A stretch of 64,000 nucleotides of DNA from NCBI GenBank assembly GCA_047610985.1, contig JBLFWU010000010.1, forward strand, positions 6,502 through 70,501. The letters run 5' to 3'. Origin of the DNA: Nitrospinales bacterium. GTDB lineage: Bacteria > Nitrospinota > Nitrospinia > Nitrospinales > VA-1. The position numbers were made by a program, and so were the translations under genes. Shown piece after piece: positions 1-64,000 of the stretch (positions within the stretch are counted from its first letter, which is position 1; each line of letters opens with the position of its first letter). The notes under the pieces are model-generated. The model had not been told where the DNA came from. It saw only the letters and a list, made by a program, of their open reading frames with translations, and searched no databases.

Positions 1-560
1 GTTACTCTAGCCTCGTTTTCTATTATTTTGCGTTCCGTAATATCTGTCAAAATGGATTTATATAATTCTTGAGTCTCGCTGTTGGGTGGCTCGGAAGTTG
101 TTTGCAGTTGCAGATAGCGTCCCTTTGAAATGGGATTGTGCGAACAAATTTCAGTAACCTGTGTGGAGTTTAACTCCAGAGCTTGAAAATAATGTTTTTT
201 GGCTTTTCCCTGATCTTTCGGTGAGATAAAGGTTGTAATATTTTCGCCAATCAATGAATCTCTTTTCACTCCAAACAGATGCGACGCCATTAAATTTGCT
301 TCAATAATATTTCCCTCGTGATCGAGGGTCAAATAGCCGCAGGGAGCGTTTTGATACAAATCGATGTACTTTTCCACCGATTCCTCAAGCAGGGAGTTAG
401 ATTTGAGAAGTTCCTCATTTTGCATTTCTAACTCGATCTGATGGATTTGCAGTTCGTGAACTAATGACATAGGATCTTGCAAGGAAAAATCGGATTCTTG
501 TCGGGGTAATGACTTTTTAAGAATTCCCGCCGCTCTCTGGCGCAAACTAGAATTTTTCAT
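1..560 (-). CDS. PAS-domain sensor protein (probably histidine kinase or diguanylate cyclase), 3' part outside the window
   Basis: Not in ORF track. Read by hand from ATG at 560: MKNSSLRQRAAGILKK...LVHELQIHQIELEMQNEEL...YIDLYQNAPCGYLTLDHEGNIIEANL...DITERK. This coiled-coil plus PAS N-terminus is typical of proteins that follow cheBR fusions. The frame is open to the window edge. Confidence 0.85.
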   Translation of the reverse strand, partial: MKNSSLRQRAAGILKKSLPRQESDFSLQDPMSLVHELQIHQIELEMQNEELLKSNSLLEESVEKYIDLYQNAPCGYLTLDHEGNIIEANLMASHLFGVKRDSLIGENITTFISPKDQGKAKKHYFQALELNSTQVTEICSHNPISKGRYLQLQTTSEPPNSETQELYKSILTDITERKIIENEARV

Positions 561-663
561 GGTCTGCCTTTAAAGGTTATCAACGCTTGAGGTTATAACT
601 TAGTGAATACTCATCATCTGTTAAGCCATTGAGCTGATATGAATATGTGAAACTTTAAAAAGT

Positions 664-3600
664 TTAACCTAGGTCTATTTTTACATCTTCCTTAATTTCG
701 GTATCGATGCTGAAAAACCCCAGGGTTTTTCCGTGTTTATCTATGTTGGGGGCGTATTGGGTCAAAACTTTTCGTATGCCTCCATTCAGAAAGGGTATAG
801 CCGCCTCGAAAACAACTTTATTGCCCTTTAAAGCTAGTTCGATATATTTTTTGACCTTGTTGTAAGCGGGAACCCCCATAACCGTCTTCATGTGTTTTCC
901 ATGGACTTCATCTTTTTTCAATCCAAACCACTCTTCATAAGCCAAATTGTTTAAACGGTAAATTTGTTTGGAATCGACATAAGCTACCAGCACCGATAGT
1001 GAATCAGTAATAAGCTGAAGTTCTCCCGACTCTTTCAATTGCGATTTCGTCGTTTTAAGCTCATGAATGTTTATAAAGGTGATGACCAATCCATCAATCT
1101 TATTGTTTCCGGTTCGATAAGGCAGGATGCGCATGTGATACCAGACATTATCATTAGTTTGCACCTCACATTCCTTGAATTCCAGTGACTTCAGAACATG
1201 CCTGCAGTCTTCTGAGAAATTTTTGTATTGAAGTTTGGAGACGATATCGCTGATGGGTCGGCCAATATCCGATGAAATTAAACTAATGATAGTTTGTGTC
1301 TCTGGTGTGAATCGCTTTACGTTCAGATCGTTATTAAGGAAGAGCGTGGCAATATTGGTGCTGTTGAGTAGGTTGACCATGTCATCATTAGCTTCGGTAA
1401 AATCAGTAATCTTTATCTGCAATTCAGCATTGGTCGTCTGCAATTCTTCGTTGAGCGACTGCATTTCTTCCTTCGAAGTCTCAATTTCCTCATTAGAACT
1501 TTGAAGTTCCTCATTGGTGGATTGTAGTTCTTCGTTGGTCGACTTGAGTTCTTCATTGGTTGTTTCGAGTTCCTCAATGGCGCTTTGAAGGTTTTCTCGG
1601 GTGTACTGAAGTTCATTTTTCAGTATTTCCATCTTCCGCGAACTCACTTGCTTTGTGCTGCCAGCGGTTTTCTTTTTCGAAGTCGTGGGATCTGCGGGTT
1701 TATGAGATTGAAATATCACCAGGAAAAGGCCCTGCAAGGGTTCAGGTTTAGAAATTTTTTGAACCGTGATATCGATCTTAAGAGTTTCGTCACGGTTCTT
1801 AATCTCAATATCTTTGGAGGAAACCGGCATATTCTGGTGATAAGCTTTGCTTAGTGCACTCGCCAGTTCAACCTTCAAACCTTCTCGAGCCATGGAGAGG
1901 ATGTTATGGTCCGGCTCTCCCTCAGCAGGTTCAAGATAGTCACCTGTTCGACCATGAATATAAAACACACCGCCACGATCATCCACCACCACGCTTGCGG
2001 GAGCAAAATTACTCAGCAAATGTTTTTCCATCAAAATCTGGATATTGTTGGAGGGGTTATCTTTGGCAGGTTTTAGTTTGGCACTAATATCCCGAAAAGC
2101 CCGAGTGTCTGTTTTTGAGTTAATAATGTCAAAGTTTCCAACCTCTTGTAAAAAGGATTGGATGTTGTTTCGTGAATAAATTTTCCATTTTTTATTGATT
2201 GGATTGAATAACCGAGCGCTGTTGCCGAGAGACTCTGAATTGCCGAGAAACAGTGTGCCGCTGGAATTTAAAGAATAATGAAACAAAGTCATTAACTTTT
2301 TTTGCAGGACCGGTTCAAGATAGATAAGCAGGTTTCTGCAGGAAATGAAATCGAGTTTAGTGAAAGGGGGATCTTGAGTGACATTTTGTGGAGCAAAGAT
2401 CGCCATTTCCCGAATGCTCGATCTGATTCGATAATGGTCGTCCTCTTTATCGAAATAATTTTTCAAATACTTCGCGGACATATCTGCAGCAATCCCTTTC
2501 GGATAAACACCTGCACGAGCGGTATCAATGGCATGAGGATCCAGGTCGGTTCCAAAAATCTGAATACTATTTTTAAAATTCAACTTACTTCCTGCTTCAG
2601 AAAGCAGGATGGCGAGAGAATAAACTTCTTCACCGGTAGCACATCCTGGAACCCATATACGTATATTGGAACCAAGTGGCTTTTTTTCTAGCAACTTTGG
2701 AAACACCTTTTCTTTTAAATATTTAAAGGCATCTGGATCTCTAAAAAATGCGGTTACGCTGATGAGCAATTCTTTGAAAAGGATGTCCCCTTCCTGCGGA
2801 TTTTCCTGCAGGTGTTTCAGGTACTCCTTCGGATTGTTGATGTGGTGAACATTCATGCGCCTTTCAATGCGTCGACGCGTGGTGTTGCTCTTGTATTTCG
2901 AAAAATCATGCCCGGTACGGTTTCTAAGTTGCAAAAATATTTTTTGCATGATGACATCCACCTGGACGTCTTTATTTTTATCAGGCGTAGTGGTCGAGAG
3001 AAAAGGACCTTTTACATATTTAATCAATCGTGCTGGCATTTTGCTTGGGGCAAGGGTGTAGTCTACGAGACCCGTGCTCAATGCATTGCCAGGCATTCCA
3101 AAAAACTTTGCGCTGGATTCTCGCTGAACCATTGCCATCCCAGATTCGCCTTTGATCTCACGCAGGCCGAGCGTTCCATCTGTCCCGGTTCCTGAAAGAA
3201 TGATGCAAATGGCCTTGTCCTTTTGCTCCTGCGCCAGAGAACGAAAAAAAGAATCTATTGGCAAAGACAAACCGCGCGACTCAACAGAATCAGATATATG
3301 AAATATGCCATTGAAAAGGGTTGTATTTTTCCCTGGAGGATTCAGGTAGACGCAGTTCTGTTTTACCTTGGTTTGGTCAGTCACCTCACAAACATTCATA
3401 GAGGTGCACTTTCTCAACAGCTCGGGCAAAACGGAAGTATGCCCATGGTGTTGGTGCGTAATAACAACAAACGCTATACCGCTTTGAGGATCCATATGCG
3501 CAAAAAAATCCTCGAAGGCTTCAAGGCCTCCGGCAGAAGCGCCAATCCCTACAATAGGAAAAGAGGCGGGGCTAAACCCTATAGACTTTTTTATGGTCTT

Positions 3601-3715
3601 TATTTTAGTGTTGGTTTTTTGGGGGGGGGGAGGTCTTGGTTTTAGTAGTTTTGCTAGAGGTCGCTTTTTTGGTCTTCGTTTCTACTTTTTTGGATTTGGT
3701 TTTCTTTTTAATCAT
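664..3715 (-). CDS. CheB methylesterase / CheR methyltransferase / coiled-coil / PAS fusion; 5' end frameshifted at a G10 tract (main ORF 664-3495)
   Basis: CheB motifs IVGIGASAGG (in frame upstream of 3495), ILSGTGTDG; CheR motifs VTAFFRD, WVPGCATGEEVYS, ISCRNLLIY; NEELQS heptads; two PAS-like domains. ATG at 3715 is one base out of frame across G10 at 3621-3630. Confidence 0.9.
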
Positions 3716-4370
3716 GATGATATCCCGCAAACAATGTTTGATGGGGCAAAGCCGAGGTCATCTTACTCTTAAAGGTTAGAATTGTCTTGGTATTAATAAC
3801 CCCCCCCATATCAGTAGGCAGGGAGAGGGGGAATAACAAGGTAACGTTGAGGCTGGTATTAGAGTGAATATTCTGCTGATATCAAAAAAGCATTTCTACT
3901 CATCTTAAAAATCAGCTTTGAGTCGTCAACAGACATGTTTTAACTCTGGCAAAGGCTGTACTCAATAATATCAGCGTAAAGTACGCAATATAATTGCTTT
4001 CCTTACTTTTGGTGATTTTTAAATCCACTAAACACCTTTTAAAATCGTAAGTTACTTTGATATTACATTTATTGATTGAAATTGGGGATGTTATTTGAAT
4101 TTGAACAATATTCGCCCTACGAAGTATCAACTAAAGTCTTCCCTCATTCAAATCTGATCGGACGTATAAGAAAAATTATACGTCTCGAGCAACCGTATAC
4201 CTTTATTGCCCTCTCGGCCTTTTAGAGAATGACAGAACAGGCAGTTGTTTTTAAAAACTTCCAGTCCCTCTTGAACTTTTGGAGAAGTCCCTTATAACGC
4301 TGTCAATAATCGGGGAAAGCCAATGGTTAATAATAGCGAGTCACTCATGTGCATGGCTCGGTCAGAATAT

Positions 4371-4450
4371 TCGAAGGAAGTAAAACGGCTGAATAAAATT
4401 GAAGTGGCGTTAGAAGCCGCGCCGGACAAACAAATTTCACTCACTGCTCC
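4371..4450 (+). mobile_element. Short transposase remnant resembling IS1182 family
   Basis: Translates as SKEVKRLNKIEVALEAAPDKQISLTAP, resembling the PDKQISLTDPDAR segment I recall from IS1182 transposases. No full ORF. Confidence 0.55.
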
Positions 4451-4568
4451 AATAAATACTATTTTCCTACATTTTTTGGTTGACTTAAAATTCTAAATCT
4501 TGGATATTTTCACACCATAAGGAACTACGTGGGTAAGCACCTTACCCACTGAATAGGAGCGAGAATTC

Positions 4569-5561
4569 ATGACTGATCGACAGGTGCCAAACGCTTGGCT
4601 AAATGTACCATCGACCTCTGGATTGCTTGCTGTCGGCAGTTCTCACTCGATTTATTGGAGCTCTTTCGGCCATCCCGATGCGATGCCAGTTATTGCTCTG
4701 CACGGCGGTCCTGGTTCCGGCTCAGATTCCCGACACTTAACGTTCTTCGACCCACAAATTCATCGGGTGATCATGTTCGATCAGCGCGGTACCGGGCAAT
4801 CAACGCCGTCGGCCACTACGATTAAAAACACGCCGCAAGACTTACTAGATGATATCGAAAAACTGCGCTGCTATTTAAGCGTCGAGCGTTGGTTGGTCTT
4901 TGGTGTGTCCTGGGGAGCCAGTCTTGCATTGCTCTATAGTCAAAACCACCCACAGGTCAGTACTGGCTTGGTGCTGGCAGGGTTGTCAAATCGCCACGAG
5001 CATCAGACCGCGTGGATACTTGAGGAGCGTGCGCGGCTATTGCCCGAACGTCACGAGGAGTTTCTGAAGGCGCTTGCTCCCGGCGAACGAGCTGATCCGA
5101 TTGTAGCTTATTATCGAAAGAGTTTGTCTTCGGATCGAAAGAACCAACTCGAGGCAACGTACGCCGTTTGGGTGCTGGAAGCTGACTTGGAAGGCCCGGA
5201 ACTGAAAACGCTGCCGACGATGAGCCTCGATGAGATTGACGCGAGCATGGTCAACCGCGCAATGATTTACCTTCACTACTGGGCGAACAGGACTTTTCTC
5301 CCACACGGTCATTTATTGATTAACCCGAGTGCGCTGATTGAACTGCCTGTGGTATTGGTTCACGGTTCGTCGGACTGGATTTGCCCGCTAAGCGGCGCGC
5401 AGCGAGTGGCTGATTCGATCGAGGGTGCTCAATTGATCGTTGTGCCGGGCGCAGGGCACTCGCCCTATAGTGCAGACATGGTGGTAGCACTGCGCGAATC
5501 TATTGTGGCCTCAAGACAACGAAACTCTCGATTAACGACTACCAATTCGTCGATGCGTTAA
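4569..5561 (+). CDS. pip: Proline iminopeptidase-like alpha/beta hydrolase (peptidase S33)
   Basis: LHGGPGSG, FDQRGTGQS, GVSWG nucleophile elbow, C-terminal D..C and AGH; RBS-like AGGAG upstream. Confidence 0.85.
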   Translation: MTDRQVPNAWLNVPSTSGLLAVGSSHSIYWSSFGHPDAMPVIALHGGPGSGSDSRHLTFFDPQIHRVIMFDQRGTGQSTPSATTIKNTPQDLLDDIEKLRCYLSVERWLVFGVSWGASLALLYSQNHPQVSTGLVLAGLSNRHEHQTAWILEERARLLPERHEEFLKALAPGERADPIVAYYRKSLSSDRKNQLEATYAVWVLEADLEGPELKTLPTMSLDEIDASMVNRAMIYLHYWANRTFLPHGHLLINPSALIELPVVLVHGSSDWICPLSGAQRVADSIEGAQLIVVPGAGHSPYSADMVVALRESIVASRQRNSRLTTTNSSMR

Positions 5562-5721
5562 TACCTGAACTACTCCCCCTATAGTGGTACCCGTTTCAGG
5601 TGCGTAATCCGCCCGAACAACTCCATCCCGAATTGTCCGTAAAACCTGTTTAGTTTCGTAAAACACGTCAAGGCAGGAAATGATTTTAACCCACCTGATT
5701 GTTTGTAAATTCTGTGTTTGA

Positions 5722-6435
5722 CTATTTACTGTAAAACTCTTTTTTTGCTTCCCGAATGTATTCAGAAACTGATCTTCTAGATTTTGAATATCGTTCTTTA
5801 TATTCCCTATTAGAAATGCTTTCTACTCCAGTGTGATGGGCATCGGGTGCTAAAATTTTTGTGATTTTTGTGCTATTTACTAGATTGGAAATTGATATTT
5901 CGTCATCAGTATTAAGAATTTCAATAACCTTATTTTTGACGAGTTCTTTTAATGGTGAGTCTTTCTTTCCTTTTTTTACGGTAGGGATTGATGAGTTGAG
6001 AGAGGGTTTTATTGATTTGAAAATTAAAGAAACTTGTTTAGGAGTTTTTATTTCAAAACGATCAAATTTTTTTTGTGTTTTTGAGTGATTAATCCATGAC
6101 TTAAATTCGGATGGGGCAAATAGTGCTTGAAGGGTAAATGAAAAAGGTTTGTCTGAATGAGAAAAAGAGTCAGATTTGTTAAGATTGATTAATTCTCCAG
6201 TATCTATCGCATTAGTTAAAGCTTTTAGAAAATTTTTTTGTTTTCGTGTTCGTCGATCTTCAAACGCAACTTCGTTAACAAAAAATAACCGTTCGCAATC
6301 TTCACCTGACCAGTATAGTTTGGCTAGATACTCTTCGGAGTTAATGGTGGTCGATTGGTAATATTCTTCTTCTTGCTCCAAGGCAAGCTTTTGATTCTCT
6401 ATTGTTGATTGTAGCTTTTGAGTTTTCTTATTCAT
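5722..6435 (-). CDS. Hypothetical protein, AT-rich, possible C-terminal DNA-binding helical domain
   Basis: 237 aa ORF, Lys-rich, no family motif recognised. Confidence 0.6.
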   Translation of the reverse strand: MNKKTQKLQSTIENQKLALEQEEEYYQSTTINSEEYLAKLYWSGEDCERLFFVNEVAFEDRRTRKQKNFLKALTNAIDTGELINLNKSDSFSHSDKPFSFTLQALFAPSEFKSWINHSKTQKKFDRFEIKTPKQVSLIFKSIKPSLNSSIPTVKKGKKDSPLKELVKNKVIEILNTDDEISISNLVNSTKITKILAPDAHHTGVESISNREYKERYSKSRRSVSEYIREAKKEFYSK

Positions 6436-6544
6436 TCTATAAAGGGGGCCAGTCGCTTCTTGGCTGTATCTTTTTAAAGAGGGAGTTTATTATCCCGTCC
6501 TTTTTCACCTGTTAAAACATTTCTCTTTCTTGGCTCTGAATCGA

Positions 6545-6961
6545 TCAGGATCCTTCACTTCTATCTGGAGCTTGTCTTACGGGTGCTCGTCTCTGAGGTT
6601 TCGGTAGTATAGGCACATACTGGTTTAAAATATCCGACTGGAGGATATTAACATTACCGTTGGCGTATTTTTTTGCGTAGTAAAAAAAGTTTGCGGCCTC
6701 TTTGGGATATCCCCATTTGTGCAGGCTCAAGGCCCCATTAAAATAGCCTTCTGCGGATGGGGCGATTTTTAAAACCTCTCGGAAATGTTTGTAGGCCTCT
6801 TCGTAATTTCCCTGATTGAAGCTTTCGATGCCTTCGGCATGATGTTGACTGGCTTTAGGTTTTAACCCTTCCTGTATCGGTAAAGGCTGTTCCTCGGCGA
6901 AGATGGGTGCTGAAATAAAAACCAAACCCAACACAAATATGGGAAAAACCATTTTTCGCAT
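6545..6961 (-). CDS. Exported TPR-repeat protein
   Basis: Signal peptide MRKMVFPIFVLGLVFISAPIFA, then TPR-like helices (GIESFNQGNYEEAYKHFREVLKIAP). The ORF track starts at 7006. Confidence 0.75.
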   Translation of the reverse strand: MRKMVFPIFVLGLVFISAPIFAEEQPLPIQEGLKPKASQHHAEGIESFNQGNYEEAYKHFREVLKIAPSAEGYFNGALSLHKWGYPKEAANFFYYAKKYANGNVNILQSDILNQYVPILPKPQRRAPVRQAPDRSEGS

Positions 6962-7096
6962 CCGCTTATCCTCTTTATTTTTTCTAGGTTCCCATTTTCC
7001 CACCATGAAGCCTGATTCGCACCCTTAAAATACATCTAGGGTCAACGAAGAACTCCAACAGGCCCTGCTGTAAAATCAGTTTAATAGGAATTAGCT

Positions 7097-10000
7097 TTAT
7101 TTTGAGCCGCCGGTGAGGTTGCCGGGAATATTGAATAGCTCATTCAAAATAGCTCCCGGTTTTTCGGTCAGCGATTTATGTGGTTGCGGTGTGACGCTGG
7201 GGGCGCTCAGTTTGCCATCGACTTTGAAATAGGTTTCGATTATTCCGCCTTTTTTGCCACCTGTTAAAATTTGACCCAGAAGAGGAATGGCTTTAATGGT
7301 TTCGTCCAGCATCTGCAACGGCATGACTTTGATCTGTGCGTTTATCGTATCTTTTCCCAGATCGGCATCGCCCAAGACTTGCATATTGATTTGCGAGCTT
7401 TTCATTTCAAAATTATCGGTATTGATCAGACCCTTAACAATTTTAAAATCGCCTCCCAAATATTCATAGTTCAAGCCTGCTTTTTTAGCATCCAAGAGAG
7501 ATGTAGGATTCAAAATAGTCAATATTGTTTCCAGGGCGCCAAGTTCAGGAAGATTTCCGTGAACAAGGTTTAATTTGATATCTCCGGATAATTGCTTTGC
7601 GATGTCAGGAAAGCCCTTTCCATTTTCAGGAAGAGAGCCATTGAGTTTCCCCTGCAGGCTCAAAGGCCCCGCCAGTTGTTTGGCGAAGTCTTCGACTTTT
7701 AATTTGTCGCCTTTGAATTTTAAACGGTAGGCCCCCGATGGAGGTAAGAAACTACCTGCAAGTTTCAGTTGCCCATTTTCAGGGAAAACTCGACCTTCGG
7801 TCAGGTCTATTTGCTTTGGGCTGATTTTAAATTTTGTTTGAACTTTTTTAAACTGCAATCCGGCAGTTGTAAGTTTATCTAGCTCTATCAGGGCGTGGGT
7901 AAAATCTTTCGAACTATCTTTAAGAATTAGTTTAGCTGTATCGATGGTATTCTTTTTTTCTCCCGTGCCTAGAACAAGTTTACTTGCTGTAAGTGTCCCT
8001 ACCGCTTTGATATTTATATATTTTTCAGATAAGGGACCTTTTATTTTAAGCTGGCCTGCGAGTTTTCCCGAAGCAGGAACCCAGTCGCCTTTTTTGATAC
8101 CTTGAATCCAGGCCAGATCGATATGCTCCAACCCGATATCTGTGTCGACAGTTTTAATACCTGTTTCTTTGAGACCAAGGCTTCCTTTGACTGAAGCATT
8201 GCCACCCAATAGTTTTGCCGTGATATCGTGCCGTAATTGATTGTTGTCGAGTGATGCACTGCCTTTAAGTCGACCGAGTTCTGCGTTGACCGTTTTGCCT
8301 TTAATATCCAGAGGTAAACTTAGATTTTCTAAATCGAATGCCGTATCGATTTTGAGTCCGCTTGTTAAAAACTTCCCATTGTCTGGAATAGTGCCTTTAA
8401 GTTTAATGTCTGCAGAAATAATTCCATAGGCAGGTTTTTCAAGATAATCCAGTGAAGAAAGATCAATCGTTTTTAGTTTGAGGGTGGTGTCGGCAATTAT
8501 TTCGTTGCCGATTTTTATATTGCCATTTGCGCTCAGGCTGCCTCCCAGTATTTCTGCGTTGATGTCGTGGGTCAATTTATTTTTAATGAGACTGGCTTTG
8601 CCATTCAGCTTGGGAATTGCCAACGGAAACATTTTTTGTCCGTTCTGGATAGGTAAGGACAAATTAGAAACATTGAAAGAAGTTTCGATTTCAAGGTTGT
8701 CGAGGTTTCCATCTTTCGGAATGGGTCCTTTTAGTTTGACATTTCCTGAAGCGATTCCCTGAGTTGGAATTCCTGTGCCGGGTTTTAGCAGATTGAGTTT
8801 GCTAAGATCTAGATTGGAAAATTCGATTTGGTTGTCCAGAACCGGATGCTTTAAATCTTTCACTGCGCCATTGGATTTGAAATTGCCCGCAAAAATATTA
8901 CCAATGATCTGGTAATTGAGTTGGTCGTTTTGGTAGTCGCCGTTTCCCTCAAGTGAAGGCAGAGAGATTTTTTCAGTTTGGTTGGGTTGAGCCAGTACTA
9001 GTTTGTTTAACTTAAAATTCAATTTGCCTTTTAAGCTTTTGGGTAGGGCTTCCCCTGTCTCAGGAATCGGACCTGATATGTTAAATGCTCCCGAAACATT
9101 ACCCGATTCTGGATGCCAGTTTCCTGACTTCGGCAAAGGGAGTCGGGTAATATCTAGTTCCGTCCAATTTAGGTCTGCTTTAATATTCTTTTGCGTTGTT
9201 AAGGGCAGCTCTCCCTTTAAGCCAAACTGGCTTCCTAGTGCGGTGCCTTTTATATCAGGGTGTAAGACTCCTTGAGACCACTTCCCGGTTCCTTCTAGAG
9301 GATTAATTTGTAGAGGATTTGCCCCCAGGTTTAAAACCACATTTTTTATGTTGAAATTGAGTTGTCCGCTGGATTGCTGTTTTAAAACTTCGGGTTTTTC
9401 AAGAGCGGCAAGAGGTGTCTGGATGCTTAAAGATATATCTTTAATTTGAAGTTCGGCTATTTTAGCCAGAGTCTTTTCGACATCTTTAGAAAAAAAAGCA
9501 AGTACGGGTTTAATATCATTCAGATCAAAGGAACTGGTTTCAAGGTCTACAGATAGGTGAGCATTTTCTTCTGTCAGGTTTTCACCTTTTGCTTTTCCTT
9601 GTAGAGAAATTTCTCCAGTGTTTATTTTTAGGGAATCTACTACAACCTCCAATCGGTCTGATGATATTTGTTCGAGTTGTAGGCTAAGGTCGACTCGAGC
9701 TAATAAACTTTGTTGTTTTCCAGGACGGATCAAGGTTATCTGACCGTCTGATATTTTAAAATTCCGTACCGAGAGTTGAGATTTTTTTAATGCCCGCTGA
9801 GCAGATTTAACAGGCGTTGTTGAAGTGGGTTTTGCTTCTGCGGGTTCCTTTTTACTTGTGGCTGGCTTTTTCGCTGGAGAATCGGAAAGGTTTAGCGTGA
9901 GCCGCGGACGGTCAAGAGTAGCGCTGCTTATTTTGAACTCGCCGAATAGAAGAGGTGCCCATTCTGCTAGAAGGTGTAAATGATCTACAGCATAGGTTTC

Positions 10001-10276
10001 TCCTTTTGGAGTAACCACTTTAACGCCGCTGCATTTGAGTCCAAGACCGTGAGCAAACCCAAAACCAATGGAATCTATTTCGATCTTCATCCCGCTTTCA
10101 GCAGAAACTTTTGCAATCAATGTGTCTTTGGCTTGATCCAGATCAATAGATGAAAGACCCACGGCAATTATCAGGACAACGGCAAAAAAGCCTATTAACC
10201 ATCGTTTGAGGCGGGTTTTTCTAACTGTTGCTGAATCAGGAGAACTATTTTGGGTTTCAGACACGTTAGGGCTCAA
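7097..10276 (-). CDS. AsmA-family (AsmA/YhdP-like) bridge-like lipid transfer protein
   Basis: N-terminal TM anchor, long beta-rich repetitive body, AsmA_2-like C-terminus (IKAIPLLGQILTG...YFKVDGKLSAPSV). Confidence 0.85.
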   Translation of the reverse strand: MSPNVSETQNSSPDSATVRKTRLKRWLIGFFAVVLIIAVGLSSIDLDQAKDTLIAKVSAESGMKIEIDSIGFGFAHGLGLKCSGVKVVTPKGETYAVDHLHLLAEWAPLLFGEFKISSATLDRPRLTLNLSDSPAKKPATSKKEPAEAKPTSTTPVKSAQRALKKSQLSVRNFKISDGQITLIRPGKQQSLLARVDLSLQLEQISSDRLEVVVDSLKINTGEISLQGKAKGENLTEENAHLSVDLETSSFDLNDIKPVLAFFSKDVEKTLAKIAELQIKDISLSIQTPLAALEKPEVLKQQSSGQLNFNIKNVVLNLGANPLQINPLEGTGKWSQGVLHPDIKGTALGSQFGLKGELPLTTQKNIKADLNWTELDITRLPLPKSGNWHPESGNVSGAFNISGPIPETGEALPKSLKGKLNFKLNKLVLAQPNQTEKISLPSLEGNGDYQNDQLNYQIIGNIFAGNFKSNGAVKDLKHPVLDNQIEFSNLDLSKLNLLKPGTGIPTQGIASGNVKLKGPIPKDGNLDNLEIETSFNVSNLSLPIQNGQKMFPLAIPKLNGKASLIKNKLTHDINAEILGGSLSANGNIKIGNEIIADTTLKLKTIDLSSLDYLEKPAYGIISADIKLKGTIPDNGKFLTSGLKIDTAFDLENLSLPLDIKGKTVNAELGRLKGSASLDNNQLRHDITAKLLGGNASVKGSLGLKETGIKTVDTDIGLEHIDLAWIQGIKKGDWVPASGKLAGQLKIKGPLSEKYINIKAVGTLTASKLVLGTGEKKNTIDTAKLILKDSSKDFTHALIELDKLTTAGLQFKKVQTKFKISPKQIDLTEGRVFPENGQLKLAGSFLPPSGAYRLKFKGDKLKVEDFAKQLAGPLSLQGKLNGSLPENGKGFPDIAKQLSGDIKLNLVHGNLPELGALETILTILNPTSLLDAKKAGLNYEYLGGDFKIVKGLINTDNFEMKSSQINMQVLGDADLGKDTINAQIKVMPLQMLDETIKAIPLLGQILTGGKKGGIIETYFKVDGKLSAPSVTPQPHKSLTEKPGAILNELFNIPGNLTGGSK

Positions 10277-10466
10277 GTTATCAGTCGTTTTGCCGATTTT
10301 TCAATAAGAAGGATTATGCCTTTATTTTAACATACTTAGAGCGACCCTTGAAGGGGATAATCCATAGGGGATTTTGGTTTTTAACGCTGAAATATCTGGA
10401 TAAGATTTTTGCTTCATTCGCTGTGCTAGAATTGAATTTACACACTTTAACGAAAAGAGTTCATTT

Positions 10467-11762
10467 ATGAAGATTTCGGGAACACTCCGGAATCTCTTGT
10501 TGTTGGTAGTTCTTGCTGCTGGAATATCCTGGCTTTGGCAGGAAGGAAAACTCGCTCCGATCGAAAAAACGGTCAAGGCGATGATTTTTGGGAAACCTCC
10601 CACAAAACCCAAGGCAGAGGATTTCCAATTCAAACCGGTTACCCGGAAAGATGTTCATCAGAAAGTTTTAGCAACCGGTTCGGTGAGTCTCAAGACAGGT
10701 GCAGAGGTGAAGATTGGTGCGCGCATTTCTGGTCAGGTAAAAAGTCTTCAGGTGAAGATTGGTGACTTCATCCGCGCCGGCGAAATGATCGCCATAATCG
10801 AGCACGAAGATTTGATTTCGCGAGTAGCCCGGTTCCAGGCAGATCTTGATGCCGAAAGTGCAAGGCTCGATAAAATCCTTGCTGAGGGGCCGTTGCAAAT
10901 AAATAAGGCGAAAGCCGAACTCGAAGAATTACAGGTACAACTCAAACTGGCAGGGAAAACGCTGGAGAGAAATCTTGAGCTAAGTGAAAAAGGTTTCATC
11001 GCTGATACAGTGGTAGACGAAGCGGAGGAGCGCCTGGAAGTTTTAAATGCCAGGATCAATCTTGCCAATGAGGAGTTGAAACTCAAAAAAAGCCAGTTAG
11101 AAAATGACAGTCGACTGGCTCAGGCTATGGTTGACCGGGCCAGAGCCAACCTTGATATTGAAGATATTCAACTTACATACGCCACTATCACCGCTCCCAT
11201 AGATGGTGTTGTCGCCTTCGTGTCTACGCAAGAAGGCGAAACCGTAGTTGCCAGTATGAGTGCACCTACATTTATCACCTTGATCGATCTAAGAAAACTG
11301 GAAGTAACCGTTTTTGTCGATGAAACGGACATTGGGAGAATAAAAGTGGGACAAAATGCCTTGTTCACGGTGGATACCTATTCAGAAAAATTTTTCAAGG
11401 GAAAGGTCCGCGAAATTCATCCGAAAGCAGTTATCAAGGATAACGTGGTGAACTATGAAGTCATCCTCGATATTGAAAAAAAGAAAATTTTCAAATTGCG
11501 TCCAGAGATGACAGCCAATGTGGTAGCGACCACAGGCACGCGAAAGAATGTTTTAACGATACCCAAAGCGGCGGTTAAAAGAGAGGGTAAGAAAACTTAT
11601 ACAGTTATGCAGGTTGACGGTAAATTGGTAGATAGACCTATTGAATTAGGTTGGCGGGATGACAAAGTTATCGAAGTCGTTTCTGGTCTTGCTGATGGTG
11701 ATCAAGTCGGCATCCCGAACAAACCAATTACGAAAAAGAGAAGAGGGAGAAGGCCCCGGTGA
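10467..11762 (+). CDS. Efflux periplasmic adaptor (MacA-like membrane fusion protein)
   Basis: VKIGARISGQVKSL, long alpha-hairpin, ITAPIDGVV, VDETDIGRIKVGQ, LRPEMTANV. Confidence 0.92.
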   Translation: MKISGTLRNLLLLVVLAAGISWLWQEGKLAPIEKTVKAMIFGKPPTKPKAEDFQFKPVTRKDVHQKVLATGSVSLKTGAEVKIGARISGQVKSLQVKIGDFIRAGEMIAIIEHEDLISRVARFQADLDAESARLDKILAEGPLQINKAKAELEELQVQLKLAGKTLERNLELSEKGFIADTVVDEAEERLEVLNARINLANEELKLKKSQLENDSRLAQAMVDRARANLDIEDIQLTYATITAPIDGVVAFVSTQEGETVVASMSAPTFITLIDLRKLEVTVFVDETDIGRIKVGQNALFTVDTYSEKFFKGKVREIHPKAVIKDNVVNYEVILDIEKKKIFKLRPEMTANVVATTGTRKNVLTIPKAAVKREGKKTYTVMQVDGKLVDRPIELGWRDDKVIEVVSGLADGDQVGIPNKPITKKRRGRRPR

Positions 11763-12466
11763 GTCTCCTTGAAATGAATTCGATTTGCAAAAGTTACCGC
11801 AATATTGGCTTTGAGACCCAAGTTTTAAAAAATATCACGCTTCATATCAATGAGGGTGACTATGTAAGTATCATTGGTCCTTCCGGTGCAGGCAAGAGCA
11901 CACTCATGGCTATTGCCGGTTGCCTGTCGCAACCAACAAGCGGTGAGTACCTTCTCGATGGCGAAGAGGTGGGCAAGCTGAGCGACCGAAAACTTTCGCG
12001 CGTCCGAAACGAAAAAATTGGATTTGTGTTCCAGGCTTTTCACTTGCTGTCGGGAGTGACCGCATTGGACAATGTCATTCTTCCCCTCGTATATTCGAGG
12101 AACCCCCCATCGGATATAAAAGAACGCGCCCGCGAAGTTCTCGCCAAGGTAGGATTGGAGCATCGACTGAACCACACGCCTGGACAGCTCTCAGGAGGCG
12201 AACAGCAACGAGTAACCATTGCCCGGTCTCTGATTAATAACCCACCCATCATTTTTGCGGATGAACCCACGGGAAACCTTGATTCCAAAAATGGAATCGA
12301 AACGATGAAGACTTTCGACAAGCTGGTGAAGGAAGGAAAAACCATAGTTCTTATCACCCATGACTCGGAAGTGGCCGAACATGCCGATCGTATTATTTCT
12401 ATCCTCGATGGAGAGATAGCTTCTGATACAAAACGGAAACCTTCCAGTTTACCGGGAAACCTCTAA
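11759..12466 (+). CDS. ABC transporter ATP-binding protein (MacB/LolD family)
   Basis: Walker A GPSGAGKST, LSGGEQQR, ADEPTGNLD; overlaps the upstream stop. Confidence 0.95.
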   Translation: MSLLEMNSICKSYRNIGFETQVLKNITLHINEGDYVSIIGPSGAGKSTLMAIAGCLSQPTSGEYLLDGEEVGKLSDRKLSRVRNEKIGFVFQAFHLLSGVTALDNVILPLVYSRNPPSDIKERAREVLAKVGLEHRLNHTPGQLSGGEQQRVTIARSLINNPPIIFADEPTGNLDSKNGIETMKTFDKLVKEGKTIVLITHDSEVAEHADRIISILDGEIASDTKRKPSSLPGNL

Positions 12467-13677
12467 TGAGGATCTTTAAGAATTTTAGGCAAGCTATAAG
12501 AGGGCTCAGGCTCAATCGTGGCAATACATTTTTGATGACGATTGGGGTTATGATCGGAATCGCATCTCTCACCGTTATTGTCTCTATAGGTTTTGGAATT
12601 AAAGTAAAAGTTTTAGATCGGATTGCGAACCTTGGGTTTGGGCCGGAATCTTTTTCTGTTATGGCTGGTGCCGGTAAAATGTTTTTTAGTCGATCTAAAA
12701 ATACCACCAGTATGTCGCTACAGGATGCGGAAGATCTCCTTGCACTACCCACAGTGCGACTTGTCGTTCCACGGCAGAGAAAGCGCATGCAGATCATTAA
12801 TAAAAAAGAATTTACCAATACCCGCGTTTATGGGGTAACCCCCGACTGGCAGCGCGCACGGGGGTGGCATGTCGCTGATGGAGTATTTTTATCGGATGCG
12901 GATTTGGATCGTAAAAGAAAGGTTGTGGTGCTCGGCGCAACGCCTGTACGAAAATTATTTAAAAATGCAGACCCCATCGGAAAAATGGTGCGGTTGCAAA
13001 ATAATTTTTATGAAGTGATAGGTTTGTTGCAGGAAAAAGGTTTGACGGAAAGTGGTTATGATCCCGATGATCGAGCTTTGATTCCTCTTACTACTTCAAT
13101 GGCTCGTTTGACGCGCGAAACCCATTTGCACAGCATCAAGGTTGTGACGCTGGATGCATCTCAGGTTCCTGAAACGATGGAAGCGGTGAAGCATGTTTTA
13201 CGGCGTAACCATAGTCTTTCGATTCTCTCTGAAGATGATTTTCGATTTGTAACGCCTGAGGGAATTATGGAGTGGGTGACGGAGTCGGCACAGGCGATGA
13301 ACCGAATGTTGATCCTGATATCCACTGTTTCGCTTTTGGTAGGGGGAGTTGTGATTATGAACATCTTGTTGGTTTCCATCCGCGAACGGGTACGTGAAAT
13401 TGGAATTCGCCGTTGTTTTGGCGCAAGGAAATCCGATATCACTTTGCAGTTTTTATTCGAGTCGGTTCTAGTTTCATTACTTGGAGGGATTCTGGGTATA
13501 GGGTTGGGATTGAGTATCTCTTTTGGGTTACAACGGTTCGACATTATACCTACCCAAGTTACCTGGGAACCTTTTGTGCTTTCGTTTGTATTCTGTACAT
13601 TAATTGGTTTGGTTTTTGGAATTCATCCTGCACGTAAAGCCGCTTTGATGAGTCCTGAAGAAGCAATTCGTTCCTGA
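12466..13677 (+). CDS. ABC transporter permease (MacB/FtsX family)
   Basis: LMTIGVMIGIAS, SLLVGGVVIMNILLVSIRERVREIGIR. Confidence 0.93.
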   Translation: MRIFKNFRQAIRGLRLNRGNTFLMTIGVMIGIASLTVIVSIGFGIKVKVLDRIANLGFGPESFSVMAGAGKMFFSRSKNTTSMSLQDAEDLLALPTVRLVVPRQRKRMQIINKKEFTNTRVYGVTPDWQRARGWHVADGVFLSDADLDRKRKVVVLGATPVRKLFKNADPIGKMVRLQNNFYEVIGLLQEKGLTESGYDPDDRALIPLTTSMARLTRETHLHSIKVVTLDASQVPETMEAVKHVLRRNHSLSILSEDDFRFVTPEGIMEWVTESAQAMNRMLILISTVSLLVGGVVIMNILLVSIRERVREIGIRRCFGARKSDITLQFLFESVLVSLLGGILGIGLGLSISFGLQRFDIIPTQVTWEPFVLSFVFCTLIGLVFGIHPARKAALMSPEEAIRS

Positions 13678-13685
13678 GTATTGTC

Positions 13686-14906
13686 ATGAACCTCTTTTCT
13701 TCATTTGCAATTGCCGTCACCGCACTCCTTGCACATAAAACTCGAACGTTTTTGGCCTCATTGGGAATGTTGATTGGTATCGCTTCTGTCATTGTTATGG
13801 TGGCTATCGGTAAAGGCTCACAGCAGGAGGTGATGGACGTTATAGCGGGGATGGGTGAGAATATGGTTACTATCACCGCTGGAGAAATGAAGCGCCGTGG
13901 CGGTAGACTGCGGCTGTCAGGGAACGTCACTACTCTTTCGCCGCGTGATGCCGAACGAATTGCAAATGAAATTGAAGAAGTAGAATTGGTAGCACCTTTT
14001 GAAGAAAAACGCATGAACGCGAAGTTTGGTAGCAACGCCGCCGAAACTACTATCATGGGTTCGACGCTCGATTTCCCATTGATACGAGGGTATCGAATAG
14101 AAAAAGGAGAGATGTTCTCTGAAAGGGATTTAAAAACGGCAAGTCGTGTTGCGATAATCGGAAAAACGGCTATTAAAAATCTATTTGGTGAGGAAGACCC
14201 GATTGGCCAAGTGGTTAAAGTTCATTTCATCCCTTTTAAAATTATTGGAGTGTTTGAGGCAAAAGGTGTTGATACAAACGGATTAGATCAGGATGATTTA
14301 ATCTTTATTCCCTTACCAACTTTGATGCGGCGTATTGTCAATCAGACCCACGTCAGCCGCATATTCGTGAAGATTTCCAGTCGGGACAATATCTTAAGAG
14401 CATCTGAAAAAATTAGTGAGCTGCTTCGTGAGAGTCACAAGTTAAATGATGAAAGGGAGGATGATTTTTCCTTGGTCAGTCAGCTGGATTTGGAAGATAT
14501 GAAACGCGAGACATCGGAGCTATTTACGAAGCTGATTGTTGGAGTGGCAGCCATTTCTCTTCTCGTCGGTGGGATAGGAATACTGGCTGTTATGTTGATT
14601 TCTGTTAAGGAGAGAACAAAGGAAATAGGAATAAGGAGAGCTGTAGGCGCAACCCGAAGTGATATTATCCGTCAGTTTTTATATGAGTCTCTCATAATAG
14701 GATTTTTGGGAGGTGGTATCGGCATCTCTCTCGGTGTCGGTTTAACCTTAGGCTTGACTCATTGGGGCGACTGGACCTTGTTGCTAGATCAAGATTCTAT
14801 TTGGACAGCAAGCTGGGTTTGCGCGCTGATCGGTGTTATCTTCGGCGTTTTCCCCGCGATCAAAGCCTCCAAACTCGACCCCATGGAAGCTTTAACGATA
14901 GAGTAA
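13686..14906 (+). CDS. ABC transporter permease (MacB/FtsX family), second paralog
   Basis: SLGMLIGIASVI, SLLVGGIGILAVMLISVKERTKEIGIRRAVGA, PAIKASKLDP. Confidence 0.93.
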   Translation: MNLFSSFAIAVTALLAHKTRTFLASLGMLIGIASVIVMVAIGKGSQQEVMDVIAGMGENMVTITAGEMKRRGGRLRLSGNVTTLSPRDAERIANEIEEVELVAPFEEKRMNAKFGSNAAETTIMGSTLDFPLIRGYRIEKGEMFSERDLKTASRVAIIGKTAIKNLFGEEDPIGQVVKVHFIPFKIIGVFEAKGVDTNGLDQDDLIFIPLPTLMRRIVNQTHVSRIFVKISSRDNILRASEKISELLRESHKLNDEREDDFSLVSQLDLEDMKRETSELFTKLIVGVAAISLLVGGIGILAVMLISVKERTKEIGIRRAVGATRSDIIRQFLYESLIIGFLGGGIGISLGVGLTLGLTHWGDWTLLLDQDSIWTASWVCALIGVIFGVFPAIKASKLDPMEALTIE

Positions 14907-15005
14907 TCAGACCACCGCTATTCGAAAAGCAATCCCCTCAGTTCCATCAAACAAAACGTATTCGATTGTTTGAGTTGTCAGGGGGAGGCGGTTAGTAGGT
15001 AAAAC

Positions 15006-15046
15006 AAAAAAGGGGCTCGCCCCCTTGACAGTGGACGAACCCCTTT
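15006..15046 (-). terminator. Intrinsic terminator downstream of the PuuD-like gene
   Basis: Minus strand AAAGGGGTTCGTCC...GGGCGAGCCCCTTTTTT, a GC stem followed by a U tract. Confidence 0.7.
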
Positions 15047-15124
15047 GAAAAAAACTATTTCCAGAAGCGCAATGGCAATCGTTCGCTCATAAACGCACCG
15101 GCCTACTACCAGCGGAGGTATCCG

Positions 15125-15589
15125 CTAGAACATGATGCCGCCGTGGTTGGCAGCGATCATACCGATCAGCATGGGGATGGAGAGCCATGCGTTGGTACGG
15201 CTGGCAAGAAACGCATTTCTTTTTGCTTTGGCTAGAGCATCACCTTCGAGTTCGCCGGCAATGATTTTTTTCTGGTTCGGCCAGATGATGAACCAGACGT
15301 TACCCGCCATAATGATGCCGAGCAACATACCGATCATGATTTCACCACTGGGGATTCCCTGTACTACTCCACGCCCGGCCATGTAATAGGCGATTCCGGT
15401 GATAACCGTCCACAATGCGGCATGACGGAAAAGGAATAGAGCTTTTGGCAGAATGATTTGCGTATAAGGTTTTGCCGCGCCTGCGTCAACCATTTTAGGC
15501 ATGGACTGCACTTGAACCAGATTGAAGAAATATAACAAGCCTATCCACAAAATTCCGACGATCACATGAAAAAATTCATATACCCACAT
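15125..15589 (-). CDS. Urate_ox_N / PuuD-like 4-TM membrane protein with no cytochrome c domain
   Basis: HVIVGILWIGLLYFFN, IMAGNVWFIIWPNQKK, ASRTN motifs characteristic of this family. Confidence 0.8.
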   Translation of the reverse strand: MWVYEFFHVIVGILWIGLLYFFNLVQVQSMPKMVDAGAAKPYTQIILPKALFLFRHAALWTVITGIAYYMAGRGVVQGIPSGEIMIGMLLGIIMAGNVWFIIWPNQKKIIAGELEGDALAKAKRNAFLASRTNAWLSIPMLIGMIAANHGGIMF

Positions 15590-15784
15590 TTGGTTTTCCT
15601 CTCAATACATTGGTTTATATTTCTCGGGTCACAACTATCCGGTTCCCCATTAGGGAGTATTTTTATTGGATGGGAAAATAGAGAATAAAGATTCAACTAT
15701 TTCTACACTTATGCGGAATTCTAGCAGAAAAACATCAAAAACTCCATCGGGCCACGCCCGATAGTAATAGATCGGGGCAATTCT

Positions 15785-15800
15785 TGCATGACTATTGCCA
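15785..15800 (-). promoter_or_regulatory. Candidate sigma54 (-24/-12) promoter for the PuuD-like gene
   Basis: Minus strand TGGCAA-TAGTC-ATGCA against consensus TGGCAC-N5-TTGCW, with exact GG-N10-GC spacing, about 195 bp upstream of the ATG. Confidence 0.45.
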
Positions 15801-15907
15801 CCAAGCTTCTGGAGTTAGTTTTTTGTTATAAATTGTAAATACCCATTGGGCTACATCTCCTAGTCCATATATTGCAGAAGAATGAGAGTCCAGCGTCACG
15901 CTGGCTA

Positions 15908-16234
15908 TTAGTTGCGAAAAAGGAAGAATAGAGCCGAAAATAGCGAAAGGGCAATAAGGAAAGGGATTAATTCATTCTTTTTTATGACATGGGTTTCGGA
16001 CTGGATATCGGGAGCCTCGCTGCTCAAAGCATTGATCCTTTTATGGAGTTGGCGGTTTTTTTCTTGCAGGTTTTCCTTTTGTTCTTTTAGCTTTTCGATT
16101 TCGTCTTTCAACCGCAGGCGATCAACTTTGAGTGATTTCGACTTTTCAATTTCTCGCTGCAGGGTTTCTTCGGGGCCGAGTGTTAGGCCATTGTCCTCCA
16201 ACGGTTCTTCCCATCTTTTATCATCATCGTTCAT
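15908..16234 (-). CDS. Hypothetical coiled-coil protein with C-terminal TM anchor
   Basis: Heptad-rich middle region, hydrophobic C-terminus LIPFLIALSLFSALFFLF. Confidence 0.7.
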   Translation of the reverse strand: MNDDDKRWEEPLEDNGLTLGPEETLQREIEKSKSLKVDRLRLKDEIEKLKEQKENLQEKNRQLHKRINALSSEAPDIQSETHVIKKNELIPFLIALSLFSALFFLFRN

Positions 16235-16279
16235 GATTCAATAATAAGTGTTTATGGGGAATGGGGGAAGGAAGAAATT

Positions 16280-17227
16280 TCAATCACTAGCTTTAACATC
16301 GGAAAAAACGTTACTGGCTTCGGTCAAACGGGCCAGATGTTCCTGACTTAATTCCAGGTCACCGGCCGGGGCAAACTCTTCTACCTGTTCGGATTTTCGG
16401 GAGCCAACAATGGCTGTGAAAATATTTTCTTGTTTGAGAACCCAGGCAACAGCAACCTCGATAGGATTACAGCCCAACTCGTTGGCTATGATGCGAACGG
16501 TTTCCCAAACTTCTTTTGCTTTTGCAAAGGTAGAAGGTTGGAAAAGGTGGTGCATTTTTCGTGTTGGCATTTCAAGATCTTCTTCCTTCATGGGGCGGGC
16601 TAGAAGCCCTTGTGCAGTAGGCGAAAAGGCCATGTACGGCATGTCGCTTTTCTTGCAAAGGGATAATGTTTCTCCTTCATAATCACGATCTAACAAGCTG
16701 TACGGAACTTCGTTGAGGGAGAATTCTTTGGTGGTGTTACCAAGTAGTTTGATGTCACCTGCTTTAAAATTCGAAAGGCCGATGGTAGATGCTTTGCCGC
16801 TTTGCTTGAGAGCTAGCATATGTTCGGCGAGGAGGTTACTTTTTTCAGGACTGTTAAAATAATTTCCCGGCCAGTGTATCAGGTAGAGATCAACATAATT
16901 TCTACCTAAAGCTTTAAGGGAATCGTCGAGGGCTTTCTGATAGTCTTTGAGTGTTTGATCAGCTTCGGGCCAGATTTTTGAAATGATGATTGCCGAATCT
17001 TTTTTCGACCCTAATGCTTTACCGAGACGGCGTTCTGATTCTCCATCTCCGTAACCTTCGGCGGTATCGAATGCGGTGATTCCCTGATCAAGCGCTACAC
17101 GCACCACATTTTCTGCCTCTTTTTTCGTGCAAATATCTCCCCACCCACCGCTGGGTGCAATTTGCCAACAGCCCAAGGTGATTCGGCTCCAGTCTTTTTC
17201 GATGCCTTTAATGCGACTGTACTTCAT
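16280..17227 (-). CDS. Aldo/keto reductase
   Basis: FDTAEGYGDGESE, YVDLYLIHWP, IGLSNF, SPTAQGLL. Confidence 0.93.
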   Translation of the reverse strand: MKYSRIKGIEKDWSRITLGCWQIAPSGGWGDICTKKEAENVVRVALDQGITAFDTAEGYGDGESERRLGKALGSKKDSAIIISKIWPEADQTLKDYQKALDDSLKALGRNYVDLYLIHWPGNYFNSPEKSNLLAEHMLALKQSGKASTIGLSNFKAGDIKLLGNTTKEFSLNEVPYSLLDRDYEGETLSLCKKSDMPYMAFSPTAQGLLARPMKEEDLEMPTRKMHHLFQPSTFAKAKEVWETVRIIANELGCNPIEVAVAWVLKQENIFTAIVGSRKSEQVEEFAPAGDLELSQEHLARLTEASNVFSDVKASD

Positions 17228-17237
17228 TTTTTATTCC

Positions 17238-17537
17238 TTACCACCTGAAATAGGTGAAATGGGTTTGGCTGGTGCCAGGTGATTTGTAGTGAAAAGAATC
17301 GTCTTTATCCAGTTTTAAGATTACATTTCGAAACCGCCAAAGTTTCCAGCCGATAGCAAGAACAGATGTACCCGCTAACAGAATCATTGCTGCAATGATG
17401 TAAGCGATCAATACCGGATAGGTAAAAATTATAATCGCGAGAAGAAATAGTAAGCCGCCTAGAAGAACGGTCGCCCAGGTGAGGGTGCGGTGGCCTCTTG
17501 CAAAAATATTGTCAGGAAAATTACTGTTGTAATACAT
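17238..17537 (-). CDS. Small two-TM membrane protein
   Basis: Two hydrophobic helices; strong RBS (AGGAGGTG) upstream. Confidence 0.75.
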   Translation of the reverse strand: MYYNSNFPDNIFARGHRTLTWATVLLGGLLFLLAIIIFTYPVLIAYIIAAMILLAGTSVLAIGWKLWRFRNVILKLDKDDSFHYKSPGTSQTHFTYFRW

Positions 17538-17673
17538 GGTTCACCTCCTGTTCCTTATAGATATATAAAATCCCTCTCTCCCTTTGTCAACCTTTACAAG
17601 GAAGTAAATTGCTCAGAGCTCTATAGGTAAATGAATGGCTAAAAATTTTTTAGAAATTGGCTTCTTTCAGATA

Positions 17674-18315
17674 TTAATTTTCTTTTTTTCGCTTTTTGGA
17701 TATTGTTTTGCCAGAGGAAATATTACGCAGGATTTTTTTAAAATCTTTTTTTTGCTGAGCAAGGGGGCGCATCCAGTTAGTAACACGTGGACTGGGGTGA
17801 TATAGGGGGAAGAGGATGAAGTTCGGCGTGGTGAGGGGTTGGGCAACATTTTCTTTGAGTTGATACCGGGTTTCTAAAATGAGGTTGAGTGCCTGTAGGC
17901 CAACGGAACCGAGTGTCACAACTATCTGCGGATTAATAAGGTTGAGAGTTTCTTTTAAAAATGGTGAGCAGTTTTTAATTTCACTCGCTTTCGGTCGTCG
18001 GTTATTTCCATTTTCGAGGGGGTTGCATAACGCGGCATTGGTGATAAACACTTCAGCTCGGGTCAGGCCAATATGCTTCAGAAGTATTTCGAAATTATCT
18101 CCTGACTTGTCGCCATGAAATGGGATTCCGGTACGGCCTGCTCCAAAACGGCCAGGGGCTTCTGCCACGAAAATGATTTTTGCATTTAAGTTGCCATTGG
18201 CGGAGCTTAATATTGCGGGTTGGTCAGCCAGAGCAGGGCAAAGACGGCATCCTGCTGCTTGTTTTTCTAGTCGCTTAAATTTTTTACGCGCTTGTTCAGG
18301 GGTTATCGGTGCCAT
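17674..18315 (-). CDS. Uracil-DNA glycosylase (family 4/5-like, Fe-S)
   Basis: CRLC, AEAPG, TNAALC, YHPSP. Start more likely MAPITPE at 18315 than the track start at 18351. Confidence 0.9.
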   Translation of the reverse strand: MAPITPEQARKKFKRLEKQAAGCRLCPALADQPAILSSANGNLNAKIIFVAEAPGRFGAGRTGIPFHGDKSGDNFEILLKHIGLTRAEVFITNAALCNPLENGNNRRPKASEIKNCSPFLKETLNLINPQIVVTLGSVGLQALNLILETRYQLKENVAQPLTTPNFILFPLYHPSPRVTNWMRPLAQQKKDFKKILRNISSGKTISKKRKKEN

Positions 18316-18418
18316 CGCTAGATTCTTCTTCATCGTCCTCTTCATCAACAACGCGGCAAACGACGAGAAAGCCGATGATCAAAACAACACTGGCAACAAG
18401 TGTGAACAGGATGTCCAT
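18296..18418 (-). CDS. Unannotated 40-aa single-TM protein with acidic tail
   Basis: MDILFTLVASVVLIIGFLVVCRVVDEEDDEEESSDGTDNP*. Its ATG overlaps the upstream stop (TAATG). Confidence 0.65.
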   Translation of the reverse strand: MDILFTLVASVVLIIGFLVVCRVVDEEDDEEESSDGTDNP

Positions 18419-18825
18419 TAGAAGGGTTTGATGGTGGCGAGATAAATCATGAAGGCACCTACGATGAAAATAGCGATATGAACCATCATTGCGTATTTTT
18501 TTGGAAGAACAGCTTCTTTAATCTGTTTTCCATTTTGAACACCTAACGCAATGAGAATCATCAGGAGCCCTATTTTCCAATGAAGCCATTTCCCTTCTGA
18601 GAAGGCCCCGGTTTTGACGGCGAGAACGACACCGGATATCAGAGTGACACCGAGTATTGGGTAATAAATGAATTTGTGTATTCGAGACTGGGTTTTTTCG
18701 AGTCCTTTTGCTTCTTCAGCTGATTTCAGGCGCAATCGAAAAACTACAGTGAGAGATTGTAGGAACAAGGTACCGATGACCAGGCACATTGAAATCATAT
18801 GAAGAGTAAGGAAAAAATTTTTCAT
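18418..18825 (-). CDS. Four-TM membrane protein (CopD/HemJ/DUF2269-like fold)
   Basis: LHMIS in TM1, WLHWKIGL in TM3, KPF C-terminus. Confidence 0.7.
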   Translation of the reverse strand: MKNFFLTLHMISMCLVIGTLFLQSLTVVFRLRLKSAEEAKGLEKTQSRIHKFIYYPILGVTLISGVVLAVKTGAFSEGKWLHWKIGLLMILIALGVQNGKQIKEAVLPKKYAMMVHIAIFIVGAFMIYLATIKPF

Positions 18826-18840
18826 TTTTAGGTTTGTTTC

Positions 18841-19293
18841 TTAAGAGTTTTTAGATTCGACGATTTCAGCATCCGAAAACCAGTAAATCCGGCTGGATAC
18901 AATTAATGCCATGCCTATACCGCAATAAATAGCGGCTATCACTATATAACCACCAAGATATTCGTTATAAGACCGAAGCAGTATTCCGAGTCCCATCATC
19001 ATTGGGATCAAAAAATAAAAAGGTTTGGAAAATATATCGAACAGACTTACGGGGTCTTCCAGGTTGTGAATGCGGGTTTTATTTCGGCGGGCCGTTTTGC
19101 TTAGAACAAATTTTCCTTTAACCAGACCGATCAAGCCTGCTACGATTCCGGAGATAGTGATTGCTATTTCTGTGGCATGTTGTTCCATTTCTGCGAGTTG
19201 GTATAAACCGAATCCACGGACAACAAGAAAAAGGCCTATGATGCACCAGAGCCCTCCTGCGATTGTAATGAGACGTTTTTTATTCAAGCTCAA
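18841..19293 (-). CDS. Hypothetical four-TM membrane protein
   Basis: Hydrophobic helices; AGGLW and MMGLGILLR motifs. Confidence 0.7.
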   Translation of the reverse strand: MSLNKKRLITIAGGLWCIIGLFLVVRGFGLYQLAEMEQHATEIAITISGIVAGLIGLVKGKFVLSKTARRNKTRIHNLEDPVSLFDIFSKPFYFLIPMMMGLGILLRSYNEYLGGYIVIAAIYCGIGMALIVSSRIYWFSDAEIVESKNS

Positions 19294-19361
19294 CTCCCAT
19301 GTAAGTTTAGGATAAGATGGCGTTAAAGGTCAAAAGGTTCATTTTATGGACCCAAGCTGCT

Positions 19362-19790
19362 CTATTTCAGCATCTCTCCCCGAACCAAACGAACGGTCAT
19401 GCGGCCGCTTTTGCTTTTATATAAGGGGCGAAATTCTTTATTTTTAAAATCAAACAAAGTGCCTTCTTGACCAGATTCCCCTTTTAGCCATACTGTAGCC
19501 TGCCCACCGGAAGGAAAAATCGGAAATAAATGAGTCTCTTTTCCATATTTATCCTGATTGGATACTTCTTCATCGTAGATAGTTACGATTTCCTCGTGGC
19601 TAGGCATTCTCCAGTCCTGTAAGCTACAGAACTTTAAACCATTAAAGTAGTGAACCAGATCCAACGCTTCATCCCATGTGAACCATTTTTCTTGCGTTTG
19701 CCAACCGTCTTCTTTCATCCACATCAATTGGGTTTTGGAATCGGTTATTGAGCCATCCTGATTATCAATGAATCTTTCTTTTACAGACAT
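19362..19790 (-). CDS. DUF1566 domain protein
   Basis: RFIDNQDGSITDSKTQLMW, TWDEA, DWRMPS, VRLVR. Confidence 0.85.
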   Translation of the reverse strand: MSVKERFIDNQDGSITDSKTQLMWMKEDGWQTQEKWFTWDEALDLVHYFNGLKFCSLQDWRMPSHEEIVTIYDEEVSNQDKYGKETHLFPIFPSGGQATVWLKGESGQEGTLFDFKNKEFRPLYKSKSGRMTVRLVRGEMLK

Positions 19791-19796
19791 AGTAGC

Positions 19797-20903
19797 CTAG
19801 GTGGTTTGAATGTTAGGAGAAACGTTGTCCAATGGAATTTTAGCCAACCTTTGATGCAAGCTTTGTAGGTCGAATTCTGGGGGGCTTTTAAATTCCTTAA
19901 GAATATTATCAAATGAAGTTTTAAGAATAAAATTGGACCACGCAATCAAAGGAGTTGTGAATAAGATTCTTTTTACCTGACTTCGTGTGATTTTAACAGG
20001 AGCGTTCGAGCTTAACAAGGCCGGGTTGTTATGAAGTGCTGCAACAGTTTTCATGGCCATCCACAAAGGCCAAATGCAAAACAGGCGCAAGGCCAGCTCG
20101 GTTCTCGGTATGGCGAGGGTGAATTTTAGCGCATCGTGTAAATGCCCATTGGTTTTGAAAAGCAGTTTTTCGAGTATTTGGAGATTCTTCTCAACCGATT
20201 TCCCGGAATGAAACTCATCAACAGTAAGTCCATTCGCGGTGATCAAACTTTGCGGAATATAAGACCATCCTCGTTCACGGTCTGCCATTACGTCTTTTGA
20301 GATATTTGTCATTTGCAGTCCGAGGCCAAAAGAAACAGCATTTTCTTTCATTATCCTTCGAGCCGATTCAGGGAGCGTGGTCAGCTTCTGAAGGAAGAGA
20401 TCGCACAACATTTCGCCTACGACTCCGGCTACAAAGTAACAATACTCTTCCAAGTCTTCTTCATTTTCCAGCGGTGTGATTTCTCCAAACTGAAAACGGC
20501 TTTGGAAATGGGCCATTCCTTTTGCCATTTTTGAGACCGCAGGAATGATCTGATCCTGGTAATTACTTCTCAAAGAATCGAAAACGTCAAACACGCGTTT
20601 GATGTTTCTTAGCAGATCCAAATCGTTTGTACTGCCATCAACGGTGGCACAATCATCTAGCCATGTGTCAATATGGTCGAGACGGTATTCCCGATTTTCT
20701 ATCAAACGTGAAAACTCCAGGAGCAATTTTATTTTAATTTTGGGGTCCAGTTCCGCTGCATCCTCAACGGTGTCAACGGTTCGACAGAACAGGTATGCGA
20801 TTAATACGCTACGATGCAGTTCACCTTGCAAGGTCTTGATGTTCAGGGCAAAGGTTCTGCTAACTTTGGGAAGAGTTTGCTGGCAGTATGTCCAATCGTC
20901 CAT
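19797..20903 (-). CDS. Squalene/phytoene synthase family protein (single-enzyme squalene synthase type)
   Basis: VSRTFAL, YLFCRTVDTVED, YCYFVAGVVG, GLGLQMTNISKD. The track starts at 20927. Confidence 0.88.
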   Translation of the reverse strand: MDDWTYCQQTLPKVSRTFALNIKTLQGELHRSVLIAYLFCRTVDTVEDAAELDPKIKIKLLLEFSRLIENREYRLDHIDTWLDDCATVDGSTNDLDLLRNIKRVFDVFDSLRSNYQDQIIPAVSKMAKGMAHFQSRFQFGEITPLENEEDLEEYCYFVAGVVGEMLCDLFLQKLTTLPESARRIMKENAVSFGLGLQMTNISKDVMADRERGWSYIPQSLITANGLTVDEFHSGKSVEKNLQILEKLLFKTNGHLHDALKFTLAIPRTELALRLFCIWPLWMAMKTVAALHNNPALLSSNAPVKITRSQVKRILFTTPLIAWSNFILKTSFDNILKEFKSPPEFDLQSLHQRLAKIPLDNVSPNIQTT

Positions 20904-21001
20904 ATTACCTAGAGCTCGTTTCTGCACTTATAGGAATTTGGGAAATAGAATATTGGGTAGGCCTGCCTGCTTGCGGGTCGGGCATTTAATATTGAAGTTT
21001 C

Positions 21002-21883
21002 TTAAGAGGTGAGTGAAACCTGGCCTTTGACTTCTTCGGCAATTTCCAGAATTTTTGTGTGAACTTCATTGATGACATTTTCGGGGGTACTTGTGCCAGC
21101 CGTTATCCCTACATGTTGTTTGCTTACGAACCAGCTCTTATCCAACTGATCAAATGATTCTATGTGATGGGCCTCTATTCCTTTTTCAGCACAAACATGT
21201 ACCAGCTTTTTGGTGTTGGATGAGTTGAAACCTCCGATGACAATCATAAGGTCTACCTGATCTGCCAATTCATGCACCGCTACCTGTCGATCGTGGGTGG
21301 GTTGGCAGATGGTATTTACAAATGATACCTCATCCACATAATCAAGAGCGCGAACTTTCTCAAGCAAAGCTTCTACTTTATCTCTTTGCTGTGTAGTTTG
21401 GGTGACGATTCCCAGTTTGCGATTTCCAGACTTTTCAATTTTAGAGAAGTCTTCTTCACAGTTGATTACCAGATAGTCATCTAGGTCGCCAACGATGCCT
21501 TTAACTTCCACATGGTCTTTTTGTCCGATCACCACAGGAAAATAACCTTTAGAGACCAACGATTTTATCGTTTGGTGCACCCTCATCACCAAGGGGCAAC
21601 TAGCGTCATAAACAATGAATCCTGCATCTTGAAGTCGTTTTTTTGTTTTTTCAGCCGCACCATGGGCTGTGATCATTACTTTTTTAGTTTTAATTTTGTC
21701 TATATCTTCAATTCCGGGTACTAGGGATACGCCGTTTTGTTTTAAGGAATCACTGACTTGAGGGTTGTGAACCAGTTGTCCAACAATAGTTAATTCATTG
21801 TTGAATTCGGGGGACATGGCGAGATTGATGGCGTCCTGAACTCCGAAACAGGTACCCATTGCACTGGCGAGTGAGACTTTCAT
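21002..21883 (-). CDS. ispH: 4-hydroxy-3-methylbut-2-enyl diphosphate reductase
   Basis: GTCFGV, LVHN, TAHG, DASCPLV, HVEV, TIC, SSNT, GITAGTSTP. Confidence 0.97.
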   Translation of the reverse strand: MKVSLASAMGTCFGVQDAINLAMSPEFNNELTIVGQLVHNPQVSDSLKQNGVSLVPGIEDIDKIKTKKVMITAHGAAEKTKKRLQDAGFIVYDASCPLVMRVHQTIKSLVSKGYFPVVIGQKDHVEVKGIVGDLDDYLVINCEEDFSKIEKSGNRKLGIVTQTTQQRDKVEALLEKVRALDYVDEVSFVNTICQPTHDRQVAVHELADQVDLMIVIGGFNSSNTKKLVHVCAEKGIEAHHIESFDQLDKSWFVSKQHVGITAGTSTPENVINEVHTKILEIAEEVKGQVSLTS

Positions 21884-21979
21884 TTATATTTTTCCTTTAA
21901 GATAATGCTATCTGAAAAAATTATTCAATAATAAATCATAACAAACTGTTGCGAGGTTTTAAATAAAAAATACCTTCAG

Positions 21980-22729
21980 CTATTTTACAAGGAGGTTTTT
22001 TATAAACTGCCAACTGGTTTGGCGGCCTATATCAGCAATGGATTCCGTCAAGGGTATGTTTTTTGGGCATACCTCAACGCAAACCTGCGCATTGCCACAA
22101 TCGGTGATTCCACCTTCACCCATTACCGCATCGAGTCGCTCTTCTTTATTCATACTCCCCGCTGGATGCAGATTGAAAAGCCTGACTTGATTGAAAGTTG
22201 AAGCTCCCATGAACGAATTGGTCAGGCTGAACTGCGGACAGGCCTCTAGGCAACAGCCGCAAGTCATGCATTCGGACATGACATAACGTTTGGCGCGATC
22301 GGAGTCCGGCATTATAGCTCCCTCGCCGATATCATGAGACCCATCGATATCAATCCATGCTTTGACCTTTTTAAGATTTTCAAACATTCGGCTACGGTTG
22401 ACTTGCAAATCACGTACAACCGGAAACTTTGACATGGGTTCCAAGGAAATGGGTTGTTCAAGGTTGTCTACAAGTGCGGTGCAAGCCTGTCGAACTTTTC
22501 CATTGATGACCATGGTGCAGGAACCACAAACCTCTTCAAGGCAATTGCAATCCCAGGTGACCGGGGCAACCGTTTTGCCTGCTTTGGTGGTCGGGTTTCT
22601 CTGGATTTCCATAAGACAGGAAATGATGTTTGCAAACGGTTTGTATGGCACTTGAAAATTCTGCCAGTAAGTTGGCGAACCCGGTTTGTCCTGTCGTTTG
22701 ACCTTAATGGTGATTTCTTTATCTGTCAT
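21980..22729 (-). CDS. sdhB: Succinate dehydrogenase/fumarate reductase Fe-S subunit
   Basis: CLEEVCGSC, CMTCGCCLEACP, CGNAQVCVEVCPK. Confidence 0.96.
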   Translation of the reverse strand: MTDKEITIKVKRQDKPGSPTYWQNFQVPYKPFANIISCLMEIQRNPTTKAGKTVAPVTWDCNCLEEVCGSCTMVINGKVRQACTALVDNLEQPISLEPMSKFPVVRDLQVNRSRMFENLKKVKAWIDIDGSHDIGEGAIMPDSDRAKRYVMSECMTCGCCLEACPQFSLTNSFMGASTFNQVRLFNLHPAGSMNKEERLDAVMGEGGITDCGNAQVCVEVCPKNIPLTESIADIGRQTSWQFIKNLLVK

Positions 22730-22811
22730 GGTTTTATGAATGACTTCGCCGCTAGCGGCAAGGTCACGCCTTTTTTTGGGTGACGACCTTTACTTGTGGC
22801 AGTTCGCTGCC

Positions 22812-24752
22812 TCAATCATATTTTCTCGGTCGTGGTGTTATTAATGAAGTGTCTACTTCATCATAAGTAATGTCCGGTTGATTGTCTTTGAACTGTGCCA
22901 CTGTAGTTTTTAACCATTTAATATTATTCTCTTCGAAACGTTTCATATAGTCCAAGTGACCTGCTGGAAACTTGTCTTCAGAAATATCTCCATACTGTTT
23001 TTGTTCGAGGTATTCAATATATTCGTGCGGATCAAAGTCCTTCGGCTGCTTCAAATCGAAATCGGGTTTGTAATGGCTGCCGCGAAACTCGTCACGCAGT
23101 AAAGCGCCTTTGGTAATGATTTTGGACAGATGGATCATGCAGAATAGTTGGTTGATGAAACTCGGAGAAGGGTTCGCCCAGTCACTCGTATCCACACATT
23201 TTACATCTTTGAAACGTGTCTCAATATCATTGATTTCATCGGTCGCTTTTTCAAGAGATTTGTTATCGCGCACGATGAGCACATTGGCTAGCATGACTTC
23301 CCCCAACTCCTGATGCAATCGGTAGGGATTTTCACTACCGTTCATTTTCTTGATTTCTTTGAAGCGACTTTTCCAGTGATTGCGCGCATCATCGAACACG
23401 GTGGAGGGGATATCGTCGACTGATTTTTCCAGTGAGTCGGTATAATTCATAATCCCTCGTGCCATCATCAGTCCTGTATAGATACAGCTCAGTAGTGAAT
23501 TAGCTCCCAGCCTGTTAGCACCGTGATACTGATAGTCTGCTTCACCCGCTGCAAACAGCCCTGTGATAGAAGTCATCTGGTTGCGAGGTGAGCCGTGATC
23601 GATCAAACCATTTTGGTCTGGGCCATAATCGGTCCACAGTCCTCCCATGGAGTAATGCACCGCCGGGAAAATTTTCATCGGATGGTCACGAGGATCGACA
23701 CCGGTGAACTTGGTGTAGATATCCATGATTCCGCCGAGCCGGTTGTCAAGAAACTCTCTCGATTTATGAGTCAGATCTAGGTAGACCATTGGATCGCCAT
23801 CGACACCCATATTCTGGTTGTAAACGATGTCATAAATTTCTCGGCTTGCAACATCTCTGGGAACCAGATTTTTAAACAGGGGATATTTTTCTTCCAGAAA
23901 ATAAAATCGTTCGTTTTCGGGGATTTTTTTCGGATCGCGTCTGTCGTCAGCCTTTCGTGGCACCCAAATTCTTCCACCTTCGCCACGAGCCGATTCACTC
24001 ATCAACCTTAGTTTGTCTTGTCCGGGAATAGCGGTCGGATGAATCTGGATAAATTCTCCATTGGCATATTTGGCTCCCTGTAAATAGGCGGTGGTAGCCG
24101 CCGCCCCGGTATTGACCACCGAGTTGGTGGAGCGTCCATAAACCTGACCGGGCCCGCCAGTAGCAAGAACTACTGCATCGGCTGGCAGGGTATAGATTTC
24201 ATCTGTTTTTAAGTCATGAATCACGGCTCCTCGACAAATGCCATCCGAGTCGAGCACCGCACCCAAGTACTCGTGCCATTCTAAGGCTGTTGCGTTTCCG
24301 TCATGGATGTTGCGCCGCACTTGTTCATCGAGAGCGTAAACCAATTGTTGTCCGGTGGTAGCTCCTGCAAAAGCGGTGCGGTTGTATAGCGTGCCACCGA
24401 ACCGACGGAAATCGAGATGCCCTTCACCAGTGCGGTTGAAGGCTACGCCCATGCGGTCCATCAAGTGAATTATGGCAGGTGCTTGATAGCACATATCGCG
24501 AACCAAAGGTTGATGCGCTAGAAAGTCGCCCCCTTTGATTGTGTCGTAAAAATGTTTTTCTGGAGAATCGCCTTCATTTTTCGCATCGATGGCAGCATTG
24601 ATCCCACCCTGTGCGCAAACGGAGTGTGATCGTTTTAAAGATTGATACGATACAATGGTGACTTCTCCATTGCGCTCGCAAAACTTCATGGCCAAGGCTA
24701 GCCCAGCAAGTCCGCCGCCTATGATTACAATTTTTTTCTTGCGGTTCATCAT
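22812..24752 (-). CDS. sdhA: Succinate dehydrogenase/fumarate reductase flavoprotein subunit
   Basis: GGGLAG, RSHSVCAQGG, QIHPT, SESARGEGG, HYSMGG, HGANRLGANSL. Confidence 0.97.
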   Translation of the reverse strand: MMNRKKKIVIIGGGLAGLALAMKFCERNGEVTIVSYQSLKRSHSVCAQGGINAAIDAKNEGDSPEKHFYDTIKGGDFLAHQPLVRDMCYQAPAIIHLMDRMGVAFNRTGEGHLDFRRFGGTLYNRTAFAGATTGQQLVYALDEQVRRNIHDGNATALEWHEYLGAVLDSDGICRGAVIHDLKTDEIYTLPADAVVLATGGPGQVYGRSTNSVVNTGAAATTAYLQGAKYANGEFIQIHPTAIPGQDKLRLMSESARGEGGRIWVPRKADDRRDPKKIPENERFYFLEEKYPLFKNLVPRDVASREIYDIVYNQNMGVDGDPMVYLDLTHKSREFLDNRLGGIMDIYTKFTGVDPRDHPMKIFPAVHYSMGGLWTDYGPDQNGLIDHGSPRNQMTSITGLFAAGEADYQYHGANRLGANSLLSCIYTGLMMARGIMNYTDSLEKSVDDIPSTVFDDARNHWKSRFKEIKKMNGSENPYRLHQELGEVMLANVLIVRDNKSLEKATDEINDIETRFKDVKCVDTSDWANPSPSFINQLFCMIHLSKIITKGALLRDEFRGSHYKPDFDLKQPKDFDPHEYIEYLEQKQYGDISEDKFPAGHLDYMKRFEENNIKWLKTTVAQFKDNQPDITYDEVDTSLITPRPRKYD

Positions 24753-24756
24753 AATA

Positions 24757-25428
24757 TTAACCCGTTGCTTCTACGGAAATTGGATTCATGTTGAATTCGA
24801 GAACCGTTGCAAGACCTAGAAATGTTAATCCTAGTCCCATAGCGGCGAATACGATCGCACCGTTCCGTTGCGCATTTTTCCCAATCAGGATTCCCCAAGA
24901 GACACAAAACCCCCAAACTCCGTTGCTGAAATGAAAAGTCGCGGAGACAATGCCTATGGTGTAAACCACAATTCCCTGCCAAGTCTGGAATTCTCCGTTG
25001 AGAATATCTATTAAAAAGGGCGCGGCTTCAAAAAGGTGTTTGCCTTCCCATAACTTGGCACCGACCGTCGTTCCCATATGATAAATCAAGAATAAAAATG
25101 TGATCGCTCCCGTTAAACGTTGCATTGTGTAAAGCCAGTTGCGCTGATATCGGTAGCGGAACATGTTGGTTTTTCCAACATGAATAATATAAAAGCCCAT
25201 TAGCGAGTGAAATAGCAACGGAATATAAATGAAGCCAATTTCGATCAGTATCAGGAAAGGCAAATTGTTTAGAGCATCGATGGCTAACTGAAAAGGCCAG
25301 ACTCCAACCGTTCGCAAGGAATTAATAGATAAATGTATAACGAGAAATGCTCCGACTGGGACAATCCCCGTAAGGGAGTGGAGCTTTAAAAGAATGTAGT
25401 GGATTTCGTCTTTAGCCGGTTTTGTCAT
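24757..25428 (-). CDS. sdhC: Succinate dehydrogenase cytochrome b558 subunit (single five-TM anchor, Bacillus-like)
   Basis: KLHSLTGIVP, HL..N, LFHSL, QRLTG, FHFSNG. Confidence 0.93.
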   Translation of the reverse strand: MTKPAKDEIHYILLKLHSLTGIVPVGAFLVIHLSINSLRTVGVWPFQLAIDALNNLPFLILIEIGFIYIPLLFHSLMGFYIIHVGKTNMFRYRYQRNWLYTMQRLTGAITFLFLIYHMGTTVGAKLWEGKHLFEAAPFLIDILNGEFQTWQGIVVYTIGIVSATFHFSNGVWGFCVSWGILIGKNAQRNGAIVFAAMGLGLTFLGLATVLEFNMNPISVEATG

Positions 25429-25571
25429 AGAAGATGGTGTCGAATGATGTTAGCTATAGAATAAACAGGAAAATCCAGACACGAGTGCTATTCTTGCGTA
25501 AATTCAAAGATCCTACAAGGATAATATATGAAAAAAGGCCTTTTATGGGAGTTATTTAGGGGGAGTAATTA

Positions 25572-25847
25572 TTAGAAATCCGATTCCAGCAACGGACGTT
25601 GCTTGAAGTCAGGATTGATGGGTTTGTCCTGTGTACTGATTCTCAAATGAGTAGGATCTTTTACAAACAGATCAACAAAACCGCATCTGCCACATACACT
25701 AGGCTGTAACGGAACGTTTTTTTCTATACCGTGATCCTGCCTGACAACAACCACCAGATCCAGTGTTTTACTGTTCCTGAGGCCGATGTCGCCTTTAAGA
25801 ATACTTTTTTCCCCGCATTTGCTGCAGGTATCCCGGGTGTCGGTCAT
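25572..25847 (-). CDS. Small Zn-ribbon protein
   Basis: CSKC and CGRCG pairs; RBS AGGAG. Confidence 0.7.
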   Translation of the reverse strand: MTDTRDTCSKCGEKSILKGDIGLRNSKTLDLVVVVRQDHGIEKNVPLQPSVCGRCGFVDLFVKDPTHLRISTQDKPINPDFKQRPLLESDF

Positions 25848-25925
25848 GCCGGGTCTCCTTTGCTTTGTTGGACTGCTAAATTTTTTCTTGAACTGTTAAA
25901 ATCTATTGTAGCACAACAAAGTAAT

Positions 25926-26282
25926 TTAGCCCATGGTCGCTTCAAATGCGCTTTCTGGAACATGCAGACGACTGATCAAAGCTTCAGCTTCGTGCATCAA
26001 TTCCATCTCCTCATTGACCCTTTCGCGCAATTCCTTGCCTGCATGAAAACTCGGTTTGCGTCGAACTGGCAAATGAATCACCTCTCCCGTCAATGGCTTT
26101 TTCGCTACACGGGCTTTGTATTCATTGATTTTAAAAGATCCAAATCCTTGCACCACTACACGCCCGTCCTTAGCAAGGGTATCCATAATAGAATCCAGAA
26201 AAGCGGTAAGATAGGTATCTGCGTCTTTTTTCGTAACTTTCATTCTGAATGCAAGCTTGTCTACCAATTGTACTCGTGTCAT
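25926..26282 (-). CDS. HU/IHF family DNA-binding protein with C-terminal extension
   Basis: MTRVQLV, GFGSF, KKPLTGEVI, PSFHAGKELRERVN. Confidence 0.92.
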   Translation of the reverse strand: MTRVQLVDKLAFRMKVTKKDADTYLTAFLDSIMDTLAKDGRVVVQGFGSFKINEYKARVAKKPLTGEVIHLPVRRKPSFHAGKELRERVNEEMELMHEAEALISRLHVPESAFEATMG

Positions 26283-26535
26283 GATCCCCCCACTAAGTAA
26301 GTTTTTAAAGAGTATTGCAATTGGGTTAAAGCAAAAATCGGGCCAAATTTTTTTATTTCTTTTAATCTTAACCTTTTCAGATATTTAGTTGAAAACGCGC
26401 AAAACTTCTGAGTGACGAGGAAGTATAATAAATCGTAAAAGTGTTAACTTATGTGCACAGTATAAAGGTCGGTTAACCAAAGGATTTCAGCTATTTTATT
26501 GGGAGCTGTTCTGCATAAATGTATGGGATTTAAAA

Positions 26536-27483
26536 ATGAAATATAACAAGATTCTGGTTTATTTAACGCATCCGCATGTGGATGCCTGGAACTTCAAGCC
26601 CGAGCATAAGGCTCTGCTGCAGTCTCGTCTTCCAGGGACTGAAATACAGTTGTGCGCAAATGCAAAGGAGTTTAAAGATAAGCTGCCTGAAGCAGATGCC
26701 GTGATAGTTTGGGTTTTTAAGGAAGAGTGGCTGCAAAATGCACCAAAACTAAAACTCATTGCCACGCCAGCAGCCGGTAATGAATGGATTTCCTGGCCAC
26801 CACCTGCGAATTTAAAAATTTCGTTTGGCGGATTTCATGGGCCGATGATGGCGGAAAGCGTTATTGGCGCGATGCTGCATTTCCTGAAAGCGTTTCCATT
26901 ATCTATGAAGATGCAGGGGAAGAAAAAATGGGCGCGGATAAAAATTTCAAAAAAGCAGCAATCTCTTTATAAGTCTCGGGTTACTATTCTAGGCTTTGGT
27001 AAAATTGGCATTAGCTTGGGCAGATTATTAAAACCCTTCGGTTGCAAAATAACAGGAATCAAACGCACGGCAATATCTGCGCCGGATTATTTTGATGAAG
27101 AAGATGAGATTTTGACTCACGATAAATGGGAGTCAGCATTGCCCGAAACCGATCATTTAATTTGTGCACTGCCGGGTGGGCCGGAGACCTATGAAATCCT
27201 ACAGTCCATACATTTCAAAAATATGCCGAAGACCCCATTTTTTTATAATGTGGGACGTGGAAATATTTATAAAGAATCTGATTTAGTAGAAGCCTTGCAA
27301 GGCGGTGAAATTGCCGGCGCGTATCTGGATGTTTTTGGTAAAGAACCTTTACCTGAATTTTCTAGGCTATGGGGGTTGGGCAATGTCCTTATCCAACCGC
27401 ATACTTCCGCCGCCTCTCCACAATACCTGGAGCTGTTCGTTGAAGAACTGGCGGGTAGAGTTAGGGAAGGGGAGTTTGGTTGA
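26536..27483 (+). CDS. D-2-hydroxyacid dehydrogenase
   Basis: GFGKIG, NVGRG, AYLDVF..EPLP, PHTS. Confidence 0.92.
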   Translation: MKYNKILVYLTHPHVDAWNFKPEHKALLQSRLPGTEIQLCANAKEFKDKLPEADAVIVWVFKEEWLQNAPKLKLIATPAAGNEWISWPPPANLKISFGGFHGPMMAESVIGAMLHFLKAFPLSMKMQGKKKWARIKISKKQQSLYKSRVTILGFGKIGISLGRLLKPFGCKITGIKRTAISAPDYFDEEDEILTHDKWESALPETDHLICALPGGPETYEILQSIHFKNMPKTPFFYNVGRGNIYKESDLVEALQGGEIAGAYLDVFGKEPLPEFSRLWGLGNVLIQPHTSAASPQYLELFVEELAGRVREGEFG

Positions 27484-27540
27484 AACTCAACACCTTCTCC
27501 CTGACAAGAACTTGCTGCAAAATTAGCTTTTTCTTTCAGC

Positions 27541-27629
27541 CTCCCCCTGATAAGGGGGATTGAGGGGGTTGCTTTTATTTGGAAGATTTATTAAGAATTC
27601 CCTGCCCCCCCCCTGTCAAGGGGGGGGGA
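27541..27629. repeat. Pair of related C-run/G-run hairpins (REP-like)
   Basis: CCCCCTGATAAGGGGG at 27543-27558 and a C-run TGTCAA G-run hairpin at 27605-27628, between convergent genes. Confidence 0.55.
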
Positions 27630-27666
27630 AGAGTGATGCTTCCTAGGGGCTTAATAAGTAGAGGGC

Positions 27667-27705
27667 AAAAAAAAACGGGAGAGGCTGTGAAGCCTCTCCC
27701 GTTTT
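27667..27705 (-). terminator. Intrinsic (possibly bidirectional) terminator of pnp
   Basis: A9-CGGGAGAGGCT gtga AGCCTCTCCCG-TTTT, a perfect stem. Confidence 0.9.
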
Positions 27706-27720
27706 GTAAAGCGTATCTTT

Positions 27721-29829
27721 TTATGTAGCAGTAGGTGCTGCAGCGTCTATCCCATCTTTCAGGGCTTCTTTTCTGCTGAGTTTAACTTTGCCCTGCTGAT
27801 CTACATCGATGACCTTAACCTTGATCTCATCGCCTTCCTGAATCTCATCACTTACATTTTTAATGCGTCGATCACAGATTTGAGAGATGTGAACCAGTCC
27901 ATCGGTACCTGGGAAAATTTCTACAAAGGCACCGAAGTCGACGATCTTTTTAACTTTGCCGAGATAAATTCTTCCTACCTCAACTTCTTGGGTAAGGTTC
28001 TGGACAAATTCTACTGCTTTTGCTGCCGCTTCGGCATCAGATGAGGCGATGGAAACCAGACCATCGTCATTAATGTCGATGGAAACTCCAGTCTTGTCGA
28101 TAATCTCACGAATGACTTTACCGCCCGGTCCTATGACATCCCTAATCTTGTCTTTGGGTACCGTGAGAGTGACAATTCTCGGTGCGTGTTGGTTTATTTC
28201 AGGGCGATGAGTTGATAGTGCTTTGTTCATTTCACCAAGAATATGCAAACGTCCTTCTTTAGCTTGCTGAAGAGCCGTTTTCATGAGATCACGGTCAAGT
28301 CCCTTGACTTTGATGTCCATTTGCAATGCGGTGATACCATTTGCTGTTCCCGCCACTTTAAAATCCATATCTCCTAAATGATCTTCGGAGCCGAGGATGT
28401 CTGAAAGGATTGCAATTCGATCGCCGTCTTTGATGAGTCCCATCGCGATACCGGCTACGGGTGCTTTAATGGGAATACCTGCGTCCATCATGGAGAGTGA
28501 ACCGCCACATACAGAAGCCATTGAAGAAGAACCGTTTGATTCCAGAATCTCGGAAACAATTCGAATGGTGTATGGAAAATCATCTTTGCTTGGGAGAACA
28601 GGGATCAAAGAACGCTCTGCAAGCATGCCGTGTCCAATTTCTCTTCGTCCGGGGCCAGAAATAAATTTTACTTCACCGGTACAGAATGCAGGGAAGTTGT
28701 AATGTAGCATAAAGGATTTGGTGCCTTTGAACTCCAGGCTATCCATTCTTTGTTCATCGGAAGAGGTTCCCAGGGTTGCGGCAACCAGTGCTTGAGTTTC
28801 ACCGCGAGTAAAAACGGAAGAGCCATGAACACGGGGTAGATAACCCGTCATAATGCTAATGGGTCGAACGTCTGCAAGCCCTCGTCCATCGACACGATAT
28901 TGTTTGTCGAGAACAAGATTCCTCACGACTGATTTTTCCAGGTCATGGAAAATATCTTTTATTTCCCCTTTAATGCCTGCATCTTCGTCTGGATTCAATT
29001 CGGCGTAAAGATCATTTTGGATTTGCTTTACAGCATCTCCGCGCTCATTTTTTCCAGCAATTTGACATGCTGCATCGAGTTTAGTTGCGGCTTTGCTGTT
29101 GATAGATGCTTTAAGCTCTTCATTAACTGGCGCAGGTTCAACAACCAGTTTTTCTTTTCCAAGAAGTTCACGCAGTTTGATCTGGATACCAATGACTTTT
29201 TTAATTCGCTCGTGGCCAAAATCCAAGGCTTCCATCATATCGTCTTCGCTGACTTCGTTGGCTCCGGATTCAACCATTACGATTCCATCTGCGGTTCCAG
29301 CCATGATGAGGTTGAGATCGCTAGCGGCGGTTTCTTCGTAATTGGGATTGAAAATCAGCTTTCCATCGACTCTTGAAATTCGAGCTCCTGCTACTGGGGT
29401 TTCAAAAGGGATGTCTGAGATCATCAAAGCGGCAGAAGCACCGGTGATTGCATTGACATCCGGTGGATTCTCACCGTCATGGGAAACTACCATTGCAACG
29501 ACTTGCGTTTCGTTTTTAAATTCTTTTGGGAACAAAGGTCGGATAGGTCGATCAATCAATCGGCAGATCAATGTTTCGAGCTCTCCAGGTCGGGCTTCAC
29601 GTCTAAAAAAGCTACCTGGAATTTTGCCAGCTGCGTAAGTTTTTTCTCTATAGTCCACGGTCAACGGGAAGAAGTCTATTCCTTCGCGAGGTTTGCCAGC
29701 CATGGTTGCGGCAACCAGAACCATTGTGTCTCCTTGACGGATGACAACAGAGCCGCCTGCTTGTCGAGCCAGGTCGCCTGCTTCCAACGAAATTATTTTC
29801 CCATCAATATCTATTTCTACTTTTTCCAT
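27721..29829 (-). CDS. pnp: Polyribonucleotide nucleotidyltransferase
   Basis: DFFPLTVDY, FTRGETQ, RREIGHG, ESNGSSSMAS, GDMDFKVAG, KH and S1 domains. Confidence 0.98.
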   Translation of the reverse strand: MEKVEIDIDGKIISLEAGDLARQAGGSVVIRQGDTMVLVAATMAGKPREGIDFFPLTVDYREKTYAAGKIPGSFFRREARPGELETLICRLIDRPIRPLFPKEFKNETQVVAMVVSHDGENPPDVNAITGASAALMISDIPFETPVAGARISRVDGKLIFNPNYEETAASDLNLIMAGTADGIVMVESGANEVSEDDMMEALDFGHERIKKVIGIQIKLRELLGKEKLVVEPAPVNEELKASINSKAATKLDAACQIAGKNERGDAVKQIQNDLYAELNPDEDAGIKGEIKDIFHDLEKSVVRNLVLDKQYRVDGRGLADVRPISIMTGYLPRVHGSSVFTRGETQALVAATLGTSSDEQRMDSLEFKGTKSFMLHYNFPAFCTGEVKFISGPGRREIGHGMLAERSLIPVLPSKDDFPYTIRIVSEILESNGSSSMASVCGGSLSMMDAGIPIKAPVAGIAMGLIKDGDRIAILSDILGSEDHLGDMDFKVAGTANGITALQMDIKVKGLDRDLMKTALQQAKEGRLHILGEMNKALSTHRPEINQHAPRIVTLTVPKDKIRDVIGPGGKVIREIIDKTGVSIDINDDGLVSIASSDAEAAAKAVEFVQNLTQEVEVGRIYLGKVKKIVDFGAFVEIFPGTDGLVHISQICDRRIKNVSDEIQEGDEIKVKVIDVDQQGKVKLSRKEALKDGIDAAAPTAT

Positions 29830-29887
29830 TAAAATTTCTCCAATATCTTTCCCTAATATTCAATTAGGCGTGTGTGTTTTTGCGCGG

Positions 29888-30157
29888 TTATCTGCGGATG
29901 CCAAGTTTCATAATAATTTTTTGGTATCGACTGAGGTCTTCTGTCTTCAAGTGGTCAAGAAGTTTTCTTCTTTTGCTGACCAGTTTGAGCAGCCCGCGCC
30001 TGGAATGGTGGTCTTTTGAATGAGTCTTGAAATGTTCTGTTAAATAGGTCACTCGTTTTGTTATGAGTGCGATCTGCACTTCGGACGACCCGGTGTCCGT
30101 TTCGTGAAGCTTATTATCTGTGATAATTGTTGATTTTTGTTCAGCATTGAGTGACAT
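29888..30157 (-). CDS. rpsO: 30S ribosomal protein S15
   Basis: [20 protein letters not shown]. Confidence 0.98.
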
Positions 30158-30198
30158 GACTATTTCTCCAACTTGATTGATTTAGAAAATTGATCGGA

Positions 30199-30257
30199 GA
30201 ATGTTTTCGTAGAAAGGCCCCGGGTTTTACTGTCGGGACATACCTGCGAAAACATTC
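30199..30257 (-). promoter_or_regulatory. Structured rpsO 5' leader (candidate S15 autoregulatory RNA)
   Basis: 11-bp stem GAATGTTTTCG/CGAAAACATTC enclosing an inner GTCCCG/CGGGGC stem, about 40 nt upstream of the rpsO start. Confidence 0.55.
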
Positions 30258-30286
30258 CAATCCATTTCCACTTAAAACTAATAATA

Positions 30287-31231
30287 TTAATTTACTAAAA
30301 CACGTTTTAATTTAAACGCGATTGCACTTGCATCCATTTTCTCGAACTGATCCTGATTTACCAGGGGTTCCACGATAGCTAGTATTGCATCATTGCCGTT
30401 TGAAACCCTCAGGCTCATTCCCGGTTTAAATTCCCGAGGTAAAACCTTAAACGCAGATTTCGGCAAGGGACTACCATTGGCAATGGGTTTTACAAATTCA
30501 TCTTTAATGCGAAGCTCCGGCAGGAAGGCAAGTACTTTTTCCACAGAAAAAAGCACATCCTCCAGAACCCTGTTTTCACTGGCTTCTTTTAAAGCTTCCA
30601 GAGTAACGGATGACTCCAGATCAAACAGTCCTACTCCACTTCTAACCAAGTGGGACATATGCGCTCCACACCCAAATTGCTGCCCAATATCGTGGCATAG
30701 GGTGCGGATATAGGTTCCCGCTGAACAGTGGACATCAAATTTTACCCGATTTTCTTCCCTATTGACAAATTCTATGGAGAAAAAATGCACTGAAACGGGT
30801 TTTCTTTCGATAGTAATACCACTTCTGGCTAATTTGTAAAGGGGAATTCCATTGTTTTTCTTGGCCGAATACATCGGCGGCACTTGCTTTTGTTCGCCTG
30901 AAAACTTCTGAAATATTTCCTTGATCTGTTCATTCGTTATCGCCGAAGGATCACCGCTGGATATCACCTTTCCCGTGGCATCCTGAGTGTCTGTAGCTGA
31001 CCCAAGAACCATAGTGCATTGATAATGCTTGGATAAAGGAGAGAGGAACTGAATAATGCGGGTAGATTGACCAAGGCAGATGGGAAGAATTCCTTCCGCC
31101 ATGGGGTCCAAAGTGCCAATATGGCCGGCTTTATTTACTCCCAGTATCTTTTTTATCTGATGCACCATGGCAAAAGAAGTAGGACCTTTAGGTTTATAAA
31201 GGTTCACTATCCGATTCTGAGCGCAAATCAT
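30287..31231 (-). CDS. truB: tRNA pseudouridine(55) synthase
   Basis: KAGHIGTLDP, PPMYSAKK, CSAGTYIRTL. Start uncertain (track 31267); overlaps rbfA. Confidence 0.96.
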   Translation of the reverse strand: MICAQNRIVNLYKPKGPTSFAMVHQIKKILGVNKAGHIGTLDPMAEGILPICLGQSTRIIQFLSPLSKHYQCTMVLGSATDTQDATGKVISSGDPSAITNEQIKEIFQKFSGEQKQVPPMYSAKKNNGIPLYKLARSGITIERKPVSVHFFSIEFVNREENRVKFDVHCSAGTYIRTLCHDIGQQFGCGAHMSHLVRSGVGLFDLESSVTLEALKEASENRVLEDVLFSVEKVLAFLPELRIKDEFVKPIANGSPLPKSAFKVLPREFKPGMSLRVSNGNDAILAIVEPLVNQDQFEKMDASAIAFKLKRVLVN

Positions 31232-31556
31232 TGATGATTCTTGTGATTTTTTCAACATGCTCTGCATTTTCGTCTATTTTGAATTCCAATTCAGGCAAAT
31301 ATCTTAAATAAAGGTTTTTGCCTAAAGAGTTTCTTATAAATCCTTTTGCGCTTTTCAACGCTTCCAAAGTATCGGATTTTTCTTTTTCAGTACCCATCAC
31401 GCTGACAAAAACTTTTGCGTGCTTGAGGTTATCCGTAACTTCGACCCGGGTAAGGGTTGTAAATCCGATTCGAGGATCTTTTAATCCACTTTGAAGCAGT
31501 TTTGAAATTTCTTCGAGAAGCAGCTCCTGGATTCTTTGAGAACGTTTGAATCTCAT
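31194..31556 (-). CDS. rbfA: Ribosome-binding factor A
   Basis: LKDPRIG, AKGFIR, LRYLPELEF. Confidence 0.96.
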   Translation of the reverse strand: MRFKRSQRIQELLLEEISKLLQSGLKDPRIGFTTLTRVEVTDNLKHAKVFVSVMGTEKEKSDTLEALKSAKGFIRNSLGKNLYLRYLPELEFKIDENAEHVEKITRIINDLRSESDSEPL

Positions 31557-31622
31557 GGATACACCTTTTGCTGTTTCTTATTTGCATTAGCGGGTTTCAA
31601 CCCTCGACAATCTGGTCGGGAT

Positions 31623-31781
31623 TCAGAAATCTCCAGAACCCATGTTTAATGTTTCGGTTTTACAATCTACTATTTTAGCCAGATTCATTCTGTCTTTGAT
31701 GGCTCTTACAACGCGTCTTTTTCCATTTAACGAGTTATTGCCATGCAAATAAAACTTTACTGCGTAGCAGCAAATGACCAT
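31623..31781 (-). pseudogene. DUF503 (YlxP-like) gene with apparent in-frame internal deletion
   Basis: 52-aa ORF MVICCYAVKFYLHGNNSLNGKRRVVRAIKDRMNLAKIVDCKTETLNMGSGDF at the usual infB-DUF503-rbfA position. It keeps a motif resembling SLKxKR but is about half the normal length. Confidence 0.7.
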
Positions 31782-31805
31782 TTCTCTTTTGCATAATCTT
31801 ATCGG

Positions 31806-34100
31806 TCAGGAGGTTATCTCTTCCATGATAAAGGGTTCGATAATGTCCCCTTGTTTTATATCCTGAAATTTGTCTATCGAGATTCCACACTCATAACCTG
31901 CCGCCACTTCTTTTACATCGTCTTTAAATCGTCTGATGGATGCTATCTTGCCTTGATAGACGACTATGTTATCGCGAATTAGTCGCGCTTCCAGATTGCG
32001 CTCAGCTTTTCCAGATAGCACATGACAACCTGCGATGGCGCCCACTTTTGGGATAGTAAATACTTCTCGAACTTCGGCGCGACCGATGACTCGCTCTTTG
32101 AATTTGGGCGCCAGCATTCCTTCCAGCGCGGCTTTCATATCATTGATGGCATCGTAAATGATGCTGTACATTCGAATGTCTACCTTCTCTCTCAAAGCGA
32201 GCTTAGTCGCTTGATCGGTGGGGCGAACATTGAACCCGATGATGATAGCGTTCGATGCGGTTGCCAGCAACACATCCGATTCAGTGATACCGCCGACGGC
32301 ATCATGGATGCATTTTATTCGCACTTCATCGCCACCCAGTTTTCCGAAAGCTTCTTGAACAGCATGAATGGAGCCTTGCACATCTGCCTTGATGATCAAG
32401 TCGAGTTCTTTTATCTGCCCTTCGATGATTTGTTGATGTAAGTCATCCATAGTGATTCGGGTAGACTTGGCTAATTGAATTTCCCTTTTTTGTTGTAGTC
32501 TCAGGTTACTCAGTTGACGCGCACGCTTTTCATCTTGAACGACCATGAAATGATCGCCTGGTTGCGGAACGTCAGGCAGACCTACAATTTCAACTGGCGT
32601 TGATGGAATGGCTTTTTTAATTTTCTTCCCAGATTCTCCAATCAAAGCGCGAACTTTGCCAAAATGGCAACCTACTATAAAAGGTTGGCCGATTTGCAGA
32701 GTGCCGCTTTCTACGATCAGTGTTGCAACAGGGCCACGTCCTTTGTCCAACTTGGACTCAATGATGACTCCTTTTGCTCTTAGTTTTGGGTTCGCCTTCA
32801 ACTCCATGATTTCAGCTTGCAGGATAAGGTTTTCCAGCAGGCTATCAATTCCAGCTCCCGTTAAAGCAGAAACCTCTATATAAATGGTTTGTCCACCCCA
32901 GTCCTCGGGTAAGAGGCCTTGATCAGCCAATTGTTTTTTTACCTCATCAGGTTTGGCATCCGGCTTGTCGACTTTGTTGATGGCGACGAGAATAGGGACA
33001 CCTGCAGCCTCTGCATGATGGATGGCTTCTTTTGTTTGAGGCTTTATACCGTCATCTGCAGCAACTACCAGCACTACAATATCTGTCACTTGCGCACCAC
33101 GGGCCCGCATTGCTGTAAAGGCTTCATGTCCGGGTGTATCGAGAAATGTGATAGAAGAACCCTTTACATGCGCCTGATATGCGCCGATATGTTGGGTGAT
33201 TCCTCCGGCCTCAGCTTTAGTTACTTCGGTTTTGCGTATGGCATCTAACAATGAGGTTTTACCATGGTCAACATGCCCCATAATAGTGACGATGGGTGAC
33301 CGTGTTATGTGGTCTTTTGGGTCATCATCTTCTTCTTCAGAAAAGTCGAGATCAGACTTCACAACCAGAAGTTCCACTTCGAATCCCATTTTATCTGCCA
33401 CTTTACTTGCAAGATCAAAGTTCAGAGTTTGGTTGATGTTTGCTAGAACGCCAAAAACCATTAATTCTTTTATAATTTCATTGGGAGTGGATTTTAAAGT
33501 TTCGGCTAAGTCCCGAATCGGGATATTTTCGGTAATCTTTACCACTTCAAATGTTTGCTCTTCCTGAACAGGTGCCGGGACAGGTGCCGGGGCGGTTTCT
33601 TTTGTAACTGCAGGTTTTTTAGTTTTTAGCTCGGGAGCTTTAGGTTTTTCTTTTGCAGGGATGTTAGCTTTCTTTTCTTTCTCTGGTGGTTTCTCTTCCT
33701 GCTTGATAATTTTCAGACCGAGCTTTTTTGCAGGCTTGGCTTCAGTATTTTTTTTGTTTTCTTCGTTTTCTGTTTTGGCTGTTGCAGGCGCAGCTTTTTC
33801 TTCTTTTACTACAGTCTTTCTAATTATGCCGGATTTGGCCTGGGTTTTTGCTGTGGTGATTTTTACTTTTGAAGGAGCTTTTATTTTAATTTTGGTTTTC
33901 GCTTTAACTTTTAGAGTCTTGGGTGCGATTTTTTGGGGAGTTGTAGGCGAAAAAAGGTCGCGGATTTCTTGAGCAACCTCTTCATCAACGGAACTCATAT
34001 GGTTTTTTACTGCAATCTCTTTCTTTTGCAAGGCCTCAATGATTTGATCATTTTGTAAGCCGAGTTCCAGAGCCAGTTTGTTTACGCGAATCTTAGCCAA
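31806..34100 (-). CDS. infB: Translation initiation factor IF-2
   Basis: [32 protein letters not shown]; TTG start. Confidence 0.98.
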
Positions 34101-34219
34101 GTTTCCTCCTGTGTTCTTGCAAGCCCGCCATTCTACTTTGACTCAAGAGTTGAGCCCTTGTTGTAAACCCTGGCATGGAATTCTGATATTTGATTTGCAA
34201 AAAAATTCTTAAATAAGTT

Positions 34220-35860
34220 TTATACATTTCCCGCATTTCCAAGTTGTTGCTTTACTTTTTCAATGATATCTTTTCCTGAATCTTCGTCTATACCATCAAT
34301 GGCTATCAGTTCATCTAGCGATGTAACAGAAAGCTCTGCCACGGTTTCAAAACCATTGGTTTCCAGAAGATCTAGTAATTCTTGCGATACGCCAGATAAA
34401 TTCTGGATGAGGATTTCCTCATCATCGTTTTCCAGCTCATCTATCTCGCCACTAGAAGCGCTTTCTTCCGGCACATCAATTACTTTCTGCTCTTTTTCTG
34501 CAGTGTCACTGGCTTCTTTGGCTGCCTTGGCTACTGCTTTGGCCTCTGCTTCTCGAGCCGCAGCTTCCAGGATTTCTGCCGCAACTCGTTCTTTTATATT
34601 TTCCGCCAGTTCCACCAAAGCTTCTGCTTTTTTTGGGCCGATTCCTGTCAACTCCACCATTCCCTTTGCGCCTCTGCTCAAGGCTTCATCGTATGTGACG
34701 AGATTATCATTAAATAAAATCGTCATCACTTTTTCCCCCAGACCCTTAGCATTTTTTATCTCATCAAGAAAATCAATATCGGATATTGCCGCGGAAGGCA
34801 TGAAGGCGGAAGGATGTTCTCCCATCTCCAAAGCTTCAGCAGCTCCTTTAATGTCTACTTTCCATTTGACGAGTTTTGCTGCTAGCCGAACATTCTGACC
34901 TTTTTTGCCGATTGCGAGTGACATTTGGTCTTCAGCGACAATGATGGTCATTTGTTTTTCATCCCGGTTAAGGATGATTCTCGAAACTTTAGCCGGGCTC
35001 AGTGCGTTTTTTATATAGGTTTCAGGGTCTTCAGAGAATTCAACAATATCAATTTTCTCGCCTCGGAGTTCCTGAACGATAGACTGGACACGCATTCCCC
35101 TCATGCCAACACAGGCACCAACGGCATCAATGTCACGATCATTGGTACGTACGGCGATTTTGGTTCGCCCGTTGGGTTCGCGCACCACGCCCATAATTTC
35201 CACCATGCCCTCGCTGATCTCCGGGACTTCCATTTCGAATAATCTTTTGACTAAACCAATATGGGTTCGGGATAGGATGACTAATGCGTGTTTCGGGGTT
35301 CTTCGAACATCGAGAACATAAGCGCGAATGCGCTCTCCGCGATTAAAGCTTTCTCGAAAAACTTGTTCCCGGCGCGGCAAAATTCCTTCTGCATTTCCAA
35401 GGTCAACCACCAAGTCACCATGTTCCATGCGGTGCACTATGCCATTTATAATCTCACCCTTTTTATCCTTGTACTCGTTGTGGAGCAGTTCGATTTCTGC
35501 TTCGCGGACTTTTTGGACAATCACTTGCTTGGCAAGCTGCGCCGCAATGCGGCCGTAGTTTTCCATGACCTGCTGCACCAGAACCTGGTCCCCTATCTGG
35601 ACATCTTCGGAAAAGGCAGTAGCTTCTTTAAGACTTATTTCTTCGTCTGGGTTTTCAACTTCCTTAACCACTGTTTTCTCAAGATAAATTTCCACTTCCC
35701 CCGTGGATTCGTTGAACTCACTTTGAAGTTCAGTGGCTGCGGGATAACGCTTTCGAGCCGCGACTTCAACCGCTGCTTTCAAGGCATCGATCAATACAGC
35801 TTTATCGATGCCTTTATCTCGGCTCAGTTGTTCCAAAATGCTGATAGTTTCCAGACCCAT
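34220..35860 (-). CDS. nusA: Transcription termination factor NusA with C-terminal HhH/acidic extension
   Basis: GRIAAQLAKQ, GACVGMRG, AIGKKGQNVRLA. Confidence 0.97.
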   Translation of the reverse strand: MGLETISILEQLSRDKGIDKAVLIDALKAAVEVAARKRYPAATELQSEFNESTGEVEIYLEKTVVKEVENPDEEISLKEATAFSEDVQIGDQVLVQQVMENYGRIAAQLAKQVIVQKVREAEIELLHNEYKDKKGEIINGIVHRMEHGDLVVDLGNAEGILPRREQVFRESFNRGERIRAYVLDVRRTPKHALVILSRTHIGLVKRLFEMEVPEISEGMVEIMGVVREPNGRTKIAVRTNDRDIDAVGACVGMRGMRVQSIVQELRGEKIDIVEFSEDPETYIKNALSPAKVSRIILNRDEKQMTIIVAEDQMSLAIGKKGQNVRLAAKLVKWKVDIKGAAEALEMGEHPSAFMPSAAISDIDFLDEIKNAKGLGEKVMTILFNDNLVTYDEALSRGAKGMVELTGIGPKKAEALVELAENIKERVAAEILEAAAREAEAKAVAKAAKEASDTAEKEQKVIDVPEESASSGEIDELENDDEEILIQNLSGVSQELLDLLETNGFETVAELSVTSLDELIAIDGIDEDSGKDIIEKVKQQLGNAGNV

Positions 35861-35869
35861 TTTTCTTTC

Positions 35870-36331
35870 CTAAATTTCTATGACTAAATTTGCTTTGGCA
35901 ACTAGACTTAAGGGAATCGTATAGTGTTGCCCATCCACCTCAAGGTGGATCGATTCATCTTTAAATCCTGTTAAGATGCCAGTAAATTTTTTTCTGCCAT
36001 CCATAGGGGCATGACATTGAACGAATATTTTCTTTCCTGAATACTTGAGAAAGTCTTTTTCCTTTTTCAGCACTCGGTTTAATCCGGGTGAAGAAACTTC
36101 CAAGGTGTAAACAGGCTCAATGACTTCTTCAACTTCTATCAGGTCGCCGGCAAGACGGCTGACTTTCTGGCAGTCTGCAAGTGTTATTCCGCCGTCGCTA
36201 TCTATATAAATCCGCAGGATCCAGTTTTTGCCTTCTTTTTTGAATTCGACATCAACCAGCTCGAGTCCATTTGCCAGAAGACCAGGCTCAATCAACTCTG
36301 TTACCGATTGAGCGACCGGGGCTTTTCCCAT
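35870..36331 (-). CDS. rimP: Ribosome maturation factor RimP
   Basis: LRIYID, DCQKVSR, YTLEVSSPG. Confidence 0.96.
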   Translation of the reverse strand: MGKAPVAQSVTELIEPGLLANGLELVDVEFKKEGKNWILRIYIDSDGGITLADCQKVSRLAGDLIEVEEVIEPVYTLEVSSPGLNRVLKKEKDFLKYSGKKIFVQCHAPMDGRKKFTGILTGFKDESIHLEVDGQHYTIPLSLVAKANLVIEI

Positions 36332-36439
36332 TTAAACCTCAATGTGTAAGAGAGAATTTCCAGAGACTGTTATCTGGAACCAGTAAAACCCACAAGGAAG
36401 AGGAAGCAAAAACTGACCATTTTCCACGGGAAAAGCAAT

Positions 36440-36477
36440 AAAAAAAGCGGGCTCAAAGCCCGCATTGCAGAGCCCGT
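36440..36477 (-). promoter_or_regulatory. rimP leader terminator/attenuator
   Basis: Minus strand TACGGGCTC...GCGGGCTTTGAGCCCGCTTTTTTT, just downstream of a candidate promoter. Confidence 0.7.
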
Positions 36478-36491
36478 ATTCAGTTAAGCAG

Positions 36492-36521
36492 ATTGTACAA
36501 GAGTTGTATGTCGGATTTCAA
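36492..36521 (-). promoter_or_regulatory. Candidate sigma70 promoter of the rimP-nusA-infB operon
   Basis: TTGAAA-N18-TACAAT on the minus strand. Confidence 0.5.
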
Positions 36522-36555
36522 GGGAAATCTGGGGCAAGGGAGGCCAGCCAGCAAA

Positions 36556-38265
36556 TTATAAGTCCTTTAAAATATTGGGGATATCATTGATGATCTGTGG
36601 GTAAGGGTGTAGCTGAGATTCTTGCGTTTTGCGGATTTTAATTTCTACTTTCCCTTCTTCGAGATTTTTAGGGCCCACAATAATTTGCAGAGGAACCCCA
36701 ATTAAATCAGCATCTTTAAGTTTGCCTCCCAATCGATCTTGGCGGTCGTCGAGGATGACTTCGACTCCCATTTCCTTGAGTTGGGTGTAAAGGGACTCGC
36801 AGGTATTTTTCAAATCGTCATTTTTGAAATTTACCGGGATAATGATGACCTCAAAAGGAGCCAGATTACGAGGCCAGACAATTCCTTTTTCATCATGGTT
36901 TTGTTCGACGGAGGCGGCTGCTGTTCTGCCGACACCAATTCCGTAACATCCCATAACCATTGGGACTTCTTTGCCATTGTTGTCCAGGTACAAGGCTTTC
37001 ATCGCTTCAGAGTATTTTGTGCCAAGAATGAAAATATGGCCGACTTCTATTCCGCGTTTCACCTGATATTTCCCCTCATCACATCTAGGGCAGGGGTCGC
37101 CAGCGAGAATGCGCCGCAAATCACCAAATTTATTTATTTTAAGATCGCGTTCGACCTGAACTCCTGTGAAATGAGTGTCAGCTTTGTTGGCACCTGTGAC
37201 AAAACTTTGCAAAGCGGTAATCTCCTGGTCGGCGTAAACCGGGATATCCAACCCCACTGGACCGATATATCCACAAGGCAAACCTAGTTGCTCATTGATT
37301 GTTTTTTCAGCCGCCGGCAGTAACCATTCGCAGCCGATCAGGTTTTTCATTTTTATAGGATTGATTTCATGGTCACCACGAACCAGTCCGGCGACCAACC
37401 CATTTTCGTTTTCCAATAAAATGGTTTTGACAATTTGTTCGGGTGGCAACTTGAGAAAATCTGCAACTTCTTGGACTGATTTTTTGCCGGGGGTGTGAAT
37501 TTCTTTGCGGTCTTCTGCGCTGTTTTTCGATGTCGATGCAGATCCTGGACGAGATTCTGCAAGTTCCATATTGGATGCGTAGCCACATGCTTCGCAGAAG
37601 GCTATTTCATCTTCCCCTGAATCTGCCAATACGGCGAACTCGTGGGAGAAGCTTCCGCCAATGGTTCCAGAATCTGCCTGCACTTGTTTGAATTCTAAAC
37701 CACAGCGCGTAAAAACATTTGCATAAGCTTGAGCCATTTGCGCGTAAGTTTTTTGCGTATCAGCTTCATCGGTATGGAAGCTGTAGGCATCTTTCATCAT
37801 GAATTCTCTGCCTCGCATGATTCCAAACCGAGGCCGCACCTCATCACGAAACTTAGTTTGTATTTGATATAGAATCACTGGAAGCTGACGGTAAGACTTG
37901 ACATCTTTGCGTATGATGTCGGTGATGACTTCTTCGTGCGTCGGGCCATAGCAAAATTCGCGGTTATGCCGGTCTTTGAATCGCAGAAGTTCTTTTCCAT
38001 AAAAATCCCATCGTTTGCTTTCCCTCCATAACTCGGCAGGTTGGATGCTGGGAAGGAAAACCTCCTGACCGCCAACCTGATCCATCTCTTCGCGAATTAT
38101 GGCTTCTACTTTTTTCAAAACTCGCAAACCTAATGGAAGAATGGAGTAAATACCTGCAGCAAGTTGCCGGATCATTCCAGCGCGTACCATCAGTTTATGA
38201 CTGGCAATTTCAGCATCGGCAGGGGATTCTTTTAAGGTGGGGATCAGTAGTTTTGAGTAGTACAT
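36556..38265 (-). CDS. proS: Proline--tRNA ligase (bacterial type with editing domain)
   Basis: GPTHEE, KFRDEVRPRFG, GIEVGHIF, MGCYGIGVGR. Confidence 0.98.
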   Translation of the reverse strand: MYYSKLLIPTLKESPADAEIASHKLMVRAGMIRQLAAGIYSILPLGLRVLKKVEAIIREEMDQVGGQEVFLPSIQPAELWRESKRWDFYGKELLRFKDRHNREFCYGPTHEEVITDIIRKDVKSYRQLPVILYQIQTKFRDEVRPRFGIMRGREFMMKDAYSFHTDEADTQKTYAQMAQAYANVFTRCGLEFKQVQADSGTIGGSFSHEFAVLADSGEDEIAFCEACGYASNMELAESRPGSASTSKNSAEDRKEIHTPGKKSVQEVADFLKLPPEQIVKTILLENENGLVAGLVRGDHEINPIKMKNLIGCEWLLPAAEKTINEQLGLPCGYIGPVGLDIPVYADQEITALQSFVTGANKADTHFTGVQVERDLKINKFGDLRRILAGDPCPRCDEGKYQVKRGIEVGHIFILGTKYSEAMKALYLDNNGKEVPMVMGCYGIGVGRTAAASVEQNHDEKGIVWPRNLAPFEVIIIPVNFKNDDLKNTCESLYTQLKEMGVEVILDDRQDRLGGKLKDADLIGVPLQIIVGPKNLEEGKVEIKIRKTQESQLHPYPQIINDIPNILKDL

Positions 38266-38295
38266 TTTTTAGGGATTATTTAGGGAAGCGTGATT

Positions 38296-40029
38296 TTATG
38301 CGCTAAAAGATTTTTCAGCAAGAGCAATGTGTTCGGCGTTGTGGATTTCCAGCCAGCCTTTATGTATTTCCATGAAATGCACGACAAAACCGCGATCGAT
38401 CATTTCTTGTATGAGGTCGGTAAAGTTGAACCGTGATATATCTTCAGATTCCTGAAACTGCCCCTGATAGTTTTTCACGACATCATTGTAGGTTTCGATT
38501 AATTGCTCTGCTCCTGTTTTACTAAATCGTGCAAGGCCTATGAATTCATGACTGGCAGTTTCCGGGTTTATTTTGCTACCAATTTTTGCAACCACATTTT
38601 CACTGGCAAAACGTATTTCCCTGCGAGCGGGTTTGTTCTGGTGCTTGCCGATGATAAAATCGAGAATATTTCCTTCCTGAGGTTCATGGTACTGGGTGGA
38701 ATTGTCAGCGACCAGGATGATGTCTTCTCGTCGACCCATCAACTCTTTTATAATCGCGTCTTCCATAAGAATATCTGAGTAGAGCATGATGAATCCGTTG
38801 CGCATTTTTTCTTTACCAATAAATAAAGAGTTGAGCATCGAGCCATTCTTAAAATCTGGGTTCTCAAGAATGCTGATTCCTTCTGCCTTGACCTGATCGC
38901 GCCCGTAGCCCGCGATAACAGTGATATCTGCCAGATTACCATTGTTTAAAGTCTGGATCTGATGCTCTAGTAGTGTTTTTCCAGAGATTTCGAGCATCGC
39001 CTTCGGTTTTCCATTAAGTATTTCCTTAAATACAGGGTCTTCACCGGCTGCAGGGATAATGACAGGAACGTTAGTGGTTTGTTCGTTTTCTTGATCCTTT
39101 TCTTTAACATCCAGAAAACCTACTGTTTTGAAAATTTCCCTTACAGTGCTGCAAAGAGGGTCCGCTTCAAAGGATCTCTGATTGCGCAGGATTGTTTTCG
39201 CTGTTTCCATCATCGCTTTGTATGCGCTTCGTAGCAAATGGTTTGCGTGAATGATGATGCGGAATCCGGCAGCGCTCAGTTCATCTTCAGTGGTTTGGTT
39301 GTATGTTGTGGGTACACATACCAATATTTTATTTATCTTTAATTCTTTGCAAATATCTTTGTAGTGTTGTGCAAACTCAAGAATTTCATCAGCCGATTTG
39401 GACTTGGAATGGATCATGATTCCATCTACACCTGCACGCAGATAAATTTTCGCTCTGTTTACCGCATCTTCCATGGGTTTGCCTGCGATTAGACTTTCGA
39501 GTCTTGCGATGATCATAAACTCGTCAGATTTTTGAACGCTTTTACCGCGGCGAATTTTTTGGGCAAAGACTTCTGGGTCTTCAAGGTTTTGTTGTACCCC
39601 TGCTTCCAGGCTATTCCTTTTTGGGAAAACCTTGTCTTCAATGATGACAGCAGATACACCGGCTCTTTCCAGTTTGGATACCGTATATTCAAATGCGTTG
39701 GCATCACCTCCCGTATCACCATCTACAATCATGGGCTTGTTAGTGACGGCAAGGATTTCATTGATGGATTGTAATCTCGAATCAAAAGTGACAACTTCAA
39801 TATCTGGATGCCCTTTTGAAGCGGAGTCTGTGAGGCTACTCTCCCAGAGAGCATCGAACTCACGAATAAGGGGTTTGCCTTCTGACTCACCCTTAACCTG
39901 AATGTTATTGGCAATAATTCCGCTCAAACCGTTATGAGCTTCAAGAACGCGAACGGTTTGGCCTTTTTCCAGCAGGGCCTTTAACTTTCCTCTGCGTTGT
40001 TCTGGGAGTGTGTTGTTAAGAAGGGTCAT
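38296..40029 (-). CDS. pepM: Phosphoenolpyruvate mutase fused to C-terminal nucleotidyltransferase (LicC/PntC-like)
   Basis: EAHNGLS, WESSLTDS, DGDTGG and the PepM signature EDKVFPKRNS (EDK-x5-NS); C-terminal IIPAAG..KPKAMLEI, YSDIL, WLEI. Confidence 0.92.
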   Translation of the reverse strand: MTLLNNTLPEQRRGKLKALLEKGQTVRVLEAHNGLSGIIANNIQVKGESEGKPLIREFDALWESSLTDSASKGHPDIEVVTFDSRLQSINEILAVTNKPMIVDGDTGGDANAFEYTVSKLERAGVSAVIIEDKVFPKRNSLEAGVQQNLEDPEVFAQKIRRGKSVQKSDEFMIIARLESLIAGKPMEDAVNRAKIYLRAGVDGIMIHSKSKSADEILEFAQHYKDICKELKINKILVCVPTTYNQTTEDELSAAGFRIIIHANHLLRSAYKAMMETAKTILRNQRSFEADPLCSTVREIFKTVGFLDVKEKDQENEQTTNVPVIIPAAGEDPVFKEILNGKPKAMLEISGKTLLEHQIQTLNNGNLADITVIAGYGRDQVKAEGISILENPDFKNGSMLNSLFIGKEKMRNGFIMLYSDILMEDAIIKELMGRREDIILVADNSTQYHEPQEGNILDFIIGKHQNKPARREIRFASENVVAKIGSKINPETASHEFIGLARFSKTGAEQLIETYNDVVKNYQGQFQESEDISRFNFTDLIQEMIDRGFVVHFMEIHKGWLEIHNAEHIALAEKSFSA

Positions 40030-40303
40030 GTGTGGTGCTGCTTTCTAGTTCAAGATGTTCTCGAATCCACGATGCGACATAAATATTTTCGAGATCAAAG
40101 TTTTTCAATGTTTTAAGTATGACTTCGGCTTGTTCCTGAAGTGAGAGATTTTTATCCAGAAGGATCAGATCTTTCCCATTCATTTTGCAGTATCCGCTTT
40201 GTATTTGAAACTCCTGATCGTTGAGGTCAGTAATTTCAATGGAAATCGCTAATTTCTCTGTAACGCTTTTCAGGTCTTCGATTTTATTTTCTACATCCTG
40301 CAT
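40016..40303 (-). CDS. Conserved hypothetical protein
   Basis: 95 aa with SGYCK and DLENIYV..WIREHL; overlaps the pepM start by 14 bp. Confidence 0.75.
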   Translation of the reverse strand: MQDVENKIEDLKSVTEKLAISIEITDLNDQEFQIQSGYCKMNGKDLILLDKNLSLQEQAEVILKTLKNFDLENIYVASWIREHLELESSTTHDPS

Positions 40304-40331
40304 GGCGGATGGGATTTAGGTGGAATGGAGA

Positions 40332-41699
40332 TCAACTGACAACTCTCATTATGTCGTTGTAGAAAGCAAATACCATGAGACTTATTAACATGAAGAGTCC
40401 TACTTGTTGAGCTCTTTCTCTGCTTTTTTCGCTGACCGGTTTCCCTTTGAGAATTTCAATCAGAAAAAATAAAATATGACCTCCATCCAATACAGGGATC
40501 GGCAACAGGTTTAAAAGGCCTAGGTTGATGCTCAGTAATGCTGTGAGCCTAATCAACTCATTAAAGCCTTGTTCGGCTTGCTCACCGTATATCTGGAAAA
40601 TCAGTATAGGTCCGCCAATTGAATCGGCAGGAATAGAGCCAAGTATCATTTTCTTAATGCTCACTGTGATCAGAAAAATTAATTTCCACGTTTCTTCGCA
40701 GGCTCTATTAAAAGCACCGATTAGGCCATACTTTTCCTGAGTCATCTCACCGCTCATTCCGATGCCCAACAATCCTATTTCAATTTCGTTGCCTTGCAAA
40801 TCTTTGGTAGTTTTTGCTTCTGGGGTTATTTTAAGGAGAACTTCGGTACCATTTCTTAGAACGTGAAATGTCAATTCCTGTCCGGGCTTGTCTACTGCCG
40901 CTATTTTCAAGTCCCCCCACCCAAATATTTCAGTTCCGTCCACTCTTTGGAGAATATCTCCCTCCTGAATTCCAGCTCGGGCTGCAGGGGTGCCTTCTTT
41001 TACCAATGTTATAGTGCGAACTAGAGGGGTGATGCCTATGAGGCCTACAGATTCTTTATCTCCGAACAAGTCAGTTATTTGTTCTGCAACGGGAGCGATA
41101 GAAACATGGATGATATTGCCGCTTCTTTCCACTTTGAAATCTAAGGAGCGGCCTGGGGATTCATGGACTCTTTTTTGCAGTTGCTCCCAATAAAAAATAT
41201 CTTCATCTCCAATAGCTAGAATGCGATCTCCGGTTTGTAGACCCGCTACAAGGGCAGGAGATTCCTCATTCACAGTGCCAACAACCGGGGATAAAGCAGG
41301 TACGCCCATAAGATAAACAAAATAATAAATACCGATTGCAAAAAGTATGTTGAAAAGGGGGCCAGCAAAGGCAATACCTAGACGATGGCCCACTGGGGCA
41401 GCGGAAAAAGACCCTTTTTGATCTGCGTCGGATTCTTCAACTTCTTCCCCCTTCATTTTCACATAGCCACCAAGAGGAATGGCTGCGATCAGGTATTCGG
41501 TGCCACCCTTTGTAAAACCTATGATTTTGGGTCCGAATCCAAGGGCGAATTTTTCTACCACAACGCCGAATTTGCGCGCTGCGAGAAAATGCCCCAGTTC
41601 GTGAACAAAAATGAGGGCTGCGAGTCCTGCCAAAAAAGCCAGCATTTTGATGCTGAAATCAAGAATTGCATCTAAAGGTAATACAGATAGTTCGAACAT
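40332..41699 (-). CDS. rseP: RIP metalloprotease RseP with two PDZ domains
   Basis: HELGH, IPLGGYVKM, AGPLFN, NLLPIPVLDGGH. Confidence 0.96.
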   Translation of the reverse strand: MFELSVLPLDAILDFSIKMLAFLAGLAALIFVHELGHFLAARKFGVVVEKFALGFGPKIIGFTKGGTEYLIAAIPLGGYVKMKGEEVEESDADQKGSFSAAPVGHRLGIAFAGPLFNILFAIGIYYFVYLMGVPALSPVVGTVNEESPALVAGLQTGDRILAIGDEDIFYWEQLQKRVHESPGRSLDFKVERSGNIIHVSIAPVAEQITDLFGDKESVGLIGITPLVRTITLVKEGTPAARAGIQEGDILQRVDGTEIFGWGDLKIAAVDKPGQELTFHVLRNGTEVLLKITPEAKTTKDLQGNEIEIGLLGIGMSGEMTQEKYGLIGAFNRACEETWKLIFLITVSIKKMILGSIPADSIGGPILIFQIYGEQAEQGFNELIRLTALLSINLGLLNLLPIPVLDGGHILFFLIEILKGKPVSEKSRERAQQVGLFMLISLMVFAFYNDIMRVVS

Positions 41700-41702
41700 T
41701 TT

Positions 41703-42359
41703 TTAATGGGGTTTTGTATAGTCCAAGACCTCTACATTTGCAGGTGCTTGAAACTGAAAGGTTTTCTCAGGAATATCTCTATTTGTTTTTATGTTGCTGA
41801 AACGAATTTCTGTTTTGTTTCCTAATTTATCATACACGGTTGATCCAGTAATCTGGTAGTTTTTCTTATTTGCGAATAATTGTAACCGTGTCAGAGCTTG
41901 GTCATCTGCTTTTGGGGTTAGCGTTATGCTAATGGGGTCTTGATCTAGGTTCACGCTTTCAACATTAAAAGTTTGCGTCAACTTCCCTTTCCCGGCCAAA
42001 AATAGAGCGGGGGTGTTTGATGAGTAGATACTTTCAATGGGTACCTTGGTGGCCTGTTCTTCATCGGGGACATAAAGCCAGAGTGTGCTTCCATCGCTGA
42101 TCAAAATCTGAGTGTCAGGTGCGCCATATGTCCATTTCATCTTCCCTGGTTTTTTAATAGAGACTGTTCCTTTTACATCCTGCGTTTTGTTCATCATTTT
42201 GATGTAAGATTTTTGGATAAAATCAGCTTCATAGGTCAGGACTTTTTCGTAGTTCATCTGGACAGCATCTAAGGCATGCTGCTCGGGAGTATCAGCCTGG
42301 CTTAAGTTCCCACTCAGCAGGGTGAAAATAAGTACTATGGATTTTATAAAATAGACCAA
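41703..42359 (-). CDS. lolA: Outer-membrane lipoprotein carrier protein
   Basis: ADFIQ, KKPGKMKWTY, SDGSTLWLY, NTPALFL. Likely TTG start at 42359 (track 42407). Confidence 0.88.
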   Translation of the reverse strand: MVYFIKSIVLIFTLLSGNLSQADTPEQHALDAVQMNYEKVLTYEADFIQKSYIKMMNKTQDVKGTVSIKKPGKMKWTYGAPDTQILISDGSTLWLYVPDEEQATKVPIESIYSSNTPALFLAGKGKLTQTFNVESVNLDQDPISITLTPKADDQALTRLQLFANKKNYQITGSTVYDKLGNKTEIRFSNIKTNRDIPEKTFQFQAPANVEVLDYTKPH

Positions 42360-42360
42360 T

Positions 42361-42987
42361 TTAATTTCCCCTGTTTTTTCGTGCAACTCGGCGGCCCGAA
42401 AACTCAAGATTGTCTTCTTTTATTAATCGAATGGCTTCGGGATAAATGATGTGCTCCTGTTCTAATATTTTGTCAGAAAGCGATTGTACGTCGTCTGCAT
42501 CGAGAATGGGTACAACGGCTTGTAAAATGATAGCGCCACCATCGACCTCCTCATTTACAAAGTGAACAGTGCAACCGGAAAACTTCACTCCATGTTCCAG
42601 TGCCCTTTTTTGCACATTTAATCCTGGAAAAGCGGGAAGCAGGGAAGGGTGTATGTTGATAATTTTTCCGGAAAAAGCATTGATAAATTTTTTCCCTAGT
42701 ATGCGCATGAAACCAGCAAGACAAACCAAGTCTATGGATTTGGTTTGTAAAAGTTCGATCATTCGCTTTTCATAATCATCGCGGCTGGAAAAATTTTTGG
42801 GATCGAGAAAAACACTTTCTAATCCGTGCTTTTTACCGCGTTGGAGAGCATATGCATCTGGCACATTGCTCAAAATTAGGGAGATTTCTGCTGCCAGATT
42901 ATTTTCTTCTATGCTGTCAATAATAGCTTGCAGATTTGAGCCGCGGCCGGAAACTAAAACGGCAAGTTTAAATTTTTCCGATGGCAT
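42361..42987 (-). CDS. purN: Phosphoribosylglycinamide formyltransferase
   Basis: SGRGSNLQA, LAGFMRIL, NIHPSLLP, GCTVHFV. Confidence 0.97.
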   Translation of the reverse strand: MPSEKFKLAVLVSGRGSNLQAIIDSIEENNLAAEISLILSNVPDAYALQRGKKHGLESVFLDPKNFSSRDDYEKRMIELLQTKSIDLVCLAGFMRILGKKFINAFSGKIINIHPSLLPAFPGLNVQKRALEHGVKFSGCTVHFVNEEVDGGAIILQAVVPILDADDVQSLSDKILEQEHIIYPEAIRLIKEDNLEFSGRRVARKNRGN

Positions 42988-43379
42988 TTAAAATAGGTGT
43001 TTTATTGTAGATACAGAAGAGGTTCGGTAGTTATTGTTAACTAGCTTAGCATTAACCATTGTTTTAAATCAACGATTTCCCGATTCTTCGAAAACAGGAG
43101 TGTTTGCTGTGATTATTTTGTGAATTATTGATAGGTGTTTGATAACTTTTGCCTGAAAAGCATAAAAAAGGGGTTGTATGCGAGCTAAATAGGCTATAAT
43201 TTTTGTAATCGTAATAAATTTAGATGTTTAAAAAGAGAACTGTGACTTATTTGTGGCATTTTTACTTGTTTTAGTGTGTAAGATAATAAGTATCAAAAAC
43301 ATTAAAATAGTTTGTTCTGACGGTGGCCCATCCTTCAATAGCTTCGTGATAATATTGTTTTTTTAAAGGTTTAACCCAA

Positions 43380-44342
43380 GTGGAAAAAATAAAGGTGCTT
43401 TTGCTCGAAGATAATAAATTAGATGTAGAAGCCATTGTAAGATTGATTAAAATTCAGAATCTGGATTATGACCTCAAAACGGTTTCCACCTGCAGTGAAG
43501 CTAAACAATGTTTGAGTGAAACGAATTATGATGTGGCTTTATTAGATTCGCATGTTCCAGATGCTTCAGGGCTCAGTATCCTATCGGACTTGGGGGGTGT
43601 GCCAGCCATTATTATTACAGGTCAAGGAGATGAGGAAACTGCAGTTCGCGCTTTGAAAGATGGAGCAAGCGACTATCTGGTAAAAGATCTTTCGGGGATG
43701 TATCTGCATTTATTACCAACAGTTGTTAAAGAAACAATTATAAAGCAGCGTCTTAGGCAAGAAAAAGATAGAGCGGAAAAAGAACGGGAAAAACTTTTTC
43801 GTGATTTGGAAAAAGCTCATCGCGAGATGAAAGCGCTTTCGAGGATCGATCCTATGACTAACCTTTCTAATCGGCGAGATATTAAGTATAAAATTGATTA
43901 TGAAATTTCACGCTTTGAAAGAAGTAATGAAACATTTTCCATCATCCTTGGAGATATAGATCGATTTAAAGAAATTCATTCGAATCTGGGTGGTTCAGGG
44001 GCAGATAATATCATTGTTCAGGTTGCGGAAAGTATAGTTGAGGAATGCAGGAAAGTAGATACGGTGGGTCGTTGGGGCACAGAAGCTTTCATGATTATTG
44101 TTCCAGAAACCCATTTGTCGGGTGCTGCAAGGCTGGCTGAAAACTTGCGCAAATCTTTTGAAGATAAAATTTTTTCAGTTGAGGATGAAAGTATTAAGGT
44201 TCCAATGAGTTTTGGTGTCGCGGCTTATGTGGAAGGGCAGTCTGTAAATTGGCTTACCGATATCGTGGAAACTTTTTTGCTTAAAGCTAAAAGTTCAGGG
44301 GGGAATAAGGTTGTTTCTCTTCCTTCTCAAGTAAATAATTAG
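43380..44342 (+). CDS. Receiver-GGDEF protein with degenerate active site
   Basis: REC (LLEDN, LLDSH, YLVK) plus GGDEF domain with RKVD I-site and GTEAF in place of GG(D/E)EF. Confidence 0.88.
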   Translation: MEKIKVLLLEDNKLDVEAIVRLIKIQNLDYDLKTVSTCSEAKQCLSETNYDVALLDSHVPDASGLSILSDLGGVPAIIITGQGDEETAVRALKDGASDYLVKDLSGMYLHLLPTVVKETIIKQRLRQEKDRAEKEREKLFRDLEKAHREMKALSRIDPMTNLSNRRDIKYKIDYEISRFERSNETFSIILGDIDRFKEIHSNLGGSGADNIIVQVAESIVEECRKVDTVGRWGTEAFMIIVPETHLSGAARLAENLRKSFEDKIFSVEDESIKVPMSFGVAAYVEGQSVNWLTDIVETFLLKAKSSGGNKVVSLPSQVNN

Positions 44343-44487
44343 GTGCCCTGTTAATACTGTTTTGGTATAGAAAACCTATCACCCTGTAGTATGATTCCGT
44401 GTTAAACTTCCGCACTGTTTTTTTTCTTCAAAAGTGCTGATTTACCGATTTTTATTCAGCACAATCGTTCCTTAAAAATAAAAAAGT

Positions 44488-45909
44488 ATGAAAGAGTCTT
44501 TAAATATTTTAGTGATCGATGATGACCAAGCCGACCGTATGCTGGTTCAGCGATTGCTCGCAAAAACGAAGCTGGAAGTCCATGTTGAAGAGGCGAGTGA
44601 TTGCAAGAGCGGAGTTGAAAAAATTAAGACTCAGAATTTTGATTGTGCCCTGATCGATTATCATTTGCCTGATGCAAAGGGTATCGAGATTATTGAACAG
44701 CTACGTGAAGCCGATGAAAAAGAAACACCTCTTATAGTTTTAACGGGAATGGGTAGTGAAAGCCTGGCAACAGAAGTTATGAAAAAGGGTGCGGCAGATT
44801 ACGTTTCAAAAAATGGACTCAATGAGGAGGTTTTGGAGAGGAGTATTCGAAATGCTGTTCAGATTCATCATCTTCAGAGACAGACGAAAGCAGCTGAGAG
44901 TGCATTTTTAGAAAGAGAAAAGCAGTACCGAACGATAATCGAAACAGTTTCCGATATTATTATTCGATTGGATGTGAATAAAAAAATTGAGTTTGTGAAT
45001 CCCGCAATCCGTTTTCTGGGGTATGAACCTTCTGAAATGGTAGGTCAGCCCATAGAAAAGTTTGTAGTGGAAGTGGAAGGAGTGGACTATCAGGATGATT
45101 TGATCTCTCAAATTGCTACCCAAGGGGTAGGGCCTATGGCTACTACTAATTTGGAGGTGAGTTTTCTTGTTGAAAAAGACTCTACTTTATGGGAACAAAA
45201 TAAATCGGTACCGGTTTTGTTGGATGCTTTTGGTTTGTGGGATGTTCCCGATGAAGTGGTTTTTAAACGTGGCAGCGAGAAAAACTTTTTGGGTACTTTA
45301 TGCATAGCCCGCAATATTACTGAAGTAAAAGCTATGGAACAAGAGCTTCTTAGTGCTCAAGCCCGGTTGATTGGAGCTGTGGAAGAATTGAAAGAATTGG
45401 CAACAAAGGATGCTTTGACAGGTATAGCCAATCGTCGGTTTTTTGATGAATATCTAGAGAAAGAATGGAAAAGAGCGCAAAGAGATCAAGATCCTTTTTC
45501 GATAGTTATGATCGATTTAGATTTCTTCAAGCCGTACAACGATACCTATGGACATCAAAAAGGAGACTCCTGTCTGAAAGAGGTGGCGAGGACTATCGAT
45601 GAGGCAATGAAGCGGCCGGCGGATATGGCGGCAAGATACGGCGGCGAAGAATTTGCATTGATTCTTCCTGAAACCAATTCTGAAGGCGCGGTAAGTCTTG
45701 CTGAGAGGTTGCGAAAATCTATTTATGATTTGAACCTGGAGCATAAAAATAGCTCTTGTGAACCCCGGGTAACTGTCAGTTTGGGGGTAGCTACCATGAA
45801 AGTGGATAAAAAAAGTGATTTTGTTAACCTGATATCAAAAGCAGATAAAGCTTTGTATGCGGCAAAAGACAGTGGGCGTAATCGGGTATCTGTTTTTGAA
45901 GAGAAATGA
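44488..45909 (+). CDS. Receiver-PAS-GGDEF diguanylate cyclase
   Basis: REC (IDDD, LIDY), PAS, DALTG, DFFKPYND.YGH, RPAD, RYGGEEF. Confidence 0.93.
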   Translation: MKESLNILVIDDDQADRMLVQRLLAKTKLEVHVEEASDCKSGVEKIKTQNFDCALIDYHLPDAKGIEIIEQLREADEKETPLIVLTGMGSESLATEVMKKGAADYVSKNGLNEEVLERSIRNAVQIHHLQRQTKAAESAFLEREKQYRTIIETVSDIIIRLDVNKKIEFVNPAIRFLGYEPSEMVGQPIEKFVVEVEGVDYQDDLISQIATQGVGPMATTNLEVSFLVEKDSTLWEQNKSVPVLLDAFGLWDVPDEVVFKRGSEKNFLGTLCIARNITEVKAMEQELLSAQARLIGAVEELKELATKDALTGIANRRFFDEYLEKEWKRAQRDQDPFSIVMIDLDFFKPYNDTYGHQKGDSCLKEVARTIDEAMKRPADMAARYGGEEFALILPETNSEGAVSLAERLRKSIYDLNLEHKNSSCEPRVTVSLGVATMKVDKKSDFVNLISKADKALYAAKDSGRNRVSVFEEK

Positions 45910-45996
45910 AATTTAGTGTTCCAAAATACATTTTTGGGGAATAAATTTGGCGTTGTTGCTATCTCTAATATGGAATTAATATTCCATCCCTTTTGT

Positions 45997-46040
45997 AATC
46001 CGCTCGCCTGCTCTACCTCCCTGGCGAGCGGATTTTTTTT
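45997..46040 (+). terminator. Intrinsic terminator after the diguanylate cyclase pair
   Basis: AATCCGCTCGCC...GGCGAGCGGATT followed by a T tract. Confidence 0.85.
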
Positions 46041-46162
46041 GCCTTCTTTAATATCCCCTCTTTATCAATAATATTGATCCATTTCTACTTATTTTGCTAA
46101 TATATATAGGTTTTTGGGGCTTTCTATAGCCAAACAAAAAATATCCCTTTATAGAGGAAAAA

Positions 46163-47002
46163 ATGAAGATTGAAGACGTTGTTGATGATTGGGTGGCCAG
46201 TCCGCCACATCTTTATTTTAAACTCAAAGAGGTAATTGAAGACCCGGATAGCTCTTTCAAGGATATCGGGGAAGTGATTCTTCATGATCCTGCACTCTCC
46301 GCCCGTATTCTGAGAATATCCAACAGTCCACTTTTTAATCCCGAATCCGAAGTAGAAACTATTGAGCATGCTCTAACTTTTATAGGAATGAATCAGTTGG
46401 AGGAATTAGTGCTGGGAACAGCTGTGATGGAAAGTTTTAAAGGTATTCCTGTAGATGTTATTGACATTAATTCTTTTTGGAAGCATAGCATTGCCTGCGC
46501 TTTGACTGCCCGGTTGATCGCAGAGCATATTCATGAGTCAGATTTGGAAAGGTTTTATCTTTTGGGGATTTTGCATGACATAGGCAGTCTGGTCATTTAT
46601 AAAAAAGCTCCAAAGGCTGCCAAAGAGGCATTGCAATTAAGTGAAGGAAGTTCAAAATATTTATTTCAAGTTGAGACTCAGGTGCATGGTTTTAACCATG
46701 CCGAAGCAGGGGCTGCTTTATTTCATGCTTGGAAACTGCCGGAAAGGCTAATAGAGGTGGTTGCTTGCCACCATGATCCAAAACAAGCAAAAAACTATTC
46801 AAGAGACGCATCTATCATTCATCTAGCAGATGTTATTTCCCATGAAATAGATTTGCAAGGAACAGGAGAAGGGTTTTCCCCACCAATTGATGAAGAAATT
46901 CTCGAATCTGTTGGCCTCACCTCACGAGATCTGTTATCTGTAAAAAGCCAACTAAAAGATCAGTTCGAGCAAACGGCAGAGGTGTTTTTATCTTCAAGTT
47001 AG
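46163..47002 (+). CDS. HDOD domain protein
   Basis: DPALSARILRISNSP, FWKHS, GILHDIG, NHAEAG, W.LP, CHH. Confidence 0.92.
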   Translation: MKIEDVVDDWVASPPHLYFKLKEVIEDPDSSFKDIGEVILHDPALSARILRISNSPLFNPESEVETIEHALTFIGMNQLEELVLGTAVMESFKGIPVDVIDINSFWKHSIACALTARLIAEHIHESDLERFYLLGILHDIGSLVIYKKAPKAAKEALQLSEGSSKYLFQVETQVHGFNHAEAGAALFHAWKLPERLIEVVACHHDPKQAKNYSRDASIIHLADVISHEIDLQGTGEGFSPPIDEEILESVGLTSRDLLSVKSQLKDQFEQTAEVFLSSS

Positions 47003-47028
47003 AGATTCTATGTAAGAATCCGCCCCCA

Positions 47029-48384
47029 GTGAAAGAGTTGCTAAACTTATTTTGCAGATTGTTATTTACTGCATTTATATTTTTGTTAGTGCCTGCTATG
47101 GCAGTTGCAGGGCTAGATGAATCTTTCTTACACGCGGTTTACGAAGGAGATCGAAAAGAGGCAGAGTCGCTATTAAACTTGGGAGCAAACCTTGAATCAC
47201 GTACTCAAAAGGGGAGTACGGCATTGATAGTTGCGTCAGCACGAAACGATTCTGAAATGGTTCGTTTTTTATTGAGTCGAGGATCGAGAGTCAACTCTCG
47301 AAACCGATATGATGATACGGCTCTATTGCTTTGCTCCACGCGTGGCAATACCCGTTGTGTTAAAAGTCTAATTGAAGGAGAAGTAGACCTGAATGTGCGG
47401 AACATGCATGGCTGGAGTCCTCTTGCCCGAGCAGCACGTTATGGGCATTTGGAAACGATGCAGTTATTGCTCAAGCATGGCGCGAATGTAAACATCCAGC
47501 TAAACGATGGTGCTACTCCGTTACTTATTGCAACTGGTGAAGAGCACTCTGGCGCTGTCCATCTTTTGCTGAATAATGGGGCGGATATTCATTCTAAAAA
47601 CTATGATGGAACACAACCCATCTTGCTTGCTGTTCTAACGGGTCGGAAAGATATTGTTGAGCTTCTCATTTCAAAGGGTGCTGATCCTAATTCCCGAAAT
47701 GCTTTTGGAGACCCACTTTTATTTTTAGCCATTGAACGAGACTTCGTAGACTGCATTGAGCTGCTGCTGAAATCGGGTGTTGATGTGAATGCTCTTAGCC
47801 CCAAAGGCTGGACCCCCCTTATGCGTTCGGCAAAATTTGGACGAACTCGAGCCGCAAAAGCTTTAATCGCAAAAGGTGGAGATGTGAATTCCACCAGTAA
47901 AGGCGGAGCCACTTCATTGATGATCGCTTCCGAACGTGGCGAGTTTGAATTTGTTAAATTGCTGGTAGAACATCAGGCAGCTGTGAATACAAAAAGCAAG
48001 AATGGCACGACCCCGGTTATCAGTGCGGCTGCCGGAGGGCATGAAAATATTGTTGCCTATTTGCTCGATAAAGGTGCTGAGTTTCACACGGTAATAAAAA
48101 ACGGGTCAACCGCTTTGATGGTCGCTGCAGAGAGAGGCCATTTAGAAACTGTAAAGGTGTTGATGGTGCGGGGGGCAAATGTTCAGGCTCGCAGTAAACG
48201 GGGTTGGACTCCATTGATGGTCGCCGCCGCCGGAGGACATGCTGAAATTACTCGCCTTTTTCTGGATGAAGGGGCCAAGTGGGATGTTAAATCGAAAGCT
48301 GGTTGGACGGCTCTCAAAGTAGCCCTCAAATTGGGTAAAAAAGAAGTGGCTCGACAGCTAATGGAAGCCGGAGCAAATAAATAA
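47029..48384 (+). CDS. Exported ankyrin-repeat protein (about 12 repeats)
   Basis: Signal peptide then repeated G.TPL..A...G....V..LL..GA.VN units. Confidence 0.92.
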   Translation: MKELLNLFCRLLFTAFIFLLVPAMAVAGLDESFLHAVYEGDRKEAESLLNLGANLESRTQKGSTALIVASARNDSEMVRFLLSRGSRVNSRNRYDDTALLLCSTRGNTRCVKSLIEGEVDLNVRNMHGWSPLARAARYGHLETMQLLLKHGANVNIQLNDGATPLLIATGEEHSGAVHLLLNNGADIHSKNYDGTQPILLAVLTGRKDIVELLISKGADPNSRNAFGDPLLFLAIERDFVDCIELLLKSGVDVNALSPKGWTPLMRSAKFGRTRAAKALIAKGGDVNSTSKGGATSLMIASERGEFEFVKLLVEHQAAVNTKSKNGTTPVISAAAGGHENIVAYLLDKGAEFHTVIKNGSTALMVAAERGHLETVKVLMVRGANVQARSKRGWTPLMVAAAGGHAEITRLFLDEGAKWDVKSKAGWTALKVALKLGKKEVARQLMEAGANK

Positions 48385-48389
48385 TAGAG

Positions 48390-50585
48390 TTAGCTTTTTT
48401 CTATTAAACTCTCGCGGACCTTTTTAAGAAGGCCGACATTTTGTGTGTGTCCAGACTTATAGGCTTTTATTTTTCCACGGATGGGTTTCCCTAATAAATA
48501 AAAATCCCCCAATATGTCGAGAATTTTATGACGTGCAAACTCATCTTTGAAACGTAACTTGGTGTTTAAAACCTTTTTGTCTCCAAGCAAAATAAAATTG
48601 TCGAGTTTACCTCCTGAAGCATAACCCATTTTAGTTAACTGTGCGACCTCTTCCATGAACCCGAAAGTGCGAGCTGGGGCGATTTCCTTTTTAAAGCTTT
48701 CATCGCCGTCAAATTCATAGGTGAAATCCTGCACTCCTATGGGTTCAGGGTATTCCATGTGGTAGCTGACTGAAAATTTCTCACTGGGTTCGATAGAAAT
48801 ATAAGGTTCACCTTTTTCCTTGTCACCAAAAGAATACCTTTTGTCGACCACAATCTCTTCATAAAAGTCGTCCTGGTCTTCAAACTCTCCATCTTCCAGG
48901 AGTTCGCAAAAATCTTTAGCCGAACCATCCATCACCGGTGCCTCATCCCCAATTTTTATAAGAAGGTTAGTGACTCGGTACATATGTAAAGTGGCCATGA
49001 TATGTTCAATGGTTCCAACTGAGTTGGCACCTTTTTTCAGGCAGGTGGAATAATCTGTAGACTGGACATTTTCCAATTGAGCGGGGATGGTTTTTCCAGA
49101 TGCGATATCACCAAATATAATTCCGCTTCCAGTGGGCATGGGTTGTAGAATCAGTCCGGTTTTTATGCCTGAGTGCAAGCTGCTTCCGCAAAGAACGACA
49201 CTGCGCTTTAAAGTCCGCTGTGGATACCTTTTTTGAGAGGGTGCGGTAACATTTTCCTGCATCTCGATTGAATGGTATTTTAGTTTTTCCTGGAATTGTT
49301 TTTTGCTCGTTTTTAAAACTTTGCAGGTTTCATCAATGTCCCAGTTGTTTCGTTTTAAATGGTGGAGAATGAAATGTTTCTCCCAGATTAATTCGGCTTC
49401 CTTTAACGACCCGGCTTCGTTTAAGGTTGTTATCTCAATTTGGTTTTGCGGTTTCCAAATTTCAGTTGGTAAGTCCTGAACACTAATTGTTTGTTGGTTA
49501 GCGCAGGTCCGTATCAGTTTTTCCAAAACACCATGAAGCTCTTTAATATTTCCTGGCCAGCTATAACCACAAAGTGCTGTTAGAACCTCTTCATCTATTT
49601 CCGGGATGAAAGTGTGACGCCTTGTTTCCTCAAGGTAGTCCTTGGCAATTAAGGAAATGCTGGCTGTATGATTTCTTAAAGGGGGAATGAGAAGGTTGGT
49701 ATTTTTGAAAGCATCCAGCAGGCCTTGGTGGAACTGTCCTTTGGCTACTAATTCATCAAGGTTTTTCGAAGATGATGCAAAAAGCCGGACGGGTAAAAAC
49801 TCAAAATTTGTATCAGGAAGGTTGGTGTTTTGTAATGCTTCCGCGAGTTTTTCCTGAAGCCCCTTACTTAGAGATTCTATATTGCTTAGATAAACGACCT
49901 TTTCTCCAGAGGTAGGATGGGTTTTGTTATCTCTATCTTTTCTTTTGAAAAGTTGCGATTGGATAGCCTGCTTTTGTCTGAATAAACAATTTAATTTTAT
50001 AAAAGGTCGATCACCTTTTCTACTTTGAGCATGAATAGTCTGAGCGACAGATGCTTTACCCGTCCCGATTTCACCCAATAGCAAAACGGGTTCCATGGAT
50101 TTTGAGAATGCTTTGATGCCTTTTTTGATTTCAACCATCGATTCAAAACAAACTGGAAGTTCTTTCGAAGCCTGAGAGGGTTTGATTTCCACAAGTGGAA
50201 CTGAGTTTTCTGAATGGAGGGCATTTTCAACGGACTCGGTGATTCGGTCGAGCGAGAACGGTTTTTCTATGAAGTCTTGAGCGCCCAGTTTTGTCGCTTT
50301 GACTGCGGTATCTATAGTCCCATGGCCCGACATGATTAAAACTTTTACTCCGGGATTGTATGTTTTTAAAGTTTTTAAAACTTCAATCCCATCCATGCCG
50401 GGAAGCCATATGTCGAGCAATACCAGATCTGGAGGATCTTTTTGAATTATTTCCAAAGCCTCCACACCGTCGTCGGTCATAGATACTTCATAGCCTTCGT
50501 CCGACAGTATCCCGGTGAGAGAACTGACAATATTTTTTTCGTCATCAACGATAAGAATGCGTTCTTTAGGCAATCTTTTCTCCAA
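48390..50585 (-). CDS. lpxC: Fusion of NtrX-like receiver, degenerate sigma54-activator AAA+ domain and Fis-type HTH with LpxC deacetylase
   Basis: N-term ILIVDDE, LLDIW, MSGHG, FIEKPF; GEIGTGK, IPPLR, WPGNIKEL; HTH region. From residue ~456: QRTL, LHSG, TIEHIMATL, PVMDGS, APARTFG, ARHKILDILGD, GH. One continuous ORF. Confidence 0.93.
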   Translation of the reverse strand: MEKRLPKERILIVDDEKNIVSSLTGILSDEGYEVSMTDDGVEALEIIQKDPPDLVLLDIWLPGMDGIEVLKTLKTYNPGVKVLIMSGHGTIDTAVKATKLGAQDFIEKPFSLDRITESVENALHSENSVPLVEIKPSQASKELPVCFESMVEIKKGIKAFSKSMEPVLLLGEIGTGKASVAQTIHAQSRKGDRPFIKLNCLFRQKQAIQSQLFKRKDRDNKTHPTSGEKVVYLSNIESLSKGLQEKLAEALQNTNLPDTNFEFLPVRLFASSSKNLDELVAKGQFHQGLLDAFKNTNLLIPPLRNHTASISLIAKDYLEETRRHTFIPEIDEEVLTALCGYSWPGNIKELHGVLEKLIRTCANQQTISVQDLPTEIWKPQNQIEITTLNEAGSLKEAELIWEKHFILHHLKRNNWDIDETCKVLKTSKKQFQEKLKYHSIEMQENVTAPSQKRYPQRTLKRSVVLCGSSLHSGIKTGLILQPMPTGSGIIFGDIASGKTIPAQLENVQSTDYSTCLKKGANSVGTIEHIMATLHMYRVTNLLIKIGDEAPVMDGSAKDFCELLEDGEFEDQDDFYEEIVVDKRYSFGDKEKGEPYISIEPSEKFSVSYHMEYPEPIGVQDFTYEFDGDESFKKEIAPARTFGFMEEVAQLTKMGYASGGKLDNFILLGDKKVLNTKLRFKDEFARHKILDILGDFYLLGKPIRGKIKAYKSGHTQNVGLLKKVRESLIEKS

Positions 50586-50591
50586 ATGGTT

Positions 50592-51242
50592 TCAGGTGAC
50601 AGGGCTTACAGCGGCAACTCGCATGTATTCCAGATAAAATATTTTATCACCTGCATTGATAAAGTTTTTTTCATATTTTGATTTGGGCAAATCAATTCGC
50701 TCTTCAAGAAAACCCTGTTTGTCTTCCAGGTTTTGCAGCAAAGCCTCAGCATTAAAATATTCCAGCATTTCCATTGCATAGCTTTCGCTATCAGTTGCTA
50801 GGCAGGCTCTTCCTTCCAAATTCAATTTTTGGGCCAGTTGATTGACAAAATCTGGCTTGATCAGTCTTCTTTTAGTATGCCTTTTTTTTGGCCATGGGTC
50901 AGGAAAATTTATATAAACAGTATTTAACTCTCTATCTTGAAATAGTACTGAGAGTTTACTCCTGATGTCCCCATAAACGACCCGTATGTTTTCCAACTGA
51001 AGTTTTTTAATGCGGGTCATCAACTTTCTTATCCCTTTATGATAAAAGTCGATCCCTATAAAATTACTGGTGGGCTCTTTGGCTGCCATTTCGATTAAAA
51101 AGTTTCCCATCCCAAAACCGATTTCGAGCTTAAGGGGATTGGAATTTCCAAACTGGCTTTGCCAGTCCGGCTTTTTATCAATATCTAGATAATAAGGGTC
51201 TTCTTCCGCAATTTGGGCTAAAGATATTAAAGGTTTTCCCAT
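50592..51242 (-). CDS. trmB: tRNA (guanine-N7)-methyltransferase
   Basis: LEIGFGMG, NFPDPWPKKRH.KRR, ATD, SKYE. Confidence 0.95.
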   Translation of the reverse strand: MGKPLISLAQIAEEDPYYLDIDKKPDWQSQFGNSNPLKLEIGFGMGNFLIEMAAKEPTSNFIGIDFYHKGIRKLMTRIKKLQLENIRVVYGDIRSKLSVLFQDRELNTVYINFPDPWPKKRHTKRRLIKPDFVNQLAQKLNLEGRACLATDSESYAMEMLEYFNAEALLQNLEDKQGFLEERIDLPKSKYEKNFINAGDKIFYLEYMRVAAVSPVT

Positions 51243-51739
51243 TAGCTTGAAGCAGAGTTCTGTTTTTCTAAGTTTTCGTGAATGGTTACCACCTTTAAAA
51301 CTTCGAATTCCAATTTATTGTCAGGCAGTGAAATGATAAGGTCATCACCCTTCTGTTTGCCAACTAGAGCGCGACCCACGGGCGATGCCGCAGATAATTT
51401 TCTTTCATCAGGATTAACCTCTTCAGGAAAAACCAGATGATACTGAACTTCTTCACCTGTGTTGATGTCGCGAAGAAACAGTGTGCTTCCTAACCCAGAG
51501 CGGTCATTGGGGATTTTTTTCAAATCAATAGAAGTGATGTCACTAATTCTTTTTTGTAAAAGAGATATTCTGGATTCCAGAAACATCTGTCTTTCCTTTG
51601 CAGCTTTAAATTCTGCATTCTCGCTTAAGTCGCCATGCTCGCGTGCAGTTTTTATAGCTTTGGGTATGTCTACCTGCAATTCGTGATGCGACTCTTTTAA
51701 CTCCTGATCCAGCTTGTCTACTATGGGAAGTCGCGGCAT
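51242..51739 (-). CDS. greA: Transcription elongation factor GreA
   Basis: AREHGDLSENAEFKAAKE, SPVGRAL. Start at MPRL with GGAG upstream (track 51772). Confidence 0.93.
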   Translation of the reverse strand: MPRLPIVDKLDQELKESHHELQVDIPKAIKTAREHGDLSENAEFKAAKERQMFLESRISLLQKRISDITSIDLKKIPNDRSGLGSTLFLRDINTGEEVQYHLVFPEEVNPDERKLSAASPVGRALVGKQKGDDLIISLPDNKLEFEVLKVVTIHENLEKQNSASS

Positions 51740-52176
51740 ATCGAATTCATCTCCAAAATTAAAGCGATCCAAATACTTTTCTGATAGCTGTTTCCATCAA
51801 GAAAAAGCATTTGCACACGGTTATAAGCCACTACGATATGAAATAAAAGGGTTCTGGGGATTATTTGATGAATCCGGGAAGCCAAATTTCTAAATCATTT
51901 TAATGCGAACCTTAATATGAAAAAGGCAGTTCATTGTAGGGGGTGAATTGCTTTGCGGTCAACAAAAATTTATGCTTTGAAAATTAAGACCAAAATGAAC
52001 TGAGGTCATGTGTGATAGAGGTTTAAATGCTTGACCTGTAAGGAGATAAGCGGATAAAATGATTAATTAGTCTTTTTAGACATAATGTAAGGCTTGAGAG
52101 CAGTTATTTTGCTTTTCGAGTATCGATCTTTAGAGTCTAGGGTTACTCTGGTAGAGGTTGAGTATAATTCTAGCAG

Positions 52177-53040
52177 TTGGGTAAAGTGAAAGAGAAACTT
52201 TTAAACTTATTAGAAACAAAGGGAGATTTACCACCTTTATCAGATGTCCTTCTGAATCTGGAAAATCGGGTGAATGACCCCAGTAGTGATATCGAGGAGA
52301 TTTCTGGCCTCATTCAAACCGAACCGGTTTTGTCGGGGAGGTTGATAAAACTGTCTAATAGCGTGCTTTTTGGCGGCGGAAGAGATGATGTCCATGACTT
52401 AAGCCAAGCAATTATGCGGCTAGGGATGAAGATGGTGCTCGATCTGGCTTATACTCTGGAACTTCCGAAAGCTTTTAAAAAGTCTAAATCCTTTGATCAT
52501 ATTCAGTTTTGGAAACATTCGTTGGGAGTAGCCTATTTGTCCAGATCCTTGGCTATCCATATAGGTTCTCAAAAAGAAGATCTGGATGCGAGTTATCTTG
52601 CCGGCCTCATGCACGATGTGGGAATTCTTGTTTTTGACTATTTGATACCTGAAGAATATTCAGATTTTATTAAGACTGTGGCGGAGAGTGAAAGAACCTT
52701 GGGGGAATTAGAATTTGAAAAATTTGGCATTTCCCATTCCGAGTTAGGTGCAGAATTTATTGGCAAATGGTGGCCGGTCTCAGAAATTGTAGTGAAGTCC
52801 GTGAGAAGGCATCATAATCTACCTCCAAAAAAGAAAATCAAACCGGGAGTTCCTCGTTTGGTGAACTGGGCCAACCAAATTGCCAGTAATAATGAGATGC
52901 AGAATGGGATAGCTATGCATTTCCATCCTCTGGATGGAAACATTTTCCCGAGGTTAAAATTAAATCAGGAAGAATTGGAAGTAATGGTGGATAAAACTAA
53001 AGAAGGGGTAGAAGCTGCCGACATGATCTTAAGAAGTTAG
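52177..53040 (+). CDS. HDOD domain protein
   Basis: LPPLS, EPVLSGRLIKLSNS, FWKHS, AGLMHDVG, SHSELG, RHH. Confidence 0.92.
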   Translation: MGKVKEKLLNLLETKGDLPPLSDVLLNLENRVNDPSSDIEEISGLIQTEPVLSGRLIKLSNSVLFGGGRDDVHDLSQAIMRLGMKMVLDLAYTLELPKAFKKSKSFDHIQFWKHSLGVAYLSRSLAIHIGSQKEDLDASYLAGLMHDVGILVFDYLIPEEYSDFIKTVAESERTLGELEFEKFGISHSELGAEFIGKWWPVSEIVVKSVRRHHNLPPKKKIKPGVPRLVNWANQIASNNEMQNGIAMHFHPLDGNIFPRLKLNQEELEVMVDKTKEGVEAADMILRS

Positions 53041-53058
53041 TGATTCGGTGAAGAGAGT

Positions 53059-53087
53059 TTTACAAATCCGGAAAAAATTGCTATAAT
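53059..53087 (+). promoter_or_regulatory. Candidate sigma70 promoter with extended -10
   Basis: TTTACA-N17-TATAAT with TGc immediately before the -10. Confidence 0.6.
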
Positions 53088-53123
53088 TTCGCGTTTAACC
53101 CAATAAATCAAATAACTTCCTGA

Positions 53124-54116
53124 ATGGGAAGTAAGCCATTTATGACAGAAAATGTATTTAAAGTAAATTTTCACGGAGTGAGGGGTTCCATCCCCAGTCC
53201 TTTAACACCTGAAGAGGTGGAAGAAAAGCTGTTGCGCGCTTGCCAAAAAGCACAGCCAGAGGACTTGAAGGATGAAAATTCCATACGTGATTTTGTCAGT
53301 AGTCTTCCTAATGAAATCAAAGGGACTTTTGGGGGTAACTCCTCCTGTGTCTCCATGGAAGTGAATGGCGAACGCCTGATTTTCGATGCAGGTTCTGGAA
53401 TCAGAATGCTGGGTCAGAGTTTAATGGGTTCCGAATTTGGCCGTGGTCAGGGGAAAGCCAATTTGTTTTTTTCTCATACCCATTGGGATCATATTCTTGG
53501 CATTCCCTTCTTCGTTCCTTTTTATATCAAAGGCAACCAGTTCACCGTCAACAGTCCACTGCCAGATATCAGAGAGCGTCTTGAAGGTCAACAGAAACCC
53601 GAATATTTCCCCATTCCATTTAGTATTTACGCGTCAGATATTGATTTTGAGGTTTTGGAGAACAAGACAGAACGTAAGATCGGCGATTTGACCGTTACTT
53701 GGAAAAGTATGTACCATCCGGGGCAGTGTTATGCATACAGGGTTGATTGCGGTGGTAAATCCGTTGTGTATGCTACCGATGCAGAATATAAAAAATTAGG
53801 GTCCGGCGATTTAAAACCAGCTGTTGAATTTTTCAAAGATGCCGACCTTTTGATTTTCGATTCCATGTATACCTTTAGTGAAGGTCTTGAAAAAGAAGAT
53901 TGGGGACATAGCTCAACTTTTATCGGTGTTGATTTGGCGGTGGAAGCGAATGTAAAACAAATTGCATTCTTTCATCACGAACCTACCTATAGCGATTTTA
54001 AACTAGCCGATATTTTCAAACAGACTGAAAAATACCTGAAACTGGTAGCCCCAAAACAGGAACTTAAAATGCTCTTGTCCTACGAAGGCCTTACCATAGA
54101 CCTGCTTCAAGAATAG
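53124..54116 (+). CDS. MBL-fold metallo-hydrolase (phosphodiesterase / RNase Z-like)
   Basis: GVRGSIP, GGNSSC, DAGSG, SHTHWDH, TDAE, WGHS, FHHEP. Confidence 0.9.
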   Translation: MGSKPFMTENVFKVNFHGVRGSIPSPLTPEEVEEKLLRACQKAQPEDLKDENSIRDFVSSLPNEIKGTFGGNSSCVSMEVNGERLIFDAGSGIRMLGQSLMGSEFGRGQGKANLFFSHTHWDHILGIPFFVPFYIKGNQFTVNSPLPDIRERLEGQQKPEYFPIPFSIYASDIDFEVLENKTERKIGDLTVTWKSMYHPGQCYAYRVDCGGKSVVYATDAEYKKLGSGDLKPAVEFFKDADLLIFDSMYTFSEGLEKEDWGHSSTFIGVDLAVEANVKQIAFFHHEPTYSDFKLADIFKQTEKYLKLVAPKQELKMLLSYEGLTIDLLQE

Positions 54117-54152
54117 TTCAGCGCAAAGCTGAGCACCCTGGGTCTATTCTTT

Positions 54153-55169
54153 CTACCCCATGTTTAACACAATTTTATCTTCTTTCGCTGCGGCTTCGAG
54201 AGCGGCTTGCGCTTCTTCCAGGGGGCGGGTTGAGCTGATGAGGGATTTTAGTTTTTGCTGATGCGATTGGATGATTTTCAGTGCAGGTTCAAAAGGGCCG
54301 CACCGCGAGCCTTGCAATCTTATTTCATCCACCACAAGTTGCGTCATATCGAGCCCCGTGGCGGGCAACCCGCAAGTGGTTTTGCAAGCAATTGTTCCCT
54401 GCGGCCGCACCAACTTTAAAGCCTGAGTAATACCATCGGGATTGCCCGTGGTATCAACGACCATTTCTGCGCCTAATCCTTCTGTCTCATTATAAACTTT
54501 ATCCATCGCATCTTCAGGCGCGAAAGCGTGTTGTGCCCCGAATTGTATTGCGCGATTTCTTTTTATTTCACTTCGCGATACGGTAATGGTTTTTATTCCT
54601 TTTAATGATGCCGCAAAAATAATAAGGATGCCGAGTCTGCCGGGTCCGATCACCACCAGGGTATCGTCTTTTTGCATTGGTGACATCACGAACGTTTGTA
54701 GAGCTGCGGCTAGAGGTTCAGTGAGTGTTGCTATGAGTGGATCTACATTCGAGGGTATTTCATGCAGTGCGCCCGCGGCTACTTTCACTTCATCTGCGAA
54801 GGCTCCGCTATGGTTTATGATTCCTGTTACGGTTCGCGTCTGGCAATGTGAGGGCACGCCTTTTTTGCAGGCGATGCATAAATCCTTTTTTTCATAAGCC
54901 AAACAGGTGTTGTTGATTTCTGCCGTCACCGATTTGCCTATCCATTTGGGGTCTACTCCATCCCCCGTTTCTGTGACTTGTCCCATAAACTCGTGTCCAC
55001 AAACATGGGGTAGGGGAACCGGATAGTCGCCATAGAACAGGGCAAGGTCGGTACCGCAAATTCCGGCGTGTTGAACCTGAATGATAGCTTCACCGGGTCC
55101 CACCTTTAAGTGTTCGCGTTCGACTAGCTCTATTTGGCCTGGTGATTTTAGTTGCGCAATTCGTGGCAT
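54153..55169 (-). CDS. Zn-dependent medium-chain dehydrogenase
   Basis: GICGTD, GHEF, EPLAAA, GPGRLG, GSRCGPF. Confidence 0.92.
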   Translation of the reverse strand: MPRIAQLKSPGQIELVEREHLKVGPGEAIIQVQHAGICGTDLALFYGDYPVPLPHVCGHEFMGQVTETGDGVDPKWIGKSVTAEINNTCLAYEKKDLCIACKKGVPSHCQTRTVTGIINHSGAFADEVKVAAGALHEIPSNVDPLIATLTEPLAAALQTFVMSPMQKDDTLVVIGPGRLGILIIFAASLKGIKTITVSRSEIKRNRAIQFGAQHAFAPEDAMDKVYNETEGLGAEMVVDTTGNPDGITQALKLVRPQGTIACKTTCGLPATGLDMTQLVVDEIRLQGSRCGPFEPALKIIQSHQQKLKSLISSTRPLEEAQAALEAAAKEDKIVLNMG

Positions 55170-55200
55170 GGCGAGATTTTGGAATTAGAGGAGAAACGGT

Positions 55201-55929
55201 TTAATGGTTAGGCTTTCCTTTTTGCTTGTCTCTCCAGATAATTAGCCAGTGTTGCAGAAGTTTGATGGGTTGTGTGCCGCGGAATTTGCGGCGTTTGATT
55301 TTTGGTGTAGCGTCGTGTTGAAGTTTGGCAATGACAGTGGCCCCCACTGCTTCTTCGATAACGACTCCACGTTGTGCGTGCTCCAGATTTTTGGATTCAC
55401 AGACACCTCGGAATGACACCACCATCCGGCAGTCGAGAGGCCGGTCTTCATAAATCCGACAGGCACCTTCATCACTCAGGAACGGGCACGGCTGGTTGAT
55501 GACGAGACGATGCCAGTCCACTTGATCGAGATTTTTACCTGCATCGACTACTTCTTCAACTTTCTTAATTGTTCGTTGTGATTTTTCGACTATCTCGTCC
55601 AGGTCGATGCCGTTCTCCTCGGCATTCTTCAGGATGCCGTCCCATTCCATTTGTGTGCAGGTGACCCCTGTGTGACAACAATGGTCGCAACCGCGATGAC
55701 ATTGCAAGGGCGGAACCCCTTCATGATAGACCTTTTCGAGATGCTTCCAGAACATTTTGAGAGGCGAGGTCTTTGCTAATTTTGCCTGGTCTTTAGAAAA
55801 CTCGACAAGAGTTTCATAAGTTTGTTGTATCTGGTGTTCGGGGAATTTGTGCTGAAGGAATTTGCCCAGCTCATCGGTATGGGTCATACCATAGATGAAC
55901 ATTCCATTTTGATCGGTTTGTAGGGACAT
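55201..55929 (-). CDS. YkgJ family (CxxGCxxCC) cysteine-cluster protein
   Basis: CHRGCDHCC, CPFL...GACRIYEDRPLDCR. Confidence 0.88.
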   Translation of the reverse strand: MSLQTDQNGMFIYGMTHTDELGKFLQHKFPEHQIQQTYETLVEFSKDQAKLAKTSPLKMFWKHLEKVYHEGVPPLQCHRGCDHCCHTGVTCTQMEWDGILKNAEENGIDLDEIVEKSQRTIKKVEEVVDAGKNLDQVDWHRLVINQPCPFLSDEGACRIYEDRPLDCRMVVSFRGVCESKNLEHAQRGVVIEEAVGATVIAKLQHDATPKIKRRKFRGTQPIKLLQHWLIIWRDKQKGKPNH

Positions 55930-55995
55930 GGTTTTTTTGAGAGGTTTTTATATCCAGAAGCTAGAAGATATTTGTATCGCTATAAGGGAATAGAC

Positions 55996-56412
55996 CTATT
56001 GGCCTGCAGGGCCTGCCCCGCCTTTTGATTTGGCAACGTATTTCATTTGAAGTTCATAGACCAACTGTTCGAGCAGTTTGTTTTCTTCTGCATTGAGGTT
56101 GCCTTGTGTTTTTTCTCTCAGCATGGTCAGCATATCAATGGTCTGATGAACGGCTGGCAGGTTGGTTTCTGTTTTGCCGGTTTCCGGATCGGCGATGTCA
56201 CCCAAATGATAAAATGCGGACGAAGTTAGCGACATTATAAATGTAGAGAAATCGATCTGAAAAGGTTGTTGGTGTTGATGATCGGCTCCTGCTTCGCCAG
56301 GTGTAGAACTTTCCTGGATATCGTGGGTCTCTGCTTCCTCTTCAGAAAGTTGCGAGGACCGGTTGTCCTTTATTACAAACTCATCTCCCTCAGCTTTATT
56401 TTCATCACTCAT
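55996..56412 (-). CDS. DUF1844 domain protein
   Basis: IDFSTFIMSL...LG...P.TG...IDMLTMLREKTQGNL...EL. Confidence 0.88.
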   Translation of the reverse strand: MSDENKAEGDEFVIKDNRSSQLSEEEAETHDIQESSTPGEAGADHQHQQPFQIDFSTFIMSLTSSAFYHLGDIADPETGKTETNLPAVHQTIDMLTMLREKTQGNLNAEENKLLEQLVYELQMKYVAKSKGGAGPAGQ

Positions 56413-56436
56413 AATTCACCTTCTATAAAAAGATTT

Positions 56437-56670
56437 TTAAGAATCTTTCTCATCCCCCATTAGGAGTGGAACGGAAAAACCCAGTACAATCATAATGAGT
56501 CCCAGCATAAGGGATAAATAGCCACTTCCCTCAATAAATTCCATATAAGTTTTTCCCAGAATCGGCCATTGTCGGATGATGCCAACGACTACAAAAATTG
56601 AGCCAAGAGCAAACAGAATCTTTTGGGTGCATTGAATGCTTTTCGCTTCAGTATCTATTTCTTGTGACAT
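56437..56670 (-). CDS. Small two-TM membrane protein
   Basis: Two hydrophobic helices, co-directional with neighbours. Confidence 0.65.
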   Translation of the reverse strand: MSQEIDTEAKSIQCTQKILFALGSIFVVVGIIRQWPILGKTYMEFIEGSGYLSLMLGLIMIVLGFSVPLLMGDEKDS

Positions 56671-56825
56671 AGAAGTGGTAAGGCAATACTACGGCCAATG
56701 GGTGTGAAATTGTAGATAAAAAATGCTGGTTGCCGTAAGGGAACAAACTTGGATTGATGTTAGCAAATGGCCCTTTTCATGTCAAAATATTAGTGTTGTT
56801 TTACCTGTTCTGATAACATTGCCAT

Positions 56826-57689
56826 ATGATGCGATTTATCTTCGGACTATTATTGATAACCACTTTTTTATATGGCTGTTCCAGCCGACGTCTGGCTGTT
56901 CAGGCCACCTTGCCTCTTATTTCCAGTCAAATCATTTCGATGCAGGAAGAAAGAGATGCAGATCTTGCTGAAAAAGCTATTCCTGCTAGTCTAAAAATGC
57001 TGGAGGGTCTCGCAAAAGAAGACCCGGAGAATATATGGATTTTGCAAAAACTTGCAGAAGGATTTTGTGGGTATGCGTTTAGTTTTCTCGAAGACAGCGA
57101 ACCTGACCGGGCTTCTGGATTATTTTTGCGCGGCAAGGACTATGCGTTCCGTGCTTTGGAGATTCAGAGCAATGGTAAGGCGTGGAGAGGACTTTCTTTG
57201 GATGAGTGGTCCAAAAGATTGGCAGAGGTAACCCCTTTGGAGCAACCGGCATTATTCTGGGCAGGGCAATGTTGGGGAAGCTGGTTGTCATTGAACTTGG
57301 ATTCGGTGGAGGCTTTCAGCAGTTTGCCTCGAATAGATGGAATGATGAACCGTGCAGTTGAGTTGGACCCGGATTTTCATTATGCGGGGCCACATTTGTT
57401 TTTGGGTGCCTATTATGGAGGGCGAAGTCCAATGTTAGGGGGTAACTCGGACAAAGCCAGAAACCATTTCGAACAAGCACTGAGAATAACGGAGGGAAAA
57501 TACCTCCTGGTTTCATTTCTCTATGCCAAAACTTATGCGGTACAAAATCAGGACCAGAAACTATTCAAAGCACAATTAGAAAAAGTTCTCGAAGCTTCAG
57601 ATGATATTTTGCCTGAACAACGTTTGGCCAACCAGATTGCAAAGCGAAAAGCGGCAGTCTTACTAGGGAAAATTGATGAACTATTTTAA
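56826..57689 (+). CDS. TRAP transporter TatT component (TPAT system lipoprotein)
   Basis: Lipobox LYGC, DADLA..AIPASLKMLEGL, YAFSF, SPMLGG, LANQIAK. Confidence 0.85.
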   Translation: MMRFIFGLLLITTFLYGCSSRRLAVQATLPLISSQIISMQEERDADLAEKAIPASLKMLEGLAKEDPENIWILQKLAEGFCGYAFSFLEDSEPDRASGLFLRGKDYAFRALEIQSNGKAWRGLSLDEWSKRLAEVTPLEQPALFWAGQCWGSWLSLNLDSVEAFSSLPRIDGMMNRAVELDPDFHYAGPHLFLGAYYGGRSPMLGGNSDKARNHFEQALRITEGKYLLVSFLYAKTYAVQNQDQKLFKAQLEKVLEASDDILPEQRLANQIAKRKAAVLLGKIDELF

Positions 57690-58701
57690 ATCGTCTTTAT
57701 TTTGTTTTCACGCGCTGTTTTTTACAACAGTTTTTGTGCTGGTTGGTTTAAATTCCAATGCTCATGCTGAAAAAAAACATACCATCAAGTTTGCCACTTT
57801 GGCTCCCGAAGGCTCCTCGTGGATGAAGTCATTACGTCGGTTTTCTGGGAAAATAAAAAAAGCCACCGAAGGAAATGTTTCGTTTAAATTTTATCCAGGC
57901 GGAGTGTCAGGTGATGAAAAAGATGTGATACGAAAAATGCGTATCGGTCAGTTACATGGGGCAGGTTTTACGGGGGTTGGGTTAGGGGCAATTCTTCCGG
58001 AGGTGAGGGTACTCGATTTGCCGTTTCTCTTTCAGTCGGATCAAGAAATAGAGCACGTTTATCAGGCGATGAACGATTACTTCGTCGAGCGTTTTGAAAA
58101 GAAGGGCTACATTTTGTTAGGCTGGGTTCCTGTTGGGTGGATTCATTTCCTATCACAAAAGCCCATTCAAACAGTGGCCGATCTGCGTGAATCCAAACCC
58201 TGGTTATGGGAAGGCGACCCGTTAGTGGAGGAGGCTTATGAGGGCATGGATGTCCAGCCCATTCCACTTTCGATAACGGATGTATTGCTTTCTTTGCAGA
58301 CGGGTATGGTGGATACGGTGTACTCCTCCACTCAGGGAGCACTGGTTTTGCAATGGTTCTCTAAAGTGAAGCATATTACACGCTTACGAATGGGCTATGC
58401 GACAGGTGGCGTTTTAATATCAAAGAAAAAGTTTAAAAAACTTCCTCCCGCTTATCAGGAAGTACTAAAAAAAATCGGTTCGGAATGTTTGACGGAGTTA
58501 TCGACGGTTATTCAGAAGGATAATTTGAAAGCCGAAAAAGTATTAGAAAATAATGGGATTAAATGGGTGCCGCAACCAGACCCTGCGGCTATAAAAATGT
58601 TTCAGCAAGCGGGCGCAACAGCCAGGCAAAACTTAATCGGAAAACTGTTTTCGCCGGAATTGTTAAACAAGGTGTTGCGGCATTTGGATGAAGTTCGATG
58701 A
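57673..58701 (+). CDS. TRAP transporter substrate-binding protein (DctP/TatP)
   Basis: IKFATLAPEGSSW, YPGGVSGDE..VIRKMRIGQL, LQTGMVD. Confidence 0.9.
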   Translation: MMNYFKSSLFCFHALFFTTVFVLVGLNSNAHAEKKHTIKFATLAPEGSSWMKSLRRFSGKIKKATEGNVSFKFYPGGVSGDEKDVIRKMRIGQLHGAGFTGVGLGAILPEVRVLDLPFLFQSDQEIEHVYQAMNDYFVERFEKKGYILLGWVPVGWIHFLSQKPIQTVADLRESKPWLWEGDPLVEEAYEGMDVQPIPLSITDVLLSLQTGMVDTVYSSTQGALVLQWFSKVKHITRLRMGYATGGVLISKKKFKKLPPAYQEVLKKIGSECLTELSTVIQKDNLKAEKVLENNGIKWVPQPDPAAIKMFQQAGATARQNLIGKLFSPELLNKVLRHLDEVR

Positions 58702-58722
58702 AAAGAGGGTTGTGAAGGTTGC

Positions 58723-59754
58723 TTAAAAAAAGGTTTCGATTTTCGCTTTTTTTCTAAGTTCTTCAACATAGCTGGCAACTTGCTTTTTGGCTTCTTCAAG
58801 AAATAGATACTTTTGAATTCCCGGTTTCATTTCATCAAAGGGGGCTGTTTCAGAAGTTTTAGTTTCTATGAGTTGAAGCACGTGAAATCCAAACCGCGTT
58901 TTTATTTTTCCTGAAATTTCTCCGGGTTTTAACTTTCCGGCAGCTTCATCGAAGCTGGCATCGAAGACCCCTTTATAGATAAAATCCAAATCTCCCCCGT
59001 TTTCCCGGGATGATTCATCATCGGACTGGTTTTTTGCCACTTCTTCAAAGTCGGTCCCTTTTTTTAGATCGGCAATTACCTTGTCGATTTTTTCTTCTGC
59101 TATTCGTGCAAAATATTCTTTATTTTTTTTCAACTCTTCAATAGTTTGGTTTCGCAACGCCTCAGGTGGAAAAAATGCTGCGAGGATATGTCGTGTGTGA
59201 TATGCCTCGGGGCGCACAAATTTAGGCTTGTTATTGTCGTAATATTTTTTTACTTCTTCATCGGAAATATTGATCTTTCCTTTTATCTGTACGTTGAGCA
59301 ATTGACGAGCATTGATGTCAATTTGCATTGATTTTTTTATGTCTTCCAGAGTTATATTTCTATCTTTTAGTGCTTTCGTAAAATCTTCTTCGGAAGAGTA
59401 GGATGCACGAAGCGATTTCATTTCCTTGTCGATTAACTCGCTATCTATTTTTAGATTTTCTTTTTCCCCTTGCTGATTGACCAATTCTCGTACCACTTCT
59501 TTTTCAATCAAGTCTTTTGCAATACTGGTTTTTTCTTTCACGGTCAGAGGACGAGGAACCGTTCTTAAAATTTGATTCAGTCGAAACTCGATATATTTGG
59601 ACTCGATTTCAACTCCGTTTACACGGGCAACCAGTTTTGGGATATCGATATTAAGTTTGGGTGCCGGGCGCGTTTGCGCTTTGATATTTCCGAGGAAAAT
59701 GAATGAGAAAACTAAGCTGAGAACTAATGCAGGATAAATAGTACGAGTTGTCAT
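58723..59754 (-). CDS. Parvulin-type peptidyl-prolyl isomerase (SurA/PrsA-like)
   Basis: VARVNG, SurA_N-like helices, HIL, FEEVAKNQS, GGDL, GFHVL. Start at 59754 (track 59832). Confidence 0.92.
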   Translation of the reverse strand: MTTRTIYPALVLSLVFSFIFLGNIKAQTRPAPKLNIDIPKLVARVNGVEIESKYIEFRLNQILRTVPRPLTVKEKTSIAKDLIEKEVVRELVNQQGEKENLKIDSELIDKEMKSLRASYSSEEDFTKALKDRNITLEDIKKSMQIDINARQLLNVQIKGKINISDEEVKKYYDNNKPKFVRPEAYHTRHILAAFFPPEALRNQTIEELKKNKEYFARIAEEKIDKVIADLKKGTDFEEVAKNQSDDESSRENGGDLDFIYKGVFDASFDEAAGKLKPGEISGKIKTRFGFHVLQLIETKTSETAPFDEMKPGIQKYLFLEEAKKQVASYVEELRKKAKIETFF

Positions 59755-59872
59755 GGGTCTACTTATTTGAAATGTTATTAAGTCAGAATGGTGTGAGGAT
59801 ATCATCCATGAAATTAAGTTGCAATACCTCAAATTGACTGATTAGCAAGGCTGTGGGAGAATCCAAAGTTAT

Positions 59873-62500
59873 ATGATGTCAAAAATTTCAAAAACCTCAC
59901 AATCCAGAATTAATTTGATCGCCTACGCTTGCCTGTTTGCTTCGGGTATGGCGACGTTGGTCTATGAACTGATTTGGTTTCGTTATCTGACTCTTATTTT
60001 TGGAGCAACTTTATATGCTTTGAGCGCTGTATTATGTGCCTTCATGCTGGGTCTTGCGGGCGGTGCCTGGGGGATGGGGCGTATCCTTGCAAAAGGTAAC
60101 GGATCGAAGCGACTGATTCTATGGTATGGCATTTTTGAAGGATTGATAGGATTGTATGCCTTGTCCTTTCCGCTAGGATTGGAATTGTTGGAAAAAATTT
60201 ATCCTCTAGTATTGCCAGCAGATGGACAAGCCGGACTTGGGCTCCATATCATGGAGTTCCTGTTGGGTACGCTTTTGATGCTTCCCGCTACTTTATTAAT
60301 GGGAGCGACACTTCCATTGGTCAGCTGCTGGGCTGTGGGAGATGAAAGACGACAGGTTTTTTCCACAGTTTCTCTTTTGTATGGGTGGAATACTATGGGC
60401 GCCGTTTTTGGCTGTCTTTTTACGCAATTTTTTGCGATTCAGCTATGGGGAGTTCAAGGGGCGATCAGGTTCGGTGTGTTGCTCAATGTTCTGGTATTTT
60501 TGGTATGTTTTGTTTGCGGACGTATTTTTTATCAGGTAGAGCCGCCGTCTTCCAGCGTAAAACAAGAAAACAACAGTTCTACTACTGATGAAGACACTGG
60601 AAGCATAAATCTTTTGATTTTTGTGATGTTTGCCTATTCCGGTATGGCATCCCTTTCCAGCGAAATTCTCTGGACGAGGATTCTAGTTTTTCCCATGGGA
60701 ACAACGCTTTTTTCTTTTGCGCTGATTCTTGCCACCTTTTTGTCTGGCATCGCGCTTGGCAGTCTAGTTGCCAGGAGGCTGCTCGGTGAGTCCAATTGGA
60801 TATTAAAATTTATCCTGATTGAGATTTCTATTGGATTGGTCTGTATTGGAATTTTACCCCTGCTGGAGAACCTGACCGAGTGGACTTCGCTGGCAGATCA
60901 ATTTTTTTATAGTATAGAAAATTCTCAAGAGAAAACACTCTTCATTAGATTTCTTTTTGCATTTGGTTTGATGTTCATTCCCACTTTTGGTTTTGGCCTG
61001 TTGTTCCCGCTGGCAAATCATATTTATTCGTTTCGGTTGCAAGCAGTGAGCAAATCCATTGGCAATGTCTACTCCATTAATACATTGGGTGGAGTGCTGG
61101 GAACCATATTGACAACGTTCGTATTTATTCCTCTCTTTGGCATTCGCTTATCAATTTATCTGATTTATGCTGTGTTGATTTTGTTTGGAGTTTTTGCGCT
61201 AGCAAAATATCGAAAACAGAATCCAGTTCTAATATCGGCTTTGGTATTGGTTGTGTTGATAGTCGGAAAAACGGTTTTTGTGCCCCAGATAGAAACAGGG
61301 AAATCAGGGGTTCATAATCTTGCCCGATTGGAAATAAATGTTCCCGAAGAGAGAATAAAGCTGCTTGACTATAAGGAGGGGGAGTTTTCCACGATCAGCG
61401 TGGTGGAAGATACTGAATCTGGGGCACGAACCATTTATTTGGATGGGTTCAGCACCGCTACGGTTTCCAGATCCTTTTCCGGAAGTACTTATATGCAGGC
61501 TATGGGGTTTGTTCCCATGGTGCTTCATCCAGAACCAAAAAATGTTCTGGTGATTGGATTCGGAACCGGTAACACCCTGGGTATCGCCTCCCTGTTCCCG
61601 AACGCGAATGTCCATGGAGTGGAGATCGATAAGAATGTTTTAAAATTTTCAAAATGGTTTTCCGATTGGAATCACGATGTTTTAAAGCGGCCCAATACGA
61701 AAATGTTTATCCAGGATGGACGAGCTTTTTTGCGTTGGTCGAAAACTCGCTATGATGTCATCATCATGGAGCCAATGTCCCCATTGCAGGCAGGCGTCGT
61801 TAATCTCTACTCTAAAGAATTTTATGAGCTGGCTTTGGATCATTTGGAAGAAGATGGGATTCTGGTACAGTGGCTACCGTTACATCTGGTAGGGCGTGAG
61901 GATGCTCGATCCATTACCCAGACTTTCAATAATGTGTTCCCAGAATCTTCTGTCTGGAACAGTTTTTTGACCCGCATTGTTCTTTTAGTAGGATCGCGTG
62001 AAAAAGTAAATATTGATAGAAAACTTTTCGATACCAAATTGAAAAACCCGGAACTAAAAAAAGTTGCGGAAGAAATGAAAGTCATGTCTTTTTTGGACTT
62101 CGCCGATTTTTTTATTACGGATGGTAACCGCTTATCTGCTTTTCTGGCGAATGCAGGTGAAATATCTGATGACCGGCCGATTCTGGAATTTTCTACAGTA
62201 TCTCTTTTACCGCCTTTAAAATGGGAAACAGATGAAGTTTTTTTAAATATGTTGCGTCACCGTATAAACCAGAGTCCTCCTGTAACGGGAATGACCTTGC
62301 AAGAACGGGAAGTATTTGATCGTGATTTTAAATTGAGAACCGCACAAAGACTGGCGGTGTTCTCGCGCAGGTATCAGGGGCCAGGAGCAGAAGCTTTTGC
62401 GAGGCGCAATTATTTTTCTGGATTGGAAGAAATGAACATTTACTTTGATTCCTTTTCAAAACCACAAGTTCATTTGGATGCAGCCCAATGGCAAAGATGA
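59873..62500 (+). CDS. Multi-TM membrane domain fused to spermidine-synthase-like SAM-binding domain
   Basis: Two homologous TM halves (SG...L.YE..W.R and SG...L.SE..W.R), then VLVIGFGTG, VEID, DGRAFL, NLYSKEFY, QWLP. Confidence 0.88.
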   Translation: MMSKISKTSQSRINLIAYACLFASGMATLVYELIWFRYLTLIFGATLYALSAVLCAFMLGLAGGAWGMGRILAKGNGSKRLILWYGIFEGLIGLYALSFPLGLELLEKIYPLVLPADGQAGLGLHIMEFLLGTLLMLPATLLMGATLPLVSCWAVGDERRQVFSTVSLLYGWNTMGAVFGCLFTQFFAIQLWGVQGAIRFGVLLNVLVFLVCFVCGRIFYQVEPPSSSVKQENNSSTTDEDTGSINLLIFVMFAYSGMASLSSEILWTRILVFPMGTTLFSFALILATFLSGIALGSLVARRLLGESNWILKFILIEISIGLVCIGILPLLENLTEWTSLADQFFYSIENSQEKTLFIRFLFAFGLMFIPTFGFGLLFPLANHIYSFRLQAVSKSIGNVYSINTLGGVLGTILTTFVFIPLFGIRLSIYLIYAVLILFGVFALAKYRKQNPVLISALVLVVLIVGKTVFVPQIETGKSGVHNLARLEINVPEERIKLLDYKEGEFSTISVVEDTESGARTIYLDGFSTATVSRSFSGSTYMQAMGFVPMVLHPEPKNVLVIGFGTGNTLGIASLFPNANVHGVEIDKNVLKFSKWFSDWNHDVLKRPNTKMFIQDGRAFLRWSKTRYDVIIMEPMSPLQAGVVNLYSKEFYELALDHLEEDGILVQWLPLHLVGREDARSITQTFNNVFPESSVWNSFLTRIVLLVGSREKVNIDRKLFDTKLKNPELKKVAEEMKVMSFLDFADFFITDGNRLSAFLANAGEISDDRPILEFSTVSLLPPLKWETDEVFLNMLRHRINQSPPVTGMTLQEREVFDRDFKLRTAQRLAVFSRRYQGPGAEAFARRNYFSGLEEMNIYFDSFSKPQVHLDAAQWQR

Positions 62501-62877
62501 AAGGTCTTTTGAAATTCAGTGGTGGCGATAAAATTCTGATTGCTCTTTGTATTTTGTTCAACGCCGGACTTTTTTATTATTTTGGTTCAGGTATGGGGCA
62601 GGGCAGTTGGGTGGTGATTGAGGTAGATCAAAAAAGAGTTGCTCGCTATGCCCTGTCTAAAGACCGAATTACCCATGTCGAAGGGCCGTTGGGTATAACC
62701 AAGATTGAAATTCGCGATGGAAAAGCACGAATTTTACGGTCCCCCTGCAAGCTGAAAGTTTGTATAAAATCGGGTTACATCCAATATGCAGACCGAATTT
62801 CAGTTTGTCTCCCTAATAGGGTAGTCGTGAGAATTGAAGGTAATGCCGAAAGAGGGCTGGATGCAGTAGTGAGTTGA
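62488..62877 (+). CDS. NusG domain II-containing protein (DUF1312-like)
   Basis: N-terminal TM, GPLG...IEI, SPC..KVC..SG.I, CLPNRVVVRI. Confidence 0.85.
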   Translation: MAKMKGLLKFSGGDKILIALCILFNAGLFYYFGSGMGQGSWVVIEVDQKRVARYALSKDRITHVEGPLGITKIEIRDGKARILRSPCKLKVCIKSGYIQYADRISVCLPNRVVVRIEGNAERGLDAVVS

Positions 62878-63007
62878 TCTTGAAGAAAGTAGTTCCAAGC
62901 GGGGGACTGATTTGCAATTGGGGGCTGGTCACTGAAGCTCTTTTTTGTTAGCCTCTCATACTCTAAGTCTATAGAACGTAATCGCAAACCTTTAAGTAAA
63001 TTATATT

Positions 63008-63901
63008 TTGCCTTTTTTAGAATCTAAAAAACTGGATTTAATATTCAAACTGCTGATCGGGATTGACCTGATTGCCATGTTGATTATTTTTATTCATGCT
63101 CGTATTTGGCCAGATTTTCCGTTTCCCCATATCGGATCTAGATTGAATAACCCATTTATGTTTTTTCTCATTCTTTTGATTTTGCGGGGATGGGTCAACT
63201 CAGATTTTCGAGGAAAACAACTTTCTTTGATAAAAAGGGTTACAACGGAGGAGCCCATCCGCATCTACTTTTTCTCTATCCTTTTAATGATGCAGGTTGG
63301 ATTGGAAATAATGTGGTTTCGGCATCCGTGGGATTTTTTTTGGAACCTGAATGCTGAAAAAGGCTATGGAACCCTCTTTGCCACGGCACAACTATTTATT
63401 TTAGGGATGGTTGTGCTTATTACTGCACGTGCAGATTATGGCGAGAGTGCCCCCTGGGGTGAAAAACTTCCCTGGTTCATGGTCGCTTTCGTATACTTTT
63501 TTATTGGTCTGGACGATTGTGTGGGTATCCACGAAAACTTTATTGCAATTGGAGGGAAACTGGCTCTTGATTCGGTAATGTTTCATTTTATTCACGAATG
63601 GTTATGGTTTTATGGCCCTGTTGCTGTGGTAGTGGTGATATTTTTTGCGAGATTTTTTTTGCAACGCTTTTCTTATTCCCCAAAAATAATGGGTATGATG
63701 TTTGTGGCCCTGACGTTGTGGGTTGGGGTTCTGGTTCTCGAAGGTCTTTCAAAAAAAGTAGTCGATCCTTTGAGTTATGATTACACTCGAATATTGATCG
63801 GGATCGAAGAAGGTTTTGAGATGCTGGGGGCAACGCTTTTTATTATAGGGTTTAGTAAGCATCTTAAAAATTTGCAGGAAAAATCTGGTCCTAAGTTTTG
63901 A
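63008..63901 (+). CDS. Hypothetical multi-TM membrane protein
   Basis: About 8 hydrophobic segments; LNAE, LDD...IHE and IEE.FEM motifs. Confidence 0.75.
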   Translation: MPFLESKKLDLIFKLLIGIDLIAMLIIFIHARIWPDFPFPHIGSRLNNPFMFFLILLILRGWVNSDFRGKQLSLIKRVTTEEPIRIYFFSILLMMQVGLEIMWFRHPWDFFWNLNAEKGYGTLFATAQLFILGMVVLITARADYGESAPWGEKLPWFMVAFVYFFIGLDDCVGIHENFIAIGGKLALDSVMFHFIHEWLWFYGPVAVVVVIFFARFFLQRFSYSPKIMGMMFVALTLWVGVLVLEGLSKKVVDPLSYDYTRILIGIEEGFEMLGATLFIIGFSKHLKNLQEKSGPKF

Positions 63902-63910
63902 TTCCGATTT

Positions 63911-64000
63911 TTAGCGCAGGCGGTTCAATACGGCTAAAACATCTTGATATCTTGGGAGGGCCAGATTGCCGTTATTGTAGGGGGTAATACTGTCCAGTTT
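63911..64000 (-). CDS. 3' end of a gene starting outside the window
   Basis: Open frame KLDSITPYNNGNLALPRYQDVLAVLNRLR* converging on the previous gene. Confidence 0.5.
   Translation of the reverse strand, partial: KLDSITPYNNGNLALPRYQDVLAVLNRLR

What the first reader, a model, noticed from the sequence alone, without database searches (positions are those of the whole stretch)
48390..50585. Response regulator (REC-AAA+-HTH) fused to LpxC: possible phosphorylation-gated lipid A synthesis
Seen: one uninterrupted 731-aa ORF. The N-terminus is a receiver with all key residues (DD, Asp58 in LDIW, S, KP), followed by a sigma54-activator-like domain and an HTH. From residue ~456 (nt 49220 down) comes a complete LpxC with EH, HKxLD and GH motifs intact. 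Established: LpxC catalyses the committed step of lipid A synthesis, is usually a stand-alone enzyme (LpxC-FabZ fusions are known in Bacteroidota), and in E. coli is controlled by FtsH/LapB proteolysis. NtrX-type regulators are linked to envelope control in alphaproteobacteria. Inference: LPS flux here may be controlled directly by a phosphorelay through activity, oligomerisation or stability, and the protein may also bind DNA. No cognate kinase and no other lpx gene is adjacent; it follows greA-trmB by 6 bp.
Basis: partly seen in the sequence, partly recalled or inferred. Interest (0 to 1): 0.9.

Follow-up and report, generated by a model that had tools for sequence, protein, structure and literature searches.

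The report
Response regulator fused to LpxC enzyme
The bacterium's only copy of LpxC, the enzyme that commits it to making the lipid A of its outer membrane, is permanently joined to the phosphate-receiving half of a two-component signalling system, so a sensor kinase probably switches outer-membrane synthesis directly.

Summary
Window 48390-50585 (-) is one open 731-aa frame: receiver (REC), AAA+ with lid, Fis-type helix-turn-helix (HTH), then a full LpxC.

It is not an assembly artefact:
- It is the genome's only LpxC.
- 108 of 120 genomes of the same phylum (records labelled Nitrospinota) have exactly one LpxC. 92 sit in 670-809-aa frames, 8 in shorter fused frames, and 8 are partial matches.

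New points:
- The regulator is the partner of an NtrY kinase. DUF4390-ntrY lies directly upstream in three other families. In this genome it is an orphan on another contig.
- REC phospho-residues are kept in 112 of 113 fusions and LpxC catalytic residues in 113 of 113. The AAA+ has lost GAFTGA, Walker B and the arginine finger, and AAA+/HTH were deleted repeatedly.
- Minimal REC-LpxC proteins occur in records labelled Binatia, Syntrophobacteraceae, Thermodesulfovibrionia and Acidobacteriota.
- In my tree sample, fused LpxCs separate from stand-alone ones in a single change.

Best reading: NtrY-driven phosphorylation of REC controls LpxC in cis. This is inferred, not shown. Seven literature searches found no description of it.

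The parts
48390..50585 (-). Whole fusion ORF, 731 aa from the first TTG (stop codon 48390-48392): REC, degenerate AAA+, lid, HTH, LpxC.
   Evidence: It is the only LpxC match in the genome.
50571..50583 (-). Possible true start. TTG at 50571-50573 is preceded by GGAG (50580-50583) with a 6-nt spacer, giving 727 aa.
   Evidence: Sequence read. Homologues of 725-727 aa are listed.
50229..50558 (-). Receiver (REC) domain, residues 10-119. The phospho-acceptor Asp58 codon is 50412-50414.
   Evidence: Pfam PF00072, E 1.9e-33. Across 113 fusions: D58 in 112, D14 in 111, D15 in 112, S/T86 in 113, K108 in 112. Block pLDDT is 81-97.
49677..50141 (-). AAA+ core, residues 149-303. Walker A is kept (GEIGTGKA). 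Walker B reads YLSNIE. There is no GAFTGA loop and the arginine finger is lost, so it is a predicted pseudo-ATPase.
   Evidence: alignment to 3dzd and 5m7n; 68 bits against 233-247 for paralogues.
49443..49673 (-). AAA+ lid, residues 305-381. Sensor II reads GNIKEL (Arg replaced by Lys).
   Evidence: Pfam AAA_lid_14, E 3.9e-13.
49275..49406 (-). Fis-type helix-turn-helix region, residues 394-437.
   Evidence: HTH_8 scores 11.7 bits, below its cut-off of 22. It aligns to the C-terminal HTH of Brucella NtrX, 5m7n. AlphaFold2 gives three helices, 394-412, 417-424 and 428-437. The segment is absent in many relatives.
49221..49274 (-). Linker, residues 438-455.
   Evidence: No GGAG/AGGA lies upstream of the ATG. 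The Met is absent from the other 20 representatives aligned. Block pLDDT dips to 61 at residues 441-450.
48417..49220 (-). LpxC domain, residues 456-723. E527-H528, T640-F641, H686-K687, D690, D694 and H713 are all present.
   Evidence: Pfam PF03331, E 1.8e-80, model 1-266 of 268. TIGR00325 scores 232 bits against a cut-off of 187. The catalytic columns are invariant in 113 of 113 fusions. Best solved match is P. aeruginosa LpxC 7phn, E 1.7e-48.
50592..51242 (-). trmB (tRNA m7G methyltransferase family), directly upstream on the same strand.
   Evidence: Pfam Methyltransf_4, E 4.3e-50. The greA-trmB-fusion order is conserved in all 10 representatives examined of families f1-f4.
51242..51772 (-). 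greA, the first gene of the likely greA-trmB-fusion transcription unit. A promoter-like site lies at 51933-51962 (-).
   Evidence: Pfam GreA_GreB and GreA_GreB_N. The promoter scan gives a 10-of-12 match, but the number of sites is not above the shuffled expectation.

Best explanation
The gene encodes the cell's only LpxC, built as the output domain of an NtrX-type response regulator. The sensor kinase NtrY phosphorylates Asp58 of the receiver. NtrY has NtrY_N, HAMP, PAS, HisKA and HATPase_c domains and is encoded with a DUF4390 gene. In this genome it is an orphan on another contig.

The phosphorylation state then sets how much lipid A precursor LpxC makes. The effect acts on LpxC in cis, through its activity, its oligomeric state or its stability.

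The AAA+ module between the two is a folded but catalytically dead remnant of a sigma54-type activator. At most it serves as a spacer or oligomerisation scaffold. The HTH may still bind DNA in this species but is not needed by the family.

The most likely detailed mechanism is CheB-like: the unphosphorylated receiver restrains the enzyme and phosphorylation releases it. I put that at about 0.35, and the CheB precedent is recalled, not tested here.

Shown here: architecture, motif integrity, sole-copy status, conservation pattern and kinase linkage. Inferred: phosphotransfer from NtrY, and any effect on LpxC.
For: 1. Sole LpxC. There is 1 match in the own genome, which is 92% complete. There is 1 match in each of the 108 of 120 phylum genomes that have any. 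There is 1 match in each of 5 of 5 genomes checked from other lineages. lpxA and lpxB lie elsewhere in the genome, so the pathway exists.

2. Selection keeps exactly the two ends. Among 113 fusions D58 is kept in 112, D14 in 111, D15 in 112, S/T86 in 113 and K108 in 112, and all seven LpxC catalytic columns are kept in 113 of 113. Mean pairwise identity among the 58 long forms is 0.69 for REC and 0.69 for LpxC, against 0.39 for AAA+, 0.39 for the lid and 0.23 for the linker.

3. The middle is expendable. AAA+ is deleted in family f5 (REC-HTH-LpxC, 505-514 aa). AAA+ and HTH are both deleted in f7 (447 aa) and in G040 of the window's own family (453 aa, still behind greA-trmB). In the tree the long or short state changes 8-9 times.

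4. Kinase linkage. DUF4390-ntrY lies directly upstream of the fusion in f5, f7 and f9 (7 of 7 representatives) and in 12 of 32 fused loci from other phyla. The own genome keeps mutS-epimerase-DUF4390-ntrY with no regulator after it. An NtrY orthologue is present in 106 of 120 genomes, 55 of 57 among the high-quality ones.

5. The regulator half scores 225-249 bits against unfused regulators encoded next to ntrY. Its best score against any paralogue in its own genome is 165 bits or less.

6. Outside precedent for two-component control of lpxC. In R. sphaeroides, deleting ntrYX raises lpxC mRNA 8.8-fold and raises LPS (PMC7240162, passages). In D. vulgaris, the regulator DVU2934 has lpxC as its single target (PMC3333781, passages).

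7. All domains fold confidently: mean pLDDT 88.2.
Against: - No experiment or computation here shows phosphotransfer or any effect of phosphorylation on LpxC.
- In the window's order (f1-f4) the kinase gene is 0.09-1.35 Mb away in closed genomes, so the partnership is inferred from orthology alone.
- Fused loci labelled Acidobacteriota show no ntrY within 5 kb.
- One fusion (P0139) has a degenerate receiver (E, N, S and Q at the key positions) yet an intact LpxC. The enzyme can therefore exist without a phosphorylatable receiver.
- The AAA+ and HTH are still retained and well folded in 92 of 108 genomes of the phylum. They may matter more than 'remnant' implies, and a transcriptional role here is not excluded.
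- pTM for the full-length model is only 0.52, so no fixed arrangement of the domains is predicted.
Confidence: 0.65

Rival explanations
1. Co-expression only. The fusion just ties LpxC production to the regulator gene. Phosphorylation controls DNA binding through the HTH, and LpxC itself is constitutively active.
For: - The window's protein keeps a folded HTH region that aligns to the HTH of Brucella NtrX.
- NtrX proteins are transcription factors with envelope regulons (PMC7240162, passages).
- pTM of 0.52 gives no sign of inter-domain contacts.
Against: - The HTH is missing in 7 of 58 long and 53 of 55 short fusions, while REC and its phospho-residues stay.
- G040, in the same family and the same greA-trmB context, has neither AAA+ nor HTH.
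- A receiver with no output other than LpxC would have nothing to control.
Confidence: 0.12
2. Phosphorylation-independent receiver. REC serves only as a dimerisation or docking module, for example to hold LpxC at the membrane-bound NtrY, and phosphotransfer does not matter.
For: - P0139 carries a degenerate receiver with an intact LpxC.
- Fused loci labelled Acidobacteriota lack an adjacent kinase gene.
Against: - The acidic pocket, the acceptor Asp, the Ser/Thr and the Lys are each kept in 111-113 of 113 sequences, across records labelled with several phyla. That pattern is expected only if phosphorylation chemistry is under selection.
- NtrY is conserved as a single copy in 106 of 120 genomes.
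Confidence: 0.1
3. The LpxC domain is a ligand sensor rather than the pathway enzyme. It reports UDP-3-O-acyl-GlcNAc levels to the regulator.
For: Enzyme-derived sensor domains are known in other regulators (recalled, not tested here).
Against: - It is the only LpxC in the genome, and lpxA and lpxB are present.
- All catalytic and zinc-binding columns are invariant in 113 of 113 fusions.
- The short forms have no output domain that a sensor could report to.
Confidence: 0.03
4. Artefact: a chimeric assembly or a missed frameshift joined two separate genes.
For: Two of 34 fused-type loci from other phyla are split by a frame change: L059 inside the AAA+ and L069 in the linker.
Against: - The same uninterrupted frame appears in 100 independent genomes of the phylum (92 long and 8 short), several of them closed single-contig assemblies.
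- It also appears in all 120 listed database homologues.
- Contigs of three RNA libraries cross the join with 0 gaps.
- In L069 the neighbouring ntrY is split as well, which points to indel errors in that assembly.
Confidence: 0.01

Closest known systems
NtrX of the NtrY/NtrX two-component system (Brucella abortus NtrX, PDB 5m7n)
   Same: - REC + AAA+ without a GAFTGA loop + C-terminal Fis-type HTH.
- It aligns over residues 10-436 at E 1.6e-49.
- NtrX is the best-scoring regulator model in NCBIfam.
- The partner kinase has the NtrY_N-HAMP-PAS-HisKA-HATPase_c layout and is preceded by DUF4390.
   Different: - It scores 238 bits against a cut-off of 600, so it does not pass as an equivalog.
- In the alignment Brucella NtrX keeps the Walker B D-E and the arginine-finger motif. 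Here they read S-N and F-H-Q-G.
- It carries a complete LpxC at its C-terminus.
Stand-alone LpxC (P. aeruginosa 7phn, A. aeolicus 1p42, E. coli 4mqy)
   Same: - Full-length match with all catalytic and zinc residues.
- It is the sole copy in the genome.
   Different: - An N-terminal 455-residue regulator is attached.
- The match ends at position 272 of the 297-position TIGR00325 model, so the C-terminal tail is missing. In E. coli that tail is needed for FtsH degradation. I know this only from a paper title seen in the reference lists.
- Fused LpxCs lie on one side of a branch with SH-aLRT 100, apart from 28 stand-alone ones.
- They carry 11 clade-specific residues.
Bifunctional LpxC/FabZ (NCBIfam PRK13188)
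   Same: It is another natural LpxC fusion. The model matches the LpxC part here at 204 bits.
   Different: In PRK13188 the partner is a pathway enzyme fused at the C-terminus, not a signalling domain at the N-terminus. The cut-off of 465 bits is not met.
Response regulators with enzymatic outputs, such as CheB (REC-methylesterase); recalled from general knowledge
   Same: An N-terminal receiver is joined by a flexible linker to a hydrolytic enzyme domain. This is the working model for how the minimal REC-LpxC forms act.
   Different: The output domain is unrelated. In most of the phylum a dead AAA+ and an HTH sit between receiver and enzyme.
D. vulgaris DVU2934, a DNA-binding response regulator whose single mapped target is lpxC (PMC3333781; PMC4114195)
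   Same: - It is two-component control focused on lpxC.
- The paper notes lpxC directly upstream of the orthologous regulator operon in S. fumaroxidans (passage).
- I find the same order, lpxC-DUF4390-ntrY-ntrX, in 4 loci.
   Different: - There the control is transcriptional and the proteins are separate.
- Whether DVU2934 is an orthologue of the regulator half was not tested, because no sequence was available to me.

Membership tests
Response regulator receiver (REC, PF00072) | Profile match over the curated cut-off | tested here: met
   115.4 bits against a cut-off of 30.2, model positions 1-110 of 111.
Response regulator receiver (REC, PF00072) | Acidic pocket, phospho-acceptor Asp, conserved Ser/Thr and Lys | tested here: met
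   D14, D15, D58, S86 and K108 are present. Each is kept in 111-113 of 113 fusions.
Response regulator receiver (REC, PF00072) | Phosphotransfer from a cognate histidine kinase | not testable with these tools
   The candidate kinase is NtrY at G000:C4. Only gene linkage in relatives supports the pairing.
Sigma54-dependent enhancer-binding protein (bEBP, PF00158) | GAFTGA loop that contacts sigma54 | tested here: not met
   The loop falls in an 8-residue gap in the alignment to A. aeolicus 3dzd. None of the 17 long forms among the 21 representatives shows it.
Sigma54-dependent enhancer-binding protein (bEBP, PF00158) | Walker B D-E, arginine finger and sensor II Arg, needed for ATP hydrolysis | tested here: not met
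   The window reads YLSNIE, FHQGL and GNIKEL. Among 58 long forms D-E occurs in 1, the arginine finger in 1 and the sensor II Arg in 4. PF00158 scores 68 bits, against 233-247 for 12 paralogues.
NtrX (NCBIfam NF051870, equivalog) | Score over the curated cut-off | tested here: not met
   238 bits against a cut-off of 600. Even an unfused ntrY-linked regulator (L113) reaches only 512 bits.
NtrX (NCBIfam NF051870, equivalog) | Encoded with NtrY (and DUF4390) | tested here: met
   Not met in this window. Met in orthologues of f5, f7 and f9 (7 of 7 representatives) and in 12 of 32 fused loci from other phyla. The own genome has an orphan DUF4390-ntrY.
LpxC (PF03331; TIGR00325 equivalog) | Profile match over the curated cut-offs | tested here: met
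   PF03331 scores 270.8 bits against 27. TIGR00325 scores 232.4 against 187.25.
LpxC (PF03331; TIGR00325 equivalog) | Zinc ligands and catalytic Glu/His. The E. coli numbering (E78, H79, H238, D242, H265) is recalled. | tested here: met
   E527, H528, H686, D690 and H713, plus K687 and D694, are aligned to P. aeruginosa LpxC and invariant in 113 of 113 fusions.
LpxC (PF03331; TIGR00325 equivalog) | Deacetylase activity on UDP-3-O-acyl-GlcNAc | not testable with these tools
   Inferred from sole-copy status and the presence of lpxA and lpxB.
Fis-type HTH (PF02954 HTH_8) | Profile match over the cut-off | tested here: inconclusive
   11.7 bits against a cut-off of 22. The region aligns to the NtrX HTH and is modelled as three helices at block pLDDT 85-95.

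The most novel reading that the evidence does not exclude

They arose once, from a sigma54-type NtrX that originally activated transcription of a neighbouring lpxC. The Nitrospinota proteins are the frozen intermediate, with a dead AAA+ and a fading HTH. Control would thus have moved from the promoter onto the enzyme itself.
Probability: 0.45. Interest if true: 0.85.

Novelty: new variant of a known kind. Interest (0 to 1): 0.78.

Why it matters
LpxC is the control point of outer-membrane lipid synthesis and an antibiotic target. Its known regulation is proteolytic in enterobacteria (FtsH with LapB/YejM, per titles and abstracts listed) and otherwise transcriptional.

A 2025 review of lipid A regulation contains neither 'fusion', 'fused' nor 'response regulator' in its text (PMC12444477, term counts).

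Wiring a receiver domain onto the only LpxC would be a third, direct mode of control. It occurs across a whole phylum of marine nitrite oxidisers. It also occurs in records labelled Binatia, Syntrophobacteraceae, Thermodesulfovibrionia and Acidobacteriota.

Three further consequences follow:
- It gives a physical, 'Rosetta-stone' link for the NtrYX-to-LPS connection that genetics found to be indirect in R. sphaeroides.
- It offers a simple two-domain protein, 420-450 aa, in which signal-dependent control of LpxC can be reconstituted in vitro.
- It records a stepwise transition from a transcription factor to an enzyme regulator.

Tried and rejected
**Receiver-LpxC docking.** Complex prediction was run with LpxC (448-731) and REC (1-130), each as a slice of alignment A2. 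Verdict: no answer. Scores were 0.09 and 0.00 against a mark of 0.32, and the controls were not run. This counts neither for nor against binding.

**Domain arrangement from AlphaFold2.**
- Full length: pTM 0.52.
- Short f7 form: pTM 0.74, with a disordered linker at 124-171.
- 0.74 is more than the LpxC domain alone could contribute (275 of 447 residues). Without the error matrix I treat this only as a hint.

**Internal start for a free LpxC (Met443).** There is no Shine-Dalgarno upstream and the Met is not conserved in the 20 other representatives. I rejected it as a conserved feature, but it is not excluded for this strain.

**LapB.** The only PF18073 hit in the genome is RadA (577 bits on TIGR00416). 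The model also rings in Gram-positive controls. I can therefore say nothing about LapB being present or absent.

**Sigma54 promoter upstream of stand-alone lpxC next to ntrYX.** It was found in 1 of 4 loci (L113). It was not found within 400 nt in L085, L091 or L096.

**RNA evidence.**
- Only Logan contigs were available, so transcript starts, ends and levels cannot be read.
- Parts of the stretch without cover, and the shared contig ends at 49061 and 49117, are not interpreted.
- DNA carry-over in the RNA libraries is not excluded.

**Taxon names of divergent fusions.** I used names instead. These are the depositors' MAG labels and were not checked.

**Literature.**
- Seven searches found no description of a receiver-LpxC or NtrX-LpxC fusion.
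- The library lacks most subscription journals.
- Supplements were closed. Table S9 of PMC3333781 and Data Set S1 of PMC7240162 might bear on orthology and regulons.

**Tree.** One search is a quick LG+G4 tree of 110 rows: 27 of the 58 long forms, all 55 short forms and 28 of the 46 stand-alone LpxCs. I dropped 31 near-duplicate long forms and 18 stand-alone rows by hand. The root is not inferred, several long branches were flagged, and no AU test was run.
Full report
**1. What is in the window**

One search lists one open frame at 48390-50585 on the minus strand, 731 aa from a TTG. Pfam finds four domains over threshold:
- a receiver at residues 10-119 (E 1.9e-33);
- a sigma54-interaction AAA+ at 149-291 (E 5.4e-18);
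- its lid at 305-381;
- a complete LpxC at 456-723 (E 1.8e-80, model positions 1-266 of 268).

The Fis-type HTH model scores only 11.7 bits, below its cut-off of 22. NCBIfam passes the lpxC equivalog (232 bits against 187). Its best regulator model is NtrX, at 238 bits, far below the cut-off of 600.

The best solved relatives are:
- an A. aeolicus NtrC-family protein, 3dzd (9.6e-50);
- Brucella NtrX, 5m7n (1.6e-49, aligned through the C-terminal HTH);
- P. aeruginosa LpxC, 7phn (1.7e-48).

AlphaFold2 with a 113-row alignment folds every domain confidently (mean pLDDT 88.2). This includes three helices at 394-437. The linkers at 126-140, 381-386 and near 441-450 are floppy, and pTM is 0.52.

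The gene follows greA and trmB on the same strand, 6 bp after the trmB stop. A second TTG at 50573 has GGAG 6 nt upstream and would give 727 aa, the length of several homologues.

**2. The join is real and is the cell's only LpxC**

- The own genome (3.05 Mb, 131 contigs, 92% complete) has one LpxC match, this ORF. lpxA and lpxB lie on another contig.
- All 120 listed database homologues (60-100% identity) carry the same Pfam set. The named ones are labelled Nitrospina, Nitrospinaceae, Nitrospinota or Nitromaritima.
- Among 120 genomes of the phylum, 108 have an LpxC match, 56 of 57 among the high-quality ones. Each has exactly one, with no stop inside the match.

By my count of the table:
- 92 of the 108 lie in stop-to-stop frames of 670-809 aa.
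- 8 lie in shorter fused frames. I inspected G001, G003, G108, G110 and G040. G002, G004 and G109 are judged by frame length alone.
- 8 are partial matches. G100 and G088 are verified as contig ends. G102, G065 and G082 start at contig ends by their coordinates. G111, G064 and G069 were not inspected.

Contigs from three RNA libraries, 90-95% identical to the window, cross the regulator-LpxC boundary near 49220 without gaps: 49117-49587, 49117-49933 and 49117-49292. These are assembled contigs from relatives. They show continuity, not a transcript.

**3. The regulator half belongs to an NtrY/NtrX system**

In families f5, f7 and f9 of the phylum the gene order is:

mutS, epimerase, DUF4390, a kinase of about 740 aa, the fusion, purN, lolA.

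The kinase has NtrY_N, HAMP, PAS, HisKA and HATPase_c domains. This order holds in 7 of 7 representatives.

In the window's order (f1-f4, 10 of 10 representatives) the fusion instead follows greA-trmB.

The own genome still carries mutS, epimerase, DUF4390 and ntrY on contig C4:
- Its NtrY is 48% identical over its full length to the f9 kinase. It scores 736 bits, and the next hit scores 131.
- No regulator follows it.

An NtrY orthologue is found in 106 of 120 genomes, 55 of 57 among the high-quality ones. In closed genomes of f1 and f4 it lies 0.09-1.35 Mb from the fusion, by the coordinates.

The regulator half scores 225-249 bits against unfused regulators encoded after ntrY in other phyla. 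It scores at most 165 bits against any other ORF of its own genome. The fusion is therefore the genome's only NtrX orthologue.

**4. What selection keeps and what it lets go**

I aligned 113 fusions, 58 long and 55 short.

Kept:
- The receiver's D14, D15, D58, S/T86 and K108 are kept in 111, 112, 112, 113 and 113... correction: 111, 112, 112, 113 and 112 of 113 respectively.
- The single outlier, P0139, has lost all the phospho-residues except the Ser.
- The LpxC columns E527, H528, H686, K687, D690, D694 and H713 are invariant in 113 of 113.

Let go:
- The AAA+ keeps its Walker A (GxxGxGK).
- Walker B D-E occurs in 1 of 58 long forms, the arginine-finger Arg in 1 of 58 and the sensor II Arg in 4 of 58.
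- The GAFTGA loop is absent.
- In the window these motifs read YLSNIE, FHQGL and GNIKEL.

On PF00158 the domain scores 68 bits. The 12 canonical activators of the same genome score 233-247.

Mean pairwise identity among the long forms:

| Region | Identity |
|---|---|
| REC | 0.69 |
| LpxC | 0.69 |
| HTH | 0.49 |
| AAA+ | 0.39 |
| Lid | 0.39 |
| Linker | 0.23 |

The HTH segment is absent in 7 of 58 long forms and 53 of 55 short forms.

Within the phylum the middle was deleted at least three times:
- f5 keeps REC-HTH-LpxC (505-514 aa).
- f7 keeps REC-LpxC (447 aa).
- G040, in the window's own family and still behind greA-trmB, keeps REC-LpxC (453 aa).

REC plus LpxC is the conserved functional unit.

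**5. The architecture reaches far beyond this phylum**

- The search of 1.84 billion cluster representatives returns, among its best 150, about 15 proteins of 650-736 aa and about 20 of 402-505 aa that match both ends. This is my reading of the table. I checked 17 of the sequences.
- A profile of 12 short forms finds 120 of 120 listed hits with PF03331 plus PF00072. The few names given are Candidatus Binatia, Deltaproteobacteria, Verrucomicrobiae (one row) and Nitrospinae.

Of the 80 best loci in one-genome-per-species contigs, 32 hold REC and LpxC in one ORF, 2 are split by a frame change and 46 are stand-alone LpxC. The fused ones are labelled:
- Binataceae or Binatia;
- Syntrophobacter or Syntrophobacteraceae;
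- Thermodesulfovibrionia;
- Thermoanaerobaculia, Holophagae, Acidobacteria and Aminicenantes;
- Desulfocapsaceae, Desulfomonile and Thermodesulfobacteriota;
- one 'Pseudomonadota';
- several 'Deltaproteobacteria';
- Nitrospinota.

These are the depositors' labels for metagenome bins.

Further points:
- ntrY lies directly upstream in 12 of the 32 fused loci, but in none of the Acidobacteriota-labelled ones.
- In 5 of 5 such genomes checked, the fused gene is again the only LpxC.
- In a quick tree of 110 LpxC domains, the 28 stand-alone enzymes fall on one side of a single branch (SH-aLRT 100). The fused or unfused state therefore needs one change. The long or short state needs 8-9.
- This is compatible with one origin followed by repeated loss of the middle. 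The root is not inferred and the sample was hand-thinned.
- Eleven LpxC positions are specific to the fused clade, for example K544, where stand-alone enzymes have Glu or Asp.

**6. A possible evolutionary path**

Four loci labelled Deltaproteobacteria or Desulfobacteraceae have a stand-alone lpxC followed directly by DUF4390, ntrY and an unfused regulator of about 450 aa.
- Two of these regulators keep GAFTGA and Walker B. Two have a decayed GAFTGA.
- One locus (L113) has a 10-of-11 sigma54 promoter match 61 nt upstream of lpxC. It is the only such site in that locus. The other three loci have none within 400 nt.

Published work points the same way:
- In D. vulgaris the regulator DVU2934 has lpxC as its single target. 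In S. fumaroxidans lpxC sits directly upstream of the orthologous operon (PMC3333781, passages; PMC4114195, one passage).
- In R. sphaeroides, loss of NtrYX raises lpxC mRNA 8.8-fold and raises LPS, with no NtrX site at lpxC (PMC7240162, passages).

My inference is a sequence of states:
1. A kinase-regulator pair controlled lpxC transcription.
2. The regulator then became fused to the enzyme.
3. The transcription machinery decayed.

**7. How it most likely works**

Shown:
- a phosphorylatable receiver is covalently tied to the only LpxC;
- a dedicated, co-conserved NtrY kinase exists;
- the ATPase is dead.

Inferred: NtrY phosphorylates D58, and this changes LpxC output.

The simplest model is CheB-like release of an inhibitory receiver (recalled precedent, about 0.35). 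Alternatives within the same reading are phosphorylation-driven dimerisation, as in NtrC-family receivers, or regulated proteolysis.

The signal is unknown. The only lead is a reference title seen, which calls Brucella NtrY/X a redox sensor.

The AAA+ and HTH are still retained and well folded in most of the phylum. A scaffold role or a residual DNA-binding role in this species is therefore open.

**8. Novelty**

Seven full-text searches found no description of a receiver-LpxC or NtrX-LpxC fusion. The 2025 review of lipid A regulation contains neither 'fusion', 'fused' nor 'response regulator'.

Public annotation calls these proteins simply LpxC or NtrX.

Response regulators with enzymatic outputs are a known kind, and LpxC-FabZ fusions are known. 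I therefore file this as a new variant of a known kind, with high interest for envelope biology.

Noticed in passing
window 50571-50583 (-): A second TTG four codons into the ORF has GGAG 6 nt upstream. It is probably the true start, giving 727 aa. The first TTG overlaps that GGAG.
   Followed up: partly
window 47029-48384 (+): A 451-aa ankyrin-repeat protein (Ank_2, E 7e-114) with a hydrophobic N-terminus is convergent with the fusion. It ends 6 bp from the fusion's stop. Relatives have purN-lolA-rseP at this position instead.
   Followed up: partly
window 46163-47002 (+) and 52177-53040 (+): Two HDOD-domain proteins flank the greA-trmB-fusion unit. The first was confirmed by Pfam. The second is judged only by its likeness to the syntenic HDOD gene of f2-f4.
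   Followed up: partly
L122 (G040:C134) 1372-2733 (+): A genome of the window's own family has greA-trmB followed by a 453-aa REC-linker-LpxC with neither AAA+ nor HTH. This is an independent deletion of the middle.
   Followed up: yes
L113 4931-4946; also L085, L091, L096: Gene order is stand-alone lpxC, then DUF4390, ntrY and an unfused ntrX. L113 has a near-consensus sigma54 promoter 61 nt upstream of lpxC. The other three loci have none within 400 nt.
   Followed up: partly
P0139 (695 aa, high-GC relative): This long fusion has lost the receiver's acidic pocket, acceptor Asp and Lys (E, N, S, Q) while its LpxC is intact. It is a pseudo-receiver variant.
   Followed up: no
L059 3173-5670; L069 4992-6262: Two fused-type loci are split by a frame change, L059 inside the AAA+ and L069 in the linker. 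In L069 the neighbouring ntrY is also split, which suggests indel errors in the assembly.
   Followed up: partly
G000:C8 (L117 1480-2841): The Pfam LapB zinc-ribbon model (PF18073) hits RadA here, and it also rings in Gram-positive control genomes. It is not a usable marker for LapB.
   Followed up: yes
window 49061-49117: Contigs of three RNA libraries from different studies all break at 49061 and resume at 49117, inside the conserved start of LpxC. This is probably strain branching in the assemblies and is not interpreted.
   Followed up: no
window protein residues 464, 476, 477, 487, 534, 536, 544, 560, 612, 666, 675: Eleven LpxC positions are at least 85% conserved in fused proteins and at most 15% shared with the 28 stand-alone LpxCs. 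The output is numbered one too high, and these numbers are corrected. They are candidate contact or regulatory sites.
   Followed up: no
L049 1256-3178 (+), L052 4821-6287 (+): Some fusions labelled Acidobacteriota have 55-215 extra N-terminal residues before the receiver. This could be a wrong start or a further domain. Not examined.
   Followed up: no
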